From Methanobacteriota archaeon (GTDB lineage: Archaea; Methanobacteriota; Methanobacteria; Methanobacteriales; Methanobacteriaceae), in contig CAWBCJ010000029.1 in assembly GCA_963787255.1 (NCBI GenBank), positions 1,022,936 to 1,086,935 on the forward strand: a DNA stretch of 64,000 bases, written 5' to 3'. Positions 1-64,000 of the stretch are shown here, piece by piece. Both the position numbers and the translations under genes were made by a program. The stretch's first letter is position 1. Every line of letters starts with the position of its first letter. The notes beneath the pieces were generated by a model, which did not search any database, was not told the DNA's origin, and was given only the letters and a program-made list of their open reading frames with translations.

Positions 1-821
1 CAGTAGGAGGCAGAAGTCAGGATGCCCTGAAAACTGCCGCGTCCATGGAACTCATACACACTTTCTCTCTCATACACGATGACATAATGGACAAAGATGA
101 GATGAGGAGGGGAAAACCCTCTGTTCATACCATCTGGGGAGAGCCTATGGCCATTTTAGCCGGAGACACACTATTTTCCAAGGCATTTGAGACAGTACTG
201 GAAACTGATACAACAAATATCGATCCAAAAAGAGTTGTAGATGCTTTAAAAACAGTTGTAGATTCATGTATTAAAATATGCGAAGGGCAGGCGCTGGATA
301 TAGGATTTGAAGGCAAACTGGACGTAAGTGAAGAAGAATACATGAACATGATCTACAAAAAGACTGCTGCACTTATAGCGGCTGCAACAAAGGCAGGTGC
401 AATACTGGGCGGTGGAACAGAAGAACAAATAGAAGCACTTTCAGAATATGGACGTTTAATTGGGTTGGCATTTCAGATTCAGGATGATTATCTTGATGTA
501 GTAAGTTATGAAGAAGATATTGGAAAGCCCGTTGGAAGCGACATTGTAGAAGGAAAAATGACCCTCATGGTTGTCCATGCACTTGCAAACGCATCAAAAG
601 AAGATAAAGAAAGACTCATATCTATATTAGAAGCAAATAATGAAGATCTAATTGATGATGCCATTGGAATATTCAACAAATATGGATCAATTGAATACAC
701 CAGAAACATTGCACTTGGCAATGTTAAAACTGCAAAAGAATTATTAAATGTTTTAGAAGATTCTGATGCTAAAGAATCCCTGAAACTAATTGCAGACTTC
801 GTTCTCGAAAGAACACATTAA
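1..821 (+). CDS. idsA: Geranylgeranyl diphosphate synthase (short-chain isoprenyl diphosphate synthase), 5'-truncated by window edge
   Basis: Frame is open from position 3. Motifs [21 protein letters not shown] and FQIQDDYLD; adjacent to gltX as in other methanogens. Confidence 0.95.
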
Positions 822-871
822 TAAATTTTATTATTTTTTATATATTTCATTTTTTACATCTCGGTGATATT

Positions 872-2545
872 ATGGAGAATTTAAAAGACCTTGTATACAA
901 ATACGCACTTCAAAATGCGGTTAAACATAAAGGAAAGGCTCAAAATGGTGCTGTAATAGGCAGTATTATGAGCTCTCATCCGGAGTTTCGTAAAGAAGCG
1001 CGCGAAGTTTCCAAAGCTGTAGGAGAAGTTTTAGCAAAAATCAACGCAATGAGTAATGAGGAACAAGCTAAAGAACTTGAGAAATTCGGCGGCATGGTAG
1101 AGGAGGAAAAAAAAGTCGCTCCAAAAGGTCTTGTTGACTTACCAGATGTTAAAGGAAAAGTTGTTTTAAGATTTGCCCCTAATCCGAGTGGTCCTCTACA
1201 TATAGGGCATTCAAGAGCAGCAATATTAAATAACGAATACTTGAAAAGATACGGCGGTAAACTATTATTGCGTATTGAAGATACCGATCCGCGAAGGGTA
1301 TATCCAGATGCATATGAAATGATAGATGAAGATCTAGAATGGATGGATGTCAAAATAGATGAAAAATTTATACAAAGCGATAGAATTCCTGTCTACTATG
1401 AATATGCTGAAAAACTTATTAAACTCGGCGGCGCCTATATGTGCACCTGCGAAGGCGGTGTATTTAAAAATTTAAAGGACCAATCAAATGCATGTCCATG
1501 TAGAGATATGGGTGTGGAAGAAAATCTCAAACTGTGGAAAGAAATGGAAGATATGGATGAGGGAGACGCAGTTTTAAGAGTTAAAACTGATATAGAACAT
1601 AAAAATCCTGCAATAAGAGATTTTGTTGCAATGAGAATCGTTGATGCAGAACATCCACGAACAGGAACTAAATATAAAATTTATCCAATGATGAACTTTT
1701 CTGTGGCAGTTGACGACCATTTAATGGGGATGACACATGTTTTAAGGGGAAAGGACCATCTTGCAAACTCAGAAAAACAGAAATACATCTACGATCACTT
1801 TGGATGGGACATACCAGTTTTCATTCATTACGGTAGGCTTAAAATGGATGATGTAGCGTTAAGCACCTCCAAAGCCAAGGAAGGAATAGAAAATGGAATA
1901 TATTCTGGTTGGGATGACCCAAGGCTTGGAACGATAAGGGCCATAGCAAAAAGGGGAATAATGAAAGAGGCTCTTTATGAACTGATGAATGAAATAGGCG
2001 TTAAAATTGCGGACTCAACTGTAAGCTGGAAGAAAGTGTATGGATTAAACCGTGCAATCCTTGAAGAAGCTGCAAATAGGTATTTCTTTGTATGGGATCC
2101 AGAAAAGGTTGAAATAGAGAATCTTCCTTCTTCTACGAAAGGAATAATTGAAAGACCAATGCATCCTGACTTTTTAGATCGAGGCAATCGTGAAATTCCA
2201 TTTAACGGTAAGATTTATCTTGTAAAAGAGGATATAAAGGAAAAACGTGTTTTGAGACTTATGGATGCTGTAAATATTATTTTTGAAGATGGCAAAGCTG
2301 TTTATTACAGCACAACTTTTGAAGATGCTAGGGAAGCGGGTGCGCAGATCATTCATTGGGTTCCAGGCGACAATAATTTAAATGCAGAAATAGTAATGCC
2401 TGATGCAAGCATTGTAAAAGGCTTGGTTGAACCATCATGTAAAAATCTCAATGTGGGGGATGTTGTACAGTTGGAACGATTTGGATTTGCACGTTTAGAT
2501 GAAATAGAAGAAAATAAGTTAATATTCTACTTTGCACATAAATAA
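872..2545 (+). CDS. gltX: Glutamyl-tRNA synthetase (archaeal type)
   Basis: RFAPNPSGPLHIGH (HIGH motif), LRIEDTDP, LSTS, GWDDPRL, QLERFGF; archaeal N-terminal domain. Confidence 0.97.
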   Translation: MENLKDLVYKYALQNAVKHKGKAQNGAVIGSIMSSHPEFRKEAREVSKAVGEVLAKINAMSNEEQAKELEKFGGMVEEEKKVAPKGLVDLPDVKGKVVLRFAPNPSGPLHIGHSRAAILNNEYLKRYGGKLLLRIEDTDPRRVYPDAYEMIDEDLEWMDVKIDEKFIQSDRIPVYYEYAEKLIKLGGAYMCTCEGGVFKNLKDQSNACPCRDMGVEENLKLWKEMEDMDEGDAVLRVKTDIEHKNPAIRDFVAMRIVDAEHPRTGTKYKIYPMMNFSVAVDDHLMGMTHVLRGKDHLANSEKQKYIYDHFGWDIPVFIHYGRLKMDDVALSTSKAKEGIENGIYSGWDDPRLGTIRAIAKRGIMKEALYELMNEIGVKIADSTVSWKKVYGLNRAILEEAANRYFFVWDPEKVEIENLPSSTKGIIERPMHPDFLDRGNREIPFNGKIYLVKEDIKEKRVLRLMDAVNIIFEDGKAVYYSTTFEDAREAGAQIIHWVPGDNNLNAEIVMPDASIVKGLVEPSCKNLNVGDVVQLERFGFARLDEIEENKLIFYFAHK

Positions 2546-2574
2546 TTGGATATATTAAATAAAGGAGATTTAAA

Positions 2575-3809
2575 ATGGCAGTACAGATTAATGAAAACTA
2601 TTTATTGCTTAAAAGCAGTTATATCTTTGCTGAAATTGCACAAAGAGTTGAAAAATATCAGAAGGATAACCCTGACGCAGATGTTATCCGAATGGGAATT
2701 GGAGATGTCACAAAGCCGTTACCAAAAGCAGTGTAGAGGAATTCAAAAATGCTGTAGATGAGATGGCTAAAAGAGAATCATTCAGGGGTTACGGACCAGA
2801 ACAGGGCTATGAATTCTTAATTGAAGAAATAATCAAAAATGACTACATTCCTCGTGGAATTGAACTAGATAACGGCGAAGTATTCATAAGTGACGGAGCT
2901 AAATGCGATACTGGAAATATTCAGGAAATATTTGGATTAAACAATATTGTAGCAGTAACAGATCCAGTATATCCAGTTTACGTTGAAAGTAATATCATGG
3001 CAGGCCGTGGAGGTCCAATGGGAGAAGATGGAAAGTACGAGGGATTGGTTTACCTTCCATGTACCGAGGAGAACGATTTTGTTCCGGAACTTCCAAAAAC
3101 ACATGTAGATTTAATTTATCTCTGTTATCCTAACAATCCAACAGGTACAGCACTTACAAAAGAACAGCTGGCCAAATGGATTGATTACGCACGTGAAAAC
3201 AGGTCAATTATTCTCTTTGATGCAGCTTATGAAGCTTACGTACAGGAAGATAACATACCTCACAGTATCTACGAAATTGAAGGTGCAAAAGAAGTTGCTA
3301 TTGAATTTAGAAGCTTTTCTAAGAATGCAGGATTTACAGGGACAAGATGCGCTTATACTGTAGTACCTAAAGAAGTTATGGGCTTTGATTCTTCCGGAAA
3401 CCCATATTCATTGAATCCACTTTGGAACAGACGTCAAACTACCAAATTTAACGGTGTTTCATACCCTGTTCAAATGGCAGCTAAAGCGGTTTACTGCGAA
3501 GAAGGCCAGAAAGAAATTAAAGAATATATTGAATACTACATGAAAAATGCAGCAATTATAAGGGAAAGTTTAGCTAAATTGGGCTTAAATATTTACGGTG
3601 GAGTTAACTCACCTTATATATGGATTAAAACCCCAAATAACATGGATTCATGGGAATTCTTTGATCTTCTTTTAAATAAAGCACACGTGGTTGGAACACC
3701 GGGTGTAGGTTTCGGGCCAAGCGGTGAAGGTTATTTCAGGATAACTGCATTTAACACGCTTGAAAACACCAAAGAAGCCATGGAAAGGATATCTAAACTA
3801 TCTTTTTAA
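2575..3809 (+). CDS. dapL: LL-diaminopimelate aminotransferase, with an apparent 1-nt frameshift near 2733
   Basis: RBS AAGGAG then ATG 2575 gives [38 protein letters not shown], stopping at TAG 2734-2736. The -1 frame continues [44 protein letters not shown]. Confidence 0.93.
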
Positions 3810-3937
3810 AAATTTTTTTTTCTTTTAATGATTTAATCGTAACTTATTTACTCTAACTATGTTTTTTTCTTAAATTTTATTAACTGTCATCTAAAGATCA
3901 TTAACAAGAATTATATATACTGTTTTTTGGTGATCTA

Positions 3938-5290
3938 ATGCAAGAAACATTGGAATATGTTGATAAAAATTTGGACAAATTTATTGGGAGTTTAAAAGAA
4001 ATTTGCTCAATTCCTTCTATATCTGCTAAAAATGAGGGGATAGAAGAGTCAGCAGCTAAAATAGCTGAAATTATGGAATCATCAGGTATTGAATCCAGAA
4101 TATTGAGGATTGAAGGTGCAAATCCACTAGTATATGGTGAATATAAACCCGAATCCTACGAAAAAACAATTATTTTTTATAATCACTATGATGTACAGCC
4201 TGCTGACCCACTTGAACAATGGGAAAGTCCACCATTTAAACCAACTATTAGAGATGGGAAAATATTTGCAAGGGGAGTTGCAGATAACAAAGGCAACATT
4301 ATTGCAAGGATTAAAGCTGTAGAATCTATTTTAAAGACAAAAGGAGATCTTCCAGTAGCTGTGAAATTCCTCTTTGAAGGAGAAGAGGAAGTAGGGGGTG
4401 TTTCTCTTCCAAAATATGTTGATAAGTACAGAGAGCTTTTTAAGGCAGATATGGGAGTTTGGGAGTCAGGTGATAGGCATGAAACCGAAAGACCAGCCAT
4501 TAAACTTGGTTACAAGGGAATGGCATATTTTGATATTTCTGTTAAAGGTCCGGATAAAGATGTGCACTCTGGAAGGGCAGGATTAATTCCTAATCCAATA
4601 TGGCGATTGATGCAGTTTTTAAGCAGCTTAAGGGATAAAAGCGGCAGGATACTTATAGAAGGGTTCTACGATGATATGGACAAAATTGAAAAAAAAGATA
4701 TAGAACTTTTAGAGAAAATTCCATTTGATGATGAATTAATTTTGGAAAAATACGGTTTAAAGAAGTTTGAAGGCGGAGTTTCTGGTTTAAATGCACTTAA
4801 ATCATTATATCTTAAACCCACATGCAATATTGATGGTATATATTCTGGATATGCTGGTGCAAGCTCTAAGACAATTGTTCCAAGTTCTGCATCTGCAAAA
4901 CTGGATTTTAGATTTCTTCCAGGACAAAAGACTGAAAATCTCGCCCGAAATCTTCAAAAACATGTAATTAAATATGGATTTGAAGATGTTAATATAAAAT
5001 ATATTTACGGTTACGAATCTGCTAAAACTAGCGCTTCTTCAGGAGAAGTAGAAGTTATCTGTGAAGCTACAAAAAGAACATATGGCATGGAACCTTTAAT
5101 TTATCCATTATCCATTGGAAGCAGCCCTATTTACAACTTCATCAATAAATTGAATATACCCACAGTTTCAGTAGGTGTGGAATATTGGGGTTCTCTTGTA
5201 CACTCACCCAATGAAAATATAAGAATTGAAGACTTTAAAATGGGCATAAAAAACATAATAAACATCATAGACGGTTTATATAGGTCTTAA
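3938..5290 (+). CDS. M20 family metallopeptidase (ArgE/DapE/dipeptidase-like)
   Basis: YNHYDVQP, ARGVADNKG, EGEEEVG, VHSG and HSPNE motifs. Confidence 0.88.
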   Translation: MQETLEYVDKNLDKFIGSLKEICSIPSISAKNEGIEESAAKIAEIMESSGIESRILRIEGANPLVYGEYKPESYEKTIIFYNHYDVQPADPLEQWESPPFKPTIRDGKIFARGVADNKGNIIARIKAVESILKTKGDLPVAVKFLFEGEEEVGGVSLPKYVDKYRELFKADMGVWESGDRHETERPAIKLGYKGMAYFDISVKGPDKDVHSGRAGLIPNPIWRLMQFLSSLRDKSGRILIEGFYDDMDKIEKKDIELLEKIPFDDELILEKYGLKKFEGGVSGLNALKSLYLKPTCNIDGIYSGYAGASSKTIVPSSASAKLDFRFLPGQKTENLARNLQKHVIKYGFEDVNIKYIYGYESAKTSASSGEVEVICEATKRTYGMEPLIYPLSIGSSPIYNFINKLNIPTVSVGVEYWGSLVHSPNENIRIEDFKMGIKNIINIIDGLYRS

Positions 5291-5549
5291 TCCGAGATTG
5301 ATTCAAACACATTTTTTTTGCTGTAAATTGAAGATATTTATAAAACATTTTTTAGACTCCGATAAAGATATTTTAAGCTATTAAATTAGCTTAATTTAAA
5401 AAATATGAATTAATAAATTGAAAACAGGTTTTTCAGGGGTTTTTTATTAATTAATTAAATTTAATTGATCATCCTTTTAAAAATAAGGGAAAGGTTTTTA
5501 TTAAGAGCTTCCAAAAATAAGAGAGGCAAAGAAATTTGGAGAACACAAT

Positions 5550-6572
5550 ATGACATGTAGTATATTAGTTGGTGGCGGCTGGGGAGATGAAGGCAAAGGA
5601 AAATGCATCACTTACCTCTGTTACAATGATAAACCTGATATAATAGCAAGGGCAGGAGTAGGTCCAAATGCGGGCCATTCTGTTGAATTTAAAGGAGATA
5701 AATACGGTTTAAGATTAACTCCGTCTGGATTTTTCCACAAAGATGCAAGACTGCTAATTGGAGCAGGAGTACTTGTAGATCCTGGGGTTTTCATGCACGA
5801 ACTTGATTATTTAAACAAGTACAATGTAAAAGGCAGAACATTTGCTGATTACAGATGCGCAATCATAGAACAGAAACATAAAGATCAAGATCGAGCTTCA
5901 GATTATTTATCTAAGAAAATAGGAAGTACAGGAACCGGCTGTGGGCCTGCAAACGCAGATAGAGTTAACAGAAAAATTAAACTTGCAGGACAATTAGATG
6001 AAATGAAGGATTATATCACAGACGTCCCTCGCGAAGTAAATGAAGCGCTGGACAATGAAAGAGATGTTTTTATTGAAGGATCACAGGGTTTTGGTCTATC
6101 TCTTTACTATGGTACATATCCATTTGTTACAAGCAAAGATACAACTGCAAGCACCGCTGCAGCAGATGTAGGTGTTGGACCAACTCGTATTGATGATGTA
6201 ATTGTAGTATTTAAATCATACATCACACGTGTGGGTGAGGGGCCATTTAGCACTGAAATTTCACAGGAAGAAGCTGAAAAATTAGGCTTAGAAGAATATG
6301 GAACCGTAACAGGCAGAAGGAGAAGGGTAGGTACCTTTGATATGGATCTAGCCAAAGAATCATGTATGATAAACGGAGCTACACAAATCGCGTTAACATG
6401 TGTTGACAGAATTTTCCCAAAATGTGAACGTGTAAAAGATTATTCTAAGCTTTCAGGGGAAGTTAAGAGGTTTATTGAAGAAATTGAAGGGGAAACTGGA
6501 GTTCCAGTAACTATAATTTCAACAGGACCTGATCTGGAAGATACTATTGATATAAGAGATGAACTTTTGTAA
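5550..6572 (+). CDS. purA: Adenylosuccinate synthetase (short archaeal form)
   Basis: [41 protein letters not shown]. Confidence 0.97.
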
Positions 6573-6806
6573 TAAAAAGTTCTATATCTTTAATTTTCCT
6601 TTATTTAGTAATATTCTTGATTTAAGGAATAATCTTTAAATATATTTAACACATTTTTAATTTTCCTGAAGAATAATGGGGATGAGCTTTTTTTTTAATC
6701 CCTAAAAAACTCTTTTTTTTACTTATTTTCTAATTTATTGTTTAAAAATAGACCTGATTTATATAATACTCATTTTAATTAAAATAAAAGAAAAAAAAAT
6801 ATTGTT

Positions 6807-7595
6807 TTAAAGAACTGCACCAATTAATAATGCAGGAATCACGTGTAAAACAATATCTGCTGAAAAATGTGCTATCATTGCTGATTCTAATCCTTTTTTC
6901 CAGTAAAGCCATCCGAATATAATTCCACCAACAGCATTTAAAACAATTATTCGTGTAATTAGTAGTGGCGTCGGTGTAGTTATGGCTAATACCGTTGGTA
7001 AATGGCCTATACCGAAAATAATTGCTGCTAAGATAATAGCTATCCACATGCCTGCGTTTGTTGGTTTTCCTTCTTCTGTTTTTTTGATTTTAAAGATTAT
7101 CCATGCAATGAGTGTCATCAGGAATAATCTAAGTAATATTTCTTCGTTTATTCCGCCGTAAAAGGATGCAAGAAAGCCCTGCCAGGCTGGAGGAATCAAC
7201 TGACTTGTCGGTGCATTAATTACGCTACCAGCAAGGGAAAACAGGTAATCCAGACCTGTTATTAAAACACCTGCAATTAATCCAAGTCCAATGGATATAG
7301 GGAGTATGGATTTAAGATATTCTTTAACGGGTTTACCTTTAAGCCAACCTTCTAAAATAGGAAGTCCAAGTCCAACTCTTTTAGCGAGTTTCAGCCCAAT
7401 AAATATGGCAACAGCAAATAAAATTGCATTTTGAATAACTGGAGCTAATATAATTAAATATAAAGGTACCTGTAAATTTTGAGGTAGGCCTCCTTGAAGG
7501 GTTAAACTGTATGGTAAAACTGCAAGTACTCCAAAAATGCTTGCAGCTAATAATATAATAAATAATTTCCATTCAAGCTTCATTTTTTTCACCAT
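6807..7595 (-). CDS. CPBP family (CAAX/Abi) intramembrane glutamic endopeptidase
   Basis: Multiple TM segments; EEILLR, FGIGH and AHFSAD motifs. Confidence 0.88.
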   Translation of the reverse strand: MVKKMKLEWKLFIILLAASIFGVLAVLPYSLTLQGGLPQNLQVPLYLIILAPVIQNAILFAVAIFIGLKLAKRVGLGLPILEGWLKGKPVKEYLKSILPISIGLGLIAGVLITGLDYLFSLAGSVINAPTSQLIPPAWQGFLASFYGGINEEILLRLFLMTLIAWIIFKIKKTEEGKPTNAGMWIAIILAAIIFGIGHLPTVLAITTPTPLLITRIIVLNAVGGIIFGWLYWKKGLESAMIAHFSADIVLHVIPALLIGAVL

Positions 7596-7761
7596 TTCAT
7601 AAGTGAATTTGATTATAGATATATTTTTTTAATTAAATTATGTGATATCTTTAAAAATGTATATTATTACTGAATCTGTATTGGGCGGTTAAAAAAGGTA
7701 GAATTTGAACTTTTTAATTTTTTTTGCAAAAATAATAAAAAATGATGAGAAAGAACGTACT

Positions 7762-7796
<35 letters not shown>

Positions 7797-7803
7797 ATGA
7801 TTC

Positions 7804-8151
7804 ATGTTGAGGATAAATTCTGAATATTGCTGTGATTTATCTGAAGAACTGGAAGAATTATTCAAAGCACTTGGAAACATTAACCGGCTGCTTTTAATAT
7901 ACAGAATGACATCCGGTGAATTAGAACAGATCAGCGTTACACAAATGGCCAAGATGATGGGTTTAACCCAACCAGCAGCATCGCAACATCTAAAGATATT
8001 GAAAACTGCTAGAATCCTCACAGCAGAAAAAAAAGGTAACTACATTTACTACACTTTTAATCAAAGTGCGATGATAAATCACAAAGAAAAAATTGATTTT
8101 TTATTCGGCTGCGTACTATCAAAATGCAATGGCCGAGAAAATAGAAAATAA
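7804..8151 (+). CDS. ArsR/SmtB family transcriptional regulator
   Basis: [45 protein letters not shown] winged HTH; N-terminal CC pair and C-terminal CxxxxC. Confidence 0.9.
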
Positions 8152-8263
8152 AATTCATAAATCAAAAAAGGAAATAAGGTAAAAGCCGCCATTGGGCAAA
8201 AAGTCTATAAAAATACTATAAGATGTATTTTAAGGCATTAATCAATGTCCATGGAGTGATACC

Positions 8264-10642
8264 ATGAAAGAAATGAACGTTAATAAAGAATTATCCGTAT
8301 TATTTATACCAAACACAGTCTTATTACATAAAGCAAACATGACTTTAAAGGTTGATAAAAAGACAGGTAGAAGAATCTACAACCGTATTGCCAGAGACGA
8401 TTTCTACGGAATCGTAGCAGCAGTTCGCGAATTAAACGAAGAAGGATTATATATAGACGATGATTTCTACAATGTAGGGACATTAGTTAAAATCCGAAAA
8501 GCCAAAGAAATGAGAGATTTTTACCATATAAACGTGGATATCCAGGAAAGGGTGGAAATCGAAAAATTTATCCCGGATGGTAGAGATTACAGGGCAACAT
8601 ACAATTTAATCCCAGATATCAAGGACCTAGACGAAGAAAACCAGAAAGAAATGCTTAAACAGATAAGATATTTGGTTTCAGAAATAAGTGAAAACTTCAA
8701 AGGTTCCAAAGCTTACGTAGAACACGTAAATAAATTAGATGACATAACAAAAGTCATTGCATATATCTTTCCACATACAATGATGTCTCTTGAAGCAAAA
8801 CAGGCATTTTTAGAAACCCGCTCATTAAAAGAAAAGAGCCTAAAATTCATGGACATCTTAATCGACCAGAAAGAATCAATGAAGTTCCAGATGGAAATGG
8901 CCGCTAAATTAAATGAGGACATGAACAAAAAACACCGGGAAAACATGCTTAAAGAGCAGCTCAGAGCCATACAAGATGAACTGGACGATGCAGAAGTTGG
9001 CAGCGGCAAAAAAGATTACAGACAATTAATCGAAGAAGCTAACATGCCTGAAAATGTCAAAGAAGTTGCTATAGAAGAAGTTCAAAAACTGGAAAGACAG
9101 GGACCTCACAGTTCAGAAGAAAACGTCATCAGAAACTACCTTGATCTTTTAGTCAGCTTGCCATGGGGCGAAAGCGAAAGTAAGGACATTGACATAGAAG
9201 CAGCAAGAAAAATTCTCAATGAACAACACTATGGATTGGATAAAGTCAAAGACAGAATCATACAGCACCTAACAGTAATGAAACTCAAACAAAACAAACA
9301 GGGATCCATTCTACTACTCGTAGGCCCTCCAGGAACAGGAAAAACCAGCTTAGGAAGAAGTATAGCAGAAGCACTGCAACGTGAATACGTTAGAATCAGC
9401 CTTGGTGGAGTTAAAGACGAATCTGAAATCAGAGGACACAGAAGAACCTATCTCGGCGCTTTACCTGGAAGAATCATCCAAGGAATGAAACGTGCCGGAG
9501 AAAAAAATCCAGTATTTATCATGGACGAAGTGGACAAACTAATGGCATCCTACAGCGGAGACCCTGCAAGCGCACTCTTAGAGGTCTTAGACCCAGAACA
9601 AAACAACAGCTTCTCAGATCACTACTTAGAAGTGCCTTACGACCTATCTGATGTGTTCTTCATAGCAACAGCAAACTCCCTTAGAGGTATACCCGGACCG
9701 CTACGAGATCGTATGGAAATCATAGAAATTGGCAGTTACACCAGTAATGAAAAGTACCATATAGCCAAACAGCACTTGATTGACTTAGTACTTGAAGACC
9801 ACGGTTTAAACGACAGCCAGCTTCAAATCGAAGACGAAGCACTAAAAACAATCATAGAAAAATACACCAGAGAAGCAGGAGTAAGAGGACTTAAACGCCA
9901 GCTATCTGCAGTAGCAAGGGTAGCATCAGAAAAAGTCGTGCTTGGAAAAGTTGAATTACCTTACATTGTAAAAGCAGACATGCTCTATGATATATTAGGT
10001 CATGAAATCGCACAGATTCATCAAGCAGGTAAAAATAACCCTCCAGGGGTTGTAACAGGCTTAGCATGGACACCAGTTGGTGGTGACATTCTGTTCATTG
10101 AAGGAGCATTCATGCCCGGAACAGGAAAATTAACCCTCACAGGTCAATTAGGTGATGTAATGAAAGAATCAGCCAAGATTTCACAGAGCCTGATTCGTTC
10201 AAGACTAGCCTTTAACTTAAAACAGGCAGAATTTGACAAAAAAGATTTACACATACACGTTCCATCAGGAGCGATCCCAAAAGACGGACCATCAGCAGGA
10301 GTAGCTCTCTTAACTACCATTGCATCTCTTGTAACAGGCCACGAAGTGGATCCAAAACTGGCCATGACCGGTGAAATCTCACTTAGAGGGGCAGTTTTAC
10401 CAGTTGGAGGAATAAAAGAGAAAGTTCTTGCAGCACATCGCGCAGGAATAAAACGGGTTATCTTACCAAAAGACAACGAAAAAGACATTGACGATATTCC
10501 AGAAGATGTTCAATCTGATTTAGAGTTCATCCTGGTTGAAACAGTTGAAGATGTCATAAAAGAAACCATTGATATAGAATTACCTAAACCAATGATGCTC
10601 GATATGTCGGCTGGCCCTGTAAGAGGTGGAGCTGGAGCTTAA
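8264..10642 (+). CDS. lon: ATP-dependent Lon protease, bacterial LonA type
   Basis: LON N-domain, [42 protein letters not shown] (Ser), GGIKEK (Lys); no TM insertion as in archaeal LonB. Confidence 0.96.
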
Positions 10643-10672
10643 TCCAGCTAATATTTACCCAAAACAATTGCC

Positions 10673-10718
10673 ACTCCCTCTAATTATTAGGTTAGGGGGA
10701 GTACCTCCTTTTTATTTT
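10673..10718 (+). terminator. Hairpin plus T-rich tract downstream of lon
   Basis: ACTCCCTCTAA-N8-TTAGGGGGAGT stem (11 bp, one G-U), followed by ACCTCCTTTTTATTTT. Confidence 0.55.
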
Positions 10719-10918
10719 AAAAACAACTTTTAATTTATAATAATTTATTTTAAACAAAATAATATGATTTAATATTTTATAATAATTATTAAGCTTCTAT
10801 CATTTACTATTTGTAATTTTAATTAAAAAAAATAAGTTAATTTGGTAAAAAGCTACTTAAATAACTTTTCACCGTTTATTAATTGTTTATACATGATAAA
10901 AAATTAAAATTATACTAT

Positions 10919-11122
10919 TTATCCTTTGCTCCTCATTGAAGCTAGCCTACTTGTGATTATTGTTTTAGCAATTAAAAGATTATTATCCTTTTCTTCAGCA
11001 CTTTCAATTTGTTGTTCTATTTCTTTTAACAGTTCCTTTAATTCTTCTGGTTTGGACCTACTTGCTTTTTTTAAGAGCTCTTCTGAATCTATTTTGTCTT
11101 CATTTGCTTTTCCGAATACCAT
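10919..11122 (-). CDS. Small helical hypothetical protein
   Basis: 67-aa ORF with charged helical composition; GAG-containing RBS-like sequence upstream. Confidence 0.6.
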   Translation of the reverse strand: MVFGKANEDKIDSEELLKKASRSKPEELKELLKEIEQQIESAEEKDNNLLIAKTIITSRLASMRSKG

Positions 11123-11571
11123 TGTTTTTCAACTCTAACTTTTAAATATCAGAAATTATATCTATTGCTTTTTGACACTAAATAAAGCATTTCGATTTTT
11201 TAATACTTTTACTTGTAAATAATTGGTTTTAAGAAGTAATCTAGAACAGGATTTCTAAACTGGTAATTATTAGAAGCCAATTCCATAATTGAGTATGTTT
11301 AAAGTTAGATATAAAAGTATCTTATCAGTTACTTTTACTTATAGAATTATTACTTGTTTAAAGGATTTAAAATAAATTTTGCAACTTAATGAATGATTTT
11401 GGGATTATTTTTTTTTATTGAGGTAAAAAGAACCAAGGTTTCAGAAAATGTATAGCGCAAATTAATATTTAAGCGAATAATTGTCAATAAAATTAAATCA
11501 TTTACATTACTTTATATGCTTTAAAAATCAAGTTTAATTGCCTATTAGGCAAAAAAATGGAAGTGATATTT

Positions 11572-11793
11572 TTGTTTAAAAATAGTTACAGTAATGATAG
11601 AGATAGTTCTTCTCCTATTAAAGAAGGTGGAGAATATGATGTTAAAATTGAAGATACAGGTAGAGACGGAGACGGAATTGCCCGTATAGAAGGTTTTGTG
11701 GTTTTTGTTTCAGGCGCTAAAGTTGGGGATGAAGTTAAAATTAGAGTTAACTCAACTAGAAGAAATTTTGCCTTTGCTGAAGTAATAGAATAA
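11572..11793 (+). CDS. Single TRAM-domain RNA-binding protein (archaeal cold-shock-type RNA chaperone)
   Basis: [50 protein letters not shown]; probable TTG start after AAGTGA (ORF track start 11557). Confidence 0.92.
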
Positions 11794-12346
11794 CATTTTT
11801 TTTAATTGATATGAAATATAACTAAGTTTATCTTATTATCTTTTTATTAAATTTAAGTTAATCATTACTTATTTCATAGTTAAAAAAAAATATTTTTTTT
11901 CTTTTTATTATTTTTAAGACAATCTTTTTTTCATATTATATTTTGAAGCTATCCATAATATTTAACTTCGTTATTGTGAACCATCTTTTTAGTTTTTTAA
12001 GATTAAATTTGAGTTTTTTTTTGCAAGTTTTTTAGGTAAATTTTTTTAAACTTCGTTTAATCTAGCTTTAACGAAGTAAACCAGCATAATTATAATACAA
12101 TTACAATCAATTATGATAATTTTGGGTATTTACAAATAAAGTAACAATAAAACTGAAAATATCATAAAACACAGTAATACTATTTAACAATATTTCTATT
12201 TTTCACTTTCTATGATGGTCTTGCACTTACAGTGTAAAAATACAAATCCCCTTGATAGTCTGTAAAATTTAAAACCCCCATAAATATATACATTAATAAT
12301 GCTAAATTAATGTTATAGAGAATTAAACTATTATGGAGGTGAAGAA

Positions 12347-12505
12347 ATGGTAGAAACTCAACAAGCGAGTGGGGGGTCACTAGTGGGCCTTGGTATTATT
12401 TTCCTAATTATTTTCCTGTTATTCCCAGTTTTCGCTATTTGGTTATTGTGGATAGCAATAATAGTAATGATTGTTGCAGGCCTTGTAGCATTACTAACAG
12501 GATAA
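12347..12505 (+). CDS. Small 52-aa membrane protein (not in ORF track)
   Basis: Strong RBS GGAGGTGA, then MVETQQASGGSLVGLGIIFLIIFLLFPVFAIWLLWIAIIVMIVAGLVALLTG*; TATA-like TAAATATATA near 12281. Confidence 0.8.
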   Translation: MVETQQASGGSLVGLGIIFLIIFLLFPVFAIWLLWIAIIVMIVAGLVALLTG

Positions 12506-12957
12506 TTCCAGTTAGATAACCTGATACTCAAGAATAAAATTTTTAACATTCTTTCATTTTTTTTAAGGTTACAGACGAATAATGAAAATTCATAGAGATT
12601 TTTTTGTCAAATTATTTTTTAGATATTTGCTTTTTTGAAAAACTAGCATAAAACCACAGCTACATATAGACTGGCCATGCAATAAATGGTATTTACGGTA
12701 AACTTTGTATAATCTGCTTTTAGTTGTCATGAATAAATCATTATTGACTTATAACTTATAATATTAAAAGATATTGGATTGATTTTAAACAGGAAATATT
12801 GATTTCAATTATTAGAACAATAGAAGTAAGATTTTCATATTGAAAATTAATTAAAATAAATTTACAATTTGTAAAACTTATCCAATAAAAGTTTAAAAAA
12901 AAATTTATTGTAATTTTCTAAAAAAAATATAGTTAAATGATTTCATGAATTTAATTT

Positions 12958-13233
12958 TTAATAACGTATCTGGAAATCGTTGAATTCTCCCGTATAATCC
13001 ATCCATTTTATATCTAAATCCCGTACTTTTGCCCTTGAAGGCCCAGTACCAGCAAAACTAATGAGTTTATCCACATCTGCTTTTTCACCTTCAAAAACAG
13101 CTTCAACCCTTCCATCAGCGAGATTACGGACCCAACCGTTTATATTGTGTTTTTCGGCTTCGTTTCTTGTTTTTCCACGGAAAAATACTCCCTGAACTCT
13201 TCCTGATATAATTACATGAGCTTTAACTTTCAA
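12958..13233 (-). CDS. acyP: Acylphosphatase
   Basis: ISGRVQGVFFR and GWVRNLADGRVEAVFEG signatures; probable TTG start. Confidence 0.93.
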   Translation of the reverse strand: MKVKAHVIISGRVQGVFFRGKTRNEAEKHNINGWVRNLADGRVEAVFEGEKADVDKLISFAGTGPSRAKVRDLDIKWMDYTGEFNDFQIRY

Positions 13234-13537
13234 ATTTATCAACACCAATTTTGATATTATATTTGAATTTTGGTTCTAATTTATTTTAACATGTATGTTC
13301 TTCGAACAATTCGATTTTTTGGAATCATTACTGCTTGAACCGTATTGTACTGAGCTCACATTTGCTAGAAAATAAATTATTTTATATTACATCATCTTTA
13401 ATCATTATTTATGATTGGCGAAGTAATTTTATTTGCCCAAAAATGTAATAGTAGATACAGACTGGAAGTAAAAAAATATTATATTCTAGTGAAAAATAGA
13501 GGATTTTAACCCATTAAAAATGATGGATGGTTATATC

Positions 13538-13946
13538 ATGGTAAAAATGCAATGTTCAAGCTGTGGGGCTCAAATAGAAGAAAATAAGAAGTTTTGTACT
13601 GAATGCGGTACTAAAGTAGAACCTATTACACAAACGGAAACTACAAAGGAAATAAATTGTCCTAATTGTTCTACGCAATTACCTCCAAATACAAGTTTTT
13701 GTGCAGAATGTGGTACAAAGATTGAAACAACTCCAGAACCCGAGAAGGAAGTTGTCTGCCCTAAGTGTTCTAAAAAACTTCCAAGTAACACTAAGTTCTG
13801 TACAGATTGTGGAACTAACATTGAGCAATCTGTTTCAAGTCGAAAATCGCATAGTGATCCTGTTGATGAAACTATTGAATCTATTAAAGATACGGGAAAG
13901 GATTCTTATGAAAGAGGCAGGTAGTTTATTTAAAAAGTTTAGATGA
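13538..13946 (+). CDS. Triple double-zinc-ribbon protein, probable frameshift near 13903
   Basis: Three CxxC..FCxxCG units. The C-terminus reads more plausibly in the shifted frame (LMKEAGSLFKKFR*, stop 13946). Confidence 0.8.
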
Positions 13947-13984
13947 ATTCTATTTTTAATTATTTTTTAGGGGGATTGATTTAT

Positions 13985-14689
13985 ATGAACTTTAAAGAAG
14001 AAGCAGATGTTTTTAAAAAGACTTTTGGATTAAAATATGAGCCTTTGGCTATTTCTTTTACTAATGATGAAATTTCAAGCGGCAGATATGAAAAAACATC
14101 AATTTGTAAGGCTTTAAAGCTTGCCGCAGAAGGAGAGAGCTTTGTAATTGATGAGGAAGTTTCTATATGTCCTGGTGGTAGTCAATTCTGTGGTTTTAGC
14201 GAGCCTCATAGTGGAAAGCAAAAAAGAAGGTTACAGCAATTTCTTACTAAGGGTGAGAAGCTTACAAGCTCTATTGTTAGTTTTGAAAGAATGAGAAAAT
14301 TAGCAGTACCGCCAGCCACTGATTTAGCCGATAAAGTGGTAATATGTCCATTAGATAAGGCTGAAATACGTCCAGATATGGTTTTATTTTTATGTAATGC
14401 TGAACAAGCTTGTCGTCTTATAACATTAGATACTTATTGGGATGGTATATCACCAAAGCAGCAAATTATAGGTGCATTATGTTATTCAGCAATTGTATAC
14501 ACTATAATGAGTGGAAATACCAACATGACTGTGGGAGATTGGACTGCAAGAAGCCATCAAAATTTTGAATCAGATGTTATCTTCCTATCTGTACCCTATG
14601 AACGTATAAATAATTTGATAGCTGCTATACCGCTCTGTTCTGCAGGTGAAGCCGCAGCGCATATACCCGAAGAATTCCAGTCAGACTAA
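13985..14689 (+). CDS. DUF169 family protein
   Basis: LKYEPLAI, ICKALKLA, ICPGG, PDMVLFLCNAEQA, ALC..GDWTAR pattern; RBS GGGG before ATG 13985. Confidence 0.8.
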   Translation: MNFKEEADVFKKTFGLKYEPLAISFTNDEISSGRYEKTSICKALKLAAEGESFVIDEEVSICPGGSQFCGFSEPHSGKQKRRLQQFLTKGEKLTSSIVSFERMRKLAVPPATDLADKVVICPLDKAEIRPDMVLFLCNAEQACRLITLDTYWDGISPKQQIIGALCYSAIVYTIMSGNTNMTVGDWTARSHQNFESDVIFLSVPYERINNLIAAIPLCSAGEAAAHIPEEFQSD

Positions 14690-14844
14690 AAAAGATTTGT
14701 TTTTTTATATTTTTGTATTAGATGGTAATTCATCATAAAAGTTAAATATGGCTTTTGGGGGTCTTATGAATAAATCCCATAAATCATATTTTTAGGATGT
14801 TCTAGTAATATTTAATAAAAAATAATTATAAAAATAGTAGTTAT

Positions 14845-15480
14845 ATGGTACTAAAACATCCTGAGAAATTAGAGCACTATGAAGGTTATTCTAAGGTACT
14901 ACCGGAAATTTATAGGAAAATTCCAAAGGATGATATAACTTTAAAAGAATTTTTAAAACTAATGGGCGAACCAGGAAAGTTAATTTTATCCATGCTACTT
15001 GCAGCGCCTTTTTTAATACCAATATATATTCCTGGAACTGGAATAATTGCTGGATTAATCATTTTTACCATGAGTATTAGTATAATCTTTAATAAGGATT
15101 TAATTCCTAATCGTTTTATGAAAATCAAAATATCAAACGAAAACTTAATTAAAGCATTAAATATCACGTCTCGTGTATTAAATTATCTGGAAAAGTTTGC
15201 AAAACCCCGTCTTTTAATAATGACTAAGGGAGCAATAACACCTAAACTAAATAAATTATTTTTCCTTATAAGCGCTATTTTATTTATATTTCCTTTACCT
15301 GTTCCCTTAACGAATACTTTACCTGCATCTGGAATCTTCTTTCTGGCTTCGGGAACTCTTGAACGTGACGGATATTTAATTTTAGCAGGCTATACTCTAG
15401 TTATCATAAACATAATCTATTTTGGTGCAGTTATTTTATTCGGCTGGAAACAATTATCTATAGCAATATCATATTTTTAG
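14845..15480 (+). CDS. ExoD-family membrane protein
   Basis: PFLIPIYIPG, KPRL, PLPVPLTNTLPA, LERDG motifs. Confidence 0.85.
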   Translation: MVLKHPEKLEHYEGYSKVLPEIYRKIPKDDITLKEFLKLMGEPGKLILSMLLAAPFLIPIYIPGTGIIAGLIIFTMSISIIFNKDLIPNRFMKIKISNENLIKALNITSRVLNYLEKFAKPRLLIMTKGAITPKLNKLFFLISAILFIFPLPVPLTNTLPASGIFFLASGTLERDGYLILAGYTLVIINIIYFGAVILFGWKQLSIAISYF

Positions 15481-15599
15481 TTCAAATATTATTTAGATAG
15501 AAAGAAAAGATAAAAGAATTTAATTATATTTTTTTAAGATTTAAACCAATTAAAATAAGCCTAATTTTAAATAAAAAAAGTAGAGAATTCTCGCTTTTA

Positions 15600-16043
15600 T
15601 CAACTATAAATTATCATATAAACATATTGACTAATCTCTGGGTTACTCATTAAGATATTAGCAGCATCTTGAATGTCCTTATCCTGTGCTAAAATGTTTA
15701 TAGCATCCATAATTTCCGGTTTTTGTAATAAATCATGAATCTTGAATCTAACATTTTCATTACTTAGTATAGTTACAATTAATGCTTGAACATCAGCTTT
15801 TTCAACTATCTGAGGTATTGTTAGATTGCCTTCATTAAATTCTAACGCTAATTTAGTTACACTATCATTTAATTCCGGATTATCAATTTTAAACTGTTTC
15901 GATGTGTTTTTTATTTCCTGGTAAACATTAGGGTCTATTTTTTGGATCTTTTCTTCAACATTTGGATTATTTGATTCTGCTGCATATGCAGGAAATGCTC
16001 CAATAAATGTTGCTAAAAGAAATATGATTAATATTTTCTTCAT
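15600..16043 (-). CDS. Secreted hypothetical protein
   Basis: Signal peptide MKKILIIFLLATFIGAFPAYA; RBS GGAGGG. Confidence 0.75.
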   Translation of the reverse strand: MKKILIIFLLATFIGAFPAYAAESNNPNVEEKIQKIDPNVYQEIKNTSKQFKIDNPELNDSVTKLALEFNEGNLTIPQIVEKADVQALIVTILSNENVRFKIHDLLQKPEIMDAINILAQDKDIQDAANILMSNPEISQYVYMIIYS

Positions 16044-16331
16044 TTTTTACCCTCCTGTTTCTTCACTAACATTATATTATAAGTAATATTATAAAAAAAT
16101 ATTCTATCCCTAAATGTTTATTTAACCATTTAAAATAACCTGATTAGTTTAATAAGCTTTTAAAATTCTTATATGGGGGTGGTACTTGTGATATTTTTAG
16201 TTTATATAGGTGCTGTTCTTTTTAATCCTCAAAATTATCCGGCATTGCTTCAAAGTATTAATATAGCCTTCACCATTTCAGCGATACTGGATTTATAGCT
16301 ATATTTGCCTCACTTGCCAGGAAATAATACT

Positions 16332-16532
16332 TTATGGCTCTATATCCTTAAATCGAACCTCGCAGGTCTCACCGCCCTGTCCCCAGTGTTCTTTGGGCAC
16401 TTCATGTATAATGATGTGCACTGCGTCTGCAGGAATATCCATATCTACAAAGACTTTTGTTATGTTTTGTATTAAATATTCTATTTTTTCTTGAGGGATT
16501 CCTTTCCACATATTTACATGTATAACAGGCAT
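16332..16532 (-). CDS. 4-oxalocrotonate tautomerase family protein
   Basis: Catalytic Pro-1 (MPVIHV), HIIIHEVPKEHWGQGG; RBS GGAGG. Confidence 0.9.
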   Translation of the reverse strand: MPVIHVNMWKGIPQEKIEYLIQNITKVFVDMDIPADAVHIIIHEVPKEHWGQGGETCEVRFKDIEP

Positions 16533-16651
16533 ATTTTTTTACCTCCAAATAATTCAAAAAAGATTTTGATTAGACATTATGATAAAATAAGTATTATAAA
16601 CTGTTATTAGTATTTAAAGGCATTTTTTTTGAAGGTTCAGGGTAAGTTTTT

Positions 16652-17041
16652 TTAATATTTCTCAAGTACCTCATCTGGCGTTATAACATCTTTCATCCAT
16701 TTAAAATCTTTTAAATTATTTGTAACCAGTTTTGCATTTAGATTGATGGCTGTAGAGCCTATGGCATATTCTCGAGTGTTTTCACTGGGATCCCAGTTCC
16801 TAAAACTGTTTTTAGCGGCTTTGATTGCTTCATTTTTTCCAAATGGAACAATAGTGATATTCATTTGATCTAAGAAAGCATCCACCATGGATTCAGTGTT
16901 TCCTTTTTTAAGATGGTGATAGAGGTATTCCATATAAACAATTGCAGGTATGTATTTTTCTTCTTTTTTTAAAAGGAGCCAGTTGCAGAATCTTTTACTG
17001 TTAAATACGTTGGTATCGAGAGCCAGTTTCAATTTAATCAC
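16652..17041 (-). CDS. vapC: PIN-domain (VapC-like) toxin
   Basis: LDTNVF, E in helix 2, LVTNNLKDF; overlaps the upstream AbrB gene. Confidence 0.85.
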   Translation of the reverse strand: MIKLKLALDTNVFNSKRFCNWLLLKKEEKYIPAIVYMEYLYHHLKKGNTESMVDAFLDQMNITIVPFGKNEAIKAAKNSFRNWDPSENTREYAIGSTAINLNAKLVTNNLKDFKWMKDVITPDEVLEKY

Positions 17042-17282
17042 TTAATCCTTTAATGGTTCCAGGTTTCAATTCCTTTTTAAAACCTTCTTGTGATTCTTTT
17101 ATGGTTTCTTCGATATCTCCGGATGAGTCTATCATTTTGGAAGTCAATTCTCCTATGGTCATTATTATCCAGTTTCCTTCCCTGTTTTTTACGAAAACCA
17201 CTTTATCTCCTTGATGAATTGAGAGATCTTCTCTTACTTCTCGGGGAATGGTAACCTGATATTTTTTTGTAACATTTACCAT
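17034..17282 (-). CDS. vapB: AbrB/MazE/SpoVT family antitoxin
   Basis: VTKKYQVTIPREVREDLSIHQGDKV swapped-hairpin signature. Confidence 0.88.
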   Translation of the reverse strand: MVNVTKKYQVTIPREVREDLSIHQGDKVVFVKNREGNWIIMTIGELTSKMIDSSGDIEETIKESQEGFKKELKPGTIKGLSD

Positions 17283-17344
17283 AATTCTACTTATTAGTAT
17301 GTAAGTAATACCTTATGTAATTTAGTAATAAGGAATTGAGATTG

Positions 17345-17428
17345 GTATTACTTATACTGGAAATGAATGTATGATTGTAAATTCTAAACTATATTTCAAA
17401 AAATAGTATTACTTATACTGGAAATGAA
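17345..17428. repeat. 23-bp direct repeat (2 copies, 61-bp period) upstream of the TA pair
   Basis: GTATTACTTATACTGGAAATGAA at 17345-17367 and 17406-17428; inverted partial copy TAAGTAATACC at 17302-17312. Confidence 0.85.
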
Positions 17429-17528
17429 CGTGCAAGGTGCAGATAAGAGACACTCAAAAATGGTGGAATTGTTTAATAAGGTTTGAGTAAAAGCAAGTGA
17501 AAAAGTAATTAATTATTAAAATTATGTA

Positions 17529-17544
17529 TGTGATTATCATCACA
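17529..17544. promoter_or_regulatory. TGTGA-N6-TCACA palindrome
   Basis: TGTGA-TTATCA-TCACA, about 78 nt upstream of the nuclease start. Confidence 0.6.
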
Positions 17545-17621
17545 ATAATTGCTTAAAAAAAATATATTGTAGTGAATTGATATTAATAATTGAATTTTTT
17601 TTAGTAAGGGGGTGTATTAGT

Positions 17622-18485
17622 TTGTCTTTTTTCCTGATTAAGGGAACATTTCATGTAAAAGGATATAGTATTGACCCAGATTCTTGTAGGTTCAAAGCAA
17701 AAGATCCTAATAACTGGAAATTACTAACAGGACCAGAAGTTGAAAAACCTGAAAAACCTGTTCAGTTACGTCTTGAGGCTATTGATGGATTAGAAACTCA
17801 TTATAGTGGACATCACCAACCATTAGAACTTGGCAGATTTGCAACTGATTTTTTAATATCTCAACTGGGAATCAAGGATGTAGAATGGAATTCCAAACAT
17901 TCTGAAGTTATAGAAGCTAATGATGGCACAGAAGGGTACATTTTAACTAGAGTGACTGACAGGTATCATAGACCTGTAGCATTTGCATTTGCGGGCACTA
18001 TAGGCGAGGATGATGGTAAAGAAATCTTTTTAGATACAGTTGAAATCAAAAAAAGCGTTAATTACAAGTCAATCGCTGAAGGACATTCTTATCCTACGTA
18101 TTATCATGGATTATTCTTTGACTTTAGGGAAGAATTTACAAAAGCTGTTAAAAAAGCTAGAAAAAATAAAAAAGGTGTCTGGAAACTGGATAAAACTAAT
18201 ATGGGATTCCAGGTTAAAACATTAGAAGATATAACTGAAAATCATTTGATCATGCCCAAATTATTCAGACGCATTCTAGAACATATGGAACATGGAGGAA
18301 AAATAAATAATTTTACTGAATTCTTAAAGATTAAATGTGATTTCCTGGTTACTCTTCCAAATACAAACTTCACGCGCTTAGATGCCATCATTGAAATTAA
18401 GGATAATACTATAACTCTTAAAGAAAACCCAGAAGACTTAATATTCGTATCTACAGCCGAATTTAGATGCAAAAAACCAGTATAA
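17622..18485 (+). CDS. Thermonuclease/SNase-like nuclease (bacterial-type long family)
   Basis: LIKGTF..DPDSCRF..VQLRLEAIDGLETHY..DRYHRPVAF..SVN....EGHSYPTYY..ARKNKKGVW; TTG start after GGGGGTG. Confidence 0.7.
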   Translation: MSFFLIKGTFHVKGYSIDPDSCRFKAKDPNNWKLLTGPEVEKPEKPVQLRLEAIDGLETHYSGHHQPLELGRFATDFLISQLGIKDVEWNSKHSEVIEANDGTEGYILTRVTDRYHRPVAFAFAGTIGEDDGKEIFLDTVEIKKSVNYKSIAEGHSYPTYYHGLFFDFREEFTKAVKKARKNKKGVWKLDKTNMGFQVKTLEDITENHLIMPKLFRRILEHMEHGGKINNFTEFLKIKCDFLVTLPNTNFTRLDAIIEIKDNTITLKENPEDLIFVSTAEFRCKKPV

Positions 18486-18596
18486 TCCATTATCTAATTT
18501 AATTCTCCGATATTAAGTGGATTTAAAGGCTAAAAAAGTGAAAAAATATTTTAAAAGCCCCTTTTTTGAAACTAAGGAGACTTTTAACAATTTAGT

Positions 18597-19514
18597 TCAT
18601 TCTTCAAGACCAAATTCTCCAGTTTCAATCCATTCCATTCCTAGTAGGGACCAGAAATCTGATGCTATATTATTTAAAACATAATCATATGGCATCCAGC
18701 CATATCCTTTATCACCCCACTTTTTGCCCCAGGAATTACGTATTAAAAGCGCACCTGTTGTTTCTTTATCACATTTTGTATTTTTGATTTTCTTGTTATC
18801 ATCGTAACCTACTGCTACAATTGCATGTCCCCATTCAGCCTGTTCATCAGGACACGGGAAAGGTATTCCACCTTTAACATTTGCATTGTCAAATGATGGG
18901 AATCCGTAAAAACCGAACATTGAAGGTATTCCTGCAGCCAAATATGTTTTTACGCTGTTAAGCACGTCGTTTGGAGGTTTATTAATGCCTGCAGGGTCAT
19001 GGCAGAAATAGCTTAGTGATTCGTAGTTGTCTGCTACTGCAAAAATCCAAGATGGTGGCTCTTGGTCGAATTCATCTGGTTTGTCAGTATATGGCCAGTA
19101 TTTTTCTGGTGGTAAACCACCAAGTACCAAGGCAGCCATAGCTGTTCTTAAATATGCGCCGGAATCGCCTGTAAATCCTAGCAGGTTACGGCTAAGTTTG
19201 TAGTTAAAGAGACGAGATCCGTTTATATGTTTTCCAAATGCTTTATTTTCATAGTATTCAACTATTCCCACAGCAGCATTTGCGGTACATGAACCTAAAC
19301 TTTTTTGATCTTCAATATCTGAGCACCATTGTCTTAGATCAACGCTTGTTGGAATTGATGTTGGATCTTGAGTTCCTAATTTTTCAGTCATCCTAGAAAC
19401 TTCAGGATTTTCTTCTGTATAATCCCTTAAGTCTGGCATTGGAGGTAACCATCCAGTGCCCTTAATTTCATTTGTTTCAGGAATTTCTACCGGTTTGTAC
19501 TTTATTTTGTACAT
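18597..19514 (-). CDS. Papain-like C1A cysteine peptidase (bacterial xylellain type)
   Basis: GWLP..PDLRD, SVDLR..DQKSLGSCTANA (Cys), GHAIVAVGYDD (His), IRNSWG..WGDKGYG (Asn); no signal peptide. Confidence 0.92.
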   Translation of the reverse strand: MYKIKYKPVEIPETNEIKGTGWLPPMPDLRDYTEENPEVSRMTEKLGTQDPTSIPTSVDLRQWCSDIEDQKSLGSCTANAAVGIVEYYENKAFGKHINGSRLFNYKLSRNLLGFTGDSGAYLRTAMAALVLGGLPPEKYWPYTDKPDEFDQEPPSWIFAVADNYESLSYFCHDPAGINKPPNDVLNSVKTYLAAGIPSMFGFYGFPSFDNANVKGGIPFPCPDEQAEWGHAIVAVGYDDNKKIKNTKCDKETTGALLIRNSWGKKWGDKGYGWMPYDYVLNNIASDFWSLLGMEWIETGEFGLEE

Positions 19515-19669
19515 TTTTTTCCACCTCAAAAAGAGTTTTTTTAGATAAAATACTTCGACATATATCTAATATCACAATAATAAATATTTTTATGAAATAT
19601 TTGTGATTCATTTTTATGTAAACTGATTATTTTTTGTGAATAAGCTCTTTTTTGAGATTAAAATAGAAT

Positions 19670-19905
19670 TAAAATAGTACAAACGTTACCTTGAATGGGT
19701 TAATATATAAAGGATACCTTCCTTTCTATAAAAGATAATAAAATTATTCTAATTAGCGAAGATTACTTCTTACAAAAAGATGGTAAATACTATGTAGTAA
19801 GCTTTACATATGATTCATCTAATAAATCCATAATATCCTCTGGAAATCCATACAGAGTTCAAATCGACGAAGCAGTTAAGTCAATAAAAAAAAAATTTAA
19901 ATTAA
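19670..19905 (+). pseudogene. Remnant of a PsbP-like domain protein (C-terminal fragment)
   Basis: Across one frameshift reads NSTNVTLNGLIYKGY / IKDNKIILISEDYFLQKDGKYYVVSFTYDSSNK..QIDEAVKSIKKKF; no start codon; resembles the PsbP-like domain of 51792..52703. Confidence 0.45.
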
Positions 19906-20274
19906 CTTTTCTTTTTTTAATTTAAGTAAAGAATAAATAAAATGAAATACTAAAATAATAATTAATATGTTAGTTGTATTAATCATATGACTGCCACGGT
20001 CGTGGTAAGATTAGGGTAAAAAAAAGTCTTTTATTACCAATCATAAAGCACAAAGATAATTTGGATAGAAAATTTGCTCTAATTTCAATATACAACAATT
20101 TTAATCCATATTATTTCTTATTTATTAAATTTTTGGCAATTCAGTCTTCTCAAACTATTTTTTTAATCTTTTTTAAGGAAAAATTTTTTTTAAAACTTAA
20201 ATTGTTTATTATCAATCCTTTCTTCATAGATTTAGGCCGTAATTTGGAATTATAGAGAATATTAGAGTGATAAA

Positions 20275-20679
20275 GTGGATGAAAAAACTGTAAATAAAAA
20301 TTTAGATGAAAATTCAACTAAATCCTGTCCCTATTGCAAAGAAGAGATTCCCATACAGGCAGTTAAATGTATGTACTGCGCAAAATGGATAGACAAAAAA
20401 GATAAAAGAATAAAGGCATCATTTTCTACTGATAAAACTCTTAAAATCTGTTTAGATTGTGGAACTGAAAATCTTGACTATGCAAACTTCTGTGGAAATT
20501 GTGGAAAAAAATTAGATTTAAAAGAACCCTATGATGAGAATAAATTAAAAGAAGAAAGCCTTGTAAAAATATGCCCTTACTGTGAAAGTGAAATACATTA
20601 CAAGGCAGTAAAATGCAAATACTGTGGCGAATGGATAGAAAAAAAGAAGGATTTGAAAGGGATTCACGGAACCAGCTAA
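20275..20679 (+). CDS. Triple zinc-ribbon protein
   Basis: CPYC.E.I...AVKC.YC twice plus CLDCG..FCGNCG. Confidence 0.85.
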   Translation: MDEKTVNKNLDENSTKSCPYCKEEIPIQAVKCMYCAKWIDKKDKRIKASFSTDKTLKICLDCGTENLDYANFCGNCGKKLDLKEPYDENKLKEESLVKICPYCESEIHYKAVKCKYCGEWIEKKKDLKGIHGTS

Positions 20680-20739
20680 AAATGCAGCCATAAATGAGAC
20701 AGTAAGGGAAGCAATAACACAATTAAGAAATATCCTGAG

Positions 20740-21428
20740 GTGATGTTATTGAAGGATAGAAATTCATCTGAAGAAACTAAATCATGCCCCTACTGTATAG
20801 GTGAAATAAGTGTTGATGCAACTAAATGTAGTCACTGCGGCGAAGAATTAAAAGAAGATAAAGAAAAAGAAAGATTAAAGAGAGAAGGAAAAGATACCGC
20901 AAAAAGAGAAGCTAGAAAACAGATTCAAGATAAATTCAAATCAGATAAAACTGGAAAAACAACACAAAAAAGCATTGCTAAAAGCAAAGGAATTAAAAGC
21001 TGGTGGGCAGCGCAAAGTACAGGAGTAAAAGCACTTGTAATATTATGCATAGGAGTAGTTGCATTGGGTGGTACTTATTTAGCATCTGGAACTGGTCAGG
21101 GGACTACAGATTCTATAGTTAATCAGGCACCTGAGCAGAGCACTCCAGTAGCTTCTGCAGAAACATGCACTGTTTGTAGTGGCAGTGGAAAAGTTACCTG
21201 TACAAGTTGTGGTGGAGATGGAATAATCGAGAAGAAGAGAAATATGTAAAGACATTGTAGTGGAACAGGATATCGCTAATCAGTTTTGATGGTACACCGT
21301 TGTGAAATTTACTGTGTGTGGAAGCGGATATAAATTTATAACTACAAAGGTTAATTGTGATGTCATGTAATGGAAGAGGCCAGATTAAATGCACAAATTG
21401 TGGTGGAGACGGCAAAATAGGAAACTGA
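20740..21428 (+). pseudogene. Zinc-ribbon + TM + DnaJ-type CxxCxGxG repeat protein, disrupted C-terminus
   Basis: ORF stops at 21249, but HCSGTG, TVCGSG, SCNGRGQIKCTNCGGDGKIGN* continue in shifting frames to 21428. Confidence 0.65.
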
Positions 21429-21475
21429 GTAAAATAAGTTAATTTTATTTTGCTTCTAAACTGTACCATGAAAAT

Positions 21476-21727
21476 TTAATACATATAAACATATTGACTA
21501 ATATCTGGGTAACTCATTAAGATCTCTACCACCATCTTTCCTACTCTTCTTCTTGTTACAAGAGCTCCGATGATTCCATTTATTAAATCGCCGATAGATC
21601 CAACGATTATACCTGCAATCAGGAAATATACAATGGGAATTGGTAATCTAAGGACTAATTTCACTACAATAACTGCTAAGAATATGGGAATTATAATTGC
21701 TATAATAAATCCTTCAATTAAATCCAA
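21476..21727 (-). CDS. Small membrane protein with C-terminus duplicated from 15600..16043
   Basis: Hydrophobic 83-aa ORF; tail ILMSYPDISQYVYM matches ILMSNPEISQYVYM. Confidence 0.55.
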   Translation of the reverse strand: MDLIEGFIIAIIIPIFLAVIVVKLVLRLPIPIVYFLIAGIIVGSIGDLINGIIGALVTRRRVGKMVVEILMSYPDISQYVYMY

Positions 21728-21760
21728 AAATCATCTAACAAATTCATTTCGATTTTTTTT

Positions 21761-22120
21761 TCACATATCTGCATGTTCAATTAACTCGATTTCCACACCA
21801 TCTGGACCATCCAGAAAGGCTATCTTTGGACCTCCGGGTGCACCGAATGGGCCGCGGGTTAATACAACTCCTTTAGCTTTTAATTTATCTAATTCAGCAT
21901 CCATATCTTCGATTTCCATACCTACCATAAATAAGCCTTTTTTGCCCTCTTCACCTTCTATGAGTTCAATTGTGGCTTCTCCTTCACCTTTAAAGAATGC
22001 TATGGTTAAACCTGGTCTGGGGCTGAATCTTCTTATTTCGTCCATTCCTAGAATATCTGTGTAAAACTTGGCAGATTCTTCTAGATTTTCCACGGATACT
22101 ACAGCATTTTTCACTTTCAT
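21761..22120 (-). CDS. VOC/glyoxalase family protein
   Basis: VENLEESAKFYTDILGM, TIELIE, AFLDGPDGVEIELIE. Confidence 0.9.
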   Translation of the reverse strand: MKVKNAVVSVENLEESAKFYTDILGMDEIRRFSPRPGLTIAFFKGEGEATIELIEGEEGKKGLFMVGMEIEDMDAELDKLKAKGVVLTRGPFGAPGGPKIAFLDGPDGVEIELIEHADM

Positions 22121-22191
22121 TTATAATTCCTCCACTAAATCATTTTTATTTCTGTCCTTTAAGATTTAATTCTTTTAAAATATCCCTCAAT

Positions 22192-23265
22192 TTATTTTTT
22201 TACAAGCAGAATATTGCTTATTACTAGTGAACCTAGGAACATGAAAGTTAAAAGTGCTGATCCGTTTATTGCTCTGGTTTGGAAAAATAGTCCAATTAGT
22301 GCTTGGGCTATAAATGCAGTGAGTGCTCCTATGAGTATGGTTTCTCTTCCAAGATATTTCTTATTACCATTTTCTCTTTTTTTACGATATGTAGCAAGCA
22401 TATTAAACCCTATTAAAATCACGGTAATGCACCAAATTAAAAGACCTATTAATGCAATATATCCAAAGTCAAATGCAAAACCAAATGTTCCAGGCAAGAA
22501 ATAATCTATTATATCTTTTTTACTCACTAAAACTCCATAAAATACGGGAAATGGTAGAGTAAGCCAATTAATTAGAGTTAAAGGTAAAGTTATGTAACCA
22601 CTGGCAAATCCAGTATCTAGTGCGCCCCAGTAGCTTGAACCTTGAACATGGCCAAAGAGTGTTGTGTATTTTAAAACCAGGGTAATATTTGGAAGTGTAT
22701 TTTCTTCAAGTCTGGATAATCTTAATAGTGGGCTTAATACTGACATTTGTAAAATCCTTGATAGTAATTCAAGTAATCCAGTAGCTATAGCTACCACGGC
22801 TGCTATTGTGATTATCCTTTTAACTGTGAAAAAGGATTTTTGACGGAATGATTTTGATATAATAAAAAATCCAATCAAGAGCCCTAAAATCCATTCTATA
22901 AGGAAAATTCTGTGTACTATACCTCCAGCAATTGCTATTAATCCTATAAGAATAAATACAAATATTCTAAGATTAACAACTTTGATACCTACTTTTTTCA
23001 TCATAGGTAATGAGCCTAGTAAGGTTACAAGGGCAAATATGGCGAGTGGACCAAATGGAACACTAAATTCCTTAGCAGATGATAAAAATAGAAGTATAAC
23101 ATCAATACTGAACAATGCTGTAAATGCTACTGACAAAATAAGCGCTATAAAAAGCACTAGACTTAATGAAAGTGGTACTAAATTAAACAGTAACATCACG
23201 CCTACCTGCATGATAATTAATATTTCTATTATAAATTGAAAATGATTTTCAGCAATTAAAGCCAA
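22192..23265 (-). CDS. Multi-pass membrane protein of unknown function
   Basis: About 10 hydrophobic segments; RBS GGAGG before TTG. Confidence 0.75.
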   Translation of the reverse strand: MALIAENHFQFIIEILIIMQVGVMLLFNLVPLSLSLVLFIALILSVAFTALFSIDVILLFLSSAKEFSVPFGPLAIFALVTLLGSLPMMKKVGIKVVNLRIFVFILIGLIAIAGGIVHRIFLIEWILGLLIGFFIISKSFRQKSFFTVKRIITIAAVVAIATGLLELLSRILQMSVLSPLLRLSRLEENTLPNITLVLKYTTLFGHVQGSSYWGALDTGFASGYITLPLTLINWLTLPFPVFYGVLVSKKDIIDYFLPGTFGFAFDFGYIALIGLLIWCITVILIGFNMLATYRKKRENGNKKYLGRETILIGALTAFIAQALIGLFFQTRAINGSALLTFMFLGSLVISNILLVKK

Positions 23266-23582
23266 TTTTTATTCCTCCAAGTCCACTGTGGACTTATTGT
23301 ACGGATTCTAATTAGAATTTTGATAGGATATTGATAAATTAAAGGGAAAAATGTTAATTTAATTATATTTTTATTTTATATACGCTTATTACATTTTTTA
23401 AATTTTTTGGGGAATGTATTTTTACAAAGATCTCTATTTTTTACTAATCTCTATTATTATTTAAAAATTAATTCACAAATTATACATTAATTTTATTATT
23501 ATAGTTTTTAAGTTAATAAATTATGTCCAAATATTATATTATTATAAAATAATAATAATATAATAGGAAGGTGATTAATAAC

Positions 23583-24029
23583 ATGTTTAAAAAAATATTG
23601 TTACCAACTGACGGCTCTAAAAATGCAGAAAGAGCCGGAGCACAAGCAATAGAACTTGCTAATTTAAGTAATGCCGATATTGTTGTTTTGTATGTTGTAG
23701 AAACAAATTTAATAGAATCGCCCAGATTAGTAAATTACAGGGTTACTCTATTCGATGAATTAAGAGAAGAAGGAAAAAAAGTTGTTGAAGATTTTAAAGA
23801 AAGATTAGAAGAAAGCCAATGCAAGGGGGTTTGTAAAAATGCTAATCTTATCTCTATGGTTAAAGAAGGAAGACCCTATGACGTTATACTAGAAACCATA
23901 AATAAAGAAAATATTGACCTTACAGTTATGGGAGCTTCTGGTAGACACGGTTTGGATAGATTTTTACTAGGTAGCGTGACCGAAAGAGTAGTAAGAGAAT
24001 CAAAAAGTCCAGTTTTAGTAGTACCTTAA
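23583..24029 (+). CDS. Universal stress protein (UspA family)
   Basis: [37 protein letters not shown]. Confidence 0.95.
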
Positions 24030-24593
24030 ACCATTAAATTATTGTATTAAAAAATTTTTTTTTATATCTTAAAAATAATAATAAGACATAGAAATGGCAT
24101 AAATGAAAAAATAGGAGACTAAAAACCAGGGATACTGTTAATGGTCATCCATCTAATACTATGTTTTAAAATATTATTTTTAAAACTGAATTTAAAAAAA
24201 AATAATCAAAATAATTAAATTATTTTTTTATTTAAATCATTTTAAATCAGTAGATACATTTGGATCATTGTTTGTAATCTGTTCTACAGTGTTTTTTATT
24301 TCTTGGTACGCATTTTGGGCATCCATATTTTGATTTTTTTTAACAAGTTTTTAATCTAGGCATATTATGGATTAGTAATACTTTATTTCGAATTTTAAAT
24401 CCTATAAAAGAGGTTCAATCATTTCTAAATAATAAAGTATTTAATTAAAGAAAAGATAATAAAAACACTTATAATTTGAGAATACATGATTGTGCCAATT
24501 GTAGAGCTATTATTTACTGTTTAAGTTGTAGGCATACGTTCAATTGGTTTTAGAATAGATGCCCATTAATTAAATGTTACAGGAGATAGAAGA

Positions 24594-26123
24594 ATGGACT
24601 TAGAGTTTCTAGAAGACAAAGAAATAATCGTAGCCTCGAACAGAGGACCCGTGTTATTTAAAAGAGATGCAAAAGGAGAAATCGAAGTAATAAAAGGTAA
24701 AGGGGGGATAGTCGGGTCGATGGTACCCTTCTTGGAAAAAACTCACGGTACATGGTTTTCTTCGGCGATCGGAGAGTGTGACGCGTATATGAATGATAAA
24801 CACGATTCTAAAGTACCCATACCATTAGAAGACCCTGAGTATTATGTCCGATTGATCAAAACAGAAGAGGATGTTTTTAATGATTTTAATGGCAAATTCG
24901 CCAATCCATTATTATGGTTTATTCATCATTCCATGTGGAATCCACCCTATTCACCATGTGCAGACGAGGAACTGCACCAAGCATGGGATTCATACCAATA
25001 TGTAAACTCTAAGTTTGCAGAAGCAATAGTTGATGCAGTATCTACATCAAATAAGACTCCGATTGTAATGTTACAGGATTATCATATCTATTTAACTCCT
25101 AAATTAATAAGACAGCAACATCCCGATGTTTTAATGAGCCAATTTGTCCATATACCATTCCCTCCACCAGAAATATTCCAGCAGCTGCCTAATCATATGC
25201 AAATCGATATATTAGACGGCATGCTCACAAATAATGTCTTAGGATTCCATATTCCACGTTATATGAACAATTTCTTACAAACAATTAAACAAATTCTACC
25301 AAACGCTTTCGTGGATGAAGTAGTTGGAGACATTGTATATAATGGACATCTCTGCCATGTAAGAACCTATCCTATCAGTATTGATAGAGAAACAATGCAG
25401 ACATACGCACAAAATCCAGAAGTGATTAGTAAAGAAGCAGAAGTCGATGCAATGATTGGAAACTGCAAGTTAATCTACAGAACAGACCGAGCAGACTTAT
25501 CTAAAAATATTATCAGAGGATTCCAGGCCTATGACATGTTCCTTGATAAATATCCGGAATGGAAGGAAAAAGTTAAGTTTGTAGCAACTTTAATGCCCTC
25601 AAGACAGGATATAAAGATTTACAGGGAATACACAGATAATATAAAGGATATAGTTAATAAAATCAACGAAAAACACGCTACACCAGACTGGGAACCAATC
25701 AAATACATCTGCAGGGGAGATTACGACCTGGTAGTTGCTCTTTTAAAAAGATACGACGTTTTAATGGTTAATCCTATATTGGATGGAATGAATATTGTAG
25801 CCAAAGAAGGGAGTGTCGTAAACGAAAATAATGGCGTATTAGTCCTTTCTACTGGAGCAGGATGTTACGAAGAACTAAAAGATGGCGCAATTTGTATAAA
25901 TCCTTTTGATCTAAGACAAACTGCAGAATCACTCGACACAGCTTTATTAATGGATGAAACAACCAAAGCTCAGATGATTAAAGAAGCAAGGGCAGCCGTT
26001 GAAAGAAATGATCTTAATAAATGGGTATCTGATCAATTAAAGGACATTGAAACCGTTATATACGAAAGATCAAAGCTTAAATTAAGTGAAAACTCTGAGG
26101 AAGCTCGATTTGAAATAAATTAA
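24594..26123 (+). CDS. otsA: GT20 glycosyltransferase, trehalose-6-phosphate synthase (OtsA)-like
   Basis: ASNRGP, KGGIV, WFIHH, QDYH, FVHIPFP, YPISID, DRADLSKN, DGMNIVAKE, LVLSTGAG, INPFD. Confidence 0.85.
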   Translation: MDLEFLEDKEIIVASNRGPVLFKRDAKGEIEVIKGKGGIVGSMVPFLEKTHGTWFSSAIGECDAYMNDKHDSKVPIPLEDPEYYVRLIKTEEDVFNDFNGKFANPLLWFIHHSMWNPPYSPCADEELHQAWDSYQYVNSKFAEAIVDAVSTSNKTPIVMLQDYHIYLTPKLIRQQHPDVLMSQFVHIPFPPPEIFQQLPNHMQIDILDGMLTNNVLGFHIPRYMNNFLQTIKQILPNAFVDEVVGDIVYNGHLCHVRTYPISIDRETMQTYAQNPEVISKEAEVDAMIGNCKLIYRTDRADLSKNIIRGFQAYDMFLDKYPEWKEKVKFVATLMPSRQDIKIYREYTDNIKDIVNKINEKHATPDWEPIKYICRGDYDLVVALLKRYDVLMVNPILDGMNIVAKEGSVVNENNGVLVLSTGAGCYEELKDGAICINPFDLRQTAESLDTALLMDETTKAQMIKEARAAVERNDLNKWVSDQLKDIETVIYERSKLKLSENSEEARFEIN

Positions 26124-26188
26124 ATATTTTTCTAAAAAATCCATACTAAATGATTTTTAATTCAATAAATTGAAAAGGATAGTGTTTA

Positions 26189-27340
26189 ATGTCGATTCAA
26201 CTTCATGATTCTTTAAAAAAAGCAGAAAAAGAGAAAACTTTGCCCGGGGTTATTGCCTACAACAGAATTGATGGTCCAGGCTCTAGTTTAGATTTAAGCG
26301 AATTTCAGCAGACATTCTGGAAATTACCAAATATACAGAATGAATATGATCCTAAAAGAAAATGGACAAGGGATCTTCCAAGAACCGTAGGTATAACCAT
26401 AGATACAGGAACTAAAATTGAGGCACACCCTTTTGATCCTGATCTTATAGGTGTAAGATCTGTTGAATACAAAACAGAAGTCAGCGCAGCTCCAGGCGAA
26501 GTAATTCCGATTAAAGAGAACTGGTTGCTTAAAATACTTGAAATATTTGATCTCTCTGGTGTTATGTTTGTTTTAAAGAACTTAAGGGAAGGTATACAAT
26601 CTTCAGGGCTTGGTGGATCATCAACTGCGGCAATTGGTGTGTGTATACTTGCAAATGAGTTAGCAGGACGGCCATTTAGTAAGGTTCAATTGATTTCTTT
26701 AGCTTCGCGTATTGAACAGGGTTTTGGGGTAAGTATCACTGGAACACAGGAACAATCCAATGTTATTTTTGGTGGAGTAACTGATTATGTCTGGTTTCCA
26801 TGGGGAATACCGGGATGTCAGGGTACCGGTTACGGTGAATCTTTACGATTTGAATTGATACCACCTGAAGATTATGAGCTTTTAGAAGGGAGAACGGCTA
26901 TTTTTCATTCTGGACATCCCCGCCTAAGCTCTGAAGTTAATGTAACATGGAGAAATGCTCTTTTAAATGAAGTGGGATATAACTTACATTCTAAAAAAAT
27001 GAAGGTAGCTTATGAGTTTCGTGAGGGATTAAGGCTTCAAAAGTGGGAGCACGTTCTTGAATCAATAGAAGAATACCGTAAAATACGAACAAAATTATGT
27101 GAAGGTTATATGGAAAGTTCCAGGGATTTGTTGGAACGTGCTAAAAGCTGTAACTGTACAGTTTTCCCTCTAGGTGCCGGTGGAGGGGGTGGAGTCCTAT
27201 TATTTTCTCCAGAACCAGAATCTTTAATGAAATTGCGCGAGGATCTTCAAGGTATTTATCGTGAAATCCCCTTTAAAATACGATCTAAGGGTCATGAAAT
27301 TAATAATGTAAATTTGGGACAGACACAGGACTCCGGCTAA
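26189..27340 (+). CDS. GHMP kinase family sugar kinase (HddA/heptose-kinase-like)
   Basis: NRIDGPG, SSGLGGSS ATP loop, IE...G..G.Q.Q...FGG, LGAGGGG. Confidence 0.8.
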   Translation: MSIQLHDSLKKAEKEKTLPGVIAYNRIDGPGSSLDLSEFQQTFWKLPNIQNEYDPKRKWTRDLPRTVGITIDTGTKIEAHPFDPDLIGVRSVEYKTEVSAAPGEVIPIKENWLLKILEIFDLSGVMFVLKNLREGIQSSGLGGSSTAAIGVCILANELAGRPFSKVQLISLASRIEQGFGVSITGTQEQSNVIFGGVTDYVWFPWGIPGCQGTGYGESLRFELIPPEDYELLEGRTAIFHSGHPRLSSEVNVTWRNALLNEVGYNLHSKKMKVAYEFREGLRLQKWEHVLESIEEYRKIRTKLCEGYMESSRDLLERAKSCNCTVFPLGAGGGGGVLLFSPEPESLMKLREDLQGIYREIPFKIRSKGHEINNVNLGQTQDSG

Positions 27341-27441
27341 GGCAAAATATTAAAATTATTTGCCATTAGCTTTCGAAAAAATGTTTATACTGTATCTTAA
27401 ATTGTCCCCTCTTAAATTATTTAAGCGAATATATTTTGGTA

Positions 27442-27609
27442 TTAGGTTTGGTGTGTTGTACTTTTAAAGTATCCATTGCGGATCATGTAGCCTATGATTG
27501 TGATTGCTATTAAAAAGCCTATTATGCTTCCTATGTTTCCGAGTAATGAGAATAGTGTACCCATTATTACTAATAATATTCCTATACCTATAATTTGTAA
27601 ATTTACCAT
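27442..27609 (-). CDS. Small 55-aa membrane protein (not in ORF track), downstream of padR
   Basis: RBS GGAGTTGA; MVNLQIIGIGILLVIMGTLFSLLGNIGSIIGFLIAITIIGYMIRNGYFKSTTHQT*. Confidence 0.7.
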   Translation of the reverse strand: MVNLQIIGIGILLVIMGTLFSLLGNIGSIIGFLIAITIIGYMIRNGYFKSTTHQT

Positions 27610-27630
27610 TTTTTTTCAACTCCATTTTTT

Positions 27631-28143
27631 TTATTCTATGTTCATTAATTTTTCATAAAACTCAATTGTATTTTCTAAATCTTTGATGCCATATTCAAGA
27701 ACGGTAAGTGAGATGGGTGGCATATCATGGCCATATTTTTCCTTTTTTTCTAGTGCTTCTTGGTGCATCTCTAATTTGGCTTCATATAATGGTTTAACTA
27801 CTTTTATGCGGCTTTCTTGGGGTATAAGGTCAAAAAACGCGGCCTGTACCTTGAAGTCGAAGGCGTCAATTTCTGGCTTTGCTGGGGTGGCTACTAGTTC
27901 AAGTAAGTGTTTTTTTCCCTTTTCAGTAATGTGATATACTTTTTTATTCATTTTTTCAGTTGGTATTTCTTTTCCGATGATGAAGCCGTTTTTTTCCATT
28001 TTTGTCAGTGTAGAATATAGTACGTTGTTGTTTAACTTGAAATATGGATTTCCGAAGAAGTACTTTACATTTTTTTTAAGTAGGTATCCATGGCTTGGAT
28101 TGAAGTAGATCATACCTAAAATGATGAGGTCTGAATTTACCAT
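27631..28143 (-). CDS. PadR family transcriptional regulator
   Basis: IILGMI..PSHGYLL..LYSTLTKMEKNGFI..KKVYHITEKGK plus helical C-domain. Confidence 0.92.
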   Translation of the reverse strand: MVNSDLIILGMIYFNPSHGYLLKKNVKYFFGNPYFKLNNNVLYSTLTKMEKNGFIIGKEIPTEKMNKKVYHITEKGKKHLLELVATPAKPEIDAFDFKVQAAFFDLIPQESRIKVVKPLYEAKLEMHQEALEKKEKYGHDMPPISLTVLEYGIKDLENTIEFYEKLMNIE

Positions 28144-28184
28144 TTTTTTTATCACCTATTTTTTGAGATCTTTTATGAATTCTA

Positions 28185-28232
28185 ATGTTACTTTTAACAT
28201 ATGATATTTTTAACATATGTTACTTTTAACAT
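28185..28232. promoter_or_regulatory. Three tandem 16-bp PadR-type operators
   Basis: ATGTTACTTTTAACAT / ATGATATTTTTAACAT / ATGTTACTTTTAACAT, lying between the minus-strand TATA (CTATAAATA, 28245-28253) and the padR start. Confidence 0.8.
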
Positions 28233-28728
28233 AGTTTTTTCTAGTATTTATAGTTTTCGTTCTAAAATTCCCCAAGATAGTCATTAACTATAAGATAGGA
28301 TTCAATAAAAAAAACTCGAAATAGGATATATTGATCAAAAAAAACACGCTTAAATCAAAAACAGTACTAAGCAGTGAACAATTGCTACCATAATAACCCT
28401 ACCCATGTCAGCAATCATAGACTAAGCCAATATCAATATGTATAATGGATAACAGAAAGATTAGAGTTATCATATTCATTTTGGTACTATAGTTCATTTT
28501 ACTTTTAATTTCCTTCTCAAATCATTTTAGTAAAATTAAAGAACTTGTTATGCACCTAATTTTTATATTAATAGTTTATTGTAGATTTTTTAGTGTAAAT
28601 AAGCTGTTTGGATGGATTTGTATATAATTTGGGAGAAAACTATTTTTATGTGTGTTACAGATTATGATGTAATGATTTTTTTTAAATTATTATTAAATTA
28701 AAAATATAGTGGAAAGGTGATTATTTAC

Positions 28729-28977
28729 ATGTTAAGTTTATCAACAACTTTATGGGCTTTTGGAGTAGGAAAAGCTGGCGGATTAGGATCATTCGGTAAG
28801 ATGGGTGGTTTAGGAGGTATAGGGAACACAGGAATTCTTGGAAAGCTTGGAATAATAATGCTCCTTGGAAGATTGGGATTACATGGAATTTGGGCTACTG
28901 GCGCATTTTTTGTTATCATACTCCTTGTATTGTCTGGAATATTTTATATGGTGTATAGATACAGGATAAGGGGATAA
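28729..28977 (+). CDS. Small Gly-rich membrane protein
   Basis: RBS AGGTGA; GxxG-periodic segment followed by a TM helix and basic tail. Confidence 0.7.
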   Translation: MLSLSTTLWAFGVGKAGGLGSFGKMGGLGGIGNTGILGKLGIIMLLGRLGLHGIWATGAFFVIILLVLSGIFYMVYRYRIRG

Positions 28978-29106
28978 TAACATGGTTTAATCTTATAAAT
29001 TTAATTTTTATCGTCCCTAATTATATGATCAGTTTAAGCTGCCCTAAACATATGGAATAAATTAAAAAGGAGTCTAAGCATCAAAAAAGAAAAATCTGAA
29101 CAAGAA

Positions 29107-29511
29107 ATGTTTTACGAGCTTACTTATTACACTGGTACTCATCCTGATCCTTCATTTATGCATCAATATGCGGTCGATGCATTCGCGGCCCAATGTGCCG
29201 ATAAAAACACTAAACCTATTACTCTGGCATTCGCTCTTATTGGTCTTTATTTGCATATAGAAAAGAACTTTTCAGGAAAAGAAGTGCAAAAGGCACATAT
29301 GAAATTAGGAAAACATCGAAAACAGTGGCCAAAATTCAATTTACCAAAATACAGAGGCAATATCACGATTTCATATGTACTTGCTACTCCACCAGGTTCT
29401 AAACGGGATGAAGCAATTATTAAATGGTGTGCTTCTGTTTGGGAAGCATATAATAAATGTCATGAAAAAGTTGCGGATTTAGTGCAGACCGAGTTATGGG
29501 AGAAAAAATAG
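29107..29511 (+). CDS. DUF5946-like hypothetical protein
   Basis: FMHQYAVDAFAAQ..ALIGLYL..WCASVWEAY pattern; may start at ATC 29080. Confidence 0.7.
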   Translation: MFYELTYYTGTHPDPSFMHQYAVDAFAAQCADKNTKPITLAFALIGLYLHIEKNFSGKEVQKAHMKLGKHRKQWPKFNLPKYRGNITISYVLATPPGSKRDEAIIKWCASVWEAYNKCHEKVADLVQTELWEKK

Positions 29512-29691
29512 ATTAAAATACTTATATTCTTCTAATAAGAACTTTTAAACTTATTATTTTAATCTACAAGTTGTATTTAAGTTTCATTCATTTTTTCCTT
29601 TTTAAATGTCCCTAGTTGTTCTATTATTTAACGAAAATATTACATAATATTAAGACCATAATAATAGTATAAAAAAAGGAGTTGTTATACT

Positions 29692-29898
29692 ATGCCAGAT
29701 TTAGGACCATTAGGACGAGGGGGAGCTCGAAGAAGAACAAGAAGAAGGATGGGTGCAATGAATGAGATGACTAAGTCAGAAGAACCATCCGGAGAAACTG
29801 AAAAGCCCCTTAACACGGATAAATTGGAAAAATTAGCCAGGCTTCTAAAAGATAAAGGAGTTATCACCGAAGAAGAATTTAACCTTTTATTTGATTAA
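29692..29898 (+). CDS. SHOCT-domain small protein with Arg-rich N-terminus
   Basis: GARRRTRRR; KLEKLARLLKDKGVITEEEF; RBS AGGAG. Confidence 0.75.
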   Translation: MPDLGPLGRGGARRRTRRRMGAMNEMTKSEEPSGETEKPLNTDKLEKLARLLKDKGVITEEEFNLLFD

Positions 29899-30164
29899 AC
29901 ATTTTTAGATCCTTGAAAGATTATTATTTTTATAATTTTTATTTTTTGTTGCAATTAGCTACCGGGATAGGGTTAACGAGTTTGTAAAAGCAGATAAAAA
30001 TAGAAGCCCTAAATTACATTAAACAATTTCCAAATATAATCATGTATTAATATATATTATTAAAAACAAAATATTATTATATTGCGGTAGAGCCATGCTT
30101 AATGTAATCTTATGGCAATCTACTGTAGCCGAATGAAGGCATGCAAACGGAGGATTTTATCTAT

Positions 30165-31430
30165 ATGTCTGAGGATTTTAACTTAAGATCAAGAGACTAT
30201 TGGAAGCGTATGGCATGGGGCCTGTTTTTAGGGTTGATAAGTGCAATAGGGGCATTTATATTCATCATCATCATGAACATGGGACAAAACCTGGTCTTTT
30301 CTAACATAACAGATAATTGGATACCATTTTCTGGTCCATGGTGGATAGTTGGCGTTATGACAGTGGCTGGTTTAATAGTAGGTATAATCCATCGATATAC
30401 CTCTGCCCAAGAAATGAATGCATTTGAAGCCATAGACAAAGGATATTTAGATCCCAAGCCTGTGCCGTCTTCACTTCTGGCATCACTTGTATCTCTAATT
30501 GGTGGGTTCAGTCTTGGTCCTGAAGTGCCCACCGGTTTTTTGGCAGCAGGTCTGGGAAGTTGGGTCTCTAAGCGACTCAAAATGGATTCTAAAACAACCA
30601 GAAGCAATGTTATGAGCAGTGTTTCCGGTGCATATTCCGGTCTTTTCTCTTCGCCGTTTGCAATGTTGCTGATACTGTTGGAATCAACCCACTTCCAGTC
30701 TATAGCTTACTATGGAACTTTGTTGATCGCTGGACTTGCAGCAGTGGTTGGGTTTGGTCTCTTTTATACACTTGATGGATTGAATTTCTCGTCGCTACTG
30801 GGAATTTTATCACCACCGGCCTACGATTTGAAGATTTGGCATCTGGTAGTGAGTGTTGCATTTGGTATTCTGGCTGTTCCATTTGCTTTAATATTTGTGA
30901 TTTTGACCAGGATTCTCAATCGTTTAGTTGAGCCGTTAAACAGTAAACCAATCATACGCAGTACTTTGGGAGGATTGCTGTTAGGCTTGTTGGCCGTTGT
31001 AATACCCTCAACGATTGGTTTAGGCACTACTGAAATGTCTATAGTTACTCAGCAGGCTGCAGAAATCGGAGTCTTGCTTCTTGTTGTGTTTGCTTTGGCT
31101 AAACTGTTGGCCTTAAGTGGAGCATTGTCATTCGGTTTTATCGGTGGTCCTATCTTCCCGCTTCTATTTGTAGGTTCAACTCTGGGGGCTGCTATCAATC
31201 TAATTTTCCCCCAAGTGCCACTGGGTTTGGCCTTGGGCTGCATGATAGTGGCAGTGCCCGCGGCCATTGTACCCATTCCAATTGCACTGGGGGCAATAGG
31301 CATTATTATTATTGGCTTATCGCCTGCTAATACCATCCCTGTCTTTATATCAGCATTGGTAGCGTTTTCTATAACTCATGGGCTGATTATGGGTGGAGAT
31401 CAAAAGAAGACATCAGAAGAAAAAGTTTGA
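30165..31430 (+). CDS. ClC family chloride channel/transporter
   Basis: GGFSLGPEVP, GLFSSPF..LE, GFIGGPIFP..FVG motifs; RBS GGAGG before ATG 30165. Confidence 0.88.
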   Translation: MSEDFNLRSRDYWKRMAWGLFLGLISAIGAFIFIIIMNMGQNLVFSNITDNWIPFSGPWWIVGVMTVAGLIVGIIHRYTSAQEMNAFEAIDKGYLDPKPVPSSLLASLVSLIGGFSLGPEVPTGFLAAGLGSWVSKRLKMDSKTTRSNVMSSVSGAYSGLFSSPFAMLLILLESTHFQSIAYYGTLLIAGLAAVVGFGLFYTLDGLNFSSLLGILSPPAYDLKIWHLVVSVAFGILAVPFALIFVILTRILNRLVEPLNSKPIIRSTLGGLLLGLLAVVIPSTIGLGTTEMSIVTQQAAEIGVLLLVVFALAKLLALSGALSFGFIGGPIFPLLFVGSTLGAAINLIFPQVPLGLALGCMIVAVPAAIVPIPIALGAIGIIIIGLSPANTIPVFISALVAFSITHGLIMGGDQKKTSEEKV

Positions 31431-31532
31431 ACAATTCTTTTTTATGAAAAAAAGTCGATAATTTAAATTAAAAAAAATTGAAATTCGATTCTTAATTTTT
31501 CATAATTATTTATTTTTAAACCTATTAATGAA

Positions 31533-31715
31533 TTATTCTTTCTTCTTAAACCGGTCCCGGGCCCTGACAAGTCCAAGAATTATAAAACCAATAATAATTG
31601 CAATAATAATTCCATAAATTACTCCAACTCCTACAACAAGTATTGCATTGACCACTGTATTTATAAAATTACTTATTGCATCAATTATTGAAGATATTAT
31701 GTCTAAAGGTATCAT
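31533..31715 (-). CDS. Small membrane protein
   Basis: 60-aa ORF with hydrophobic core and basic tail. Confidence 0.6.
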   Translation of the reverse strand: MIPLDIISSIIDAISNFINTVVNAILVVGVGVIYGIIIAIIIGFIILGLVRARDRFKKKE

Positions 31716-31935
31716 AGTTAATAATATTCTAATTCCAATTTAATAAACTCTTTTATATAATTCATATTTGACAAATATCTTAAATATGGATAAAATGGCT
31801 CAAAATTCCCTTAAAATATTGTCTAAATGGTATGAGATAGAAAATATATGAGTTAATTTATATTTTTTACGCATTAATGACTTATTTTGTGGTTTGAAAC
31901 TTATATTAATGCTATTTTTGTCTATTTTAGATGAA

Positions 31936-32331
31936 CTATTCATTTTCATCAATTATCTTTTGAACCAGGGCGGAATCAACATAGGCATGCACTTTAACTA
32001 TTAATTTATTTTCAAATTCAACAATCCAGCAGTAGGTATTATTAAAAGGCTTTCCATTTAAGGCTGTGGAAAGTGATTCCATTTCAATAACTGCAGTATT
32101 GCCTTGAACAATAATGTTATTTATTTTTAAAACCACTCTTTCTTTTAATATTTTATTTAACCGCTCAAAAGTGTGTGATATGAAGTCTTCTTTGCTTTTG
32201 TAGGTTCCTGCAAGTGGATGTGTTCCCATTACTGTCCAATTAACGTTATCTGCTACATGTTCAAAGAATTGGCTGTTATCTGTTTTAAGATAATTAAATA
32301 GTTTTTCTACTTGATTCAATGTTATTGGCAT
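31936..32331 (-). CDS. SnoaL-like/NTF2 family protein
   Basis: ADNVNWTVMGTHPLAGTY..GKPFNNTYCW..AYVDS. Confidence 0.88.
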   Translation of the reverse strand: MPITLNQVEKLFNYLKTDNSQFFEHVADNVNWTVMGTHPLAGTYKSKEDFISHTFERLNKILKERVVLKINNIIVQGNTAVIEMESLSTALNGKPFNNTYCWIVEFENKLIVKVHAYVDSALVQKIIDENE

Positions 32332-32507
32332 GATTTTATCCCCCGTTAATATAAATCTTTGATTATTTTTTATGTGTTAGATATTAACCTTTTTTTGTAA
32401 GGGGTTTGCTTTTTTTAGCCATTTTTTTTATTACAATTATTTGGTTAAATATAATACTCAAAAAGTATATAGTATTACGTGGATTTAAACTAATTGAGGT
32501 GAATTAA

Positions 32508-32792
32508 ATGCATTACGTGCTTGTAATAAATAAAATTGAGGATTATGATAAATGGAGGCCTGTTTTCGATGAAAATATGACCAATCGAAAGGATAATGGC
32601 TCTAAAGAGGCACATGTCTTCCGCAGCTCAGATAATCCTAACGAAATTGTGATTTTATATAAATGGGATAACCTGGATAATGCTCGAAAATTTTTTGAAT
32701 CCTCTGACTTTAAAACTAAAATAAAAAGTGCGGGATTAATGGGCAAACCTGATATCCATTTCATTGAAGGAATAGGAAAAACTTCAGCTTAA
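32508..32792 (+). CDS. Dimeric alpha-beta barrel (ABM/cyclase-like) protein
   Basis: [45 protein letters not shown]. Confidence 0.75.
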
Positions 32793-33980
32793 AAAAACCG
32801 GAATCAAACCTTTACTATTTCCAGTAATGCATTCTCCACCATTACGACTCACAATAAACGTATTTTCAATTCCAACCATTCCAATATCTTTAATTCCTTT
32901 TTTAGGTTCCACTGCAAACACCATTCCTTCCTGCAATGGCATATTAAACCCTTCTGCAATTACAGGTAATTCATCAATCAACAGCCCTATTCCATGCCCT
33001 AAAAACTTCACTTTACGCTTTCCAAAACCCATGAAGTTTCGAAGAAACTCTTCATCTAGATTATTCATCACCACATTATAAATCTCTGAAGGGATAGCGC
33101 CAGGTTTAAGCATGGATGCAATTTCATTTTGGATTTCTACACATTTATTATGAGCATCTATTGCATATTGCGGGAGCGAACGCCCGAACATGTATGTCAT
33201 AGTCTTATCGGTATTATATCCATCTACTCCACATCCAATATCAATAAATACCAGATCTCCTTTTTTCAGTTTCCGGTCACGGCTTCCAAAGACTGGTACT
33301 GCAGGACTTAAACCATAATTTCCACTTGCACCGTCAAAATAAGTTGGATAAATTGAACTTTCACCAAAACCAACATGTCCTACTACTATTTCTGTATCAA
33401 ACATTCCAAAACGGGTTACTCCATGGTGCCCTTCCTCTATCAAAATTGAAAACAATTCTGCTGCTAGAGTTGCTTCACTCATTCCTTCACGCAGTATTTC
33501 AGGTGCAATGTCTTCTAATACATGCTGATGAATTTTACCAGATTTTCTAAGTAATGAAAGCTCATATTCACTTTTAACAGCCCTTACTGCAGCAATGTGA
33601 ATATCAACAGGCTTAATATTCTTAAATGGGAAATGCTTTTGAAATCTTTGATATAAAGCCAGCGGAACTACTTCAGTTTCAAGATATACGGTATCTGGAA
33701 TCTCATTCATATTCTTTGCAGCATCACGGAAACTGTTCATTGGTTTTATGTTTCCAAATAGAGATTCATCCAAGGCCCTTTCATAGCTTCGTCTAACCCA
33801 AAATGTTGCATCATCATCCCTGGGAATGATTAACATCCCATCCTGCATGGTCCCTGTAAAGTAATAAAGATTAATATTGCTAAAAATAACTGTTATCTTC
33901 CATTCAGGATCTGAAATATCCATTTGAGTTTTAAAACGTTTTATCCGGTTTTCTAGTTCTCTTGAGGGTACTTTATTCAT
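32784..33980 (-). CDS. M24 family Xaa-Pro aminopeptidase-like protein
   Basis: Creatinase N-domain; [34 protein letters not shown]. Confidence 0.9.
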
Positions 33981-34137
33981 TATCAGTACTTCCTTTTAAT
34001 TTGAATTGCAATTGAATATAATTTTTATTTCTTTAACTATTAAAGCTTGTAATTAGAGTATTTCAAAAATAAGAATTATTTTTTTCAATTTACATTTTCC
34101 ATTAATAATGGATATTTAATATTAAACCATAATATAA

Positions 34138-34153
34138 TGTGAATATTTTCACA
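34138..34153. promoter_or_regulatory. TGTGA-N6-TCACA palindrome
   Basis: TGTGA-ATATTT-TCACA, about 115 nt upstream of ATG 34268; a weaker TGTGA-N6-ATACA at 34178. Confidence 0.6.
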
Positions 34154-34267
34154 ATTAATGTTAAAAAAGTTATTATAGTGTGAAAATACATACAAAATAC
34201 TAGATTCCATGGAATTTTAGCATTTCTGATGTTAAATAATGGAACTGTTTAAAAAGGGGGTATTAAA

Positions 34268-35131
34268 ATGTCTCAAGAGGATACTAAAAAAAATAATGGT
34301 TTTGGTATATCTATATTAACGTTTTTAATGTTAATTGCAGTTATATCTTTAGTATTAGGAAATATTTATATATTTAAATTGCCAACAGAATGGAATTGGC
34401 TCATAATTCTCGTTATTATGGCTGTATTTTTTGCTATTTTAGGAAACCAAATTAAAAAACGATGGACAGGAATTTTCATCGATGAAAGAAACCAAATGAG
34501 CCTTTCAAGGTTTCAGCTAGTGATATGGACAGTAATTATTTTATCTGCATTCTTTGCAATTGCATTATCTCGAATTTTGACGCTACCCAGTGGTGATTTA
34601 ACTCTGGCATTAGATATTGGAGTGCCAGAGCAACTTTGGGCACTATTAGGTATTAGTGCTATTTCACTTGTCGGATCTCCTTTAATATTAAGTAGAAAGA
34701 AATTACTTTATCCTGATGAAGAAAAATTGAAAACTGCCGACTTAAATGATAGGGAATATACGGAAAAATTGGAAGAAAAAGGTATGGTACCTATAGGAAC
34801 TGTAGTTAAAAGAAATGATGCTAAAGACGCTAGTTTTTATGATATTTTCACTGGGGATGAGATACTAGGTAGTGGATCTGTAGATATGGCAAAACTTCAG
34901 ATGTTCTTCTTTACTATACTAACTGCAGTCATTTATAGTGTGCTTTTACTTGACCTAATGACGTCAACTACTGTTATTAATGATTTTCCAATATTATCTA
35001 GTGGATTTATTGCTCTTTTAGCAATTAGTCATGGGGGTTACTTAACTGAAAAGTCAATTTCATCAACACCAACAACTATAGAGCCACCAAAAACTGAAAA
35101 TCCACCCTCTTCAACACCAAAAGAACCATAA
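34268..35131 (+). CDS. Membrane protein with two internally similar modules
   Basis: SLSRFQLVIWT..LWALLGIS..GS and DMAKLQMFFFT..FIALLAISHGGY halves; Pro/Thr-rich tail. Confidence 0.8.
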   Translation: MSQEDTKKNNGFGISILTFLMLIAVISLVLGNIYIFKLPTEWNWLIILVIMAVFFAILGNQIKKRWTGIFIDERNQMSLSRFQLVIWTVIILSAFFAIALSRILTLPSGDLTLALDIGVPEQLWALLGISAISLVGSPLILSRKKLLYPDEEKLKTADLNDREYTEKLEEKGMVPIGTVVKRNDAKDASFYDIFTGDEILGSGSVDMAKLQMFFFTILTAVIYSVLLLDLMTSTTVINDFPILSSGFIALLAISHGGYLTEKSISSTPTTIEPPKTENPPSSTPKEP

Positions 35132-35204
35132 AAATAGATAATTTTCGTTTTTCTCTACTATTTTTTTTACATATTATCTTTTACTTTTTTCTTATTTATG
35201 AATT

Positions 35205-35515
35205 AGCTCTAAAAAAATTAATGAAATTCCATGTTTGCACCTTCAAGTATAAAAAAACCCTGAAATAGAAGGTCGCGGATATGTCATTAAATAACGGAGA
35301 TTAGCTTTATGGGAATTTTAAGATAGTCAAAGCTTGGAGGAAAGATGGATAATGGCTGTAAATTTAGGGAATGATTCCCATAAAACCGATGATGTTTATG
35401 GATAAAATCACAGGAGCCTTATGGCGAAAATAGAATTCCTGAAAAGTGGATGGGGGATAGATTAGTTCAAAATGAATTGATAAGGTCATTTACAGATAAA
35501 TTAATAAATAAATAA
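35205..35515 (+). pseudogene. Decayed ADP-ribosylglycohydrolase (DraG/ARH family) C-terminal fragment
   Basis: Reads NPEIEGRGYVIK*RRLALWEF*DSQSLEERWIMAVNLGNDSHKTDDVYG* / ITGA / YGENRIPEKW..LVQNELIRSFTDKL, matching the family pattern GYV..ALW.F..AVNLGDDADT.GA..G..AGA.YG...IP..W. Confidence 0.75.
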
Positions 35516-35654
35516 AATTATCTGACATGAAATAGAAAAAATAAATGATTAAGAATAAAATGAGACTAAAAAAACTTAAAAATTGAACTATTGGTTTAAC
35601 ACAGGATTATTTCCTTTCATAATTCCAAAAAAGACTAGAATAAGTTGTATTTAT

Positions 35655-36722
35655 ATGAATCCATCAAAAATCATTAACTTAAGGCTTTATAATCAGCAGT
35701 TAGAGCATTCAAGACCCAAAAAGCCAAGTGAAGTAGTGGAATGGTTTGGAGCTGTACAGGCCCAGGATTATGCCGGTGCAAAATGGTCTATAGGGATCCG
35801 TTTACCCGGAAGTGCTGATAAAACTATTGAAAAAGCAATAAAAGATAAATTAATTGTTAGAACATGGTTAATGCGTGGAACACTGCATTTTGTTACTGCA
35901 TTAGATATCCACTGGATGCTTGAACTTTTGGGGCCACGTATTATTGCAAAAAATGCTCGACGATACCGAGAACTTGGACTTGATGAAAATACTCTTTCTA
36001 GAAGTAATATGGTACTCGAAAATGCTTTAAAAGATAATAAATACTTAAAACGTACGGAATTACGCGCTATTCTTGAAAAAGAAGGTATTTCAACTGAGGG
36101 ACAGCGTGCAGCCTATATGTTACAGAGGGCTTCACTTGATGGCATTATTTGCCAGGGTTCTATGCATCGCAATAATCCAATATACATGTCAATGGATGAA
36201 TTAACAAATACAAAATCCATGAGTCGCGATAAAGCACTGGAAGAACTTGCTAATCGTTATTTTACAAGTCATGGTCCTGCTACGCTTCAAGATTTTGTAT
36301 GGTGGTCTGGACTTTTGTCTGCTGATGCAAAAGCCGGATTAGAAGCAGTTAAATCGCACTTTTTTCATGAATCAATGGATGGAAAAGTTTACTGGTGGTC
36401 TAAATCAATTTCCGCCTTAAAAAATAGTTCTACGAAAGTTCATCTGCTACCGGGTTTTGATGAGTATTTCGTCGGCTACAAAAATCGCAGTGCTTCACTT
36501 GATACACTGTATCCTAAAAATTTGGACCTCAAAAATCGTTTTAGCTACGCAATAATAGTAAATGGCCGGTTTATAGGTACTTGGAGGCGTACATTCAAAA
36601 AAAATACGGTCATTATTGAGCCAAAACTTTTCATGCCCCTTGAAGGGGCCCAAAAGAGTGCCCTTATTGCTGCAGCAGAGTCTTATGGTGATTTTATGGA
36701 TATGCCTATTTATCTTAAATAA
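35655..36722 (+). CDS. HTH_42 (AlkZ/YcaQ-like) DNA glycosylase
   Basis: GAVQAQD (QxQ), RTWLMRGTLH, RYFTSHGPATLQDFVWWSGL, LLPGFDEY, NGRFIGTWRR. Confidence 0.88.
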   Translation: MNPSKIINLRLYNQQLEHSRPKKPSEVVEWFGAVQAQDYAGAKWSIGIRLPGSADKTIEKAIKDKLIVRTWLMRGTLHFVTALDIHWMLELLGPRIIAKNARRYRELGLDENTLSRSNMVLENALKDNKYLKRTELRAILEKEGISTEGQRAAYMLQRASLDGIICQGSMHRNNPIYMSMDELTNTKSMSRDKALEELANRYFTSHGPATLQDFVWWSGLLSADAKAGLEAVKSHFFHESMDGKVYWWSKSISALKNSSTKVHLLPGFDEYFVGYKNRSASLDTLYPKNLDLKNRFSYAIIVNGRFIGTWRRTFKKNTVIIEPKLFMPLEGAQKSALIAAAESYGDFMDMPIYLK

Positions 36723-36745
36723 AAAAAAATAGGGGTAATATTATC

Positions 36746-37140
36746 ATGAAAAAAAATAATAAAAAAGATTTATAAAATCGATGCTCCAATAAAAAAAGGT
36801 CTGGAGAGCTCTAGTTGATACAGAAATCATTGATAAATGGGGTGGCGGATCCAGCAAGATGAATGCAGAAATCGGAACCGAATTTAGTCTTTGGAATGGG
36901 GGATATTCATGGAAAAAAAACGTTGAAGTAGTGTCTGAAAAGAAACTAGTACAAGAGTGGTTCGCTGGGGACTGGGCCGAACCTTCAATAGTTACTTTTA
37001 CCCTTAAAACTGAAGGTAATAAGACTGTTCTTGAACTCGAGCATGTTGATGTTCCTGCTGATGAGTTTGAAGATATTGATCAAGGTTGGAATGACTATTA
37101 TATTGGTCCAATGAAAGAATTTCTAGAAAAATTGGCCTGA
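36746..37140 (+). CDS. SRPBCC/AHSA1 domain protein, frameshifted in homopolymers
   Basis: RBS GGGG, ATG 36746. Removing extra A/G in runs gives MKKIIKKIYKIDAPIKKVWRALVD..KW..FSLWNGDIHGKNVEV..KKLVQEW..GWNDYY. Confidence 0.75.
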
Positions 37141-37466
37141 AATGAAACTGTTTTGTTATTTTAATATAGTTTTATAGATTATGGGTGCCTTTATAAGCAT
37201 CAAAGTTCAATATAATATTACGAGATTATTGTTAAAAAGTGTTATATATAATTTAATTAGCAAAATAAACAACTAAGAACAATTATAATAAGCATGTTTA
37301 TGCTTAAGTTATTCATAATATTATACACTTAGGAGTGTTTATAATTCGATCTTAAACTATAATTACTAATTCATTTTTTTAATCCGCTTTTTTAAAATAA
37401 AAAAAAGATAATATATAATGTTGGAGTTGATTTTTTACGTTTGAAATTACAAATTATACACCGGTA

Positions 37467-38027
37467 ATGACCACTGTTTTAGGTGTTGTTATGGGTTTAG
37501 CGTCCAGTGAGTTAAGTGGCTGGCGTAGGGATAAAAAGGCTAAAAAAAGGAAGATTAATTCCACACGCACTTTGATTTCCCTTGAAAATGAAAGGAATTT
37601 AGAATTGCTTAAGGATTTCTGGTATAAATTAAATAAAACAGAGGAGAATGGAATTGCAGAAGGCGATGAATTTAAGATTAATATTGCTCACCGCCTGATT
37701 AAAATGCCAATACCTTCATGGAACGATACAATGTGGAGTAAACAGGCATCACTCTTGGCAATAACATTTAAAGATAAGGAAATTATATCTGTTTCATCAT
37801 TTAATAATTGTTTAGAAATACTTAGATCTATTTATTCCAAACTTGTTGATCTAGATACAAAAGATAGAGAATATAACAGCGCATATGCTTCAAGCGGAGC
37901 TAAATTATCCTCACTTCCACGTTCTAACCGTTTTCACGAGGAAGCACCAGGTATGTGGGATGAATTTGAAGAAATTGCTGTAAACTTAATTGAAAAAGGT
38001 AATCCTTTAATTCAAAGAAAAAAATAA
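37467..38027 (+). CDS. Hypothetical protein with N-terminal membrane anchor
   Basis: 186-aa ORF; hydrophobic N-terminus then basic stop-transfer; may start at ACG 37437. Confidence 0.7.
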   Translation: MTTVLGVVMGLASSELSGWRRDKKAKKRKINSTRTLISLENERNLELLKDFWYKLNKTEENGIAEGDEFKINIAHRLIKMPIPSWNDTMWSKQASLLAITFKDKEIISVSSFNNCLEILRSIYSKLVDLDTKDREYNSAYASSGAKLSSLPRSNRFHEEAPGMWDEFEEIAVNLIEKGNPLIQRKK

Positions 38028-38042
38028 GGAGAAGAAAAAAAA

Positions 38043-38312
38043 ATGATTTCTGGAGAATTTTACAATAAATTAATGGAAATAACCAAGGTAATGGAAGAGA
38101 AAGGTGAAGGAATTAGTTACATCCGTAACGAAAGCGACACTTACACCCTGGGAACTAAGATATATAGTGAAGAAATAGCTGAATATCTAAATAAAACACT
38201 GGATAAATGGGAAGGCTGCGAAGCCAATGTTAAAAAGAGGAAGAAAAAAGGAAAAATGGTTAAAGAATCTTCTAAAAAAGTTGGTTACCTCTGGAAAATA
38301 CCAGTAGCATAA
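38043..38312 (+). CDS. Hypothetical protein
   Basis: RBS AGGAG; 89-aa ORF 15 nt after the previous gene. Confidence 0.65.
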   Translation: MISGEFYNKLMEITKVMEEKGEGISYIRNESDTYTLGTKIYSEEIAEYLNKTLDKWEGCEANVKKRKKKGKMVKESSKKVGYLWKIPVA

Positions 38313-38626
38313 AGAGTTATTTTCTAGACAGTTTATATCCAAATAAATAGGAAGTTCCTTGTATTCAATATAGTAGGATTTAATTTCTCTTTTTTTATAT
38401 TTATTTTTAACTAGTAAGCCATAATCAGATATTAGATTCATCTTTTAATAAAATATTTGCAAATATAATCCCGTAAAAAGAATTAGTTTAGAGTCTAATT
38501 TAGCGTAATATAATCTGAAAAATATTGGGTAAATTGGGTGCAATATTTTTTTTTGTTGCAAAAAATTATTATAATTATAAAAACTAAATAACCATATGTA
38601 AAAGAAATGATTTGTGGAATTAATAT

Positions 38627-38947
38627 ATGGAAGACGACCGTTTAAAGACTCTTAAGATTGTGGTGATTGCTGCTGTGGTAATCGGACTTTTAGCCGCTTT
38701 AGCTTACGCTTTGTATGGATTCACCCTGCTTTGGGCAACATTTGCTGCAGGAATTACCATAGGCCTGTTAATAATCATTATTTTAGTATTCATTGTTCTG
38801 ACCATTTATCTATGGATACGAACACTACTATTTAAAAGAGAAATTAAAAGATATGAAAATAGATTGGAACAAGCTAAGATGGAATTAATTAGATGTAGAT
38901 CAAAACTAAACCGAAAAAACATCACTGAATCGGATAATAATGATTAA
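38627..38947 (+). CDS. Two-TM membrane protein with coiled-coil tail
   Basis: Two hydrophobic segments then a charged helix. Confidence 0.7.
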   Translation: MEDDRLKTLKIVVIAAVVIGLLAALAYALYGFTLLWATFAAGITIGLLIIIILVFIVLTIYLWIRTLLFKREIKRYENRLEQAKMELIRCRSKLNRKNITESDNND

Positions 38948-38986
38948 TTTTGTTTTAAAAATTTTTACAAAGGAGTATTTATCTTT

Positions 38987-39328
38987 ATGGAACAAAATAA
39001 AGTCAAAATAACTGAAAATGACATTATGGAACTCATGGATCTCTTCACTAGTGTCCCTGTAATCTTGTTGAAGGGCGCTATTTCTAGCAATATGAATGCT
39101 GTTAAAACTTTTGAAGATCAAATAGAATCCTACAAAACCAGGCTTACACCACAAGAAATGGAAAAAATAAAGGCAGTTCTAGAAATGCCCGTACATGAAA
39201 TCCAGGCAATACTCTATAGGGCTTACGAAAAAACTGGTAAGAAGCAGTTAAAGATCCTTGCTGATCCTGACTCAGAAAGATTCATTTCTGCTAATCTTAG
39301 GGAACTTAAAAGCGTTTTATTTAATTAA
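38987..39328 (+). CDS. Hypothetical protein
   Basis: RBS AAGGAG; 113-aa ORF. Confidence 0.7.
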   Translation: MEQNKVKITENDIMELMDLFTSVPVILLKGAISSNMNAVKTFEDQIESYKTRLTPQEMEKIKAVLEMPVHEIQAILYRAYEKTGKKQLKILADPDSERFISANLRELKSVLFN

Positions 39329-39342
39329 AATGTCATTTAATT

Positions 39343-39486
39343 TTAATCCTCTTCTTGTATTTCTCTGTCGCATTCTGGACATAGATATTCTTCTACCTTA
39401 CCAGTTTCTTTGATTTTTTTGTCTTCCAATATTTCTCTTTTAAACCATTGTTCACATCTTCCACATTTCACACTTTCTACAACCAT
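39343..39486 (-). CDS. 47-aa zinc-finger microprotein (not in ORF track)
   Basis: RBS GTGA; MVVESVKCGRCEQWFKREILEDKKIKETGKVEEYLCPECDREIQEED*, two CxxC. Confidence 0.75.
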   Translation of the reverse strand: MVVESVKCGRCEQWFKREILEDKKIKETGKVEEYLCPECDREIQEED

Positions 39487-39647
39487 TTTTATCACAAGTA
39501 TTTATTTGAACTTTATCTGATTTCTATTTTTTTATAAATTATTATCATAAACATATAAAAAAAATAGAATAATTAATGAAGACTTTTATATATAAGAAAT
39601 TGCCATAAAAAAGAAAATCAGATACTATGAAAAGTCGGATGGTATAA

Positions 39648-40349
39648 ATGAGAATGAGAACTGTAATAATAATTGGTGCAGTAATTATAATAGCTGCTGC
39701 AGCTTCAATAGCATTTTTAATGCCCCAACAGTCAAATGTAGAGGTAGCTCCTGTAAATCAGACTGTGCAAAGCGCAGCAGAACTAAATACAGTTAATATA
39801 ATCGTAAAGACTGACGGTAAGGGCATAAATGTTAACGCAGCACATGTTTCGGGATCGGGACAGATTTCAGATACCATGATTAAGGAAATGAAGCAAAAAG
39901 CGAGTGCAGATGTTTTAAGCGATAAAAGTACTGCTAACAGCTTAAAATCAGATATTAAAACCATCGCACAAAAATATAACTACACTGCCGAGGTTAACTT
40001 AAATTCACAATTTGGAAATGATAAACTGCCATTTCCTGCAACTGTAAGCGGAACTTCCATGCTTCCAACCTTAAAGGACGGTCAAAATGTAATGGCGCTT
40101 AAAACTACATCATTTAAAGTTGGAGATATAGTTATAGCTCGTCATTCAACCTATGGACTCATAATTAAAAGAGTAGCATCCATTAGTGATGGAAAAGTGT
40201 TCTTAAAAAGTGATAATCGAAATGTGGAGATAATAAACCACGAAAAAACCCTTCCTGACGGTGTAGTGGAAATTGAAACAATTGAAAAGACCCCACTGGA
40301 CACATGGCAGCCCAAAAAGAATGTAATAGCAGTAGTAAAGACCTACTAA
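39648..40349 (+). CDS. S24/S26 family serine peptidase, membrane anchored
   Basis: VSGTSMLPTLKDG (Ser), GDIV..IIKRV (Lys), LKSDN; N-terminal TM. Confidence 0.88.
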   Translation: MRMRTVIIIGAVIIIAAAASIAFLMPQQSNVEVAPVNQTVQSAAELNTVNIIVKTDGKGINVNAAHVSGSGQISDTMIKEMKQKASADVLSDKSTANSLKSDIKTIAQKYNYTAEVNLNSQFGNDKLPFPATVSGTSMLPTLKDGQNVMALKTTSFKVGDIVIARHSTYGLIIKRVASISDGKVFLKSDNRNVEIINHEKTLPDGVVEIETIEKTPLDTWQPKKNVIAVVKTY

Positions 40350-40597
40350 GTGCTATTCAATCTTTTACCTTTTTTTATTTCAAAAATGATTAATAATGGT
40401 TAATATCATTGATTAATCATTTTGAAAGTATTTCAATAAATTATTAAATTAAAAAAGCATAATCAGTAACATATAAATGAATTTAGATGATTATATTCCT
40501 TTATTTTTGATCAATAAAATTAAATAATATGTAAACATACATATCTTTAATCACAATTAATTTTATTAACTTTTTAACGGAGTAAGAAGGTGATATT

Positions 40598-40963
40598 ATG
40601 GTTTTAAAAGGTTTAAATGTAGGAATTGATAGCATAATCTTTGACAAACATACTGGGGACATATTAATTAAATTCATGCCCCTTAGAATCCCATTAAAAG
40701 ATTTAAACATGCTTTCAGATGAAACAGCTCAAATTTTAGAAATTAAAAGCGAAGAAAAGCTTGAAAAATATGTTTCAAGATTCGCTGCTTATTACATAAA
40801 AAATAAGGCACACGAGCCTAAAGCCATACGTGACCGTGCAAAAGAACTAGGAATAAGCCCTAAAGAATTTGAAGAACTCGTTTGCAAGAGAGTTAAAGAA
40901 ATGGGCAACGTATCTTCTCTTGACATCGATGAAGAACCTCCAGCACGCGTTGACGGAAAATAA
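40598..40963 (+). CDS. Hypothetical protein
   Basis: RBS AGGTGA; 121 aa; first gene of a tightly spaced three-gene unit. Confidence 0.7.
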   Translation: MVLKGLNVGIDSIIFDKHTGDILIKFMPLRIPLKDLNMLSDETAQILEIKSEEKLEKYVSRFAAYYIKNKAHEPKAIRDRAKELGISPKEFEELVCKRVKEMGNVSSLDIDEEPPARVDGK

Positions 40964-40983
40964 ACAGTTCAAAGGTGATTTTA

Positions 40984-41289
40984 GTGTATGACGCAATGAT
41001 TACTAACGAAGGAAAAATAATAGCACTTAGAGACATTAAAGAAGGGGAAAAAATTAAAATTGACCTAAAAGACCTAAAGATAGCAAATGAAATTGAAAAA
41101 GGTAATTTAAAATTAGATGAAGAAGGAGAAACAGCAGTAATTAAACTACCAGAATGGCTGGCACAATCAAAGGGATTATCCAGTGAAATAGTTGGTATAA
41201 TAAAAAAAGAAACCAAAAAAGCCGTACTCGTAAAGTTAGAACAAGATGAAGTCTGGTTACCAAAATCAGAGATAGAAATCGATGTATAA
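40984..41289 (+). CDS. Hypothetical beta-rich protein (ETxKA..WLPKS / PEWLA motifs)
   Basis: RBS AGGTGA then GTG 40984; IKLPEWLAQSKGL and KETKKAVLV..EVWLPKSEI. Confidence 0.7.
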   Translation: MYDAMITNEGKIIALRDIKEGEKIKIDLKDLKIANEIEKGNLKLDEEGETAVIKLPEWLAQSKGLSSEIVGIIKKETKKAVLVKLEQDEVWLPKSEIEIDV

Positions 41290-41313
41290 ATTTTAATTAG
41301 GAGTCACAAAATT

Positions 41314-42015
41314 GTGAAGGCCATGCTCTTGAGGGTGGGAATAGATAAGGGAACTGACGGATGTCTTGCTCCACTTTTTGAGGATCTATCATTTGAATAC
41401 ATTCCCTTATCTGAAGTGGACTCCAATACTGAAGAAAAAAGGACTTATAGAGATGTTATTGGTCGTATGGGGAAACCCATGGCCACATATCTTCCTGAAA
41501 AGGTTAAAGATCGTAAAATGCATCTTGACCCTGAATTTCAAACATTTACCTATGGGGACAAAGGATCTAAAGCTAAATGGCTTAAAAAATTAAATTCTAA
41601 TGATTTTCTTGTATTTTATGCCGGATTAACACCATTTAATAATGAGTCTTATCCTGAAGCGCTTTATATAATTGGCTATTTTACTGTTGTAGAAGTTATT
41701 GACTTTGATATGATTTCTGGAAAAAAGAAGGAAGAATACAGTAAAAAATGCTTTAATAATGCTCATATAAAACGAAAGGATGATTTAGATGGTCTTGTAA
41801 TTTTAAGGGGACATGTAAATAAGAGTAAATTGTTAGAAAAAGCTATTCTTATTAGTGAACCTCGTTTAAATAAAATCGGCAGGAAATATCATGCTGTATC
41901 AAAAGAAATGGAAGATTTAATGGGGATAAGAGGTTCTATTCAACGCTCTATTCCTCCGAGAATGGTTGAAAATAGTGAAAATTTAGAAAATCTCTTAAAA
42001 TTATTAGATAAATAA
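41314..42015 (+). CDS. Nmad3-like nucleotide-modification-associated protein
   Basis: RVGIDKG..PLFED.SFEYIPLSE..HLDPEF..FTYGD..LVFYAGL..YIIGYF..NAH pattern. Confidence 0.65.
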   Translation: MKAMLLRVGIDKGTDGCLAPLFEDLSFEYIPLSEVDSNTEEKRTYRDVIGRMGKPMATYLPEKVKDRKMHLDPEFQTFTYGDKGSKAKWLKKLNSNDFLVFYAGLTPFNNESYPEALYIIGYFTVVEVIDFDMISGKKKEEYSKKCFNNAHIKRKDDLDGLVILRGHVNKSKLLEKAILISEPRLNKIGRKYHAVSKEMEDLMGIRGSIQRSIPPRMVENSENLENLLKLLDK

Positions 42016-42580
42016 AACTTTATTTGTATTTATTTTTTTTCTAAAGCATTTAATAATTAATATATTTCATAAAGTATAATGCTTTAATATACTATTATAC
42101 TTTTGATTATTTATTTTTTTGCATTTATGGGCTATTTTAAAATGTATTTTTCATTTTATTCCTTTTGTTATCTATATTTAAAGCTATTTCTATTTTTAAC
42201 ATTATTATACTTCATTTTCACAAGTTTAATAATCACTTTACAGTGTTTATAATACTAATTGACACTTTTTAGTAAATGATCACCTTTAAAACTCATAAAT
42301 AGTCTTTATATGTTTAGATTGTATTTTTCCATAGCTAATTCAGAGAAAATTAGAATTAGATTTTAGATCAAGTTTTTGTAGAAGACCCGAACAAAAAATA
42401 AGATTTTATATCTCCACTTTTATGCATTAAAATGGAAAAAAAGACTCTTTGGGGAGATATTTTAAAAAAATAAACCGCATTATTTATATATCTTAGAGAT
42501 GTATTTTTTATCTATTAAGGAATTAAATATTACAATTAATAAAATAATGATGGGGGAGTAATATAATCAGGCTTCAAAAA

Positions 42581-44977
42581 TTGTTTATGGTAATATTGAT
42601 CTTTTTCTGTGTTACTTTAATTAATTTAACTGTTCTAAGTGCAGATATACAAGTAAACAATACTTCACAACCTATAGAAGATTTATATAATATAGAGACA
42701 TTGAACAACGTAAATTTAAGTCATAGTGACTTAGAAACTCAAAATAAAGTAAATCAAGAAGAATCTGAAATCGAACTAGGAAATACTCATACTATAGAAA
42801 ATAAAAGTTCATCTGAGAGTTTAAACGTTATGGCTGCAGGCTCAGATAGTACAGAATCCTTCAATATAACTCAAATTAAAGAGGCAGCTTCGAAAGTAAG
42901 AATTAATGTTGAGACTAATCGTACTTTACCCAGTTCTGTGCTGATAGGATCAAGTCAAGTTAGCATGTCACAGTTCCTGGAATTATTAACAACTGCATTA
43001 CTCCAGATTAACAATGGTAATAGTAATCTGATACCGTTAATGGATTTTAGTGCACCAACAAGCCCCATAGAAAACATACACGCAGGTAATCTTCCACGAG
43101 CAGAATTTTTGAAAATTGCAAATGATATTAAAAATTATATGGATAGTAGTGGTAAAACACCGGACTTTGCGTACGGAACAAGTCTAGGAACTTATCTTAG
43201 ATTTGAGAATCTGGTTTATATGTATTCTATGATTTTGGATTATCATCATACTAGTGGTAAGGTGGCTGACTGGGCAGGGATGGAGCCTTGGAGTGTTATA
43301 GTATCTAAACCTATTGTAGATCCCAACGCGCCTAAGTTCAGTGTGGATCAAATTAAAACTGCCGCATCAACTGTAAGAGGTCAAATTGAGTCTAATCATA
43401 AGTTACCGGACAATGTACAAATTGGATCAACCCAGGTTAGTATGTCACAATTCCTGGAACTATTAACTAGTGCTTTACTGCAAATTAACAATGGTAATAG
43501 TAATCTGATACCGTTAATGAATTTTACTGCCCCAACAAGCCCCATAGAAAACATACACGCAGGAAACATCTTTAAAACAGAATACCTAAAAATTGCAAAC
43601 GACATCAAAAACTACATGGACAATACAGGTAAAACACCAGGGTTCGCATACCAAACAAGCCTCGGAACATATTTAAGGTTCGAAAACATGGTCTACATGT
43701 ACAGTATGATCCTGGATTACCATAAAACCAGTGGTAAGGTGGCTGACTGGGCAGGGATGGAGCCTTGGAGTGTTATAGTATCTAAACCTATTGTAGATCC
43801 CAACGCGCCTAAGTTCAGTGTGGATCAAATTAAAACTGCCGCATCAACTGTGAGAACTAATGTTGAGACTAATCGTACTTTACCCAGTTCTGTGCTGATA
43901 GGATCAAGTCAAGTTAGCATGTCACAGTTCCTGGAATTATTAACAACTGCATTACTCCAGATTAACAATGGTAATAGTAATCTGATACCGTTAATGAATT
44001 TCAGCGCCCCTACAAGTCCAATAGATAATATTTATGCGGGTAATCTTCCACGAGCTGAATTTTTAAAGATAGCAAACGATGTCAAAAACTACATGGACAA
44101 TACAGGTAAAACACCTGATTTCGCACACCAGACAAGCCTAGGAACATACCTCGGATTCCAGAACTTAGTTTATATGTACAGTATGATTTTGGATTATCAT
44201 CATACTAGTGGTAAGGTGGCTGATTTTGCTATGATGAAACCATGGTATGCGGTTATGCATCCTCCAAAAATGGAAGTTATCGTAACGGGAACTGGCGGGG
44301 ACATCACTAGAAATAATTTAATAATGCAAAACATTCCTAGAAACCAGTTTATTGATCAAATAATATCATTAGCTAGAAGTGGAACTCCTATGATTACATT
44401 TGGCGATGGAAATGGCCCTAAAGTAATGATTACTGCAGGAGTGCATGGAAATGAGCTACCAGCCCAAATAGCTGTCATGAAGTTAATAAATTATCTTTAT
44501 GGTACGCCAATTAAGGGAACTGTTTATGTAGTGCCTTTTGTGGCCCCTTCAATCACCGCACAGAACACAAGACTATGGAATGGTCAGAACCTAAATAGTA
44601 TAGCTAATGTTGCTGGAACTCCTACAAATCAGATATTGAATCTTGCCAAACAGCTTCATGTTAACGCGCTAGGAGATTTCCACTCTAGTCAACCGGGTGG
44701 GGTTCCAGGTAAAAATAGTGCACTATGTACAAGATCTCCTACATATGGAAGTTATGTTATTGCAGATTATATCAGCCGGCAAACTGGCTCTGCATTAGTG
44801 GCTTATAATGTGGCGGGAGTTGATTATCCTGGAGCACTTGAAGATGTTACTAATTTAGCTGGAATTCCAGCGGTTACATGTGAAGTTTTATCTTCTCATG
44901 GTACTGTGGCAGCTGGAAGTGTAAATATGTCATTTAGTCAATTATCTGCCTTTTTACGCTATCATGGCATAATATAA
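42581..44977 (+). CDS. Secreted pseudomurein-binding-repeat protein with C-terminal M14 (succinylglutamate desuccinylase/aspartoacylase-like) peptidase
   Basis: Signal peptide; three ~159-aa repeats (IK.AAS.V...ETN..LP / EFLKIANDIKNYMD..GKTP.F); C-domain AGVHGNE, GDFHS, AVTCE. Confidence 0.85.
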   Translation: MFMVILIFFCVTLINLTVLSADIQVNNTSQPIEDLYNIETLNNVNLSHSDLETQNKVNQEESEIELGNTHTIENKSSSESLNVMAAGSDSTESFNITQIKEAASKVRINVETNRTLPSSVLIGSSQVSMSQFLELLTTALLQINNGNSNLIPLMDFSAPTSPIENIHAGNLPRAEFLKIANDIKNYMDSSGKTPDFAYGTSLGTYLRFENLVYMYSMILDYHHTSGKVADWAGMEPWSVIVSKPIVDPNAPKFSVDQIKTAASTVRGQIESNHKLPDNVQIGSTQVSMSQFLELLTSALLQINNGNSNLIPLMNFTAPTSPIENIHAGNIFKTEYLKIANDIKNYMDNTGKTPGFAYQTSLGTYLRFENMVYMYSMILDYHKTSGKVADWAGMEPWSVIVSKPIVDPNAPKFSVDQIKTAASTVRTNVETNRTLPSSVLIGSSQVSMSQFLELLTTALLQINNGNSNLIPLMNFSAPTSPIDNIYAGNLPRAEFLKIANDVKNYMDNTGKTPDFAHQTSLGTYLGFQNLVYMYSMILDYHHTSGKVADFAMMKPWYAVMHPPKMEVIVTGTGGDITRNNLIMQNIPRNQFIDQIISLARSGTPMITFGDGNGPKVMITAGVHGNELPAQIAVMKLINYLYGTPIKGTVYVVPFVAPSITAQNTRLWNGQNLNSIANVAGTPTNQILNLAKQLHVNALGDFHSSQPGGVPGKNSALCTRSPTYGSYVIADYISRQTGSALVAYNVAGVDYPGALEDVTNLAGIPAVTCEVLSSHGTVAAGSVNMSFSQLSAFLRYHGII
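42860..44250 (+). repeat. Three ~477-bp intragenic tandem repeats
   Basis: 43253-43374 is identical to 43730-43851 (offset 477); ~42904-43042 is identical to ~43858-43996 (offset 954). Confidence 0.9.
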
Positions 44978-45060
44978 TCAAATTGGAATAGGATGATAAA
45001 CAGAGCTATAAGAAGCTATTAGGGTATAGTGGGATATTTGAAGTGTTTAATCCTATTTTT

Positions 45061-46198
45061 TTATTTTTCAAAGGCGTTAACCACTTCTTTTAACTTTTCT
45101 TTTATGTCAATCATCTGTGGACATGCCATGTCGCATTCTCCACATTCGATGCATCTTGAAGCTTTTTCTTTCGTTTTTAAGTAAGGTCATATAATGCATT
45201 TTAGCGTTTTCAGGGTCATTAAGCATTGTAGCATAGTTATAATGCATGAAACAATCGGGAATGTTTATTCCTTGTGGACAGGGCATGCAGTAGCCGCAAG
45301 CAGTACAATCCACTCCTTTATTTTCGCGGTAAGCTCTTCCCACTTCTTTAATCAAGAATTTGTCATCTTCACTTAATGAATTGGGATAACCTTCCTCTGC
45401 GTATTTAATATCTTCTTTAACTTGTTGTAATGTTGACATGCCGCTTAAGATCATATCTACGTCTTCATGATCCCAAATATATCTAAAAGCCCATTCTGCA
45501 GGCGTTCGAGTAGTCTCAGCCTCATCATAGATAGATTGAATCTCTTCAGGCACGTAATTTGCAAGAACTCCTCCTCTTAGAGGTTCCATTATTACTACGC
45601 CAAGTCCCTGGCTTGATGCATATCTTAAACCTTCTCTACCGGCTTGATAGTTTTCGTCCATGAAGTTGTATTGTATCTGACAGATATCCCAGTCGTAAAT
45701 ATCAACGGTTTCTAGGAAAAATTCCAGATCATCGTGAAAGGAAAAGCCGTTGTATTTAATTATCCCATCAGCTTTTAAATCATCTAAAAACTCTAAAATG
45801 CCTGCTTTTTCGAGTTTTGACCAGTAATTCTTGTTTAGGGAGTGCACCAGATAGAAATCTATTTGTTCTGTTTGAAGTCTCTCCAGCTGTTTGTTTAGAT
45901 AGTATTCGAGGTCTGCCTTTTTATTTATAAGCCAGCTTGGGATTTTGGTGGCCACATTGACTTTTTCACGGTATTCATCGGTTAAATATTTTCCTAGAAA
46001 TGTTTCACTTGCACCGTTGTGATATGGATAACCTGTATCTAGGTAATTCACGCCGTTATTGATTGCGTGGTGAAGCATTTGCGAAGTTTTTTTTTCATCT
46101 ATAGTTCCATAGTCATTTTTAACTTCAGGAAATCGCATGCATCCAAATCCAAGTATTGAGACATCTTCATTAGTTGATCCAAGTTTTCTGTATAACAT
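45061..46198 (-). CDS. Aldo/keto reductase with C-terminal 4Fe-4S domain, frameshift near 45170
   Basis: VSILGFGCMR, YLDTGYPYH.G.SE, GFSFHD, QIQYN, CTACGYCMPCP. A shifted frame gives KASRCIECGECDMACPQMIDI..FEK* ending 45061. Confidence 0.88.
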
Positions 46199-46405
46199 TA
46201 GGTGCGCTCCATTAATTTTTTAAAAATATATTCTATAATATTATTTTTCAAAATATATCTGGGTTTTAAAATTCTATTATGTTAATTTTAGAGTATATTT
46301 TTTTTATTTATAGTGATGTATAATACTTTTAGTGGTTTCAGTAATATTTATATGAATGTAACAACAAAGAACTATGTTAATTAGAAATTAGATGGGGGTT
46401 TTAAA

Positions 46406-46891
46406 ATTTCTAAACTAGTAAATGCAGCTTTTATTGCGGGAATTATTTTTTTTATAGGATGGGGCGTTGCTTTAAACGTTGATCACCTCCCATTGAATAT
46501 GATTCAAGATATTTTTAATAATGATCCAAATAACAGCAATGGAACTCTAAATAATAGTCAATTAAATAATGAGGGGATAGTTCCTCAAGAAAACACTAAT
46601 AATGCAGGGACAAATCAGCAAAATGAAGAAAATGAAATGATTAATGATCAAAATAACGGAGAATGGAGTTCTAATTCTGATATTGGAGAAATCTCAAGTT
46701 CCGAAGCTCAATCAATAGCAGATAATTATATAGAAGAACATGGAGCATCATCAGGCTCTCCAAAAAATGTTAATATTAATGGGGAGGACACTTATGTTGT
46801 TCCTGTAGAATATGAAGGTAAAAATGTTGGAGAAATCCATATTGATCCACAAACTGGGGAAAACGTTGGTGGCGCTGGCGGCGCGCCATAA
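46406..46891 (+). CDS. Secreted PepSY-like domain protein with Asn-rich linker
   Basis: ISSSEAQSIA..YVVPV..VGEIHIDPQTGENVGGAGGAP. The frame extends upstream of 46493 through a signal-peptide-like stretch to ATT 46406 after GGGGG. Confidence 0.7.
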   Translation: MSKLVNAAFIAGIIFFIGWGVALNVDHLPLNMIQDIFNNDPNNSNGTLNNSQLNNEGIVPQENTNNAGTNQQNEENEMINDQNNGEWSSNSDIGEISSSEAQSIADNYIEEHGASSGSPKNVNINGEDTYVVPVEYEGKNVGEIHIDPQTGENVGGAGGAP

Positions 46892-47399
46892 ATTTTTCAT
46901 TTAATATTTTTAATGCAAATATAAATATAAAATTTTTTTTGATATCATATATTCAAATATCATATAAAAAGACTAATTTTAGGCTATTTAAGGCGCGTTT
47001 TATAATTTATTTTAAAAAATACTTTATTCCATATTATCGTTTTTTTTATCATAATTTCTCATATAATTATTTTTTTTTAAATTTTTTATGGTCAATAAAT
47101 CTTTAGACTTTTTATTTTACCTTTAATCAAGAATTAAATCATAAACACAAAGCATAAATAACATAAGATAATATATTTATCCTCAACATAAGATTGAATT
47201 AAATCTAAGATACAAATAACGATTTAGAACTATCAAACTCCAAGATCATTATAATTCCATTAATTCATCCAAAATAATTATTTACAAATTAGGTAACCAT
47301 TTAGATTTAAAGCTTAAATAAAAAATAAATTAATCTTAATTTAAACTATAAAAATCAGTTAATGAGCATTTATTTTCATAAATGTAGGGGGGTTTAAAA

Positions 47400-47843
47400 T
47401 TGGAAACCGAAAAAAGTATAGAAACTAGAACTAATAATGGAATGAAAATCATGGGACAAAAAAAAGACTCTCATGTAATTAAATCAATAGACTACAAATT
47501 AGATGAAATAAGAGAACTAAAAGACCTGCTTGAAAAATCAGAAAAGTTGCAGGAATTTTACACATCCATATTTAAAATGGAAGGCATGAGCAAAGAACTT
47601 CAAGAACTAGGAAACCACAGATTTAAAACTGCAAAATGGTTCAGCCCTAAAAGCGACGAAATAAAGGATCTAGAAAAATTAGAAAGAATATTAGTAAAAT
47701 TTAAGGCAGAATATGCAGATTTAGCCGTAAATATATCTAAAACACTGGAAAAATATAACAGCAACAACAAAAAAGCGCTAGACCTATTTAAAATTAAAAA
47801 TGAACAGTTAATAAACAAAATTGAGATGCTTAACTCCAAATAA
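47400..47843 (+). CDS. Hypothetical coiled-coil protein
   Basis: RBS GGGGGG, TTG start; charged helical 147 aa. Confidence 0.65.
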   Translation: METEKSIETRTNNGMKIMGQKKDSHVIKSIDYKLDEIRELKDLLEKSEKLQEFYTSIFKMEGMSKELQELGNHRFKTAKWFSPKSDEIKDLEKLERILVKFKAEYADLAVNISKTLEKYNSNNKKALDLFKIKNEQLINKIEMLNSK

Positions 47844-47971
47844 AACTTTTCCAGTTATTTTACTTAAGCTTTAAAGAGTCTATTTTCATCAAGTCAGATA
47901 AATAGGCTCTGGATGATTTTAAATTGATTTTTAACCAAGATAGTGTAATCTATCATTGAATTATATTAATT

Positions 47972-48226
47972 TTACTTCATTTCTAATTCTGCAACTTTAA
48001 AAAAGACAGCCCACAGATGCTTACAGATATAACTCCCCGGTTCCTTTTCGCTTCGCCACTGATAATCGTCGCAATCGCACAGCCAAAGATTTTCCTGCAT
48101 GCTTACTTGATAAGTACCTTCCCCCGAGCTCTGCACATTAAAAATCATTAAATCATCCTCCAGTAACTCAATTCCTACGTGGCCCTTTTTATAGAGTTTT
48201 AATCCTTCCTGCATTCTTTTTCCCAT
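47972..48226 (-). CDS. SWIM zinc-finger protein
   Basis: V.SS...YQV..WLCDCDDY..ICKHLWAV (CxC-xn-CxH). Confidence 0.85.
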   Translation of the reverse strand: MGKRMQEGLKLYKKGHVGIELLEDDLMIFNVQSSGEGTYQVSMQENLWLCDCDDYQWRSEKEPGSYICKHLWAVFFKVAELEMK

Positions 48227-48246
48227 AAATCAATCCTCATTTTCAT

Positions 48247-50532
48247 TTAATTATATCTTTCTATTCCCATTAAATCCAGCATCTGATCAAGTATAAAGAG
48301 AGTACCTTCTTTATTCAATGGATTATTATCATTACCGCACTTTGGAGAGTATATACATGCAGGACAGCCCTCCTCGCAGGTGCAGTCCTTAACAAGCTCC
48401 TGTGTCATCCTGGTTATTTCTTCAATCAGGTCAAATGCTTTTTCAGTTAATCCGATACCACCTTCAAATCCATCATAAATGAAAATTGTTGCCATTTTAG
48501 TATCTTCATGATATGGAGTAGAAACTCCACCAATATCAAATCTATCACACATAACGTGGAAAGGAATAATAGCAATCATGGCATGCTCAAGGCCATGAAT
48601 ACCTCCTTCAAATATTTCTTTACCCTCTATGGCACACTTAATTCCATCTTTAAGATTTTCAGGTAATGTAAACCACATTCCCTTGGTTTTAAATTGAATT
48701 GGGGGTAACTTCAGGTTTCTAACGCTTACCACCTTACTTTTCTCAATTACCTTGTACTTGGGATAATATTCGCTGACCTTCAACTCCCCAAAGGAAATTT
48801 TAAGGTTACCCACACTTTTTTCACTGATCTTTTTTAATACCTTAATATCTATATCTTTTTGAACACTTGTATGGCTGTTCACGTCCTTTTTAACCACTTT
48901 TATAGTATTTTTAGCTAAATTAAAGTCGTGCACTATGTAAGTTTCGCCCTTATTAATCAGAACTGCTCCTTGATGCGCTTCACTATAAGCCTGTCTTTTA
49001 TCCATTGTTTCAAGAACCCGGCCTTTATGGTAGACTTTAAAGATTTCAGAAGATATGTTTCCAAGATTAACTTTAAATGGAGGATAATCTGAACCAGAAT
49101 AAACCCATCCAGAACCAGATTTTTCAACTAACTTCTTCTCTTTTAGAGACTTTAAGTGTTCTCCAACATCGCTTTCAAAGTCAATTTTAATCATCTTAGG
49201 ATTTACAGACATTTCTTTTGCAGCACACATTAAATGTCCTGAAATAATGTGGGGATTGGATAAATCAATTATGGCATGTTCATGGGGCTTATCAAAGAAA
49301 ACTTGAGGATGTTTCATGAAATACTGGTCCAGTGGATTTTGAAAGCCAACAAAAGCTACAATGGAATCATCTGTTCCTCTACCTGCTCTACCAGCCTGCT
49401 GCCACGTTGACATTAATGTCCCCGGATAACCGGAAATGATAACGCTGTCCAGGGATCCAATGTCTATTCCTAATTCAAGGGCATTTGTAGCAGTTACCCC
49501 CCTTAAAGTACCTTTTTTAAGTCCTTTTTCTATTTCCCGCCTATCTTCAGCAAGATAACCAGCACGGTAAGCTGAAATTTTACTAGCAAGCTTTTCGTCA
49601 ATTTCTGCAATTTCCTTTTTGGAACGTCTGGCAATCAATTCAGCCATTTTACGAGATGTTGTAAAGCATAGGGTCTGCAAATTATTTAGTAAAAATAATT
49701 GGAACATGTTTTGGGACTCTACGTGAGTAGTGGTCTTCCCAACACCGTCATAATAAGGATTATAGAATATAAAATGTTTTTTACCTTTAGGAGAGCTATC
49801 ATTGGATATTAAGTTGAATTTAAGTCCCACTAATTTTTCGCTGAATTCTTTAGGGTTTGCCAGTGTTGCTGTTGATAATATAAATTGGGGATTAGAACCG
49901 TAATAGTTGCAAATTCTTTGAAATCTTCTAATTAAAAATGCTACATTAGAACCAAAGACGCCCCTGTACTGATGTGCCTCGTCTATAACCACGTATTTAA
50001 GGTTGCTCAGAATTCTTTCCCACTGATGGTGCCATGGAAGAACATTGTGCAATTCGTAGGGATTGGTAACTATTATTCTTGAATTCTTCCTGATTTTCCT
50101 TTTTTTCTCTTTAGTTGTATCTCCATCGTACACTTCAGGATTTAAGTCCATTCCACAGTATTTTTCAAGTTCTTTCATTGAAATAAGCTGGTCGTTAGCA
50201 AGTGCCTTGGCAGGATAAATGTAAAGTGCGGTAGCGTTCTTATCATTGGTTAATTTCTCAAAAATGGGTATATTAAAAGAAAGAGTCTTACCTGAAGCTG
50301 TAGGGGTGGTTATAATAACATTATCTCCTTTTCGCAGGAGATCAATGGCTTCGCACTGGTGTTGGTAAAGTTTTATATTTTTTCGTTTTAAATAATTCTT
50401 TATACACTGTGGTAAAATTGCTTTAGTTTCTCCGTAAACTGCTTTCTGCGGTTTTAAGGTTTCAATGTGTTCTACCCTATTTTTGTACCACTTTCTTGAT
50501 TTTAATGTATTCAGCGTGTCTTTAATCATCAA
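48247..50532 (-). CDS. Hrq1/MrfA-like DEAH helicase with C-terminal DUF1998 zinc domain
   Basis: LYQHQ, TPTASGKT, YPAKALANDQ, DEAH, SAT, TNALELGIDIG, QQAGRAGR, YDGFEGGIG, CTCEEGCPAC..KC. Confidence 0.92.
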   Translation of the reverse strand: MMIKDTLNTLKSRKWYKNRVEHIETLKPQKAVYGETKAILPQCIKNYLKRKNIKLYQHQCEAIDLLRKGDNVIITTPTASGKTLSFNIPIFEKLTNDKNATALYIYPAKALANDQLISMKELEKYCGMDLNPEVYDGDTTKEKKRKIRKNSRIIVTNPYELHNVLPWHHQWERILSNLKYVVIDEAHQYRGVFGSNVAFLIRRFQRICNYYGSNPQFILSTATLANPKEFSEKLVGLKFNLISNDSSPKGKKHFIFYNPYYDGVGKTTTHVESQNMFQLFLLNNLQTLCFTTSRKMAELIARRSKKEIAEIDEKLASKISAYRAGYLAEDRREIEKGLKKGTLRGVTATNALELGIDIGSLDSVIISGYPGTLMSTWQQAGRAGRGTDDSIVAFVGFQNPLDQYFMKHPQVFFDKPHEHAIIDLSNPHIISGHLMCAAKEMSVNPKMIKIDFESDVGEHLKSLKEKKLVEKSGSGWVYSGSDYPPFKVNLGNISSEIFKVYHKGRVLETMDKRQAYSEAHQGAVLINKGETYIVHDFNLAKNTIKVVKKDVNSHTSVQKDIDIKVLKKISEKSVGNLKISFGELKVSEYYPKYKVIEKSKVVSVRNLKLPPIQFKTKGMWFTLPENLKDGIKCAIEGKEIFEGGIHGLEHAMIAIIPFHVMCDRFDIGGVSTPYHEDTKMATIFIYDGFEGGIGLTEKAFDLIEEITRMTQELVKDCTCEEGCPACIYSPKCGNDNNPLNKEGTLFILDQMLDLMGIERYN

Positions 50533-50751
50533 AGATTCCTTTTTTTTCTTATAATCTAAAAAAATAGAAAATTAGGATTTAAGTAAAGAGAGAATTATTT
50601 TTTCACCATAATTAACTGAAATGATTGAGAGTCAGTGCTTTTCTCTATTAAAATCCATACTTTATACTTCTTTTTCCTAATTAAGTAAAAGAAAGATTTA
50701 TAGTTTTCCTTAGACTATAATTAACTGGATTGCATTTTAATCATCTGTTTT

Positions 50752-51525
50752 TTATAATATTAATTCTAAATCCACAGGGCAGTGATCAGAGCCCATAACA
50801 TCATTTAGAATTCCTGCAGACTTTACTTTGTCTTTAAATTCTTCATTTACAAAGAAATAATCAAGTCTCCAGCCTACGTTCCGTTCCCTTGCCTTTGTTC
50901 TATAACTCCACCATGTATACTGGTCAGGCAGGGTATTAAACATTCTTAAGGTGTCTAAATACCCGTTATTAAGGAATTTATCGATCCATGCACGTTCAAC
51001 AGGTAAAAAACCAGAAGTTTTCTCATTAGCTTTTGGTCTTGCAAGATCTATCTCTTTATGTGCTGTGTTTAAGTCTCCACAAATAACTACGTTTTTACCA
51101 TCTGTTTTTAATTGGTTAGCGTGATCAAGTAGGGCATCATAAAATTCAAGTTTATAATTGAGTCTTTCTTCGGACATTTTCCCGTTTGGAAAGTATATGT
51201 TTAAAAGAACGAAGTCTTCATATTCTGCAATTAAAATTCTCCCTTCACTATCAAATTTTTTGATTCCAAATCCATATTCTACTTTTTTTGGTTTTATTTT
51301 AGAGTATATTGCCACTCCACTGTAACCCTTCCTTTCAGCCTCGCAAAAATATGGGTGGTATCCATCAACTCTTTTTAGAGGTTTGGGCAGCTGATCATAG
51401 GAAACTTTTGTTTCTTGAAGGCATAATATGTCGGGATTATCACTTTTAAACCATTTTAGAAATCCTTTTTTATGTATTGCTCTTAGTCCATTTACGTTCC
51501 ATGAAATAATCCTTATTTTCTGCAT
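50752..51525 (-). CDS. xth: Exodeoxyribonuclease III / AP endonuclease (Mth212-like)
   Basis: [54 protein letters not shown]. Confidence 0.96.
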
Positions 51526-51791
51526 TTTTTCACCGGTTTAGATAGTTATATCTGTCTTTTCATTTATTTATCCTTGATTTACTTTATAGATTTAATGGAT
51601 GTTGTTTTTTTGTTTTGGTGGCTGTATGGATGTGGTATTTTCTCATATAATTTATTATTACGTTTTGTTGATATTTTTAATAAATTATTCATTCTAATTC
51701 TGTACTAATTATGTAATTAAACCAATAACTTTATAGCAAATAAGAAACTAAAATGAGCTATAATAAAAGAATTAATACGGGTGGTTAATAA

Positions 51792-52703
51792 TTGAATAAA
51801 TATTTATTACTTATTCTGGCTTTATTAATAATTACCATTTTCGCATTTGAACCCAAAGATGGCGGAATTGCAGGTATCAGTAACAAACATTTTGAAAACG
51901 GGGAAATTTCTTTCGACTATCCCAATGAATGGAACATAACCAATGGAACCGGATCAGTAATAACCTCTTTCTCGGATACTAATGGATTAAACGTTAAAGT
52001 TTATAAATTTGGATTACCACCAGGTTACGATTTAGCAACACGACTCCAATCAGATACTACCGGAACATTTGGTAAGAATTTCCAGCTTATATCTCAAAAA
52101 AATACTACTGTTAATGGAACAACAGCTTACGAAAAGGATTATACAATTAATGGAACCCAACAGAGAAAAGAAGTATGGATTCAAAAAAATAACATTTTAT
52201 ACAGTATAATTTTAACTGCTCCTAATGGAATGAATGTTAATTTAGATTCAGTGGTAAACAGTATAAAAATCAATGAATCTGATGATGGCCCAAAATACAG
52301 AGGCTGGGCTCAAATTGTATTTCCAGAATTCAATCAAAAATGGATTTTCAGTTCATATTCATTAAATGATGCAGGTGCTGTTAAACATTTATCCACCTTT
52401 TTCCCTGGAGATAAAGGGCAAATGGCATTAGTAGGACATCATACTACTCATCATGCCCCATTCCTTTACATAAAAAACCTTAAACCAGGAAATCAAATAA
52501 TAATAAACGATTATTTAACACAAAAGAAATATACTTACGTGGTTACTGGAAATGAAATCAGAATGGGCGTTAAAGCTGTAGACATAAACTACCAGGAAAC
52601 TGCGGTTCCAGAACTATGGTTGATTACATGCTGGCCTCCAGGATACTCAAGAGGCGCATTTATTGTCCACTCTAAACTAGAATCAATAGAACCATTAACT
52701 TAA
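51792..52703 (+). CDS. Sortase with N-terminal PsbP-like domain
   Basis: Signal/TM; ISFDYPNEW..NTTVNG..AYE..WIQKNNILY (PsbP-like); PGDKGQMALVGHHT..F..LKPG..LITCWPPG (sortase His/Cys). Confidence 0.82.
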   Translation: MNKYLLLILALLIITIFAFEPKDGGIAGISNKHFENGEISFDYPNEWNITNGTGSVITSFSDTNGLNVKVYKFGLPPGYDLATRLQSDTTGTFGKNFQLISQKNTTVNGTTAYEKDYTINGTQQRKEVWIQKNNILYSIILTAPNGMNVNLDSVVNSIKINESDDGPKYRGWAQIVFPEFNQKWIFSSYSLNDAGAVKHLSTFFPGDKGQMALVGHHTTHHAPFLYIKNLKPGNQIIINDYLTQKKYTYVVTGNEIRMGVKAVDINYQETAVPELWLITCWPPGYSRGAFIVHSKLESIEPLT

Positions 52704-52824
52704 CAAATAAGTATAAATCTATGGATATCAGATTAGATACAGAAAAAAAACAAATAGATAAAAAAAATAGGATGATGATTAAAATTAGTTTATCATCATA
52801 CTTTTTACTTTCAAAGGTGATTTA

Positions 52825-53019
52825 ATGGTAGATACACCAGTTAGCGGATTTATAATCTATTCTCACGTAATTCCAGCAATACTTGGATTTTTCGGCATAC
52901 TTCTTATTGCAAACGGTATCATGGATAGAAAGACACAATATACAATTGGAGGAGTTGCGCTCTTCTTTGCAGCAGGAATTTTGCCTTTCTTGGCACTGCC
53001 TTTAATATTGGGAATTTAA
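52825..53019 (+). CDS. Small two-TM membrane protein
   Basis: RBS AGGTGA; 64 aa hydrophobic; NGIMD loop. Confidence 0.75.
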   Translation: MVDTPVSGFIIYSHVIPAILGFFGILLIANGIMDRKTQYTIGGVALFFAAGILPFLALPLILGI

Positions 53020-53033
53020 TTATTTTTTTTATT

Positions 53034-53930
53034 TCAGTATTTTGATTTGGGTGAATCATTGCACTTATCCTCAATTAATTTCCTTTTTCCTTTAAAAGGG
53101 CCTTTATTTTCAAGTTTTACTGAGGATGCAGCGGCAGCAAACACACCACATTTTTTTGGATCTTCTACTTCTAGTTTTCGTGCTGCATAAGCTGCCATGT
53201 AGGTGTCTCCAAGTCCTGTGGGGTCTTCTGTTTTTTGGGGCTTGAAAGCAGGAATTTCATACTTTTTTTTTGATTTTGATGAATAGATTATTGATCCACG
53301 GCTTCCGCAGGTTATAATAACTTCTTCAGGTCCATATGATGCAAGTATCCTTGCAGTTTCTTCCAGTGAATGTTTTTCTCCTAGAATAATCGCTGATTCA
53401 TTTTCATCTATAAAAAGAACATCAATATACTTCAAAAAATCTTTAAATCCTTTCCATGGTTTTAAGACAATTTTATCCCTGTCTAAATGTCTTAAGTATC
53501 CCTGTGCTCCAAGATAAATTGGTACTTTTAGTGTTGATAACTCTTCAATTGTTTTAAGAGGAATATCATAAGGGCAGAGAGGCCCTAAAAGAAGAACGTC
53601 TGAATCTTTAATCTGATCTGAAATGTTTTTTATTGGATTGCAAGGGATGTTTGCTTTCTGTATTCTGTGGTTGGGGTCATTATCGGGATAGATATTTTGA
53701 AATTTTATTGTATTGCTTATGTAAAGGGGAATAATGTCCACTTTTTTGGGAAAAGCTTTTAATAATTCCATATCGTCTCTTGAAATGGTTACAAATGCTT
53801 TGGTGTTAATTTCAAGGCTTGATAACACGTTTGATTGATAAAAAACTGGTCCCCCAGTGGATGTGTAACTGGAATTATCTTTTATTATGGTATCTTGAGC
53901 TACTGGGCCTATTAATGTTATCTGGGACAT
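53034..53930 (-). CDS. PfkB family carbohydrate kinase
   Basis: IGPVAQD, GGP, ITCGSRGS, EDPTGLGDTY. Confidence 0.9.
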   Translation of the reverse strand: MSQITLIGPVAQDTIIKDNSSYTSTGGPVFYQSNVLSSLEINTKAFVTISRDDMELLKAFPKKVDIIPLYISNTIKFQNIYPDNDPNHRIQKANIPCNPIKNISDQIKDSDVLLLGPLCPYDIPLKTIEELSTLKVPIYLGAQGYLRHLDRDKIVLKPWKGFKDFLKYIDVLFIDENESAIILGEKHSLEETARILASYGPEEVIITCGSRGSIIYSSKSKKKYEIPAFKPQKTEDPTGLGDTYMAAYAARKLEVEDPKKCGVFAAAASSVKLENKGPFKGKRKLIEDKCNDSPKSKY

Positions 53931-53972
53931 TATCATTACCTTTAAATTATTTTTTTTTATTTAAAACTAAAA

Positions 53973-54653
53973 TTAAATCTTTAAAATGCCTTTATGTAAT
54001 GCAGTACCAACTAAAAATTTATTTAATCCTGCATTTTCAAGTTGAATTATGTCTTTTTCTGTTATGCCCCCTCCAATAATCAAGGATTCTCCAACTTGGT
54101 CAAATTTTCTTATTAACTCTTTATTAACTCCACTTTCTGATCCTACCTTTGAAATATCTAGAAGTATAACTTCTAAAGGGTTTAATTCATTTATTTTTTC
54201 AATTAATTTATCGGACTTTATTTTTAGGTACCTACTGTATATTTTTCCATTTTTAATATCAATGGATATTATTATTTTGTCCTTTGGAAATCTGTTGAAA
54301 ATATGGGTTAGGTCTTCAATGTTTTTAAGGGTTTCAGTTGCAACTATAACTTTATCAGCTGCTTCAAGCGCATTTCCAACATCTTCTATATTGCTGGCAC
54401 CGCAGTCTAGCATTACAGATATATGTTGTTCATTAATATCTTTGACTATTTGAAAATTAAATCCTTTACCTTCTATGGCGTCTAAATCTGCAATGTAAAT
54501 TCTAGATGCTCCCGCATCAATTAATGCATTTGTAATTTTAAGAGGTGAAGATGAATTGTGGAATATGGTCTTCAAGGGTATGTATGTTTCCCTTTCACCT
54601 GATTTTCCGGATACTGCAGTTCCATTTTTTAAGTCTAAAACTGGTATTATCAT
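53973..54653 (-). CDS. HisA/HisF-related TIM-barrel protein (methanogen C1-cofactor-associated type)
   Basis: IIPVLDLKNG.AV.GKSGERETY.P, YIADLDAI, ATETL, LDISKVG, GGGI, LVGTALH. Confidence 0.85.
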   Translation of the reverse strand: MIIPVLDLKNGTAVSGKSGERETYIPLKTIFHNSSSPLKITNALIDAGASRIYIADLDAIEGKGFNFQIVKDINEQHISVMLDCGASNIEDVGNALEAADKVIVATETLKNIEDLTHIFNRFPKDKIIISIDIKNGKIYSRYLKIKSDKLIEKINELNPLEVILLDISKVGSESGVNKELIRKFDQVGESLIIGGGITEKDIIQLENAGLNKFLVGTALHKGILKI

Positions 54654-54715
54654 ATAATTGCATTTCTTTTTTTAATAAATGTATTTAACGTATATTTTAT
54701 TTAAAAATTAATTAT

Positions 54716-54833
54716 AAAAAAAAAGTTTATTTAGATGGATTAGGGCACGAATACATTGGAGCGAATTGGATTGTATGTGCCCTAATCATCTGGGGATTTA
54801 TCTCCCGGATTTGCAAAGGAGGGGTTGGAAAAC
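54716..54833 (-). ncRNA. Candidate structured small RNA
   Basis: GC-rich island in an AT-rich spacer: TATA-like ATATATA ~25 nt upstream, CCCCTCCTTT leader, GGGA-N6-TCCC hairpin, long AGATGATTAGGGCAC/GTGCCCTAATCCATCT stem, T9 tract. Confidence 0.55.
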
Positions 54834-54977
54834 TTTATTATTAATACTTTTATTTAGATATATATTACAAATTATAATATGGATTAGCTACTATTTAATA
54901 ATTTCTATTAAACTAGTATTATTACTCTTATTGAAAAAATCAGGAAATATAAATGCCCCAAAAAAAAGTTAAAATAT

Positions 54978-55232
54978 TTATAAATTCTCTTCAATTTCTT
55001 TAATTGCATAATCTGCAGCATCATCTGCAATTTGAGGATCTGCAGAAGATAAATCATCGAATATGATATTAACACTTACATCTACATCTAATTTATCGCT
55101 GTAGATAAGTTCCACGCTTATATCAATATCAATAATCTCTTTTTTTGAAACCCTAGATAAAACATAATTTTCAGCAGATGAAACTGCAATTTCTGAAATC
55201 TCATCCAGTTTAGCATCAGAAAGTTTATTCAA
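54978..55232 (-). CDS. DUF3194 family protein
   Basis: Acidic 84 aa; AENYVLSRVSKKEIIDIDI; conserved position after pfdB. Confidence 0.8.
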   Translation of the reverse strand: MNKLSDAKLDEISEIAVSSAENYVLSRVSKKEIIDIDISVELIYSDKLDVDVSVNIIFDDLSSADPQIADDAADYAIKEIEENL

Positions 55233-55242
55233 AGAAGAACCT

Positions 55243-55593
55243 CTACTGCGCCCCAGGACCTTGCATTACTTCTTGAAGAGAAGACTGCATTTCCTGAAGC
55301 CTGCTCATTATACGTTCTTCCTGCCTTTTGACAGTTTTTTCACGAAGCCGCAGAGTTTCAACTTTATCTTCAAGCTCTTTGGTCATATCGTCCTTTTTAA
55401 CTTTTATAAGCAAAGTTCCAGCTGTTTTATAAACATCAGCCTCATCATCAGTCTTTTTTAATTCTTCAAGAGCCTTTTCAGTCTCTTTAATCTGTAAGTC
55501 CACACTTTGTTTTTGCATTGCAATTGCCTGCGCTTGCTGTTGTGCTTGCTGGAATTGAGCTAATTGATGCTGTATATTTTGAGGAAGTTCCAT
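55243..55593 (-). CDS. pfdB: Prefoldin beta subunit
   Basis: MELPQNIQHQLAQFQQ..VYKTAGTLLIK coiled-coil hairpin. Confidence 0.95.
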   Translation of the reverse strand: MELPQNIQHQLAQFQQAQQQAQAIAMQKQSVDLQIKETEKALEELKKTDDEADVYKTAGTLLIKVKKDDMTKELEDKVETLRLREKTVKRQEERIMSRLQEMQSSLQEVMQGPGAQ

Positions 55594-55630
55594 TATTTCA
55601 CCCCTAAATGAATTTTTATTTTTAAATTAA

Positions 55631-55888
55631 TTAATATTGAATTTTTTGAACCTCATAAGACAGTATTATCCATCGAAGATACGAATTAAGTGATGCTCGA
55701 AGAGAAGGAGTATCCGCAGCATCAATTGTTAAGTATATACTGTTCCCATCTAAACTGGCAGTTACAGAAGACCGTTCAGACGGTGCAGTTTTAAGTTCAG
55801 GTTCTATCGTTTTTAAAACCACTTCCGCATCTTCCAAACTTTCAAATTTTATTTTAAACTCAGCCGTTATATGTTCAGGAATATTCAT
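55631..55888 (-). CDS. pcc1: KEOPS complex subunit Pcc1
   Basis: IEPE....SERS..IDAADTPSLRASLNSYLRW. Confidence 0.92.
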   Translation of the reverse strand: MNIPEHITAEFKIKFESLEDAEVVLKTIEPELKTAPSERSSVTASLDGNSIYLTIDAADTPSLRASLNSYLRWIILSYEVQKIQY

Positions 55889-56358
55889 TCAAATCTTCTA
55901 ACATAAATTTTAGGATTCACCATTGAACCAGCACTACCATAAAACTCAAAAATGGCTTTAATATCTCCTTCACCTTTTTTGACCCATATTATGTTCTCAT
56001 TTGAACTTCCCTGATCCTCATTTATTTCAAGGATATCCAAAAGCTTTTGTTTGAGTTCATCAATCTCGCATCTTAATACAGTCTTATCTGGATTTATCCT
56101 GCCTTTTAAATTTAAAATTGCCTCTGTAATGTAGAGAGTTAGCAGAATTTCACCCTTTTGATTATAGAATTCAATTCTGCTAGGGTTTCCCTTTACCTGG
56201 GAAACAACTGCAATTATTTTAAAGCCAGATGCTTTAATTAAAACATCGCGAAAACTCATTTTACCCCTATTAGCGTATGTAGCGTTTAACACGCGACTCA
56301 AGCTCTGGCAAAATGTTCTTGTTTTAGATGATGGTTTCCGTGACGTTGTTATAAACAT
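55885..56358 (-). CDS. Brix-domain ribosome biogenesis protein (Imp4-like)
   Basis: ITTSRKPSSKTRTF..NRGKMS..KGNP. Confidence 0.9.
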   Translation of the reverse strand: MFITTSRKPSSKTRTFCQSLSRVLNATYANRGKMSFRDVLIKASGFKIIAVVSQVKGNPSRIEFYNQKGEILLTLYITEAILNLKGRINPDKTVLRCEIDELKQKLLDILEINEDQGSSNENIIWVKKGEGDIKAIFEFYGSAGSMVNPKIYVRRFE

Positions 56359-56386
56359 TATAAAGGCCTTAAATGAAATATTTAGT

Positions 56387-56518
56387 TTATCTTGCTTTTA
56401 TGTCCCTTTTTACCGGTGGAATTTCTTTAAAAAGAATTCTGTACCTGCATTTTGGACATTTAGCTTCAGTATATCCTTTAAGATCGACTAAAGTACCGCA
56501 TTTTGCACATTTGTACAA
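56387..56518 (-). CDS. rpoP: DNA-directed RNA polymerase subunit P (Rpo12; not in ORF track)
   Basis: TTG directly after the rpl37ae stop; [43 protein letters not shown]. Confidence 0.93.
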
Positions 56519-56788
56519 TTATAAACCTCCAACTATCCTCTTGATATTCCTTGCTGCTGTCTTAGCCATAGGAGTTTGTGGAACATATGCACCGCCAGTA
56601 AATACTGTGTTACACTTTCTACATTTCCATATGCCTGTGCTTACTCTTTTAACAGCAACTCTATCACATTGAGGACATTTATGATTTTTCTTCATCTTTT
56701 CTTCTATACTTTTAACGGTTCTTTTTGCCTTTCTACCGTACCTAGGACCGAATCGTCCGGTAATTCCTACTTTTTTAGTTCTTGCCAT
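56519..56788 (-). CDS. rpl37ae: 50S ribosomal protein L37Ae (eL43)
   Basis: [32 protein letters not shown]. Confidence 0.97.
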
Positions 56789-56842
56789 TATATCACTCCG
56801 TAAATATTAATTTTTTAATATAAGCAAGTAATTTAGCCTTGC

Positions 56843-57634
56843 TTACGGTAAATGTTCTCTAAGTTCTTTTGTTTTTTCAATCGCTAAATTAACTGCTTTC
56901 ATCACTTGTTCTCGACTTAGTGGATCTTCTCCACCCTTTTGCATCGCACACATGCTACTGTCTTCTCTCATACCAATTGAAATTCTAGCACCCATAATAT
57001 TTTCTTCTTCAAGAGATGGATCAACAATTAACTCATCACCTAACTTTGCAAATGTACACATTAAAGGCTTTTCTTTAATTGGTAATTCAACTAAATTTTC
57101 TTCGTCAAGGACTACTTTATCATCTTCAATTTTTGCAGTTGGTATTTTTGTATTCATGAGAGCAGCTACACTCCCTAAAACTGCAGCATCCAGTAGATTG
57201 CCATCATAGTCTAAAACATGAAGATCTAAAAATAGCATCCATACTTTTTCACCTTCTAATATACATAGTTTTTCAAGGTCTACCATTTTACCTTCTCTTA
57301 AACAACGATCTGTAACTCTTGAAAGTTCAACTGATCTATCATCAGGTGGTCCTGATTCAAATGTTGGGGATGCCATTGGTAATAATTCAGAATTAGTCAT
57401 CAATACACCTACATTTGGTGTATCTGGAAATGGAGTGCCTATTTGGGGTTTTACACCAATCATTATTTGAGTGTTACCTATTTTAACCCTTGCAGAACCT
57501 TCAGCCTTTTCAATTACTCCAACTTCAACAGATATATCTCTGTATTCATTAGGAGATCTGCCATCTGCACGCTCTCCGTTTTTAATAAGTTCTATTATAC
57601 TTTTCTTTGTAATTTCAGGGACTATATTAACCAT
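56843..57634 (-). CDS. rrp42: Exosome complex component Rrp42
   Basis: [39 protein letters not shown]. Confidence 0.96.
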
Positions 57635-58346
57635 TTTCTTCACCATACCTGTTTTTTATGGCTTCTCTTTGTGCTGCACTAATCTTTTTGCAGCCTTCAA
57701 TTGCAAGGTCCAACGCTTTTTCAAACTCGTCGGGAGTCAAGTGCCCATCCATTTGAAGAAGTGTAATTTTGCCGAATCTTGGCATAATTGCCACTGGTAA
57801 ATCTGCTTCTCCCTCTTTATCTTCATCTTCTGAAAGATCAAGCACGACTTTGCCATCTGCTTTTCCAGCAGCACATGAAACTACTAAATCCCTCATTGGT
57901 ACTCCTGCATCTGCTAAAGCCACTGAAGCGGCTGTTATTCCTGCACATCTTGTGCCCCCTTCAGCTTCCAGTACTTCTATAAACACATCAATTGTTGATC
58001 TTGGGAATTTTTCTAAAAATACGGCTGGTCTAAGTGCATCTGCGGTTATTTTTGATATTTCTACAGATCTTCTATCTGGTCCCGGTCTTTTTCGGTCTCC
58101 AACGGAAAATGGTGCCATATTGTATCTGCACCTTATAACTGCCATGTCTGGTCTCATTATTCTCCTTACGTGAAGTTCTCTTGGACCATATACTGCAGCT
58201 AGAACTTTGTTTCCTCCAATTTCAAGATAAGCAGATCCATCTGCTCTTTCTAAAACGCCTGCCTCTATTTTTAATGGTCTTAATTCGTTAAAATCTCTTC
58301 CATCTGCTCTTAAATTGTTATTGTTATTTAATAGGATAATAATCAC
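57627..58346 (-). CDS. rrp41: Exosome complex exonuclease Rrp41
   Basis: [47 protein letters not shown]. Confidence 0.97.
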
Positions 58347-58348
58347 CC

Positions 58349-59104
58349 CTATAATTGGTCTTCATCAGGTTCAGGGACTTCCTCTACTTCCGCTTCCTCT
58401 TCTTCTTCTTCTTCTTCTTCTTCTTCTTCAATTTCTTTACCAAGAAGTTCAGAAAGCATATTTCTTACTCTATCTGTTAATCCCGAGGTGTGTGCCTGTT
58501 CTTCAATCATATTTATTACTTTTTCAGCAACCCTTTCCATCATTGGGTCACCTTTAACCCATACCACTCCATTTTGACCAACTATAATGTCACAATGTGT
58601 TTCATCTTTTATCATGTTAATCATGGAACCTTTCTTACCAATGAGTCGCGGTACCTTAGTTGGGGTTATGTAAATCAGAATTCCACCTCTAAATTTACCC
58701 AATCCTCTACCTTTTAAACCTAGCTTTACCTTTTTGACCTCGTCTACATCAACTACTCTTAAAAAAAGAACGTCCCCTACATCAAATGCTTTATTCAATT
58801 CTCTTTTCTCTTTCCCGAAAACATCTGAGGCGGGTAAAAAACCGGAATAAGGAGAATTAACATCTAAATTCCACATGGAAAATCTTATATCGGTAATTTC
58901 TCCAATTACCACATCTCCTCTTTTTGGGATATATTTACTCTGTAAAGGAATAACACTTACTTTTTTATCTCTTACAGCTACTAATCCAACAAGAGATGAG
59001 CATATATTCTTTCCTTCTTTAAAAGTTCCCCTTCCTGTATGATATTCATCATCTGCAAGAACATCTCCAGGAACTACTAAATCTTTATCTTCTACAAATA
59101 TCAC
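58349..59104 (-). CDS. rrp4: Exosome RNA-binding protein Rrp4 (S1+KH) with acidic tail
   Basis: [44 protein letters not shown]. Confidence 0.96.
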
Positions 59105-59150
59105 GTTCTGCCTCCTTTTTGTGGAAAGCCATAAAATTAAAAGAAATTAT

Positions 59151-59843
59151 CTATAATACCTTGGTTTCCACTTGCCCGCCAGTAAGCTCGTTTAATTTTC
59201 TATCAAAGCTTTCTTGCAGGCCTCCAGGCACTTCAACCACAGCTATCCATGATCCATCTTTTTGCCATTCTTCCCTTTTTTTCTTTCCAAATTCTGAGAT
59301 AACTGAATATACTTTTCCAGTGTAATCTCCAGGGATTTTGATTATAATGTCTACCTTCTCAAACCTTATTGGTATTTTAACGCGAATGGCCTTAAGGACA
59401 GTGTTTACCTGTTCATCGACACTTTTAAATGGATCAATGTGAATTTTAGCCTCTTCCATGGCTATTTCTATTCTTCTTGAAGGATGAGGAAGTTTTGTCT
59501 GTGGGTTTATGGCTTCTCTTGTTATTTTTGCAATGATCTTTTTTCTTTTCTCTTCTTGCATCTCTTTTCGCTGCTGGGCGGTTAACTGAACCTGGCCTTT
59601 CTTAATGATTATGGCCGCGGCTTCAAGGGGATCTGTGCTCTCGAAAGCCTTCATCATGGCTTCCTCAGATGCTTTATCTCCCTTCTTTGCATCCTTGAAT
59701 ATTTCCTCAACAGCTAATATTTTTTCTATTTCTATTTCTTTGCCCCTTTTAAAATCGGAAGCAAGTTCTGGATCTACAAGAATTTCAAAATGTTCTCCGT
59801 AATATTCCAGACGTGCTATAACTGAATTTTCAAGAGTAACCAT
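59151..59843 (-). CDS. Ribosome maturation factor SBDS/Sdo1
   Basis: IARL...[35 protein letters not shown]. Confidence 0.95.
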
Positions 59844-59846
59844 TTT

Positions 59847-60620
<774 letters not shown>

Positions 60621-60828
60621 ATATATACCTCTCTATTATTTTTCAATTACGTATATGAATCTAATTTTTTATTTCAGTTTAAATAAAGTTTATTACTCTT
60701 TTTTAATCAATTTATTTTTTAAATTAATTAAAACTATTTATATAATCGGAGTTGGAAAATAATTTGGAACTCCGTTCATGATGAATTTAAAAAAATTCAA
60801 ACATATGTTTATAAACTATTTATTTATG

Positions 60829-61197
60829 TTAGTCTTCTAGTTTAATAAACTTTTTTATTGCTGATTTAATTGTCCCTGAAATACCAAGTGTATGAAAGAC
60901 CACCTTTCTACCCTTGAATTTTGCTATGAGTAATACAGCAGCTCTTACTGAGCTAACTTCATCTCTGTTACACTGAATAATTCCTTTAATCACGTTTATA
61001 TCTTTTGATTCTATTTTCCAGACTTTCATAATCCATAAATCGAATTTACTTGTTTTACATTCGCCGTGAAAATTTAATGATGCTTCCCATACAAGAGATA
61101 TCACATCATCCCGGTTTAAAGGAATTTCTGAAATTGCTTCAAAAGATAAGTACCTTTTGTCGTTTCTAAGTGTAGGAGGCAGTATCTTGAGTTTCAT
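60829..61197 (-). CDS. rnp2: RNase P protein component 2 (Pop5)
   Basis: LPPTLR..KRYL, TLGISGTIK. Confidence 0.93.
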   Translation of the reverse strand: MKLKILPPTLRNDKRYLSFEAISEIPLNRDDVISLVWEASLNFHGECKTSKFDLWIMKVWKIESKDINVIKGIIQCNRDEVSSVRAAVLLIAKFKGRKVVFHTLGISGTIKSAIKKFIKLED

Positions 61198-61209
61198 TTA
61201 TAATCCTCG

Positions 61210-61890
61210 CTATTTGATTATTCTTGCTCCGTTTACAACTACATTTTTCCTTATCTTGTTTCTTTCTATGATATTAATAGGAGTTTTTGATAATGAATTT
61301 TCAGCTTCCTTTTTAGTCATTCCAAAACAACAGGCAAGGGCAATTATATCCTCGGGAGTCCGGAAATCATATATTGAATATGCATTGCTGGATATTACTG
61401 TTGGAAACCCGAATTTACGATGTATTTTAATAATCTGTCTAAACTGACTCAGCAACTTGGCTCTTAATGAAAGTCTAGTTTTAATTAGAGGATTGATACT
61501 TAATTCGATTGCAACTTCATTTTCTGAAGCTTTTTTTGCCAGAACATGATTTATACCGCTGTCTCTACGGTTTTTATAGGGATGTGCCAATATATCCACT
61601 CTTGGATCTTCACATGCGGCTCTATTTATCTTTAAATTTCCCCCATTTACTATTATAACATCTTCTTTTTCTCTATAATTCTGGACTTTCTTTTTTAAAT
61701 CTTCAGGGTTTTTAGCATAGATTTCTACTCCGCTGAAGATGTTGAAATCATCTTTAATTTCTTTAATATTATCAGATTTCTTGGAGTTATAATTTTTAGA
61801 AGATTGAATAATTGCAGTGCCATTATATCCCAGCCTTTGTACTTCAAAGGCGTATTTGGAGTCTCCATGAACATGGAAGTCAAAAAACAT
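61210..61890 (-). CDS. rnp3: RNase P protein component 3 (Rpp30)
   Basis: DFHVH, GGNLKINRAACE..VDIL.HP, GINHVLAK.A..N.VAIE, R.PED. Confidence 0.93.
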   Translation of the reverse strand: MFFDFHVHGDSKYAFEVQRLGYNGTAIIQSSKNYNSKKSDNIKEIKDDFNIFSGVEIYAKNPEDLKKKVQNYREKEDVIIVNGGNLKINRAACEDPRVDILAHPYKNRRDSGINHVLAKKASENEVAIELSINPLIKTRLSLRAKLLSQFRQIIKIHRKFGFPTVISSNAYSIYDFRTPEDIIALACCFGMTKKEAENSLSKTPINIIERNKIRKNVVVNGARIIK

Positions 61891-61893
61891 TTA

Positions 61894-62316
61894 TTATTCA
61901 CCAAAAATTTCTTTTGCCAGTTCCATGGCTTTATCTTTCTTTGCAGGATATGCTGCTATTTTTATTTTAACGTGAACAGCGTCTCCATGTTCAATAATCT
62001 TTAAATCTCCACGATATGCTCTCTGCTTGTCAAATCTAAGAAATAAATTTCCTTTATCATCCATTTTATTGTTCAATTCATTTAAAACTCTTTTTTTAGT
62101 GGATGAATCAAGATTTTGTAATATTTTAATAAATTCTTTAGTTTCGCGTTTTTTACTTAGTTTATCATGTAATATTAAAACAGGATTTTTAAAATAGCCT
62201 TCAATAGTTTCTGTTTGAGGATGAGAATTTGGAAAGAGAGTTTTAATCGCTTCTCTAACCTTTTCCTCGTTTTCTGTTCCATAAACAAATACGCGATATG
62301 AAATGTTATGGATCAT
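61894..62316 (-). CDS. Archaeal RNA-binding protein of the exosome superoperon
   Basis: VYGTENEEKV..A, EGYFKNP, FLRFDKQ.A, KIAAYPA. Confidence 0.85.
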   Translation of the reverse strand: MIHNISYRVFVYGTENEEKVREAIKTLFPNSHPQTETIEGYFKNPVLILHDKLSKKRETKEFIKILQNLDSSTKKRVLNELNNKMDDKGNLFLRFDKQRAYRGDLKIIEHGDAVHVKIKIAAYPAKKDKAMELAKEIFGE

Positions 62317-62357
62317 GGAAATTCTTACCTTTTATTTTTGCTCAAAATAAAAGAATT

Positions 62358-62909
62358 TTAGGATCCTCTTACTTTTTCAGCGCCTTTTCCTTTTGCTCGA
62401 AGTCCACGGGTCTTTTTACCTTCACTGGTGAGTCCACGGTGCACACGTCCTGTGTGCTGGTTTTCACAGATCCAGTTAATGTTCTCGTCGTTTTTAATTG
62501 ATGGACTATTTGGATCAACTAATATAACTTCAAAGAACTTGAATTTTCCGTCTTCCCATACCCAGTATGAGTTTAAAACTTCTAAGTTAGGGTATTTTCG
62601 CGCTACTCTTTCTTCAGCAATTCTTTTCAAGGATTTTATAGGAGTTATTTTGTTTACACCCATTCTCTTAGGCTTTCTTCCAGCAGTAAATCTTGATTTA
62701 CGCCTTCCACCACGTCTAACTCTTGTTCTTACAACAACATATCCCTTTTTAGCTTTATATCCCAGGGATCTTGCCCTGTCAATTCTTGTAGGTCTATCTA
62801 TCCTTTGAATGACGCTTTCTCTTCTCCAAATTGGGGCTCTTTCTCTCATGAGCTCCTTAACGAAGGAATTGTCAGGATTTTTCCATGCGTCTCTTATATA
62901 TTTATACAT
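62358..62909 (-). CDS. rpl15e: 50S ribosomal protein L15e (eL15)
   Basis: [46 protein letters not shown]; RBS GAGGTG. Confidence 0.97.
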
Positions 62910-62917
62910 TAAAAAAC

Positions 62918-62965
62918 ACCTCTTTTGTTCAGCTTTCGCCACATCCATGGGACTATGTCCCAAAA
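62918..62965 (-). promoter_or_regulatory. Structured 5' leader of rpl15e (candidate ribosomal-protein leader)
   Basis: TGGGAC-ATA-GTCCCA hairpin, then GC-GAAA-GC GNRA hairpin, just before the RBS. Confidence 0.55.
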
Positions 62966-63258
62966 AAAGATTTTTTCACCAAATTGGTGATGATCATTAT
63001 TAGTTTAAGTCTATATAAAAAGGTTTTGATTTAAAATATTTTTCAATTTTTTATTCTACTTTGGATGTTGATATTATAAATTTTTATTGAGTTTGGGGGG
63101 TGGACGTTTATATTTTTGGTATAAAATAAATGAATATTTTAACATTTAAGTCAGTATAAAAGGTTATGATAGAATATATTAAATATCAGGTATTTTTAAA
63201 TATTTTTACACCAATATCATAAAAGGAGTAAAATAAGCTTATTTAGGGGTTTCATTTC

Positions 63259-64000
63259 ATGAGTAACAAAAAAAAATTGTACGACATGGAAATATTGCGT
63301 GCAATGGCAATAATAATGATAGTTTATATTCATATTGCCCCTTATTTTGGTTTTGGTCTCTTTTATCAATCTCTTGTTCCAATAAATAAAGTGATAGTGG
63401 AAATTGGCCTTAGTTTGTTTTTCTTTGTTTCAGGATTTGTTTTATATTATAATTATCCAAAAATATCTTTAAAAAATCTGGAAAATTTTTATTACAAAAG
63501 GGTCAAAAGAATATATCCTCTCTATTTGTTTACAATTATCTTAGGATATGGACTCTCATTTTTTTTACCTTGGAACAAAATGGACTTTTTATCAGTTTTA
63601 ATTATTGTATTTGGTCTTCAAGGGATTTTTCCTCCATGGGTTCCTAATGCAATAACTCTTTTTTGGCTATGGTTTGTTGGTGTTTTATTAGTATATTATT
63701 ATATTTACCCAGTTTTTACAAGGTTTAGAAGTATAATTCACATATTTTTAACTGCTTTAACTATATTCATTATTATATTATTCTTAGAAAGCAAATTTGG
63801 CATAATGGAACCATTAGTATCTTTCTATTGGTTATTTTTCTTAGGGATAGCTTTATGCTGGTTGAATGAAAACTATAAGAGCTTAAAATTTAATACAAAT
63901 AAATTATTTTCAAAAAATAATCAAAAAAAATTATTTTTGAATTATATATTCCCTATTTTACTTGTGATTTTATTAATATTCATTTATTCTAAATTAAATT
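63259..64000 (+). CDS. Acyltransferase family 3 (OafA-like), 3'-truncated by window edge
   Basis: MEILRAMAIIMIV..H, GLSLFFFVSGF, FYYKRVKRIYPLY, LWFVG....YY; no stop seen before the window end. Confidence 0.88.
   Translation, partial: MSNKKKLYDMEILRAMAIIMIVYIHIAPYFGFGLFYQSLVPINKVIVEIGLSLFFFVSGFVLYYNYPKISLKNLENFYYKRVKRIYPLYLFTIILGYGLSFFLPWNKMDFLSVLIIVFGLQGIFPPWVPNAITLFWLWFVGVLLVYYYIYPVFTRFRSIIHIFLTALTIFIIILFLESKFGIMEPLVSFYWLFFLGIALCWLNENYKSLKFNTNKLFSKNNQKKLFLNYIFPILLVILLIFIYSKLN

Follow-up and report, generated by a model that had tools for sequence, protein, structure and literature searches.

A GC-rich island in a spacer of the genome studied here is, on sequence grounds, a conserved small structured RNA gene, and it represents a local, somewhat diverged member of what its sequence identifies as an undescribed, partly multi-copy RNA family of the Methanobacteriaceae. 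The conserved apical loop of this family, UUUCGCUCAAAUGUAUC, is antisense to the ribosome-binding site, the UUG start codon and the first codons of frhA. The reading that we favour, with modest confidence, is that the element is a stand-alone RNA gene whose loop would mask the translation start of frhA in trans.

The element lies in the window, as we call the whole 64,000-nt stretch of DNA analysed, between a gene for a DUF3194 protein, the last of an exosome/prefoldin cluster (54978..55232, minus strand; Pfam PF11419, E 6e-21), and a downstream gene for a HisA/HisF-family protein (hisAF_rel; 53973..54653, minus strand; Pfam His_biosynth, E 3e-40; NCBIfam TIGR00734, E 2e-57, above the cut-off). 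Read on the minus strand from about 54833 to 54716, it comprises a CU-rich 5' stretch, then a small and a long hairpin, and finally a T9 run; these elements, like the GC-rich island itself, had been pointed out in the initial annotation, and all of them are present. The GC content is 43.1% in the core (54725-54833), 9.7% and 16.0% in the spacer flanks and 32.8% in the window. The predicted fold has an energy of -28.9 kcal/mol versus -14.9 +/- 2.8 kcal/mol for 200 dinucleotide shuffles (z -5.0), none of which was equally stable. All parts described below are on the minus strand. The 5' stretch GUUUUCCAACCCCUCCUUUGCAAAUCC (54833-54807) includes the CU-rich GUUUUCCAACCCCUCCUUU (54815..54833) with the anti-Shine-Dalgarno motif CCCCUCCUU, which is conserved and unpaired in the predicted folds. 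The small hairpin P1, GGGA-GAUAAA-UCCC, occupies 54793..54806 in the predicted fold, and the long hairpin P2 (54733..54791), seen in both the predicted fold and the family alignment, has a 15-bp outer stem, AGAUGAUUAGGGCAC / GUGCCCUAAUCCAUCU, with one bulged C, and an inner AUACA/UGUAU helix. Its apical part (54749..54776) holds the anti-frhA sequence, defined by RNAduplex with the frhA start of the same genome and made up of the segments ACAAUC (54774-54769), UUCGCUC (54765-54759) and AAUGUAUU (54757-54750). Oligo-T tracts terminate archaeal transcription, and the T9 run (54716..54724) is a likely terminator. By eye, the 5' motif and the loop show no consistent complementarity from which a pseudoknot could form.

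BLAST, a covariance model and a motif search all found the element in a single copy in its own genome. ARAGORN found no tRNA, and Rfam 15 gave no match in the whole window; with E values up to 10, the segment 54600-55000 yielded just a junk SAM-II match in the AT-rich flank (14 bits, threshold 44), and six loci holding typical family members had no Rfam match at E up to 0.1. These searches agree with the initial annotation, in which the island was not recognised as a tRNA, SRP, RNase P, C/D or H/ACA RNA. The sole longer reading frame across the element (54766-54972, plus strand, 68 aa) is of low complexity and not conserved. A coding reading of this KGGVGK-like frame was rejected, as relatives carry a stop codon or a frame break; gaps of 5, 2, 3, 1 and 6 nt relative to the closest relative disrupt it.

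A BRE/TATA-like box, ATAGAAATTATTAAATA (54892..54908, minus strand), is conserved upstream of the element and is present also in the syntenic spacers of the genus; a box of the form A(A)ATAGAAA(G/T)TATTA(T/A)ATA was seen by eye, without a tally, some 95-105 nt before CUUUGCC in most of 47 family members. From the known archaeal BRE/TATA consensus we infer that this candidate box is the promoter; transcription would then begin near 54868, and the 5' end would gain about 35 AU-rich nucleotides. The predicted RNA would measure about 118 nt from a start near 54833 and about 150 nt from a start near 54868, ending in both cases at the T9 run. Between the box and the CU-rich stretch lies an imperfect inverted repeat, GUAAUA ... 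GUAUUA (54842..54868, minus strand; arms 54868-54863 and 54847-54842), which includes a TATA-like ATATATA. Motifs of the GTAATAC / GTATTAC type recur at the corresponding place in most of the 47 family members, and within an additional helix, P0, they make up a hairpin in one leader-type member. The repeat may be either a 5' hairpin of a longer transcript or a DNA operator. The ATATATA at 54865-54858 is a possible alternative promoter element.

The element occupies the same spacer between the DUF3194 and hisA-like genes in 18 of the 23 genomes of the genus, and the remaining five keep the gene pair with a spacer of 2-158 nt that lacks it. A search of genome contigs with the hisA-like protein gave a single locus, in a MAG, which was set aside. 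Comparison of the spacers, as suggested in the initial annotation, revealed compensatory changes in the stems: their sequence varies between species with the pairing kept (GUAUCAGGACAU/GUGUCCUGAUAC and GUAUGGAGUAUCU/AGAUACUCCCUAC). Together with the synteny, these changes support the structured RNA gene with promoter-RNA-terminator layout and no ORF that had been annotated. A GGG(A)/(U)CCC hairpin stands at the place of P1 in all genus copies and is enlarged to GGGAUCUAA/UUAGAUCCC in one group. All 18 syntenic copies carry the motif CCCCUCCU[U/C] unchanged, which is predicted to be unpaired in the fold of the window copy; three lineages have 1-nt insertions immediately 5' of it. In many other stand-alone copies a run of T5-T8 comes after P2; none lies close by in G040, G115 and G176. 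One group has 300-600 nt, with repeated promoter-like units, between the RNA and the hisA-like gene, and genome G072 carries three copies, all at other loci. The T9 run directly after the hairpin, the five spacers without the element, the displaced copies of G072 and the 300-600 nt gap indicate that the RNA is independent of the downstream gene, and the conserved box, the T9 run and the gene pairs that do without the element are compatible with a putative transcription unit of its own, with ends predicted from the sequence.

Within the syntenic subfamily the loop is decaying in several species. The run complementary to frhA is 7 nt long in G085 and G183 (in the latter counted without its own frhA start region) and 9 nt in G176, while the loop of G107 and G057 is AU-rich and lacks the motif; that of G085 reaches -12 to -18 kcal/mol with its own frhA start. 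Since the 5' CCCCUCCU stays invariant as the loop decays, the 5' motif may outweigh the loop in this subfamily. BLASTN of the element against 121 family genomes returned one true relative, G085, at 82% identity, the other 28 matches being AT or T-run noise; the first motif pattern, ACCCCTCCTNTGCAAATCC, retrieved just four genus copies; and model R1, built on four close copies, proved too narrow, its automatic alignment being dropped for junk rows.

Covariance models placed the RNA family in at least 11 of the 27 genera of Methanobacteriaceae. Model R2 matched 76 of 151 family genomes, with up to six matches per genome at E <= 0.1. The reading of 40 of the R2 matches listed outside the syntenic spacer identified 29 with the hairpin UAGGGCAUCUAAAU..UUUCGCUCAAAUGUAUC..GAUGCCCUA or a close variant, two more diverged hairpins, and nine that correspond to the frhA start read on its antisense strand; this split was made by eye, and the coordinates agree with a separate frhA search. 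A strict pattern, GGGCA-N6-36-GCTCAAATGT, was present in 68 of 314 genomes, compared with five control matches, and occurred up to four times per genome (four in one genome). The RNA is not confined to this locus: related copies stand elsewhere in relatives, some of them directly before genes, a distribution unlike both a single orphan sRNA and the MITE-like repeat considered in the initial annotation.

The family module consists of a CU-rich (CCUCC) 5' stretch common to all subtypes, a variable hairpin and a conserved hairpin with a large apical loop, and its conserved bases are concentrated in the 5' tail and the apical loop. Over 47 members, the eight core pairs of P2 are 96% paired and six of the eight have changed on both sides; none of 500 shuffles was as good and slid controls gave 40-45% pairing, although the 47-row alignment was fitted to the model and is biased towards structure. 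The G-U pairs of P2 are compatible with the minus strand only. The homologous CUUUGCCAUU of other members has its pairing partner at the 5' end of the transcript, and the leader-type relatives possess the extra closing helix P0, with the Shine-Dalgarno sequence beside or within the extended hairpin; the window copy lacks the 5' partner strand of P0. Many members lie directly upstream of genes, namely those for a small protein of about 73 aa, hcgE and nadX, so the module may act there in cis, and frhA pairing may be a partial function or opposite in direction. Beyond the conserved motifs, the copies found in relatives are strongly divergent, and neither terminal repeats nor duplicated target sites are visible.

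The target gene was identified as frhA by TIGR03295 (E 2e-185). Its start region, AGAGGUGAUACAUUUGAGCGAAA, is found in all 38 RNA-bearing genomes examined, save for an A-to-G change in two, and the antisense stretch of the loop spans the last Shine-Dalgarno bases, the spacer, the UUG and the first 3-6 codons. Contiguous Watson-Crick matches between each RNA and the frhA start of its own genome have a median length of 16 nt and a maximum of 21 nt over the 38 RNAs, extending to at least 13 nt in 30 and at least 16 nt in 20 of them; for the family consensus the contiguous match is 13-21 nt. In the window copy the complementarity is interrupted, with a longest perfect run of 7 nt, and the AAUGUAU part of the match is tied up by the inner AUACA/UGUAU helix when the RNA folds as predicted. 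RNAduplex predicts for this copy and its own frhA start three helices of 6+7+8 = 21 bp at -23.7 kcal/mol, a value equalled by none of 1000 shuffled loops; among the 1,538 Shine-Dalgarno-containing putative start regions of the genome (mean -11.2, sd 3.4), frhA tied for third to fourth place. A wider RNAduplex scan of 94,092 windows, from which the frhA contig was absent, returned many strong spurious duplexes in GC-rich contigs.

Loop and target also co-vary between genomes. The ACAAUC arm of the window copy matches the codons GAUUGU of its own frhA (-26.3 kcal/mol versus -22.5 kcal/mol with other variants). In G104 and G053, frhA reads ..GAUACGUUUG.. and is mirrored by loops with ..CAAACGUA.., an A-to-G change in frhA answered by a U-to-C change in the loop; the AAAUGU form is absent from both genomes, and the RNA of G104 has a 12-nt match to its own frhA versus at most 7 nt to other frhA variants. 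Where frhA has the codons ACU AAA, the syntenic loops are of the UUUAGU type (UUUAGUUUCGC in G040, GGUUUCGC in G115 and CUUAGGUUUUGC in G018), and pairing with the own frhA is stronger than with other variants (-30.7 versus -25.4, -28.2 versus -21.2 and -33.0 versus -27.8 kcal/mol, respectively). This inter-molecular co-variation amounts to about three independent events among related genomes. In genera with a near-identical frhA start, GACACAUUUGAGCGAAAA, the covariance model found no RNA, which indicates that the frhA sequence is conserved for reasons of its own.

These comparisons establish the structure, its conservation, the complementarity and its co-variation, and from them we infer that the RNA is produced, that it pairs with frhA in the cell and that repression is the outcome. 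The loop would pair in trans with the translation initiation region of frhA, and the paired start would keep the small ribosomal subunit off, lowering the synthesis of the F420-reducing [NiFe] hydrogenase; the frhA mRNA might be destabilised as well. The exposed CCCCUCCUU may serve as a second seed for Shine-Dalgarno sequences or, alternatively, may be a relic of the arm that sequesters the Shine-Dalgarno sequence in cis in the leader-type relatives. Two steps in the reduction of CO2 to methane receive their reduced F420 from Frh, and the RNA would probably tune a core step of methane metabolism.

It appears unlikely to us that the element is a general anti-Shine-Dalgarno sRNA, in which CCCCUCCUU would repress several mRNAs with GGAGG-type sites and the hairpins would serve only stability and termination. 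The initial annotation had placed the specific part of a translational repressor in this motif, and its exposure holds: no part of the 18 syntenic copies is better conserved than CCCCUCCU[U/C], which the predicted folds leave unpaired. The presence of the CCUCC stretch in all family subtypes fits such a role, as do the many start regions of the genome that reach -23 to -28 kcal/mol with the 5' stretch and the masking of ribosome-binding sites documented for sRNA41 of Methanosarcina mazei in the relevant passages of PMC5867862. However, no outstanding target emerged among the 1,538 putative start regions, a short anti-Shine-Dalgarno sequence would compete for much of all mRNAs with its specificity unexplained, and a downstream GAGG or AAGG offers CCUC a local pairing partner in several species. 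The conservation of the loop across genera, and its tracking of frhA, would have no explanation if the hairpin that carries it were a mere terminator; it is this apical loop, overlooked before, that forms the conserved target-specific part. Masking of frhA and a general anti-Shine-Dalgarno activity are compatible with each other. Beyond start regions, the 5' motif has extended complements only in Walker-A (KGGVGKT) coding sequences, namely in a MinD-like gene of the own genome (20 bp including one G-U, as judged by eye) and in a CooC-like gene (15 of 17 positions). Walker-A ATPase mRNAs of the CooC/MinD/ArsA type were rejected as conserved targets, as relatives lack matching changes, 1-nt insertions interrupt the motif in three lineages and other subtypes do not have it; the match stands as an unexplained coincidence.

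The element precedes the hisA-like gene, in the same orientation, in 18 of 23 genus genomes, which could suggest a cis-acting leader, attenuator or riboswitch of that gene, with a choice between termination at T9 and read-through. The relatives of the module in 5' leaders of other genes, and the lack of a visible Shine-Dalgarno sequence before the window hisA-like gene, speak for it, but the five genomes whose gene pair lacks the element, the 300-600 nt of promoter-like units in one group and the G072 copies at another locus make it improbable. Neither a multi-helix junction nor a conserved internal loop of the kind that forms ligand pockets is apparent, the complementarity to frhA would be left unexplained, and the constant 5' UTR position expected of a riboswitch does not apply to the window subfamily, although other subfamilies do sit in leaders. 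There is only a slight chance that the window copy is a decaying, non-functional paralogue kept by slow drift. The substitution in its loop core motif, the interrupted frhA match, the still weaker loops of its closest relatives, the missing P0 strand and a genome lacking the hmd, hcgE, hcgF and small-protein genes that accompany other copies would fit decay; against this, 18 species of the genus retain the 5' motif, the two hairpins and the promoter box, with compensatory stem changes, in a spacer that has diverged freely, and a single copy cannot be a redundant spare. Hardly credible, finally, is a dispersed MITE/REP-like repeat or a mere terminator hairpin of the upstream operon. Relatives do have up to four strict-pattern or six R2 matches per genome, and the hairpin does precede a T-run, but the many dispersed copies that the initial annotation had named as the mark of a repeat are not found: the own genome holds one, its position is stably syntenic, and copies of relatives differ strongly outside the motifs and show no visible terminal repeats or target duplications. 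The DUF3194 gene, moreover, has its own T-run 200 nt earlier, and the conserved promoter box lies in between.

The frhA-masking RNA proposed here resembles sRNA41 (PMC5867862) and sRNA162 (PMC3510493) of Methanosarcina mazei, archaeal sRNAs that bind ribosome-binding sites by pairing. It shares with them an intergenic location in a methanogen, a layout from predicted promoter to oligo-T tract, the proposed masking of a translation initiation region and a CU-rich single-stranded stretch complementary to Shine-Dalgarno sequences. There is no relation in sequence or structure, Rfam and our models giving nothing in common, and the methanogen order is different; the present RNA, deduced from its sequence, has a hairpin-loop seed with one highly conserved target, frhA, matched over up to 21 nt, and its module is found also inside mRNA leaders. 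In bacteria, the RNAIII/Rsa RNAs of S. aureus and the LhrC family of Listeria are sibling sRNAs that bind Shine-Dalgarno regions with C- or CU-rich loops and are partly linked to Hfq. Several copies per genome in some species, seeds in loops and targets at translation starts are shared with the present family, but homology is absent, and their seeds are short and C-rich, in contrast to a gene-specific antisense loop of 13-21 nt. Listeria SreA is a 5'-leader riboswitch element that also acts in trans. The module described here similarly occurs both as a leader (of the small-protein gene, hcgE and nadX) and as a terminated stand-alone RNA, so that a leader fragment could act on a distant mRNA; unlike SreA, it has no evident ligand-binding architecture, and its trans action is deduced. 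HgcC, HgcE, HgcF and HgcG, known from Rfam, are non-coding RNAs of GC-rich islands in AT-rich archaeal genomes. The element likewise came to notice as a GC-rich island within AT-rich intergenic DNA of a methanogen, but neither at gathering score nor with E values up to 10 does it match an Rfam 15 family.

As far as our full-text literature searches show, in which no paper on such an RNA was found, this would be the first conserved sRNA family described for Methanobacteriales; in a 2018 review of archaeal regulatory RNAs (PMC5867862), the stems 'Methanobacteri' and 'Methanothermobacter' do not occur. Its target belongs to a regulated system. Passages of PMC3087415 report that nickel limitation in Methanothermobacter lowers frh expression and raises that of hmd and mtd, and passages of PMC12350162 that at low nickel the FrhAGB protein is almost gone, with Hmd and HcgG increased. 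The candidate regulators named in these passages are NikR homologues only, and the words 'sRNA', 'riboswitch' and 'antisense' are absent from the texts of both papers. A conserved RNA antisense to the frhA start over as many as 21 nt, some copies of which lie in the leader of the Hmd-cofactor gene hcgE, is a concrete candidate regulator of this nickel-linked hydrogenase switch. We propose, tentatively and with considerable doubt, that the family forms the missing post-transcriptional arm of the switch in hydrogenotrophic methanogens, with an anti-frhA loop displayed by stand-alone and leader copies alike. If so, turning on the nickel-free route, or the signal driving a shared promoter with the GTAATAC/GTATTAC repeat, would directly silence the translation of the nickel enzyme Frh; among the leader copies are those before hcgE, a gene for biosynthesis of the cofactor of the nickel-free [Fe]-hydrogenase Hmd. 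In the window genome, hmd (PF03201) was not found in the 95%-complete assembly, nor were hcgE, hcgF and the small-protein gene by tblastn, and the window copy would then be the version of the RNA kept by a lineage without Hmd, with a free anti-Shine-Dalgarno seed in addition.

The window element, encoded on the minus strand, is a real structured RNA and presumably transcribed. All its parts listed in the initial annotation are present on the minus strand of 54400-55200: a CU-rich 5' stretch at 54833-54807 (GUUUUCCAACCCCUCCUUUGCAAAUCC), a short hairpin, P1, with GGGA/UCCC pairing (54806-54793), a long hairpin, P2 (54791-54733), whose 15-bp outer stem contains one bulge and whose inner part forms an AUACA/UGUAU helix, and a run of nine T (54724-54716). 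The GC content of the element core is 43%, that of neighbouring spacer parts 10% and 16%, and the predicted fold reaches -28.9 kcal/mol versus -14.9 ± 2.8 in shuffles (z -5.0). The flanking DUF3194 and HisA/HisF-family (TIGR00734) genes are located behind the Rrp42-L37ae-Pcc1-prefoldin cluster. The annotation saw no credible ORF here, and a conserved one is indeed absent; the sole frame noted, 68 aa on the plus strand, is low-complexity, and the nearest relative interrupts it with indels (5, 2, 3, 1 and 6 nt). The Rfam 15 scan revealed no match at the element and ARAGORN was likewise negative, in line with its description as no recognised RNA, and the single copy in its own genome speaks against a dispersed repeat. 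Between the L37ae and Pcc1 genes, a 157-aa ORF (55885-56358, minus) showed no Pfam family at E ≤ 0.001.

Comparison of the corresponding spacers in the genus, along the lines of the check proposed at the outset, corroborated a structured RNA. The hisA-like gene was found in all 23 genus genomes, and the spacer upstream of it contains the element in 18 of them; the remaining five (G179, G072, G181, G185, G096) lack it and have a spacer of no more than 2-158 nt, with just 2 nt between the DUF3194 and hisA-like genes in G072. No DUF3194 gene was found within the 1,430 nt examined in G182. Common to all 18 copies are YUUU[G/A/U]CC[A/G]A..CCCCUCCU[U/C], the GGG(A)/(U)CCC hairpin and the long hairpin. 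Changes in the long stem are compensatory: its sequence differs but pairing is retained in G040 (GUAUCAGGACAU/GUGUCCUGAUAC) and G107 (GUAUGGAGUAUCU/AGAUACUCCCUAC), and in G177 both strands are shortened in concert, a pattern that marks a structured RNA rather than a protein-coding stretch or a mere GC-rich remnant. Genus members with large genomes (loci L083-L086, L091, L092, L094) have a spacer of 500-900 nt, which between the RNA and the hisA-like gene contains two to four tandem units of ~100 nt. Every unit has a TTTATATAGAAATA promoter-like box and terminates in ..CTAATTCTAAATAA..AATGGATTG; the final one adjoins the hisA-like start, and the arrangement looks like a repeatedly duplicated promoter/leader.

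The RNA is not confined to this spacer. A second covariance model, R2, built from 14 sequences, matched 76 of 151 sampled Methanobacteriaceae genomes at E ≤ 0.1, with extra copies also in genus genomes devoid of a syntenic one. Forty of the R2 matches listed outside the syntenic spacer were fetched and read. In 29, the conserved hairpin is present as UAGGGCAUCUAAAU - UUUCGCUCAAAUGUAUC - GAUGCCCUA or in a closely similar form, and ahead of it stand a variable hairpin, in many cases GGGAUC../..GAUCCC, and a 5' CUU[U/A]GCCAUUG..UCCUCC stretch; two others (G071, G077) carry more diverged hairpin variants. The other nine (G052, G005, G050, G022, G009, G041, G007, G054, G013) were rejected as family RNAs, being the antisense strand of the start of frhA, with which their coordinates coincide (e.g., G005 C1:93040-93149(-) and frhA C1:93071-93418(+)). 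An alignment of 47 members to R2 shows 96% pairing over the eight core stem pairs, compared with 40-45% in slid controls, and two-sided changes in six of the eight (19 cells), a level reached by none of 500 shuffles, although fitting to R2 biases this alignment towards structure. The G-U pairs of the core stem fit only the element's own strand.

A strict pattern, GGGCA-N6-36-GCTCAAATGT, which overlooks diverged copies including the window's own, was matched in 68 of the 314 family genomes, compared with five matches in the reversed control. It was found in 16/22 genomes of genus g1, 16/26 of g13, 9/19 of g27, 11/32 of g25, 3/5 of g18, 3/3 of g24, 2/4 of g26, 2/6 of g23 and the single genomes of g9, g11 and g15, and in none of g3 (0/24), g14 (0/26), g17 (0/8), g22 (0/6) and g4 (0/7); matches in 3 of 103 g5 genomes look like chance. 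Six typical members gave no Rfam match, and the family has no counterpart in Rfam 15 and no description in the literature searched. Genome G072 carries three copies within 2.1 kb on one strand (C29:10338-12467; L142, L145, L148) around a small-protein gene; two of them closely flank this gene on either side, and the third lies further upstream. At L169 (G104) and L190 (G053), a second CUUAGCCAUUGAUCCC / CUGGCCAUUGGUUCCC start motif directly follows the RNA, which suggests tandem copies of the module.

The gene whose start R2 kept matching encodes the F420-reducing hydrogenase FrhA (TIGR03295, E 2e-185). In the window's genome it is on the contig of the window, at a distance of ~800 kb, and its mRNA opens with ..AAAAACAAGAGGUGAUACAUUUGAGCGAAAAGAUUGU.. 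and uses UUG as start codon. Starts of frhA were fetched from 37 RNA-bearing genomes and three from genera without R2 RNA (G002 of g3; G004 and G066 of g5). The stretch GAGGUGAUACAUUUGAGCGAA is identical among the RNA-bearing genomes fetched, except for an A-to-G change in two, and the 34-nt stretch compared has 14 variants, own genome included. Of 38 family RNAs, 30 have at least 13 and 20 at least 16 contiguous nucleotides complementary to the frhA start of their own genome (median 16, maximum 21), with loop-frhA duplex energies typically of -25 to -37 kcal/mol. Judged by sequence complementarity, loop pairing tracks the frhA target. In G104 and G053, frhA reads GAUACGUUUG and the RNA loops CAAACGUA, no copy of the usual AAAUGU form being present in either; the G104 match spans 12 nt with its own frhA versus at most 7 nt with other variants. 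Where frhA has ACU AAA (G040, G115, G018), the syntenic loops are UUUAGUUUCGC, GGUUUCGC and CUUAGGUUUUGC, respectively, and favour their own variant over others by 5-7 kcal/mol. Exceptions are two mismatches in the second G018 copy, a 9-nt run in the G176 syntenic copy, 7-nt runs in G085 and G183, and, in G107 and G057, syntenic copies whose AU-rich loops lack the motif, although another G057 copy has it. The frhA start differs in the fetched g5 (two) and g3 (one) genomes, and R2 detected no RNA in the 13 genomes sampled in each of these genera. In the genera of the nine antisense matches (g6, g8, g10, g14, g22), no RNA was detected despite a nearly identical frhA start. Thus, frhA is conserved for its own reasons (Shine-Dalgarno sequence, start codon, N-terminus), and the RNA follows it; independent events of intermolecular co-variation are few.

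The window copy matches its own frhA less well than most family members do theirs, yet the match is specific as judged from predicted pairing. Its loop, AUACAAUCCAAUUCGCUCCAAUGUAUUC, carries one substitution within the core motif, and RNAduplex predicts three helices with the frhA start (ACAAUC, UUCGCUC and AAUGUAUU; 21 bp, -23.7 kcal/mol), spanning the Shine-Dalgarno end, UUG and the codons up to the sixth. None of 1000 shuffled loops was as good. Among 1,538 Shine-Dalgarno-preceded putative start regions (mean -11.2, sd 3.4), frhA ranked tied third-fourth, the remaining three of the top four being TTG starts of short frames (85-159 aa). The ACAAUC arm fits GAUUGU codons particular to the own frhA variant (-26.3 kcal/mol versus -22.5 for others). 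The loop is partly decayed in the window's subfamily. In the duplex scans, contigs C9, C10 and C26 of the window's genome held conspicuously GC-rich sequence and may be part of its 4.6% contamination.

The trans-acting, translation-repressing sRNA proposed initially is a plausible reading, of a mechanism type already known from Methanosarcina sRNAs, but its anti-Shine-Dalgarno stretch is probably not the decisive seed. The scan of the 1,538 start regions with that stretch gave no convincing specific target. The seed would most likely be the hairpin loop acting against frhA, with the anti-Shine-Dalgarno stretch as an additional or ancestral feature. The interest of the element lies in this predicted target, a central methanogenesis enzyme. 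CCUCC-type stretches are present in every family subtype. In leader-type members, CUUUGCCAUU preceding this stretch is predicted to pair with GUAAUGGCAAAG at the putative transcript 5' end to form helix P0, and the conserved hairpin, extended at its base, would take in the Shine-Dalgarno sequence of the downstream ORF (one example: 240 nt, -59.6 kcal/mol, z -5.4). The P0 partner strand is absent from the window copy, which would leave its CU-rich stretch free. The same 5' stretch (54815-54833, minus) also shows complementarity to the sequence that encodes the Walker-A motif (KGGVGK/R-T) of MinD-like and CooC-like ATPases, in the own genome on C29 near 915798, 914989 and 47127 (20 bp with one G-U for the MinD-like gene, by eye); elsewhere, in other genera, this 17-mer simply represents the antisense strand of CooC/ArsA/MinD/Mrp P-loops. 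Relatives showed no co-variation of the two, and the complementarity may be coincidence.

Most family members keep a BRE/TATA-like box ~100 nt ahead of the CUUUGCC motif. In the window this box occupies 54908-54892 (minus), which indicates that the RNA may start near 54868 instead of 54835. Between this box and the RNA body lies an inverted repeat of the GTAATAC / GTATTAC type (54842-54868), also seen upstream of most family members, which may act as a hairpin in the RNA or, at the DNA level, as the operator of a regulator; its half-site spacing of ~14-16 bp is reminiscent of NikR-type operators.

Gene contexts were examined for ~50 distinct elements, considering ORFs starting within 250 nt downstream. 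The syntenic subtype precedes the hisA-like gene, two loci precede an aspartate dehydrogenase gene, and five loci in g13 and g26 precede the gene for HcgE (PDB 3WV7, E 5e-65). In one case, a weak model match lies 244 nt upstream of a homologue of MJ1251 (PDB 3WVA), which we take to be HcgF. HcgE and HcgF make the cofactor used by Hmd, a nickel-free hydrogenase. Leader-type copies in at least four genera are followed by a gene for a conserved small protein of ~70-90 aa (~73 aa in the context survey; W-TFPY..NL..YDENLIF), with no relative in Pfam, NCBIfam or PDB and no homologue found in the window's genome; its consensus at L168, L142, L173, L178, L186, L188, L162, L175, L189 and L192 reads ..W.TFPY..NL..V...L..L.W...Y.L.YDENLIF... 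Copies preceding hcgE/hcgF, together with the reciprocal nickel control of frh and hmd described in PMC3087415 and PMC12350162, suggest that the RNA family may belong to the nickel frh/hmd switch. The window's genome, a 95%-complete assembly, showed no homologue of hmd (PF03201), hcgE or hcgF, and several RNA-bearing relatives have hcgE.
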